Positions 1 to 32,000 of a DNA stretch of 32,000 bases are shown here, piece by piece (positions within the stretch are counted from its first letter, which is position 1; each line of letters opens with the position of its first letter). The notes beneath the pieces are model-generated. The model was not told the origin of the DNA, did not search any database, and saw only the letters and a program-made list of their open reading frames with translations. The DNA comes from Pseudomonas aeruginosa (GTDB lineage: Bacteria; Pseudomonadota; Gammaproteobacteria; Pseudomonadales; Pseudomonadaceae), in the NCBI RefSeq assembly GCF_001457615.1, contig NZ_LN831024.1:2760001-2792000 (forward strand), read 5' to 3'. The position numbers were made by a program, and so were the translations under genes.

Positions 1-11043
<11,043 letters not shown>

Positions 11044-11083
11044 TCGGATCCGGCCGCCGAGCCCTTCGCGGGGGGCGATGAAA

Positions 11084-11122
11084 ATGGCCGGAAGGGAATG
11101 TTCCATACTCCCTTCCGGCCAT
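11084..11122. terminator. Bidirectional rho-independent terminator between convergent pvdL and the 11176-11973 gene
   Basis: Perfect 14-bp stem ATGGCCGGAAGGGA (11084-11097) pairs with TCCCTTCCGGCCAT (11109-11122) around an 11-nt loop. T-rich sequence follows on the plus strand (TCTTCATATAT) and TTTTCAT follows on the minus strand. Confidence 0.7.
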
Positions 11123-11175
11123 TCTTCATATATGTGCGTATATATAAACGCCGATATACGGGTCGGCTTGATTCA

Positions 11176-11973
11176 TTACAACGCGATATTCCCGACTTTC
11201 GCCGAAGCCGCGTTGTAACGCTGGTGCTGTTTACGCTTGACCGAAGAACTGCGCTTGAAACGCCGGGTCGCCGTAAAGATGTTCTTCAAGGTGATCGGGA
11301 ATACCGTGATCAATCCGTTGCCCTTGTGATATTCCGGGTTCCGATCGAGGAAGAAACGCACATTCGGATTGCTGTGCGTAGCCCAGCGTGCCCGTTCGTG
11401 ATCGGCCTCGGTGGTGGTCCAGCCGGTGTCGACCACCAGCGGATCGTTGCTGCTGCGCTTGAAGCTGAACTGGGCGATCAGGTGTTCGAGGAACTTCACG
11501 TGGTGGCTTTCCAGGTCGCAGTGGCAGGGCCAGACGTCATCCACGTACTTGGTCACCAGGGCGTAGCTGGAGGGATGGATCAGGGTGTCGAGGAACAGCA
11601 GGCGCTTGCCGGGGTTGAGCAACTTGTAGCGCAGCACCTGGCGGGTAAGGAAGGGAATGCTCTGGTTGCTCCCGCGGTACTCCGGGAGGATCCCCGACTC
11701 GGCGCGGATCACGCAGGCCTTGCTGTACTGGAAGACTTCCGAGTCGTGGAAATGCACGGCGCAGTAGCCGACGATCTCGTGCTGGCGGTTGCGGTAGATG
11801 GCGATGCGGGTGAGGCGGGCGGTGGAGTGGATGACCTCGCGAGCGAAGGATTCATACTGGACGCCATGAAAGATCCTGGCGTGAATCGCGTAGAGTTCGC
11901 TTGCGAGGTTTCCCCTCTGTGTTTCGTCGAGTTTTCCCGGGTTGACGACTTCCCGGTAGATCCTGGCAGTCAT
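11176..11973 (-). CDS. Hypothetical protein, low-GC orphan. Possibly a GNAT-fold acyltransferase (weak, motif-level only).
   Basis: ORF 11176-11994. I prefer the ATG at 11973 (MTARIYREV...) because GGAG lies 6 nt upstream, whereas the ATG at 11994 has no SD. GC was about 48-55% in the three lines I counted, against about 65% in the flanks. The upstream region 11995-12180 is AT-rich. The segment GILPEYRGSNQSIPFLTRQVL loosely resembles GNAT motif A. The antisense 310-aa ORF has typical shadow-ORF composition. Confidence 0.6.
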   Translation of the reverse strand: MTARIYREVVNPGKLDETQRGNLASELYAIHARIFHGVQYESFAREVIHSTARLTRIAIYRNRQHEIVGYCAVHFHDSEVFQYSKACVIRAESGILPEYRGSNQSIPFLTRQVLRYKLLNPGKRLLFLDTLIHPSSYALVTKYVDDVWPCHCDLESHHVKFLEHLIAQFSFKRSSNDPLVVDTGWTTTEADHERARWATHSNPNVRFFLDRNPEYHKGNGLITVFPITLKNIFTATRRFKRSSSVKRKQHQRYNAASAKVGNIAL

Positions 11974-12530
11974 AATCTTCTCCGAAGGAATCATCCAATA
12001 TTAATTTTCGAATTTTTTTCATGCCGATGACTTCTTGTTGTTGTGCGTGGAGGTGAGGCTAGGGAAAGTCTATTTCCATATTGTTAACTGGCGCCCCCAT
12101 ACGCCTTAAGCTGCCAGATCTGACAGGGTATTAACTTATATTCGGAACTCGCTTCGGCCCGCGGTGGTCGCTGGCCCGCCGGCCTTTATTCTTTCGCTGC
12201 TTTTCCGGGGATAGGCACATGATGCAGAACATCCACGGTCGCGACGACTTCTTCGCCGCCTGCCGGTCAACCTGCACGCCATACCGCTGCCCGGCGTCTC
12301 CTGTCTACAGGTGGTCCCGCCAGCCTGGCTGGCGGCTGGACAGGGAGGGTCGGCGCACCTGCCGGACCGCTACTCGAACGAAGGGCCGCGTACCACCGAC
12401 TGGCTGGCCAGCGGCGTGGTCAAGCGTCACCGCACGCCGGGCAGCCTGCTCAACCTGTTGATCGGGTTCGGGCTTTCGTCTCAAACGGGTGGAGGAGTGG
12501 AGCCCCTGCGACGAGCAAGTGGCCGCTCGC

Positions 12531-13043
12531 CTAGAGCGGCCGCAACTTGCGCAACCAGCGTCGCCAACCCAGTTGCACCATGGGTTCGCCCTGGCGTTCG
12601 AGGAGGTCGGGCATCTCGCTGAAATTCACCCAGAGCTTGCCCTGCCAGTCGAGCATGTGCACCACCTGGCGCTCCCAGCGCAACTTGACGTAGCGCGGCA
12701 TGCCGCTGTCGTCGGTGGCGCTGCGCAACTCCGGCACCACCTCGCCGCTGAGCCAGCGGCGCAATTCGCTGCCATCGCCGCGCTGCTGGTAGATCAGCGC
12801 GGCATACGCGCCGGACTCGCTGATCAGCCACTGCGCCTGCTCTTCGCCACGTTCGGAACGCAACGATTCGCGGCGCGCCTGGTCGTCGTCCAGGCGGGCG
12901 AGCATCTGTTCGGGCTGGCTGTGTTCGATCAGCCGGGCGAAGTCGTCGAGGACGAACCAGGCCTGGTCGTCGATCAGCAGCGCGCGCAGCAATCGCTGCT
13001 GTCGGAAGAAGTAGTGCGGGGCAAGCTGGGTATGGCCGTGCAT
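12531..13043 (-). CDS. BRO-N / antirepressor-like DNA-binding domain protein (170 aa)
   Basis: ATG at 13043 with AAGGA about 8 nt upstream. N-terminal LRALLIDDQAWFVLDDFARLIE and the later SESGAYAALIYQQRGDGSELRRWLSGEVVPELR match the BRO-N pattern (dg.pWF.a.Dva..L ... sEsGlY.Li..S....a..f.rWv..eVlP.iR). The overlapping 250-aa and 229-aa ORFs are shadows. Confidence 0.65.
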   Translation of the reverse strand: MHGHTQLAPHYFFRQQRLLRALLIDDQAWFVLDDFARLIEHSQPEQMLARLDDDQARRESLRSERGEEQAQWLISESGAYAALIYQQRGDGSELRRWLSGEVVPELRSATDDSGMPRYVKLRWERQVVHMLDWQGKLWVNFSEMPDLLERQGEPMVQLGWRRWLRKLRPL

Positions 13044-13306
13044 AGGAGAAATCCTTCTCTGAGCTGTCCGCTGCCTGGCTTCTGCCGGCGCGGCAGGGAG
13101 ACAGGCCGCTCGTGGGTGTTGGGCCAGCAGGCTGTGGCCTGCCGGGAACCGAAGTCGCCGGCGAAAAAAGCCTACTGACAGCGCCTGTAGGACGGCAATG
13201 GCTAAGCCTTGTACGAAGTCTCCGATGGCACAAGCCCGCTGAACAGCTAGGCCGTTCTGAACATTACGCCGGCATGGAGAAAACAGGGGATGGACGCTAT
13301 GCTTGG

Positions 13307-13437
13307 GAACCCTTTTTTTGGTGGTTTTTTAAAGCCCTTTTAGATCAAAGGGTTAGAGATCGCTGCAAAAAGAGGGTTTTTCCGGGCTTTGGCGCTGGAG
13401 CCCTTGGAGCTTGGAAGGTTGATGGTTTTTGGGTCTA
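13307..13437 (+). promoter_or_regulatory. CRISPR leader of the csy4-proximal array
   Basis: AT-enriched 131 bp directly upstream of the first repeat. Collinear homology to the reverse complement of 23938-24069, with shared blocks ACCCTTTTTT, GCCCTT.TA.ATCA....GTTA, AAAAAGAGGGTTT and GGTT.....GGTTTT.GG..CTA. The degenerate repeats are at the opposite end of the array. Confidence 0.75.
13343..13355 (+). promoter_or_regulatory. Candidate IHF site in the leader (GATCAAAGGGTTA against consensus WATCAANNNNTTR)
   Basis: 12 of 13 consensus-constrained positions fit, with only W mismatched. It lies 83-95 nt upstream of the first repeat, the same offset as the candidate site in the other leader. Confidence 0.4.
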
Positions 13438-14485
13438 GTTCACTGCCGTATAGGCAGCTAAGAAATTTGCCGGGTCACACTGCCCGGACCCGCCACCGTT
13501 CACTGCCGTATAGGCAGCTAAGAAACAGGGCGCGCCCGGAGAAAGTCACGCGCTTCGAGTTCACTGCCGTATAGGCAGCTAAGAAATCGGGAAAGAGACC
13601 ATGACCATCGGTGAAAACGTTCACTGCCGTATAGGCAGCTAAGAAAATCCGGGCCTGCGCAGATCACCCGGCCAGCTTGTTCACTGCCGTATAGGCAGCT
13701 AAGAAAAGGCACTGCAGGCCTACCGGCGTACCCTGCGCGTTCACTGCCGTATAGGCAGCTAAGAAAACGTCAATGCAGAACTCGAACGTCGTGTGCATGT
13801 TCACTGCCGTATAGGCAGCTAAGAAAACCCAGTGAAATCAGTCCCCGCGCTCGTATCGGTTCACTGCCGTATAGGCAGCTAAGAAATTCGACGGCCACGC
13901 CTCAGCCCGGCCCAGGCCGTTCACTGCCGTATAGGCAGCTAAGAAAGAGATCATCCGGCGCAAGCGGGAACAGCTGCTGTTCACTGCCGTATAGGCAGCT
14001 AAGAAATCACGACCTTCTCGAACGTTCCCAGGTACGTAGTTCACTGCCGTATAGGCAGCTAAGAAAAAGGTCAATTCCCAGGTGAAGCAACTGGTGGCGT
14101 TCACTGCCGTATAGGCAGCTAAGAAAGTAGCAGAGAAACTCAACAGCCCGACTGGACGGTTCACTGCCGTATAGGCAGCTAAGAAAGTAGGGATTGTGAG
14201 CGTCGAGGAGCGCCAGGGCGTTCACTGCCGTATAGGCAGCTAAGAAATGCAACTCGAAAACATCGAACGCCGGCGCCGAGTTCACTGCCGTATAGGCAGC
14301 TAAGAAACTGAGCTAACCCGGCTGGGATCCAAATCCTACGTTCACTGCCGTATAGGCAGCTAAGAAATCCTTCGGCTCCGCCGGCCGGATCGCTGCATGT
14401 TCACTGCCGTATAGGCAGCAAAAAATGTCTCGAAGTTCATAAGCGGGCTTCGGGCGATTTCACTGCCACATAGGTCGTCAAGAAA
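13438..14485 (+). CRISPR. Type I-F CRISPR array, csy4-proximal. 18 repeats and 17 spacers, repeat GTTCACTGCCGTATAGGCAGCTAAGAAA.
   Basis: 16 identical 28-bp repeats start at 13438, 13498, 13559, 13619, 13679, 13739, 13799, 13859, 13919, 13979, 14039, 14099, 14159, 14220, 14280 and 14340. Degenerate repeats follow at 14399 (3 mismatches) and 14458 (7 mismatches). Spacers are 31-33 nt. The repeat contains the Cas6f hairpin CTGCC-GTATA-GGCAG and the 8-nt handle CTAAGAAA. Orientation is set by the leader on the left and the decay on the right. Confidence 0.98.
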
Positions 14486-14546
14486 CGGCCAGCAGCCCTG
14501 AAGTATCGATTAATGCGGTTCGCTGTCGGCCGGGGTCACCAGTCGA

Positions 14547-14575
14547 AACGAAGTCCCTTTCCATGGGACTTCGTT
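14547..14575 (-). terminator. Hairpin downstream of csy4, a likely terminator of the cas operon. It also sits between convergent array transcription and the operon.
   Basis: Perfect 11-bp stem AACGAAGTCCC (14547-14557) pairs with GGGACTTCGTT (14565-14575) around a 7-nt loop. On the minus strand it is followed only by a short TTTCG, so the U-tract is weak. Confidence 0.45.
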
Positions 14576-14608
14576 GCGGACATGCCGATAAGGCGCTGAC
14601 GGGGTTCT

Positions 14609-15172
14609 TCAGAACCAGGGAACGGAACCTCCTTTGCTCAACCCGTAACAGGTGAATCCTCCTTCCTCTGCCGTCGCCTGCAACGGCCCGTGGCGGATGA
14701 AGAGACGGAAGTGCTGTCCGGTGCTCTGGCTGCGTAGCGTGACGAAGGGCAGGTCCAAGGTTCTCGCGACCGTATCGGGAATGCGTTTCCGAGCCTCCTC
14801 CTCACTCAGATCGTGCCGGCGCATGAGCCGCCGCCGCAGGCGTTCCGGATTGCTTTTCGCCTGAACCCGACTGACCTGACGGTACGGTGTGGGGTGAGGC
14901 ACGACTGCCGGTTCTCCGAATTGCAGATGGTCCCGCAACCCTTCCAGCCAGGGCCGGGCGAGCAGGGCACGAAGGTCGTCCGCCGAGGCATGAATGCGCA
15001 GGCGCTCGCCCAGCCGGGAGCGGCTTTCGTCGAGGTCGGGGAAGCTCACGCCGATCCTGTCCCCGCCCTGTGCCACCAGGGCCTGGTGGAGCTTGCCGAA
15101 GAGCACGCTCATGAGTTGCGCCGGGGGAAATTCCGGGTCCGGTCGCAAGCGAATGTCGAGGTAGTGGTCCAT
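14609..15172 (-). CDS. cas6f: Cas6f / Csy4 CRISPR repeat endoribonuclease (187 aa)
   Basis: Starts MDHYLDIRLRPDPEF. Catalytic-region His in FGKLHQAL, Ser-rich TLRSQSTGQHF, and the arginine-rich helix RLRRRLMRRH typical of Csy4. Last gene of the operon, with its ATG 3 nt after the csy3 stop. Confidence 0.97.
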   Translation of the reverse strand: MDHYLDIRLRPDPEFPPAQLMSVLFGKLHQALVAQGGDRIGVSFPDLDESRSRLGERLRIHASADDLRALLARPWLEGLRDHLQFGEPAVVPHPTPYRQVSRVQAKSNPERLRRRLMRRHDLSEEEARKRIPDTVARTLDLPFVTLRSQSTGQHFRLFIRHGPLQATAEEGGFTCYGLSKGGSVPWF

Positions 15173-15175
15173 GGC

Positions 15176-16204
15176 TTACTTCTCTTCGGCTTCACCGAAC
15201 ACGCCGCCACGGATCAGGTTGGCGATCACATAATGCTGTTGCTCCACGGCGGGCGCCTCGTCGCGCAGTACCCAGTTGTCGAGCAGCGTATAGAAGTCCA
15301 GCTTCTGCTTGGGCTGGCGATAGGCTTTGCCCTGGGATGTGACGGAGCCGTAGGGCTCCACGGCGATGGGGCCGAGGCCATCTTCGTCGGGATACCACGT
15401 ATCGATGGTGCGCAGGGCATTGCCGATCTTCTGCGAGTGGATGGCCGCGGCATCGCGCACGCTGTACAGGGTCTTGCTCTTCTGGCCTTTCTTGTCGCCT
15501 TTGTCGAGGATCAGTTCCTGGGAGGGGAAGACTTCCTGGCCGTCGCCGATACGGGCGAAGGCGACCACTTCGAGCAGGACATGCCCACTGCCTGAGAGAC
15601 CGCTGGCGATCAGTTCGGCGAGCGCGTCCAGTTCGGCGTCGGCCTTGAAGTCGCGCAAGCCGATGGCCAGGGCGTCGAAGCGCCAGGCGCGAGCCACCTC
15701 GCCCTGGCGGATATGGTTGATACGGACTTCCACCGCTTCCGCGCCCACCCGGTTGCGCCACAGGAAGCGGGCGTTGGCCAGGTTGTGCGCATAACGACGA
15801 GCCAGCTCGGCGAAGCCCTGATCGTTCACGTAGGTGGCGACCGTTTGCAGCAGCTTGTCACGGTAGGCCGCGTCGTTGCAGGCAGACGGTGTTCCGGCGC
15901 CGCCGAGCACACGGAGGGTGAAGCGGACCTTGAGGGTGTCGGCGTCGCTCGGCAGGTTGGCCACGTCCACCGTCTGCAGGTTGGGCGACTGGATCGAGGC
16001 GTCCAGCTTGGCCGGGTCACGGTCCTTGGTCTTGAGGCGGTTGGAGATGGTGCCGCGTACGGACTTCTCGCGCACGGTCACGGCCGGCCATTCCTGCGAG
16101 GCGTCGCGTTGCGCCCAGGCGCCAGCGCTCATAAGGGCGTCGGAAGGGTCGAGCTTACGTTCGAAGGCGAGGACGGAAGCGGTGCTCAGTATTGGCTTGG
16201 ACAT
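15176..16204 (-). CDS. cas7f: Cas7f / Csy3 Cascade backbone subunit (342 aa)
   Basis: I moved the start to the ATG at 16204 ([22 protein letters not shown]...). The ORF-track N-terminal extension to 16567 would overlap csy2 by about 350 nt. Position and size match Csy3. Confidence 0.95.
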
Positions 16205-16214
16205 GCTGATTTCC

Positions 16215-17198
16215 TTATGCGATGGCGTGTTCGACGAAACGGGGTGTGCTCCAGCGGTAGAGCCCTTTGTCAGGCTCGGCGTGGTGATACCAAAGCAGGT
16301 CCGATAACGCGGCGACGCGATGGGGGCTGAGCCATTCGCCCAGACCGAAGAGGTTTTCGACGAAGCGCAGCGGTGTTTCTCTATCACGGGCATTTCGCAC
16401 TTCGCCGGGGAGGTACAGGGGTGACAGGGCGTTGTAGCCAGCCGGGATCGGCACCAGCCAGCCGGGCTTGTCGCGCACTTGCCAGGCTGCATCGGGCGGC
16501 GATGCTTCTTCTTCGGACGAGGTTGCAGGAGGCTCGAAGTTGATTCGACAAAGATCGAGCAGTGCATCGAGCGTGGTGGCTTCGGGGAGCGTGGTGCGCA
16601 AGGTTTCCAGATGTTGTTGCAACAACGCCTCGCGACTCACCAGGGCGAAGCCGGGGAGCAGGCGGCGGGTAAGCCGGCGCTGGTTCTTGCGCCGCTGTTC
16701 GTCGCTGCCACCCAGCATCAGCAGTTCGGCGTTCGGAGCCGGGAAGCGCTCATTGCACCAGGGCAGGATGCTGCCACCGGCGAGGCGCATGGCGCCAGCC
16801 TGCTCCTGTACCTGCCTGGCGATTTCCTGTGCGGGGTGATCGTCCAGACCATCGCCATGCACTCCCAGCAGCAGACTGACCTCCAGATGGGCGCGCCCTT
16901 CTTCGACGATGGCTGCGGTGGAGCCGTCGCGGTTCAGCGGATTGCGGGTCAGGTTGAAGACCTTGGTGCGCTTGCCGGCCGGCTGCGATATCTGCGCTTC
17001 GAAGCGGTGACAGACGATGCCGACACCGTCCAGTTCGATATCGAGGGAGATCCCGACTCGACGCTGCAAGGCATGGACGAATCCGGTGAAAGCGCCGGGC
17101 GAAGGGAAACCCCAGGTCAAGGGGCTGGAAATGGCGTTGGCGTTCTGGATGGACAGGCGTGGCAGCAACAGCAGCGCCTCGGGATCAGTCACGCTCAT
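16215..17198 (-). CDS. cas5f: Cas5f / Csy2 (327 aa)
   Basis: Starts [33 protein letters not shown]. The ATG at 17198 overlaps the csy1 3' end by 14 nt (ATGAGCGTGACTGA). Third gene of the cas1-cas2/3-csy1-4 order. Confidence 0.95.
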
Positions 17199-18489
17199 CT
17201 TCGAGTATCTCCTTGAACATCGTCAGTTCCTTGCTCAGCTCCTGGCTCCATTGGGCGGCTTCCGGGCTACCCAGTATCTGACTGTCGCTGCTGACCGCCC
17301 GGTTCAGCCAGTTGGCGAAGCGATTTCCGACCTCGGCAGGCCAGTCACCTCGTAGTCGGCGCTGCAAGAACGTCTCATCGGTCTGTGCGCGCAACGGATC
17401 GAGCCAGAGCTGCTCCGCGTCATGCAGTTGGCACCCGGGGGTTGCGCTCCAGCCGGGCTCCAGTTCGCGCAGACGGGCGGCGTATTGCAGGGCTTCGTCG
17501 CAGATTTGCCCGACCAGTTGGGCGCGATATCTGCGGATGGTGAAATTGTTATGGCGGGTCTTGGCAAGGAGGCGCTGCAAGGTCCGGGTCAGCCGGGACA
17601 CCTCAGGGCTTCTCCCGAAGTCATGTTCGAAGACCGAGGAATGGCGTATCGGTGCGCGCTGGTCCTGTCTTTGCCAATGTGGCGGAAGCGAAGGTAGCAA
17701 CCAGTTCTCCCCATAGCGCTCGCTGTTCAACTGACTGATGTTCTGCGGCTTGGTACCGCCGAACTTCTGGATCGCCAGGTTGGGGTACTCGCTGAATCCG
17801 TGGGGCCATGACTCCTGGCGGCTGCGCGCTTCGCGTGCCGCCTTGGCCGCGTCGCCGAAGCGCGCTTCGCGGAGCAGAGCGTGGACGTGATGCACCAGAC
17901 TGGTGGGAAACAGCGGTGCTAGCAGGTGGTAGCCGGAACCGGGCAGGGGAAAGTACAACTGCTTGGCCAGGCTGTGGGACGCGGGAGCGCCTTTGACGGC
18001 CGTGATGCCGATGAACGCTTGCCGCCATTCGCGAGCCTGTTCGGCGTTATCGGACAGCGCCTGTACTGCCTCGGCACTGTCTTCTGTCAGCCAGTTCAGA
18101 AGATTTTTACCCTGATACTGGAGACTGAGAAACTTGAATACGTCCAGCGCCGCGGCATTGCCCACCACATCGCTGACCAGCCTGTCACCTAGCTCATGGG
18201 AACCGGCGAGGCCCGGTTGCCCGGGTGCTTGCGGCAGGCTGTGCAGGTTGCTGCCGCGGGCGTCGGGATGGATCGGCTTGAGCGTGTGGGTCACCAACTG
18301 CAACTGGCCGACCCGCCGGGCGGCATCTGCCAGCCAGGCCTCCCGCCGGTGGGTGGCCAGCAATGTCTGGCGCTTGTCGTCTTCGTCGGGATGGAGTTTG
18401 TCCAGCTTGCCCTGGAGGCGCTCCTGGATGAAGGATTCGATGAACTGGCGAAGCTCCTGCCACGTAGGCGTTGGGAGGGGAGAGGTCAT
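17185..18489 (-). CDS. cas8f: Cas8f / Csy1 large subunit (434 aa)
   Basis: ATG at 18489 preceded by AAGGAGG 5 nt upstream. Size and position are those of Csy1 of the I-F Csy complex. Confidence 0.95.
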   Translation of the reverse strand: MTSPLPTPTWQELRQFIESFIQERLQGKLDKLHPDEDDKRQTLLATHRREAWLADAARRVGQLQLVTHTLKPIHPDARGSNLHSLPQAPGQPGLAGSHELGDRLVSDVVGNAAALDVFKFLSLQYQGKNLLNWLTEDSAEAVQALSDNAEQAREWRQAFIGITAVKGAPASHSLAKQLYFPLPGSGYHLLAPLFPTSLVHHVHALLREARFGDAAKAAREARSRQESWPHGFSEYPNLAIQKFGGTKPQNISQLNSERYGENWLLPSLPPHWQRQDQRAPIRHSSVFEHDFGRSPEVSRLTRTLQRLLAKTRHNNFTIRRYRAQLVGQICDEALQYAARLRELEPGWSATPGCQLHDAEQLWLDPLRAQTDETFLQRRLRGDWPAEVGNRFANWLNRAVSSDSQILGSPEAAQWSQELSKELTMFKEILEDERD

Positions 18490-18546
18490 CCATGCCTCCT
18501 TGGTCGATTGTCATTGACGAGTGCTCGCATTCGAAAGCTGTGCTCC

Positions 18547-21500
18547 TCAGTTGTATTTCTTGAACCCCAAATAAGGGTGGTAGCTCCATCCCTGGGTGTT
18601 TTCTCGCAATCTCATCTCGCCGTAGCGCATGGCGCATTGACGCAGGTCGAGGTCCTCGCGGCCGGCCATTGCGACTAGCTCCTCCCGATAGTTGACCGTC
18701 CCCCATGTCTGGATGCGCGGGCCATAGGTGAGGTCGAGGTTGCGCAACAGGTTGTCCTGGTTGCTCCAGGTCCCTTCTTCGTAGCGGCTGAAATGCAAGC
18801 GCTCCTCGTCGTCCTCGTCCGGCAGCAGGGCGTAGCATCGCTCCTTGGCGCCTGCGCGAAATGGTTGGCTGGTTTGCAGGGCGCCGCTGAGCGATGCCGG
18901 GGTTTGCCACCAGAGCGGTACGCCGAGCAGGGACGACGGTGGGTCGTCGGCAAGCATCAGCGCGCGCAGGCGTCGGTGTTCCAGGTCGACCAACCGGCTG
19001 CGTGGGAACAGTGGGAACGGTTCGACGATTCGTGGGCTGGCGTCGATGCGGGCGAGTAGGGCGGGGTCGAGCAGGTCGTGCAGGTCGTGGCTGTCAAGAG
19101 GGAAGTCGGGGGTCTCGAAGCCGGGCCGCTGGAACGCCGGATTCTGCCCTTCCAGCGAGCGGATATTGCGCGATAGCAGGTACAGGTTGGCCTCGCCGCT
19201 GAAGCCGGAGCGATGGCGGCGGATTCGCCCGGCCAACTGGATGATCGAGCGCATGGAGGAGGGTTCGACGATGGCCCAGTCGTAATCGTGGTCGCGACCG
19301 ACCTCCGCCACCGGCGAGGCGAGTACGACGAACAGATGATCCCGCTCCGTGCTGGCCTGGAGCGCCTTGGCCAGCGTCGGACGAGCGAACAGCGCGGCGG
19401 CGTCGTCGTCCGAACGCTTCAGCAGTTCATCGAGTTGTCGCTCGATGGCCGAGCGGACCAGAAGGGGATGCCGCGAATGGTAGACACACAGATGGACATG
19501 CAACCCCTCGGGCGCACCCTGGGCGAGGATGGCCTGGGCCAGTTCGATCAGGGGTTCGATGTTGGCCAGCCGTAACAGGCCGAAACTGATGCGACGTCCT
19601 TGGTGTTCGGTGTGATGGCAGCGATGCAGGTCAGCCATCCAGGTATTCATCTGCCCGGCCAACTCGCGGCACAGCGCGGGACGGGCCTCGCCAGCGGCAT
19701 GCACGGTGCATAGCTGCGCCTGGCGACGTGGCGGCAGTTGCTCGAGCTTCGCCAGACGCTGGGCGACGAAGGTCGCGTGCGCTTCGCTGAAGGAGGTTAC
19801 GGCGCCGTGGGCGCTGGATTGACTGGAAAACTCGTCGAACCAGGCGCAGCAGATTTCCGTAGCGCGTCCGGGAGCGCCACGATGGCGCTGGAAGATTTCC
19901 CGGCCGCTGCGATAGGCCTCGAACAGGCCCTGCACCAAGGCCGGCGGCAGGGTCGCGGAGGAGAGCAGCACGCGGCTGCCGAACAGGCCGGCCCAGTGCA
20001 CCAGCCGCGACAGGGCGGGCAGGTCGTCGATATCGAAGTCGTCGACCTCGTCGAGCACCAGGTCGGAAGTCATCAGGCGGAGCAGTGGCGCTATCTGGTG
20101 TCCGCCGCGCAGGCTTTCGCTGGCGGGCATCAGGTGGTCGATGGTGCAGGCCAGGATGGGCGCCTGGAGTAGGTGGTTTCCCGCGCTGTTCCTGCCGAGC
20201 CACTCGCGTAGAGGGCCGTCCTCGAGCGTGCCGGCGAAATGTACATGGCTGTTTTCCGCCAGCAGTTCCTGGGCTGACTCGCTACCGCTGCGCTCCAGGC
20301 GCTCCTGCTGCTTTTCGAACAGTTCGCGGGCGGCGCTGCCGCCGACCAGGATAGCGAGGTCGTCGTCGCCCAGGCCGAGCCGCTCGCGGTAGGCCTGCCC
20401 GGTTTGCAGGGTCAAGCTGCGCAGGCCGAGAGCGATGCTGAAACGCGCGCCGCGTTGCGGATCGGCCAGCGCATACAGGATGCGGCCGTTGGCGAGGGTC
20501 TTACCGCAACCGGTCGACGCCAGGTTGAGGCCGAAGAATCCATGCTCCATAGCCTGCTCGCGGCAGGCCATCGCGCAGTCGTAGGCCTTGTCCTGCCAGC
20601 GGAAGCGCGGCTGCTCGACCCGGCGGGTGAAGCCCTTGTGCCGGGCAAGGCGCGGTAGTTGTCGCTCCAGGCGTGGCAGGGTGCCGGCGAGCTTGCGACT
20701 GTGCAGGGCGACGCCGAGCAGGTGTTCGTCCAGGCGCTGCTTGAGTTGGCCGCTGTCCCGGTCGGTGTTGGCGTGCAAGGGGAAGTTCGGGTCGCCCAGC
20801 CGGGAGTCGGCAGGGAGACTGGAATAGTGGTGATCCGCGAGCATCAGGATCAGTCGGGACACATGCATGACGTAGGCGTCGTGCAACAAGGCCGGCCCCC
20901 GAGCCAGCAGGCCGGGACGCTCGAGCATGCTCTGCGCGCATAGCGCTGTCCTGGCGCGCCAATGGGGACTGGCGAAGGGCAGGCCGTGGGGGAACTGCCA
21001 GCAGGCGGCCTTTTCTTTTGCGTCTGCGTCGCGTGCGCCGCACCATTGGCTCTGGATGGGGGCCGGCAAGCGTGCCAGCGAGGCGCTGCCGCGATGGTCC
21101 CCGTTGGGCAGGCGATGATGGCTGACGATCAACCAGCCGACCGCCTGAGCGAGCGGCGGTAGCCGGCTTTTCTGGAACGGGCCGGGTGGCGCGGGTTGCC
21201 GGTCGTCCCTGGCCAGTTGCGACAGCCAGGCATCGCCCGTCTCTCGCTTGTCCGCCAGGCGCCGCAGCCAGTCCTCGTCGCTGCTGCCTGGGCCAACGAA
21301 GGCTTCGAACAGGCGCAGTGATACCCATTCGTGACGATAGGCATCTGCCATCGGTTTGCCGCGGTTCCGCAGTTTGGCCTGGAAGGCCTGGCTGGCCTTG
21401 CCGATATCGTGGAACAGCGCTGCCATCACCGTCAGCAGGCGGATGTCCTCGGCGCTGTGCCAGTCGTTCTCGTCTTCCTTGCGCAGGATGTCGCGGCGGG

Positions 21501-21777
21501 TCCTGTTGGTCGGCACCGCACCCTGGGCGTTGAAGCGGCTGGCATCGCCGACGATCCACAGCAGTTCGCTGTGGTCGCGGCCGCGGATCCAGTGACAGGC
21601 TACGGCGGTGTTGCGCCGTGCGCTTTTCTTCAGCAGGCGTCGCAGGGTATCCAGTCCGGCTTGAGTGATGGGCGTTTGCCAGGTCCGTTCGCCGCGGCGC
21701 TCGGCGAACTGGTCGAGAATGCGGCGGGTTTCGCTCAGGGCGCGCTTTTCGCATTGCGACACCAGCAGGATGTTCAT
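18547..21777 (-). CDS. cas3: Cas2/3 fusion (Cas3f): N-terminal Cas2 domain, then HD nuclease, then SF2 helicase (1076 aa)
   Basis: Cas2-like N-terminus MNILLVSQCEKRALSETRRILDQFAERRG. HD motifs LFHDIGKAS and LADHHYSS. Walker A-type STGCGKT. DExD box LVLDEVDDFD. The start overlaps the cas1 stop (ATGA at 21774-21777). Confidence 0.97.
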   Translation of the reverse strand: MNILLVSQCEKRALSETRRILDQFAERRGERTWQTPITQAGLDTLRRLLKKSARRNTAVACHWIRGRDHSELLWIVGDASRFNAQGAVPTNRTRRDILRKEDENDWHSAEDIRLLTVMAALFHDIGKASQAFQAKLRNRGKPMADAYRHEWVSLRLFEAFVGPGSSDEDWLRRLADKRETGDAWLSQLARDDRQPAPPGPFQKSRLPPLAQAVGWLIVSHHRLPNGDHRGSASLARLPAPIQSQWCGARDADAKEKAACWQFPHGLPFASPHWRARTALCAQSMLERPGLLARGPALLHDAYVMHVSRLILMLADHHYSSLPADSRLGDPNFPLHANTDRDSGQLKQRLDEHLLGVALHSRKLAGTLPRLERQLPRLARHKGFTRRVEQPRFRWQDKAYDCAMACREQAMEHGFFGLNLASTGCGKTLANGRILYALADPQRGARFSIALGLRSLTLQTGQAYRERLGLGDDDLAILVGGSAARELFEKQQERLERSGSESAQELLAENSHVHFAGTLEDGPLREWLGRNSAGNHLLQAPILACTIDHLMPASESLRGGHQIAPLLRLMTSDLVLDEVDDFDIDDLPALSRLVHWAGLFGSRVLLSSATLPPALVQGLFEAYRSGREIFQRHRGAPGRATEICCAWFDEFSSQSSAHGAVTSFSEAHATFVAQRLAKLEQLPPRRQAQLCTVHAAGEARPALCRELAGQMNTWMADLHRCHHTEHQGRRISFGLLRLANIEPLIELAQAILAQGAPEGLHVHLCVYHSRHPLLVRSAIERQLDELLKRSDDDAAALFARPTLAKALQASTERDHLFVVLASPVAEVGRDHDYDWAIVEPSSMRSIIQLAGRIRRHRSGFSGEANLYLLSRNIRSLEGQNPAFQRPGFETPDFPLDSHDLHDLLDPALLARIDASPRIVEPFPLFPRSRLVDLEHRRLRALMLADDPPSSLLGVPLWWQTPASLSGALQTSQPFRAGAKERCYALLPDEDDEERLHFSRYEEGTWSNQDNLLRNLDLTYGPRIQTWGTVNYREELVAMAGREDLDLRQCAMRYGEMRLRENTQGWSYHPYLGFKKYN

Positions 21778-22748
21778 GCGGACACCGTGCTCCGCTGCGC
21801 CACGTCTTTCAGCGTGTCGATCATGAAGTCCAGGGCCTGTGCGCGGCTCAGGTTGTCCAGGCAGGCCTGGCGGAAGTCCTGTTCCTCGTCGCCGCGCATG
21901 GCGGAAAGAAATGCCTGCGGCAGGATCAGCGAGTCCTTGATCAGGTCCGCCACATCGAACACCAGGCCTCCGCGCCGGGTCTTGCCGTGTAGTACCGCCA
22001 GTCCATGGGGAATGCCCAGCACCCAGGTGGCGGTCGCCGCGAGGCCGTAGGCCAGGTAGTTGCCATGGTCTAGGAAGCGGTTGGCCGGGTCGCCGCCGCT
22101 GCCGCGCTTGGCGCGGACGAACTCGCCGTAGCGGGTGGCCTGGGCTGCGAGCTTGAACAGGCGCTTGCTCAGGCGCGCTTCTTCGGTCAGTAGATGCTCA
22201 TGATTGGGAGCCTGCTCCAGCGCTCGGGCGGAATCTTCCACGGCAACTGCCAGCGCGGTGGCATCGACGGCGAAGCCGGCGTCGCGCAATACGCGATCTT
22301 CCAGCCAACTGTGGCGAATCCGCTCCAGCCTGACCCGCTGGAAGTGCCGGGCGGCCTCCAGGCGTTTTTCCTCATCGAACCAGAAGCCGACCCAGAGCTG
22401 CAGGTATTCGGTGGGGCGGTATTCGCTCTGCGGCGTCAGCCAGGACACCTCGACGTCCACTTCGTTGGCGCTGAACAGCGGCGTTCCGCCGCCGCCGCAG
22501 AAGCCTACCAATACCCCGGCCCTGGCCAGTTCGCGCATGGCTGCCTGAGTAATGGAGGTACCCGTGCCCAGCAACAGGCTGGTGGTGTTGGCGATGGGGA
22601 TGTTCCAGTAGTGCGAATGCCGGCCTTCGTCGGTGACGTACTCGACCCGCCCGCCGTTGACCAGTACCCGGCAGTGTTGCAGGTAGTACAGGTTGGCACG
22701 CTTGGAGTGAAGGATCGTCTTCAGTTCGCTGGGAGAAATGTCGTCCAT
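21774..22748 (-). CDS. cas1: Cas1 integrase, I-F type (324 aa)
   Basis: Starts MDDISPSELKTILHSKRANLYYLQHCRVLV. Conserved acidic/His active-site region HGLAVLHGKTRRGGLVFDVADLIKD. First gene of the operon, adjacent to the second array. Confidence 0.97.
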   Translation of the reverse strand: MDDISPSELKTILHSKRANLYYLQHCRVLVNGGRVEYVTDEGRHSHYWNIPIANTTSLLLGTGTSITQAAMRELARAGVLVGFCGGGGTPLFSANEVDVEVSWLTPQSEYRPTEYLQLWVGFWFDEEKRLEAARHFQRVRLERIRHSWLEDRVLRDAGFAVDATALAVAVEDSARALEQAPNHEHLLTEEARLSKRLFKLAAQATRYGEFVRAKRGSGGDPANRFLDHGNYLAYGLAATATWVLGIPHGLAVLHGKTRRGGLVFDVADLIKDSLILPQAFLSAMRGDEEQDFRQACLDNLSRAQALDFMIDTLKDVAQRSTVSA

Positions 22749-22949
22749 GCTGACCGTGGCCTGTCCCTATCGGATCTATCGAATTCTGCGCCAAGGCAAA
22801 TGTTTAGCGGATATGGCCGATTGCCGCTACCCCGTTTTCGTCTGTATGAGGAGCGTGAGCTTCCAAGCGGGGCACATTGTCGTGGACGGGCGAGGCGGGA
22901 GGGCGGGGTAGGAACTTTTATATTCGGATGTTTGGGAGCGGGATGGGGA

Positions 22950-23937
22950 GGGTGGTTCTGCCTAGACGGCAGCGAACCCGGCGGCTGTTGTGGCCGAGGT
23001 GGGTTCGAGTTTCTTAGCTGCCTACACGGCAGTGAACTTAGAAATTTGGGCCATGTTCAGGCTCCTCTTTTTCTTAGCTGCCTACACGGCAGTGAACGTG
23101 CCGCTCAGCCTGACCACGGGTTACGGCCATTTCTTAGCTGCCTACACGGCAGTGAACAACTTCGCATGCGCCTCGTTCATGCCGGCGATTTTCTTAGCTG
23201 CCTACACGGCAGTGAACTATGCAAGCGTCTCGCAGCGTCGGGTGTCCCATTTCTTAGCTGCCTACACGGCAGTGAACAAGCCCGAGGCTCCGACGCTGGT
23301 CGTTGACCTTTTCTTAGCTGCCTACACGGCAGTGAACACATCGGTCGGCTCGACCAGGCGGCCCAGGGCTTTCTTAGCTGCCTACACGGCAGTGAACAAC
23401 GCGCTGACGGCCTGCGACGGTCGGGACATTTTCTTAGCTGCCTACACGGCAGTGAACTCTCCGGTCGGGTCAGCGTGACGGTCGTCAGTTTTCTTAGCTG
23501 CCTACACGGCAGTGAACTTTAATGAAGTCGAGTACGGCCTTGACGCCCATTTCTTAGCTGCCTACACGGCAGTGAACGGGCAGCGCCCTACGATCTTGTT
23601 TGCCGTCCATTTCTTAGCTGCCTACACGGCAGTGAACCAGCCGCGCCCACTCCAGCTTTGCCAGGTCCATTTCTTAGCTGCCTACACGGCAGTGAACCTC
23701 CACGCCGGCGGAATCGGCACGGACTGGCCTTTCTTAGCTGCCTACACGGCAGTGAACCATTACTTGTCGCGTGAAAGATGACCGACTGTTTTCTTAGCTG
23801 CCTACACGGCAGTGAACTGAAAAACCTGAAAAAACTGTTCGTTCGTGGTTTTCTTAGCTGCCTACACGGCAGTGAACAAGTTTTGGAAGCCTCTCCCGCG
23901 AAGCCCAGTTTTCTTAGCTGCCTACACGGCAGTGAAC
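22950..23937 (-). CRISPR. Type I-F CRISPR array, cas1-proximal. 17 repeats and 16 spacers, repeat (minus strand) GTTCACTGCCGTGTAGGCAGCTAAGAAA.
   Basis: 16 identical repeats (plus strand TTTCTTAGCTGCCTACACGGCAGTGAAC) start at 23010 and recur every 60 bp exactly to 23910. All spacers are 32 nt. One degenerate terminal repeat lies at 22950-22977. The leader is on the right, so the array is transcribed on the minus strand towards cas1. Confidence 0.98.
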
Positions 23938-24069
23938 TAGCTCCGAAAACCTATAACCATTTGAAGGAAAAAGAAATACCGAGTTTTTCCCTCCAGAAAC
24001 CCTCTTTTTTCGAGGTCTCGTAACTTGCTGATTTATAAGGGCGTAAGAAATCGTCCGAAAAAAGGGTCG
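23938..24069 (-). promoter_or_regulatory. CRISPR leader of the cas1-proximal array
   Basis: AT-enriched 132 bp. Its reverse complement is collinear with 13307-13437, at roughly two-thirds identity by eye over the distal 75 nt plus 14/21 in the repeat-proximal block. Confidence 0.75.
24021..24033 (-). promoter_or_regulatory. Candidate IHF site in the leader (minus strand AATCAGCAAGTTA)
   Basis: Fits WATCAANNNNTTR with one mismatch. Same 83-95 nt offset from the first repeat as 13343-13355. Confidence 0.4.
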
Positions 24070-24163
24070 GAAGCTTCGGGCAATTGGCGGCCGTTTCGCG
24101 AGGACCGGGACGGCGATCAAGCGTGCCGTTCGGACGCGAAAGGTCTTGTGATGGCGATGCCGC

Positions 24164-24187
24164 AAAGCCCCCGGCCAGGCCGGGGCG
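24164..24187 (-). terminator. Weak GC hairpin plus TTT downstream of the small ORF
   Basis: Minus strand reads GCCCCGG-CCTGG-CCGGGGGC followed by TTTGCGG. The stem is only 6-7 bp with a bulge. Confidence 0.35.
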
Positions 24188-24205
24188 TCGCGCCAGGGAG
24201 CGGCG

Positions 24206-24433
24206 CTACAGGCTCGGGTGGCCCGCCTCGATTTCGGACAAGGCATCGCTGAGCAGCGACAGCAACGCACCGTTGATGTAGGCCAGGGTGCCGCCGGGCT
24301 CTTCTTTCTCATCGAGCAAACGGGTCATGGCCAGGATGTTGATCGCCGACCTCAAGCGCACTTTCGCGTTGTCGAACAAGTGCGTGGGGAGTGCATGGGT
24401 GTCCACGTACAGGGTGGCGCTACGCGGACACAT
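24206..24433 (-). CDS. Small hypothetical protein (75 aa as drawn). Possibly the 3' part of a frameshifted gene of about 105 codons starting at 24519. I recall a loose resemblance to DUF3077-type small Pseudomonas proteins.
   Basis: Very high third-position GC in this frame. The ATG at 24433 has no obvious SD. A strong AAGGAG-N7-ATG lies at 24519 in another frame (see findings). Confidence 0.45.
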   Translation of the reverse strand: MCPRSATLYVDTHALPTHLFDNAKVRLRSAINILAMTRLLDEKEEPGGTLAYINGALLSLLSDALSEIEAGHPSL

Positions 24434-24732
24434 GTCGGCCTGGGAGGTGGGGAGCAGCGGGACGAAGCGGGGGACGATTCTGTTAGCTCGGGGTTGGACG
24501 TATCATTCGGCTTAGCCATGGGTCAGCTCCTTAATAAGCTGGGTTGTGGTTAGCGGGTCGTAGGTGTTCCACCACCTGCGGCCCGCGTCTTTTTTGCCCT
24601 CAGAAAATAGAGGGCAGTGCCGTTCGGTCCTGTCCCTGCGGGATGGATTTGCCGGCCCCTCCATCATCCTCCTACTGGGTTTTTATCCAATTCCCGGGCT
24701 TCTGAGAGAGCCTGCGGAAATGTCCGGGGGAG

Positions 24733-24994
24733 CTGTCCGGCGTTTCCAGGGCCTGTAGGGCGAATACCGCCACAGGCGGTATCCGCCGATACCCCGGATA
24801 AGCGGCGGATAACCGCGAGCGGTTATTTGCCCTACGGAGTTGGGGTGCTGTCCGGCGTTTCCGGGGTGCGTAGGGCGAATAACGCCATGGGCGTTATCCG
24901 CCGATGTCGCGGATGAGCGGCGGATAACCGCGAGCGGTTATTCGCCCTACGGACCCGGGGAGGTGTCGGCGTTTCCAGGGCGTTATCCGCCGAT
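24733..24994. repeat. Tandem REP-like intergenic repeat cluster: two units of about 115 bp and a partial third
   Basis: Unit 1 spans 24733-24837 and unit 2 spans 24848-24952. Each reads CTGTCCGGCGTTTCC(A/G)GGG..GTAGGGCGAATA(C/A)CGCC...GGCGGATAACCGCGAGCGGTTATT(T/C)GCCCTACGG. Internal inverted repeats run GTAGGGCGAATAAC...GTTATTCGCCCTAC. A partial copy GTGTCGGCGTTTCCAGGGCGTTATCCGCCGAT lies at 24963-24994 and abuts the stop codon at 24995. Confidence 0.7.
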
Positions 24995-25915
24995 TCAGAA
25001 CGCCAGCAGGTAGCGCAGGGTCAGTTGGTTGCCTTCGCTGCGGTTGCGCGCGCCGCTTTCGGCGTAGAGGTTGGCGAACAGCGTTTGCCTGCCCTGGCTG
25101 TACATCACCCCCGGGCCTATGCCGAAGACCTGCTCGCGCGAGTCGGCCTGCCGGTGGCCGTCGATGCGGTCGGCGCTGATCTGTTTCAACTGGTAGCCGG
25201 CCAGGCCGATCCGCCAGTGCGGGTCCAGCGCGTAGGAGATCGAGAAGTTCGCGTGCAGCGCCTGGCCCGGCTGTACGTCGTTTGCGCCCAGGCGCGGCGA
25301 GGGGTCGTCGTTGCGGCTGATCCAGGCGTAGTGCAGGCGGCCGCTGAGTTCCAGGCGCTCGCCCAGTTCCCAGGTGAAGGCGTAGTGCGGGTTGAAGATC
25401 CAGGTGTTGCTGCCGGTGTTGATCGCGGCGTCCTTGTCGTAGTCACCGGTGGGCAGGGAGAAGACGAAGTTCAGGCGCTGCCAGTAGGGGCGGCCGAACA
25501 GCGTAGCGGGCCCCCATTGCAGCATCAGCGGGCTGACGATCAGGTCGCCCTGGCGGGTGCGCCGGCCGTCCGGGCCGCCGTCGATATCGAGGTCCAGGCG
25601 TACCAGCGGCAGCAGCACTTCGGCGCCGTAGTGGGCGCCGAGCAGGGTGTTCTGGCTGAGGTAGGCGAAGTGCGGCAACAGCGTGGTGCCACGAACCCGT
25701 TGCCGACCGGGAACCGAATGCCCGCCGGCGTCGCTGGCGTTGTTCGCCCGAACGTATTGCAGGGGCAGTTCGAAGAGCATGCCGGGACGGCTGACGCCGT
25801 CCATGAAGCTGGCGTTGCCGAGCGCCAGCGGCGGCAGCGCGACGGCGTCGGCGCGGGCCTCCAGGCAGAGTGCGGCGGAGAGGGCGCCGAAGGTGGGTAG
25901 CAGGGCTGCACGCAT
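24995..25915 (-). CDS. Outer-membrane beta-barrel protein, similar to the MetA-pathway phenol-degradation-like OMP family (306 aa)
   Basis: Signal peptide MRAALLPTFGALSAALCLEARA-DA. Alternating beta-strand pattern. C-terminal LRYLLAF ends in Phe. Lies 33 nt downstream of the porin gene on the same strand. Confidence 0.8.
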   Translation of the reverse strand: MRAALLPTFGALSAALCLEARADAVALPPLALGNASFMDGVSRPGMLFELPLQYVRANNASDAGGHSVPGRQRVRGTTLLPHFAYLSQNTLLGAHYGAEVLLPLVRLDLDIDGGPDGRRTRQGDLIVSPLMLQWGPATLFGRPYWQRLNFVFSLPTGDYDKDAAINTGSNTWIFNPHYAFTWELGERLELSGRLHYAWISRNDDPSPRLGANDVQPGQALHANFSISYALDPHWRIGLAGYQLKQISADRIDGHRQADSREQVFGIGPGVMYSQGRQTLFANLYAESGARNRSEGNQLTLRYLLAF

Positions 25916-25948
25916 GAGGGAGTTTCTCTTTTTTCTGGTTCCGTGGGT

Positions 25949-27352
25949 TCAGAGCAACCTGATCGGGTAGTCGACCACCACCCGGTATTCGTCGGAGCTG
26001 GAGTTGCCGCGGGTGTTGCCGGGGGCGGTGTAGCCTTCGCCGGGGCGGTGGGTGGCCCAGCGCAGGGTCACGCTGAGGCCCTTGGCCGGGCCGGCGGGGA
26101 AGGCGTAGCGCAGCGACAGGTCGCGTTCCCAGTGCTGGGCGTTCTTGCCATTGGGGTTGTAGAGGTAGCCGTAGCCCGCGCTGTCCGGGTCGACCCGGGT
26201 CAGGTCGGCCTGGCCACGGCCGTAGGCGGCGCCGAACTGCCAGTCCGGGGCGGCGAGGAAGGCCAGGCTGGCCTGGTACTGGATCTTCCACGAGCGCTCG
26301 CCGGGGCCGTTGAAGTCGGCGTACTGCATGGCGTTGCTTTCGTAGAGGAAGGTCCGGTCGTTCTGCGCGATGAAGTCGAACGGGGTGTCGCCATCGACCT
26401 TTTGCAGGCTGAGGCTCAGCGACTGGCCGCCGCCGGCCAGGGTCAGGCCGGCGTTGTAGAGGTCGTTGTCGATCCGGCCGAGCTGGCTGCGGCCCTGGTT
26501 GCGGGTCTTGTAGTAATGCAGCCAGGGCGTCAGGGTCAATTGGCTGGAAAGCCGCCACGGCTGGCTGAGGCCGAGGTAGTGCTGGTTCCAGATATCCTCC
26601 AGGCGGCCGCTGTAGAGCGTCGCCTGGCTGCCGCCGGGGGCGCTGTAGCTGGCGCCCAGCCAGGCGATGTGCGGGCTTTCGCGATCGGCGGCGATACCGC
26701 CCTTGGTGCCGTTGCCGTAGCCGCTGGTGAGATGACTGTGGCCGCTCTGGTTGCGCAGGCGGGTGGCTTCGACGAAGCCGGCGTCCAGTTCGAGCGCGTG
26801 GAAATGGTAGTTCTTCAGGGTCACGCCACGGTAGCTCTGCGGCACCATGCGACTGACGCCGCTGGCGATCACCGGGTTCTCCAGCAACTGGTCGCCGATC
26901 TTCAGCAGGCTGTCCAGGCCGCGCAGCTTGAGGGCCGCGCCGGCCGCCGAGAAGCTGTCGGCGGGGCGACCGGCGGAGTCCAGCGGCAGCACGCCGGCAC
27001 CGCCGCTGCCGCCACCGCCGTCCAGGCGCAGGCCGTAGAAGGCGTGCGCATCCAGGCCGATGCCTATCGGCGTTTCGGTATAGCCGGAGCGGAACGACAG
27101 CATCAGGCCCTGGGCCCATTCGCGCTGGTCGCGGCGGGACGGGGTGTCGTGGTTGTCGCGGGCGAAATAGTAGTTGCGGAGGAAACCGTTCAGCGTCGAG
27201 CCTTCGACGAAGCCCGGCGGCACCTTCATTTCGGCTTTCTGCCGCTGGTTCAGGCCGGTGCTGATGTTGTCGCGATGGCCCAGGGAGTCGTCGGCGAGGG
27301 TCGAGCCCGGACCTATGGCAAGGGCAAGGCAGAGCGTAGCCCCGCGCTTCAT
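25949..27352 (-). CDS. opdJ: OprD-family substrate-specific porin (467 aa from ATG 27352)
   Basis: Signal peptide MKRGATLCLALAIGPGSTLADD. The OprD-family N-terminal FVEGSTLNGFLRNYYFARD and a C-terminus of OprD-family type. The ORF-track start at 27445 would run through the upstream terminator hairpin. The symbol comes only from synteny with PAO1 PA2420 as I recall it. Confidence 0.85.
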   Translation of the reverse strand: MKRGATLCLALAIGPGSTLADDSLGHRDNISTGLNQRQKAEMKVPPGFVEGSTLNGFLRNYYFARDNHDTPSRRDQREWAQGLMLSFRSGYTETPIGIGLDAHAFYGLRLDGGGGSGGAGVLPLDSAGRPADSFSAAGAALKLRGLDSLLKIGDQLLENPVIASGVSRMVPQSYRGVTLKNYHFHALELDAGFVEATRLRNQSGHSHLTSGYGNGTKGGIAADRESPHIAWLGASYSAPGGSQATLYSGRLEDIWNQHYLGLSQPWRLSSQLTLTPWLHYYKTRNQGRSQLGRIDNDLYNAGLTLAGGGQSLSLSLQKVDGDTPFDFIAQNDRTFLYESNAMQYADFNGPGERSWKIQYQASLAFLAAPDWQFGAAYGRGQADLTRVDPDSAGYGYLYNPNGKNAQHWERDLSLRYAFPAGPAKGLSVTLRWATHRPGEGYTAPGNTRGNSSSDEYRVVVDYPIRLL

Positions 27353-27410
27353 GGAGGAATCAGGCATGGGTCCGGTCCGTAGTCGTTGCTGTCCACCAGG
27401 CTCCTGCTCG

Positions 27411-27437
27411 GCAAAAGAAGGGGCGTGCAGCCCCTTC
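27411..27437 (-). terminator. Rho-independent terminator after the isochorismatase-family gene
   Basis: Minus strand reads GAAGGGGC-TGCAC-GCCCCTTC, a perfect 8-bp stem (27417-27424 with 27430-27437), followed by TTTTGCC. Confidence 0.7.
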
Positions 27438-27448
27438 CTTCCCATGGA

Positions 27449-28135
27449 TCACTTGCGCTGCGAATCCAGTTGCTCGTGGTTGTTGACCACGGCCTGGGCC
27501 TTGGCGTAGCTCTCGATCAGCAGTTGGTAGTGCGGGAATACCGCGCTGTAGGCTTCGGCGAACTGCACGGCGTCGTCGCGGTTCCAGGTGCGCTGGATTT
27601 CCGAGCAGACCGCGGCGGTGTCCATCGGCACCACGCCGGCCTGGACCACCCGTGCCAGGGTGATTTCCTGGGCCATCTTGGAGTAGGTGCCGGAGGCGTC
27701 GATCACCGCGAACACCTGATAGCCGTCGTGTACCGCGGCGATGCTGGGGAAGGCCATGCACACGCTGGTGATGGTGCCGGCGATGATCAGTTGCTTCTTG
27801 CCGGTGGCCTTCACCGCGGCGACGAATTCCGGGTTGTCCCAGGCATTGATCTCACCCTTGCGCGCGACGTACTGGGCGTGCGGCGCGGCCTCGTGGATCT
27901 CCGGGATCAGCGGGCCGTTGGGGCCCTGCGGTACCGAGGCGGTGGTGATCACCGGGATCTTCGCCAGGGTGGCGACCTTGGCCAGGGTGGTGGCGTTGGC
28001 GCGCAGTTCGGTCATCGGCATGTCCTTGACCGTCTGGAACAGGCCGCTCTGGTGGTCGATCAGCAACATGGCGGCGTTGGCCGGATCGATCTTCGGGGTC
28101 TGGCCGTTGAAGTTGGCGGGAGCGCTCATTTCCAT
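27449..28135 (-). CDS. Isochorismatase-family hydrolase, YcaC-like (228 aa, or 226 aa from the alternative ATG at 28129)
   Basis: [58 protein letters not shown] (containing the catalytic Cys motif) and VIDASGT closely parallel E. coli YcaC as I recall it. GAGGA is better spaced for the ATG at 28129. Confidence 0.9.
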
Positions 28136-28183
28136 TTCCTCTTGCAGGGTGGTCGTCCGTGAATTTCGGGCAAAGCCCGGCCG

Positions 28184-28206
28184 GGCCCGCGCTTCCTGCG
28201 CGGGCC
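28184..28206 (-). terminator. GC hairpin downstream of the pirin gene, a possible terminator or attenuator
   Basis: Perfect 9-bp stem GGCCCGCGC/GCGCGGGCC with a 5-nt loop. No adjacent U-tract, although CTTTG lies 10 nt further on. Confidence 0.4.
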
Positions 28207-28226
28207 ATGTCGTAGGGGGGCGGACT

Positions 28227-29087
28227 TCAGTGGGCGCGGATGAAGCGCCCGTTCTCGAAGTCCTCGATGGCCTGGTCGATTTCCTCGCGGCTGCTCATCA
28301 CGAAGGGGCCGTAGCCGATGATCGGCTCGTCCAGCGGCTCGCCGCTGAGTACCAGCAACTGCACGTCGTTGTTGGCTTCCAGTTCCAGCCGCGGGTCGTC
28401 GCGGTCGAGCAGGGCGACCTGGGCTTCGCGAACGATCTCGTCGCCGACCGCGAGGGTGCCGCGCAGGACCACCACGGCGCAGGTATGTCCCTTGGGCAGG
28501 TCGAGGGCGAGGTGCTTGCCGGCCTTCAGCTGCACGTCCCAGACCGCCAGCGGCGAGTGGGTCAGCGCCGGCCCCTGGTGGCGGCCGTAGCGTCCGGCGA
28601 TCACCCGCAGTTCGCCGGCCCTGTCGGGCAGGCCGACGCGGGGAATGTCGGCATCCAGCAGGGTCTGGTAGCGCGGCGGGTTCATCTTGTCGCTGGAGGG
28701 CAGGTTGACCCATAGCTGGACCATTTCCAGCGTTCCACCTGTGCTACGGAAGCGTTCCGAGTGGTACTCCTCGTGGAGGATCCCGGAGGCCGCCGTCATC
28801 CACTGCACATCCCCCGGCCCTATGCGTCCGCCGGCGCCGGTGGAGTCGTGGTGCTCGACCTCGCCCTGGTAGACGATGGTCACCGTCTCGAAGCCGCGAT
28901 GAGGATGCTGGCCTACGCCGCGGCGCTGCTGTGCGGGGGGGAAATCAGCAGGCCCGGCGTAGTCCAGCAAGAGGAACGGGCTGATATGCTGGCCCAGTGT
29001 GTTGTAGGAAAAGAGCGAACGAACGGGGAATCCGTCGCCCACCCAGTGGCGGTTGGCGTTGCCGTAGATTCCCAGGACCTTTTTCAC
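28227..29087 (-). CDS. Pirin-family bicupin protein (286 aa), GTG start
   Basis: Pirin N-terminal cupin motif [24 protein letters not shown]. The start codon is GTG at 29087 with GAGGAG 7 nt upstream. Confidence 0.92.
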
Positions 29088-29126
29088 GTCGGTGCTCCTC
29101 GATTGAGTCGATGGAGCGATACGCTA

Positions 29127-29144
29127 GTTCCCGGGAGTGGGAAC
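29127..29144. promoter_or_regulatory. Palindrome GTTCCC-N6-GGGAAC in the pirin/LysR divergent intergenic region, a candidate LysR operator
   Basis: Perfect 6-bp inverted repeat, located centrally in the 100-bp gap between the divergent start codons at 29087 and 29188. Confidence 0.3.
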
Positions 29145-29187
29145 CGGTAGTCCGCAAATCAAGTCTCAGAGTCTCGCAGGTGGAACG

Positions 29188-30126
29188 ATGAGTGGTGAGC
29201 TGGTGTTCGATCTGAACGCGCTTTTCATCTATGCCAAGGTGGTCGAGCACGGTGGCTTCGCCCCCGCCGGGCGGGTGCTGGGGATTCCCAAGTCGACCAT
29301 CAGCCGCAAGGTCGCGCAGCTCGAGGCGCGCCTGGGCGTACGCCTGGTGCAGCGCTCGACGCGGCAATTCCAGGTGACCGAGATCGGCCAGGCCTACTAC
29401 CGTCATTGCGTGGCGATGACGGTGGAAGCGGAGGCTGCCGAGGACGTCATCGAACAGAACCGCTCGGAGCCGTGCGGAATGGTCCGCCTGACCTGCTCGA
29501 CGCCGCTGCTGCACTTCGAACTGGCGCCGATGCTGGCGCGCTTCATGGCGCAGTATCCGAACGTCGAGCTGTACGTGAAGACCTTCAATCGCCGGGTCGA
29601 CGTGATCGCCGAAGGCTACGACATCTCGCTGTCGCTGCGTTTCCCGCCGCTGGAGGACAGCGACCTGGTGATGAAGGTGCTGGCACGCAGCCCGCAGGTG
29701 CTGGTGGCCAGCCCGGAGCTGCTGGCCCGCTACCGTCCGCCGGAGCTGCCGGCCGACCTGTCGGCGATGCCCTACGTCGGCTGGGAGCGTTCGCGCCTGG
29801 ACGGCAGCCTGCGGCTGGTCGGCGCGGATGGCAGCAGCGCGGCCCTCAACCTGCGCCCGCAACTGCTCAGCGACGACCTCGGCACCTTGCGCCAGGCGGT
29901 GCTGGAGGGCGTCGGGATCGGCGGCCTGCCGCTCTGCGTGGTCAGTCGCGACCTGGCCGAGCGCCGGCTGGTGCGGGTGCTGCCGGAGTGGACGCCGGTG
30001 GAAGGCATGGTGGTGGCAATGTTCCCCTCGCGGCGCGGGCTGTTGCCTTCGGTCCGCGCGCTGATCGACTTTCTCGCCGCAGGCTTCGCCGACGCCGCAC
30101 AGCGCCAGTACCCGGCGCCGGGCTGA
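29188..30126 (+). CDS. LysR-family transcriptional regulator (312 aa)
   Basis: N-terminal wHTH FIYAKVVEHGGFAPAGRVLGIPKSTISRKVAQLEARLGVRLVQRSTR. I prefer the ATG at 29188 (AGGTGGA upstream) to the GTG at 29137. Divergent from the pirin gene. Confidence 0.9.
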   Translation: MSGELVFDLNALFIYAKVVEHGGFAPAGRVLGIPKSTISRKVAQLEARLGVRLVQRSTRQFQVTEIGQAYYRHCVAMTVEAEAAEDVIEQNRSEPCGMVRLTCSTPLLHFELAPMLARFMAQYPNVELYVKTFNRRVDVIAEGYDISLSLRFPPLEDSDLVMKVLARSPQVLVASPELLARYRPPELPADLSAMPYVGWERSRLDGSLRLVGADGSSAALNLRPQLLSDDLGTLRQAVLEGVGIGGLPLCVVSRDLAERRLVRVLPEWTPVEGMVVAMFPSRRGLLPSVRALIDFLAAGFADAAQRQYPAPG

Positions 30127-30129
30127 GGC

Positions 30130-31773
30130 TCAGCGACCGGCGCCCGGGCCGTAGAGTCGGAGCAGTTGCAGGGTCACGCCGTTGGACCAGCCGAAGCCGT
30201 CCTGCAGCGGGTACTCGCCACCGCCGCCGCCGCCCTGGTTGCCGCTGATGTCGTATTTCTCCACCAGTTTTCCTTCGCGGTCGTAGACCTGCTGCACCTG
30301 GGCGAGGAATCGCCGGCCGATGTCTTCCGCCAGGGCGTCCCGGCCGTAGGCGCGCAGGCCCTGTACGGCGACCCACTGCAAGGGTGCCCAGCCGTTCGGC
30401 TCGTCCCATTGCTGGCCGCTGGCACGGGTGGTGGTGGCCAGTCCGCCCGGGCGCAGCAGTTGGGCGGCGACGCTGTCGGCGGTACGACCGGCGCGTTCGG
30501 TGGAGGCCAGCCCGGTGAATAGCGGGAAGAGGCTGGCGGCGTTGATCCGCTCGATGGGCCGCCGGCGTTGCCAGTCGTAGTCGGCGTAGTAGCCCGCCGG
30601 GTGCCAGAGGTGGTCTTCGATGGCCTGTCGTCGCTTCTCCGCGCGGGCGCCGTAGCCTTGCTCGCAGGCCTTCAGCGCGCTGCTGGCGCAGGCCTTGGCG
30701 ATGGTTCGTTCGAGATGGTAGAGCAGGGCGTTGAGGTCCACCGGGACGATGGCGGTGGTGCGGATGCTGGCCAGTTCGCGGCCGTCGTCCAGCCAGCGGG
30801 AGGAGAAGTCCCAGCCGCTTTCCGCGCCGGCCCGCAGGTCGCGATAGACCTCGCCCGCGGGGCGCTGCGGGGCGCGCGCGGCGGTCGCCCGGTCCTCCAG
30901 GAAGGACTCCTGGCGCGGTGTGTCACGGTTGTCCCAGTAGCGGTTCAGCAGGCTTCCGTCGGCCAGTTTCACCACGTGCAGGCGCGCCTCGTTGGGGCGC
31001 AGCCCGGCGGAGCCTTCCATCCAGTAGGCGTATTCCTTCTGTAGCTGCGGCAGGTAGCGCCGGTAGGCGGCGTCGCCTTCGCGTCTTGCCTGGAGGTCCA
31101 CCATGTAGGCGAAGAACGGCGGCTGCGAACGGCTCAGGTAGTAGCTGCGGTTACCGTTGGGAATGTGCCCGTAGGTATCGATCAGGTAGGCGAAGTTGTC
31201 GAGCATGTCGCGCACCCGCTGGTGCTGCCCGCTCTCCGCAAGGCCGAGCATGGTGAAGTAGGAGTCCCAGTAGTACACCTCGCGGAAGCGTCCGCCGGGG
31301 ACCACGTAGGGTTTCGGCAGCGGCAGCAGGCTGCTGTGGGCCGGCACCTGCTCGTAGTGGCGGGTCAACGCCGGCCACAGGTCGCTGATGTGGCTGGCGA
31401 GATCGGCGCCCGCTTCCGGCGGGGCGGTCTCGACGCTGCCGGACTCCTCGAAGTTGCGGCCGACGAAGGCGCGCAGGTCGAAGCCGGGCCGCTCCCTCTC
31501 GCGCAGGTAGTCGGCGCGGATCCGTGCAGGCTCGCGCAGCGGGAGCGCATCGACGAAGTGCTTCTGGTCGCTGAACAACCGGCTTTCCTGCACCGCCTGG
31601 AACAGCTCGGGATAGGCTTCGTCGGGGGCGATCGCGCGTTCGCCGCTGGCGTCCTGCCAACCCCAGGACGAGGACGCGGGCGGGGTAGGCGCCGGGCCCT
31701 GGCTGCAGGCCGCCAGCAGGAGCAGGACCCAGGCTGCGAGCATGGCGCGGGGCAGAGCGGTTCGATCAGGCAT
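30130..31773 (-). CDS. treA: Periplasmic trehalase, glycoside hydrolase family 37 (547 aa), lipoprotein-type signal peptide
   Basis: Trehalase signature 1 PGGRFREVYYWDSYF and signature 2 QWDEPNGWAPLQ. ATG at 31773 with GAGGAG 6-7 nt upstream. Signal peptide MPDRTALPRAMLAAWVLLLLAAC. Confidence 0.92.
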   Translation of the reverse strand: MPDRTALPRAMLAAWVLLLLAACSQGPAPTPPASSSWGWQDASGERAIAPDEAYPELFQAVQESRLFSDQKHFVDALPLREPARIRADYLRERERPGFDLRAFVGRNFEESGSVETAPPEAGADLASHISDLWPALTRHYEQVPAHSSLLPLPKPYVVPGGRFREVYYWDSYFTMLGLAESGQHQRVRDMLDNFAYLIDTYGHIPNGNRSYYLSRSQPPFFAYMVDLQARREGDAAYRRYLPQLQKEYAYWMEGSAGLRPNEARLHVVKLADGSLLNRYWDNRDTPRQESFLEDRATAARAPQRPAGEVYRDLRAGAESGWDFSSRWLDDGRELASIRTTAIVPVDLNALLYHLERTIAKACASSALKACEQGYGARAEKRRQAIEDHLWHPAGYYADYDWQRRRPIERINAASLFPLFTGLASTERAGRTADSVAAQLLRPGGLATTTRASGQQWDEPNGWAPLQWVAVQGLRAYGRDALAEDIGRRFLAQVQQVYDREGKLVEKYDISGNQGGGGGGEYPLQDGFGWSNGVTLQLLRLYGPGAGR

Positions 31774-32000
31774 CGGCTGTCTCCTCTTCGGCAAACGCCG
31801 GGCGCGGATCGGTCGCCGGCGGGGTGCGCCTGGGGCGGCGCGGCAACCCGGCGGGAGGGCCGGGAAGGTCGCTACCCCTGTTTCGGTGAGTCGCGGCGCA
31901 CGAAGTTCCATCGGAAGGATCGCCAGCGTACCTATCGCTTCCGACAGGTCCTTGCGGATGAACTCCAGCGCTTCGCGCAGGTCCGTCGCAGAAGGGGCGC

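Follow-up and report, generated by a model that had tools for sequence, protein, structure and literature searches.

The closest described relatives of the locus analyzed here are the type I-F (I-F1, Ypest/Csy) CRISPR-Cas systems of Pseudomonas aeruginosa strains UCBPP-PA14 and ATCC 10145. According to a recent study (PMC13142298, preprint, 2026), PA14 carries 14 and 21 spacers in its arrays and ATCC 10145 carries 15 and 17. In the nomenclature of that study, the cas1-side array is CR2 and the cas6f-side array is CR1, and the position between pvdL and an OprD-family porin gene is canonical for the locus. The same study reports that a P. aeruginosa I-F system of this architecture is expressed, interferes and adapts.

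The window, that is, the whole 32-kb stretch of P. aeruginosa DNA that we analyzed, contains what is, with little room for doubt, a complete and apparently intact textbook type I-F (I-F1) CRISPR-Cas locus. It combines an I-F Cas1, a Cas2-Cas3 fusion, the cas8f-5f-7f-6f order, a CRISPR-DR4 repeat, ~32-nt spacers and a 5'-CC protospacer adjacent motif (PAM). We saw no sequence evidence to the contrary.

Cas genes and proteins

An earlier note on this DNA had described six co-oriented genes in the diagnostic I-F order, with intact nuclease, helicase and integrase motifs, and had assigned them to the well-known P. aeruginosa Csy family without claiming novelty. This description stands. Six uninterrupted minus-strand open reading frames encode Cas1, the I-F integrase (21774..22748; 324 aa), the Cas2/3 fusion (18547..21777; 1076 aa), Cas8f/Csy1, the large subunit and PAM reader (17185..18489; 434 aa), Cas5f/Csy2 (16215..17198; 327 aa), Cas7f/Csy3, the backbone subunit (15176..16204; 342 aa), and Cas6f/Csy4, the crRNA-processing endoribonuclease (14609..15172; 187 aa), and these coordinates bear out every protein length given earlier. 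Searches with the NCBIfam I-F profiles and Pfam at curated cut-offs placed all six far above the respective thresholds: TIGR03637 for Cas1 (510 bits, cut-off 150), TIGR02562 for Cas2/3 (1256, cut-off 566), TIGR02564 for Cas8f (385, cut-off 169), TIGR02565 for Cas5f (300, cut-off 154), TIGR02566 for Cas7f (451, cut-off 158) and TIGR02563 for Cas6f (170, cut-off 36). Translation revealed neither frameshifts nor internal stops in any of the six genes.

Over their full lengths, the six proteins are 96–100% identical to the solved P. aeruginosa Cas1, Cas2/3 and Csy1-4 chains. There are three substitutions in Cas1 relative to PDB 9p11_F and at least eight in Cas2/3, which matches PDB 8flj_M along its entire length; Cas8f is identical to PDB 7ecv_A, and no differences occur in the printed alignments of Csy2 with PDB 5uz9_B and of Csy3 with PDB 5xlo_A. 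Csy4 differs from PDB 7elm_I at one position, with S183 here instead of F. We considered S183 as a possible lesion and rejected this reading because the exact Csy4 sequence is found in 6750 index blocks of public assemblies and is therefore a widespread allele. A mechanical list of open reading frames gives csy3 as 463 aa, starting from an in-frame ATG further upstream; the start of the 342-aa form is preceded by an AAGGAA ribosome-binding site and corresponds to residue 1 of the solved chain.

The cas2/3 gene, which overlaps the cas1 stop codon by 4 nt, encodes a Cas2-like N-terminal domain, an HD nuclease and an SF2 helicase in a single polypeptide; in Pfam, Cas3_I-F_Cas2 covers residues 1–79 and is followed by Cas3_HD and C-terminal domains. 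The key residues were all found: E190, H254, D265 and D268 in Cas1; H123-D124, the Walker A motif GCGKT (423–427) and DEVD (576–579) in Cas2/3; H29, S148, Y176, R102, Q104 and F155 in Csy4; and N111, K247 and N250 in Cas8f. From the PA14 literature, we take these residues to be catalytic or involved in RNA or PAM binding.

Tn7-associated I-F3 systems lack cas1 and cas2/3, carry a cas8/5 fusion and are linked to tnsABC-tniQ. We rejected an I-F3 assignment because cas1 and cas2/3 are both present and intact, cas8f is not fused to cas5f and transposition genes are absent from the window.

CRISPR arrays, repeats and leaders

The cas genes are flanked by two arrays of the 28-bp I-F repeat with 33 spacers, as the earlier note had it, divided into 17 and 16. 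Array A (13438..14485, plus strand) consists of 18 repeats, 16 of them perfect and two decayed at the trailer end, and array B (22950..23937, minus strand) of 17 repeats, 16 perfect and one, beside cas1, decayed. With up to three mismatches allowed, the pattern GTTCACTGCCGTRTAGGCAGCTAAGAAA matched 33 sites in the window compared with none expected in shuffles, and these 33 sites also reached the gathering score of Rfam CRISPR-DR4. Two additional terminal repeats, at 14458-14485 and 22950-22977, are more decayed. Most spacers (29 of 33) are 32 nt long, with two of 33 nt and two of 31 nt, the latter including A17, which measures 31 nt once the last repeat is placed at 14458.

The earlier note made no mention of three features of the arrays. 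The arrays lie in opposite orientations, array A being transcribed towards csy4, that is, convergently, and array B co-directionally with cas1. Their repeats differ by one base, the array A repeat GTTCACTGCCGTATAGGCAGCTAAGAAA having A at position 13 and the array B repeat GTTCACTGCCGTGTAGGCAGCTAAGAAA having G; the repeat is predicted to fold into a 5-bp stem with a 5-nt loop (-8.6 kcal/mol), and the A/G difference falls within the loop. Finally, the decayed repeats occupy the leader-distal ends of both arrays.

Leader A, on the pvdL/cas6f side (13309..13437, plus strand), is A+T-rich and directly precedes the first repeat of its array. It is homologous over ~130 nt, including AAAAAGAGGGTTT and the terminal CTAG, to leader B on the cas1/oprD side (23938..24067, minus strand), and the outer limits given for the locus in the earlier note, 13307 and 24069, fall at the outer ends of these two leaders. 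Leader B is ~98% identical in other P. aeruginosa assemblies and is also conserved 5' of a separate mini-array in one of the compared sequences (L046). The related strain L019 has spacers A03-A13 and A16 and lacks the two leader-proximal spacers of array A, which fits polarized acquisition and provides evidence of spacer gain at the leader end in this lineage.

Between the convergent array A and csy4 lies an 11-bp hairpin (14547..14575), within a region (14487-14608) whose predicted fold has an energy of -51.2 kcal/mol and z = -2.65. The hairpin is not followed by a T-run and is thus not a canonical intrinsic terminator; it probably serves as a transcription stop or insulator.

Spacer targets and PAM

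Of the 33 spacers, 20 match phages or plasmids of P. aeruginosa. All the phage records matched are Pseudomonas phages, among them DMS3/D3112-like phages, D3, phi2/MD8, zjk6, Fyn8 and Pf-like inoviruses. Among the plasmid targets are a small Rep plasmid and traI, the relaxase gene of pSN1216-29-like plasmids; this ~35-kb family is recorded in Enterobacterales and P. aeruginosa, and its member pSN1216-29 has been described in the literature as self-transmissible with a broad host range. The spacers constitute a record of past encounters with temperate siphophages, Mu-like and Pf filamentous phages, a small Rep plasmid and a plasmid relaxase gene, and all 33 can be used as a strain-typing signature. 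Even allowing six mismatches, no spacer matched elsewhere in the window.

The canonical 5'-CC PAM on the non-target strand is found immediately 5' of the protospacer in 17 of the 19 cases examined; CC occurs on the 3' side in one of the 19.

Proposed mechanism and present activity

If the established PA14 model carries over to this locus, as we infer, each array would be transcribed from its own leader. Cas6f would bind the 5-bp repeat hairpin and cleave at its 3' base, releasing a 60-nt crRNA composed of the 8-nt 5' handle CUAAGAAA, a 32-nt spacer and a 20-nt 3' hairpin. On this crRNA, Cas8f, Cas5f, six copies of Cas7f and Cas6f would form the Csy surveillance complex, which would locate DNA with a 5'-CC PAM adjoining a matching protospacer, open an R-loop and then recruit Cas2/3, leading to nicking and unwinding of the target. 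New spacers would be placed at the leader-proximal repeat by a Cas1-Cas2/3 complex.

The cas promoter is presumably located in the intergenic region between array B and cas1 (22749..22949, minus strand); in strain ATCC 10145, the region upstream of cas has promoter activity (PMC13142298). Neither of the leaders, nor the region upstream of cas1, gave a sigma-70-like site in a simple promoter scan, and sigma-70 and terminator scans found no promoter in either leader. These scans would fit a locus that is intact in sequence and yet silent at present, through anti-CRISPRs of prophages elsewhere or transcriptional repression, and that persists as a memory bank without interference. Many spacers also match temperate phages of the DMS3/JBD/D3112 group, which often encode type I-F anti-CRISPRs. 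We nevertheless regard silence as improbable: the genes are intact and evidently under purifying selection, with only 0–4 nucleotide differences from L019 in cas1, csy2, csy3 and csy4; the 32-kb window contains no acr or aca gene; and the system of the same architecture that is expressed, interferes and adapts comes possibly from the same strain (PMC13142298). The locus is probably expressed and active in this strain; the evidence for interference and adaptation is indirect, namely the two leader-proximal spacers absent from L019 and the activity reported for a system with identical architecture (PMC13142298).

A mosaic cas8f allele

Divergence from L019 is distributed very unevenly in cas8f. 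Of 57 nucleotide differences, 51 fall within 222 bp, in a sharply bounded, recombinant patch (17509-17733, codons 253–327). Clustered substitutions of this kind could reflect positive selection for escape from anti-CRISPRs. We rejected this explanation because within the patch dS is ~1.1 and dN/dS is 0.12; together with the near absence of divergence elsewhere in cas8f, these values point to import by recombination from a diverged cas8f. At the protein level, 15 of the 18 differences from the PA14 chain 5uz9_A lie in residues 256–327 and include R259Y; R259 is a reported contact residue of AcrIF7. Two Cas8f alleles were seen, and this strain carries the one not present in PA14.

Genomic site and relatives

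The locus occupies a known chromosomal position between pvdL and the OprD-family porin gene, and it marks the window as P. aeruginosa chromosome at this pvdL-oprD site. The order pvdL, Bro-N gene, array, cas genes, array, OprD-family porin is the same in 13 other assemblies. Gene calls in related assemblies place the Bro-N-domain gene, which is phage-antirepressor-like, beside array A (12531..13043, minus strand) and a gene without an assigned family between pvdL and array A (about 11176..11994, minus strand).

Three public sequences, GCA_013867645.1 (L025), GCA_021587285.1 (L026) and ENA ERZ27233815 (L027), share with the window, in identical order, the 15 + 16 spacers that lie between well-preserved repeats, and their nucleotide identity to it is 99.91–99.99% over 15.6–16.3 kb. 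Given such near base-for-base copies, the locus is real but ordinary; it is already known and adds nothing new to type I-F biology. The window differs from its closest relatives by at least two homopolymer lengths, at about 24432 and 24185, which shows that there are sequencing errors or very recent mutations nearby; no such indels lie inside the cas genes. In L025, the upstream context differs beyond 24838: homology with the window stops 901 bp upstream of array B, where a ybaK-side context begins.

It is highly improbable that the locus belongs to a mobile element (ICE, plasmid or transposon, e.g., Tn7-like I-F3) rather than resident in the chromosome, since the drop in G+C content from ~0.70 in pvdL to 0.54–0.68 across 11–25 kb and the Bro-N, phage-antirepressor-like gene adjoining array A are outweighed by the presence of cas1 and the HD-helicase cas2/3, the absence of tns/tniQ, integrase and tRNA genes from the window, the identical flanking gene order across many P. 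aeruginosa chromosomes, and the Bro-N gene, leader A and one decayed repeat retained at this site in P. paraeruginosa. The P. paraeruginosa site lacks cas genes, and this remnant argues for ancestral presence of the resident locus followed by loss, not for recent insertion. The GTDB genome scan covered P. paraeruginosa and other species in its returns, and not P. aeruginosa itself.

A neighboring candidate SymR-like RNA and a small gene

Outside the span of the locus (13307-24069), about 270–650 nt upstream of array B, lies an RNA-gene pair (24206-24596). The candidate RNA (24514-24596, plus strand) is antisense to a gene for a 104-aa protein (24206..24520, minus strand) and covers its ribosome-binding site and start codon. 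SymR family members are 77-nt cis-antisense RNAs that overlap the ribosome-binding site and start codon of their partner. The match to RF01809 is full-length, with 49.3 bits and E = 1e-8, below the gathering score of 61. Two hairpins and a U-run are predicted (z = -6.6), and the RNA occurs at the same position in four diverged copies, with two compensatory pairs. We took a minus-strand Rfam match to the R1162 antisense RNA as merely mirroring the plus-strand hairpins, since only on the plus strand is the stem followed by the U-run.

The 104-aa protein had no Pfam match even at E = 10, and Pfam, NCBIfam-style and PHROG searches were all empty; an exhaustive profile search of 1.84 billion representatives yielded just 27 relatives. 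In its AlphaFold model (pLDDT 78), an extended N-terminus is followed by an α-helical hairpin, for which no PDB match was obtained at E <= 0.001 and Foldseek gave only generic helical hairpins. A SymE toxin, which has an AbrB-like fold, was therefore rejected as an identity for this protein.

The pair recurs in P. aeruginosa and relatives, at four or more sites on the chromosome, and at two of these an I-F leader and array, sometimes a mini-array, come next in unchanged orientation. It is conceivable, if doubtful, that leader B belongs to a portable ~0.9-kb block comprising the SymR-like RNA, the 104-aa α-hairpin gene and an I-F leader with its array. Were the pair a type I toxin-antitoxin or addiction cassette, it could stabilize or mobilize CRISPR arrays, including isolated ones. 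CreTA-type modules safeguard CRISPR loci, and the logic of the RNA-gene cassette, if genuine, would be loosely comparable. In the ATCC 10145 genome, a block of ~900 bp located upstream of the cas1-side array is duplicated at another position, and isolated arrays have been explained only by duplication (PMC13142298). Only this pair and the mosaic cas8f allele, in which R259 is replaced, are perhaps worth more work.

Comparison with known systems

Relative to UCBPP-PA14, the locus has the same gene order and the same length for every protein, and it shares the common 28-bp repeat, two arrays in opposite orientations, 32-nt spacers and the CC PAM. Its 17 and 16 spacers, in contrast, are wholly strain-specific in content. 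The counts of 15 and 17 reported for ATCC 10145 would agree with 15(+1) and 16(+1) here, according to whether the decayed terminal repeats are included, and it is our guess that the strain analyzed here is the ATCC 10145 of that study (PMC13142298).

Cas genes and proteins

The cas genes of the window are six uninterrupted open reading frames on the minus strand: cas1 (22748..21774, 324 aa), cas2/3 (21777..18547, 1076 aa), csy1/cas8f (18489..17185, 434 aa), csy2/cas5f (17198..16215, 327 aa), csy3/cas7f (16204..15176, 342 aa) and csy4/cas6f (15172..14609, 187 aa). The co-orientation, the I-F gene order and the gene lengths reported in the earlier note are thus reproduced. Two pairs of genes overlap: cas2/3 shares 4 nt with cas1, and there is a 14-nt overlap between csy1 and csy2. 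A 463-aa version of csy3, present in a mechanical ORF list and starting at an upstream in-frame ATG inside csy2, was rejected in favor of the 342-aa start, which is preceded by an AAGGAA ribosome-binding site and corresponds to residue 1 of the solved protein.

Assignment of the six proteins to type I-F, proposed from the sequence alone, is upheld by profile searches, in which all six exceeded the NCBIfam I-F equivalog cut-offs by wide margins and also passed the corresponding Pfam models, with residues 1–79 of Cas2/3 identified as a Cas2-like domain (Pfam). Comparison with solved structures leads to the same family: Csy2 and Csy3 show no differences from the solved P. aeruginosa chains, and Csy1 is identical to 7ecv_A and 95.9% identical to 5uz9_A, the chain from PA14, the reference strain for the Csy mechanism. 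Differences from the solved counterparts number 3 in Cas1, 8 in Cas2/3 (over the printed alignment segments) and one in Csy4. The Csy4 difference is a common allele because the exact window sequence is present in 6750 index blocks of public assemblies. Residues described in the PA14 literature as catalytic, RNA-binding or PAM-binding were all found in the window Cas proteins; the earlier note had found the readable nuclease, helicase and integrase motifs intact.

CRISPR arrays and leaders

The 28-bp repeat GTTCACTGCCGTRTAGGCAGCTAAGAAA occurs at 33 sites with at most 3 mismatches, compared with 0 in shuffled sequence, and each of these sites also attains the Rfam gathering score for the CRISPR-DR4 family. 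Each array has one further, more decayed terminal repeat, at 14458–14485 in array A and at 22950–22977 in array B. With these end repeats counted, array A (13438–14485, on the csy4 side) contains 17 spacers and array B (22950–23937, on the cas1 side) 16, which yields the 33 spacers in two flanking arrays claimed in the earlier note. A feature missing from that note is the opposite orientation of the arrays: array A runs on the plus strand towards csy4, and array B on the minus strand, co-directionally with cas1. The repeats of the two arrays are distinguished by the base at position 13 (A in array A, G in array B), which falls in the loop of a 5-bp hairpin with a predicted energy of −8.6 kcal/mol in both versions.

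Each array is preceded by an A+T-rich leader of ~130 nt ending in CTAG (leader A, 13309–13437; leader B, 24067..23938), and the two leaders are homologous to each other. The decayed repeats lie at the leader-distal ends of both arrays, where the oldest units are expected. Array A and csy4 converge, and a hairpin of 11 bp (14547–14575) is located between them. In strain L022 of P. aeruginosa, an IS element encoding a 387-aa rve-family transposase (11440–12602 of that locus) splits the cas6f-side array in two.

Spacer targets and PAM

The 33 spacers, joined with N-spacers, were searched against phage and plasmid collections, and 20 of them matched with 0–2 mismatches. The phage records matched are, without exception, those of Pseudomonas phages: DMS3/JBD/D3112-like Mu-like phages (B10; spacers are numbered from the leader), D3/PMG1 (A16), the replication protein O gene of phi2/MD8 (A11, A13), zjk6/D14E (A14, B12, B13), the integrase region of Fyn8/EV13 (B04, B05), Pf-like inoviruses (A02, A06, B02, B06) and other phages (A10, A12, A15, B01, B15). 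Two spacers match plasmids. A08 corresponds to a small Rep plasmid, and B09 (window 23398–23429) is a perfect match, flanked by a CC PAM, to the relaxase gene (traI/rlx) of ~35-kb MOBP plasmids (plasmid locus L013, 8001–8032). This plasmid family, recorded in E. coli, Serratia, Citrobacter, Providencia, Klebsiella and P. aeruginosa, includes pSN1216-29, which has been described as self-transmissible with a broad host range (PMC6232296, PMC7296055). Spacer B09 is therefore a chromosomal memory of a plasmid family known from several genera.

On the spacer-identical strand, CC precedes the protospacer on its 5' side in 17 of the 19 cases read with flanks and is found on the 3' side in one of the 19. 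Both cases without CC involve spacers of unusual length, A02 (33 nt, with CC straddling the boundary) and A16 (31 nt). These counts confirm the canonical I-F PAM as well as the direction of transcription that the leaders had indicated.

Chromosomal site and history of the locus

The window extends from the C-terminal 3677 codons of a nonribosomal peptide synthetase (NRPS) gene, which encodes a 4342-aa protein in the gene calls of related assemblies, through treA. The NRPS gene is the pvdL of the oprD-pvdL site, which a preprint (PMC13142298) calls the canonical position of the I-F locus in P. aeruginosa. On the pvdL side, a gene without family matches (11176–11994, minus strand) and a Bro-N-domain, phage anti-repressor-like gene (12531–13043, minus strand) lie between pvdL and leader A, in a region with a G+C content of 0.58–0.64 vs 0.70 in pvdL. 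The opposite side is occupied, in order, by a Phenol_MetA_deg family gene, an OprD-family porin, an isochorismatase, a pirin, a LysR regulator and treA. Exact look-ups of Csy4 and Cas2/3 retrieved P. aeruginosa-type chromosomes with the same layout.

Array content follows the usual pattern of gain at the leader end and conservation at the trailer end. A related strain with a PA14-type cas8f (L019) shares A03–A13 and A16 with the window but has neither A01 nor A02, and its array B is unrelated; another strain (L015) has only the trailer-end spacers A09, A10, A15 and A16 in common.

The sister species P. paraeruginosa (ATCC 9027) has collinear flanks at 85–98% identity, but ~420 bp stand in place of window 13465–24989, and the two arrays, all cas genes and the sequence upstream of array B are missing. 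The leader of array A and a single decayed repeat are retained (11200–11420 of that locus, corresponding to window 13300–13465). The I-F locus was therefore ancestral at the site and was lost in the P. paraeruginosa lineage, of which this is a remnant; it is not a recent insertion in the window. The Bro-N gene has been kept at the site in P. aeruginosa and in the cas-less P. paraeruginosa.

A tandem repeat composed of 2.2 copies of a 115-bp unit (84% identity) is present at 24727–24981. The unit contains many nested inverted repeats of the form GGCGAATAACGCC/GGCGTTATCCGCC, and the region has sub-threshold Rfam matches to the Pseudomonas sRNA P33. In L025 (GCA_013867645.1), whose arrays are the same as those of the window, homology stops at 24838, a point that lies 901 bp upstream of array B and coincides exactly with the end of the first repeat unit. 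Beyond this 900-bp block, L025 carries glpR, glpK, glpF and ybaK-like, FGGY and PhzF genes (1–7840 of that locus). A duplicated 900-bp block upstream of the array has been noticed previously (PMC13142298), and the L025 context fits an exchange between two copies of it. The different upstream context of L025 suggests either a large rearrangement between two block copies or a misassembly.

A mosaic cas8f allele

Compared with the PA14-type allele of L019, 51 of the 57 nucleotide differences in cas8f fall within 222 bp (17509–17733, codons 253–327). In this patch dS is ~1.1 and dN/dS is 0.12; the remainder of the gene is nearly identical to that of L019. Such a sharply bounded patch is the signature of an import by recombination. 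It starts just past the PAM-reading residues K247 and N250 and includes an R to Y replacement at residue 259; R259 of Cas8f is a reported contact of AcrIF7 in the non-target-strand channel (PMC10155984). The window allele is that of PDB entry 7ecv_A, and this type, or a single-residue variant of it, is carried by eight of ten sampled genomes.

A SymR-like RNA and a small gene upstream of array B

Just upstream of the cas1-side leader, outside the stretch that the earlier note assigned to the locus, lies an element (24206–24596) formed by an RNA and a small gene. A full-length match to SymR (RF01809) at 24514–24589 on the plus strand scores 49.3 bits (E = 1e-8), below the gathering score of 61, and PtaRNA1 gives a weaker match at the same place. 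The SymR-like RNA (24514–24596, plus strand) is predicted to fold into two hairpins, the second being a 14-bp stem with a six-U run after it, and the overall z is −6.6. In antisense orientation it covers both the AAGGAG ribosome-binding site and the ATG start codon of a 104-aa gene with no assigned family (24520..24206, minus strand), ~270 nt upstream of array B.

The 104-aa protein belongs to a tiny family (27 matches among 1.84 billion representatives) comprising four groups: the window type and groups with 75%, 52% and 36% identity to it. The antisense RNA occupies the same position in all four; the RNA region is 88–92% conserved, and the terminator helix is 100% paired, with two compensatory changes. 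An I-F leader and array come after the gene, co-oriented with it, in the window type and the 75% group; no array adjoins the gene in the other two groups. The RNA-gene pair has been kept in four diverged copies at other chromosomal sites, two of them with an I-F leader and array behind the pair. In strain L021 the leader and array are present and the gene is missing. The predicted structure of the protein (pLDDT 78) consists of an extended N-terminus followed by an alpha-hairpin. We rejected its identification as SymE because of this alpha-hairpin model, which has no significant PDB match, and because the protein has no Pfam match. The arrangement resembles that of type I toxin-antitoxin systems, and the pair may be a type I toxin-antitoxin-like cassette. 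It is unmentioned in the description of the 900-bp block (PMC13142298).

The window copy of the 104-aa gene lacks one C of a C6 run at ~24432, and the resulting frameshift leaves ORFs of 55 and 75 aa; the gene is intact in the closest relatives (L025 and L026, GCA_021587285.1) and in other strains. A second homopolymer-length difference is located at ~24185, just downstream of the gene. Both differences reflect either sequencing error or very recent mutation. In the family alignment, P0004, P0024, P0032, P0034, P0039 and P0042 include alleles with short out-of-frame stretches. Such stretches, found in several natural alleles, return to frame and lie in the N-terminal region or the inter-helix loop, which suggests that frameshift plus compensation is tolerated in these segments with the C-terminal helix preserved.

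Comparison with known type I-F systems

The spacers of the window recur in unchanged order in three public assemblies, at 99.91–99.99% nucleotide identity, and therefore the exact window locus is already public. The system is known down to its spacer sequences, and the earlier note, which placed it in the well-characterized Csy family and claimed no novelty, was correct in observation and interpretation. Some potential resides only in the cassette that the SymR-like RNA and the small ORF form next to the leader.

For the window locus, the analysis establishes that the genes are intact, how the repeats are built, the polarity of the arrays, the spacer targets and the PAM, and the sequence offers no reason to expect a departure from the PA14 mechanism. 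Transcripts would be cut by Cas6f at the repeat hairpin, and the resulting crRNA would act as the scaffold for assembly of the Csy complex. Target recognition would be CC-dependent and would be followed by recruitment of Cas2/3 and degradation of the target; new spacers would be inserted at the leader by Cas1-Cas2/3. We infer that the window system is expressed and active. Activity has been reported for a P. aeruginosa I-F system of the same architecture, in the form of promoter fusions, plasmid interference that depends on the PAM, and primed adaptation (PMC13142298). The spacer counts in that study for ATCC 10145, 15 and 17, are compatible with those of the window.
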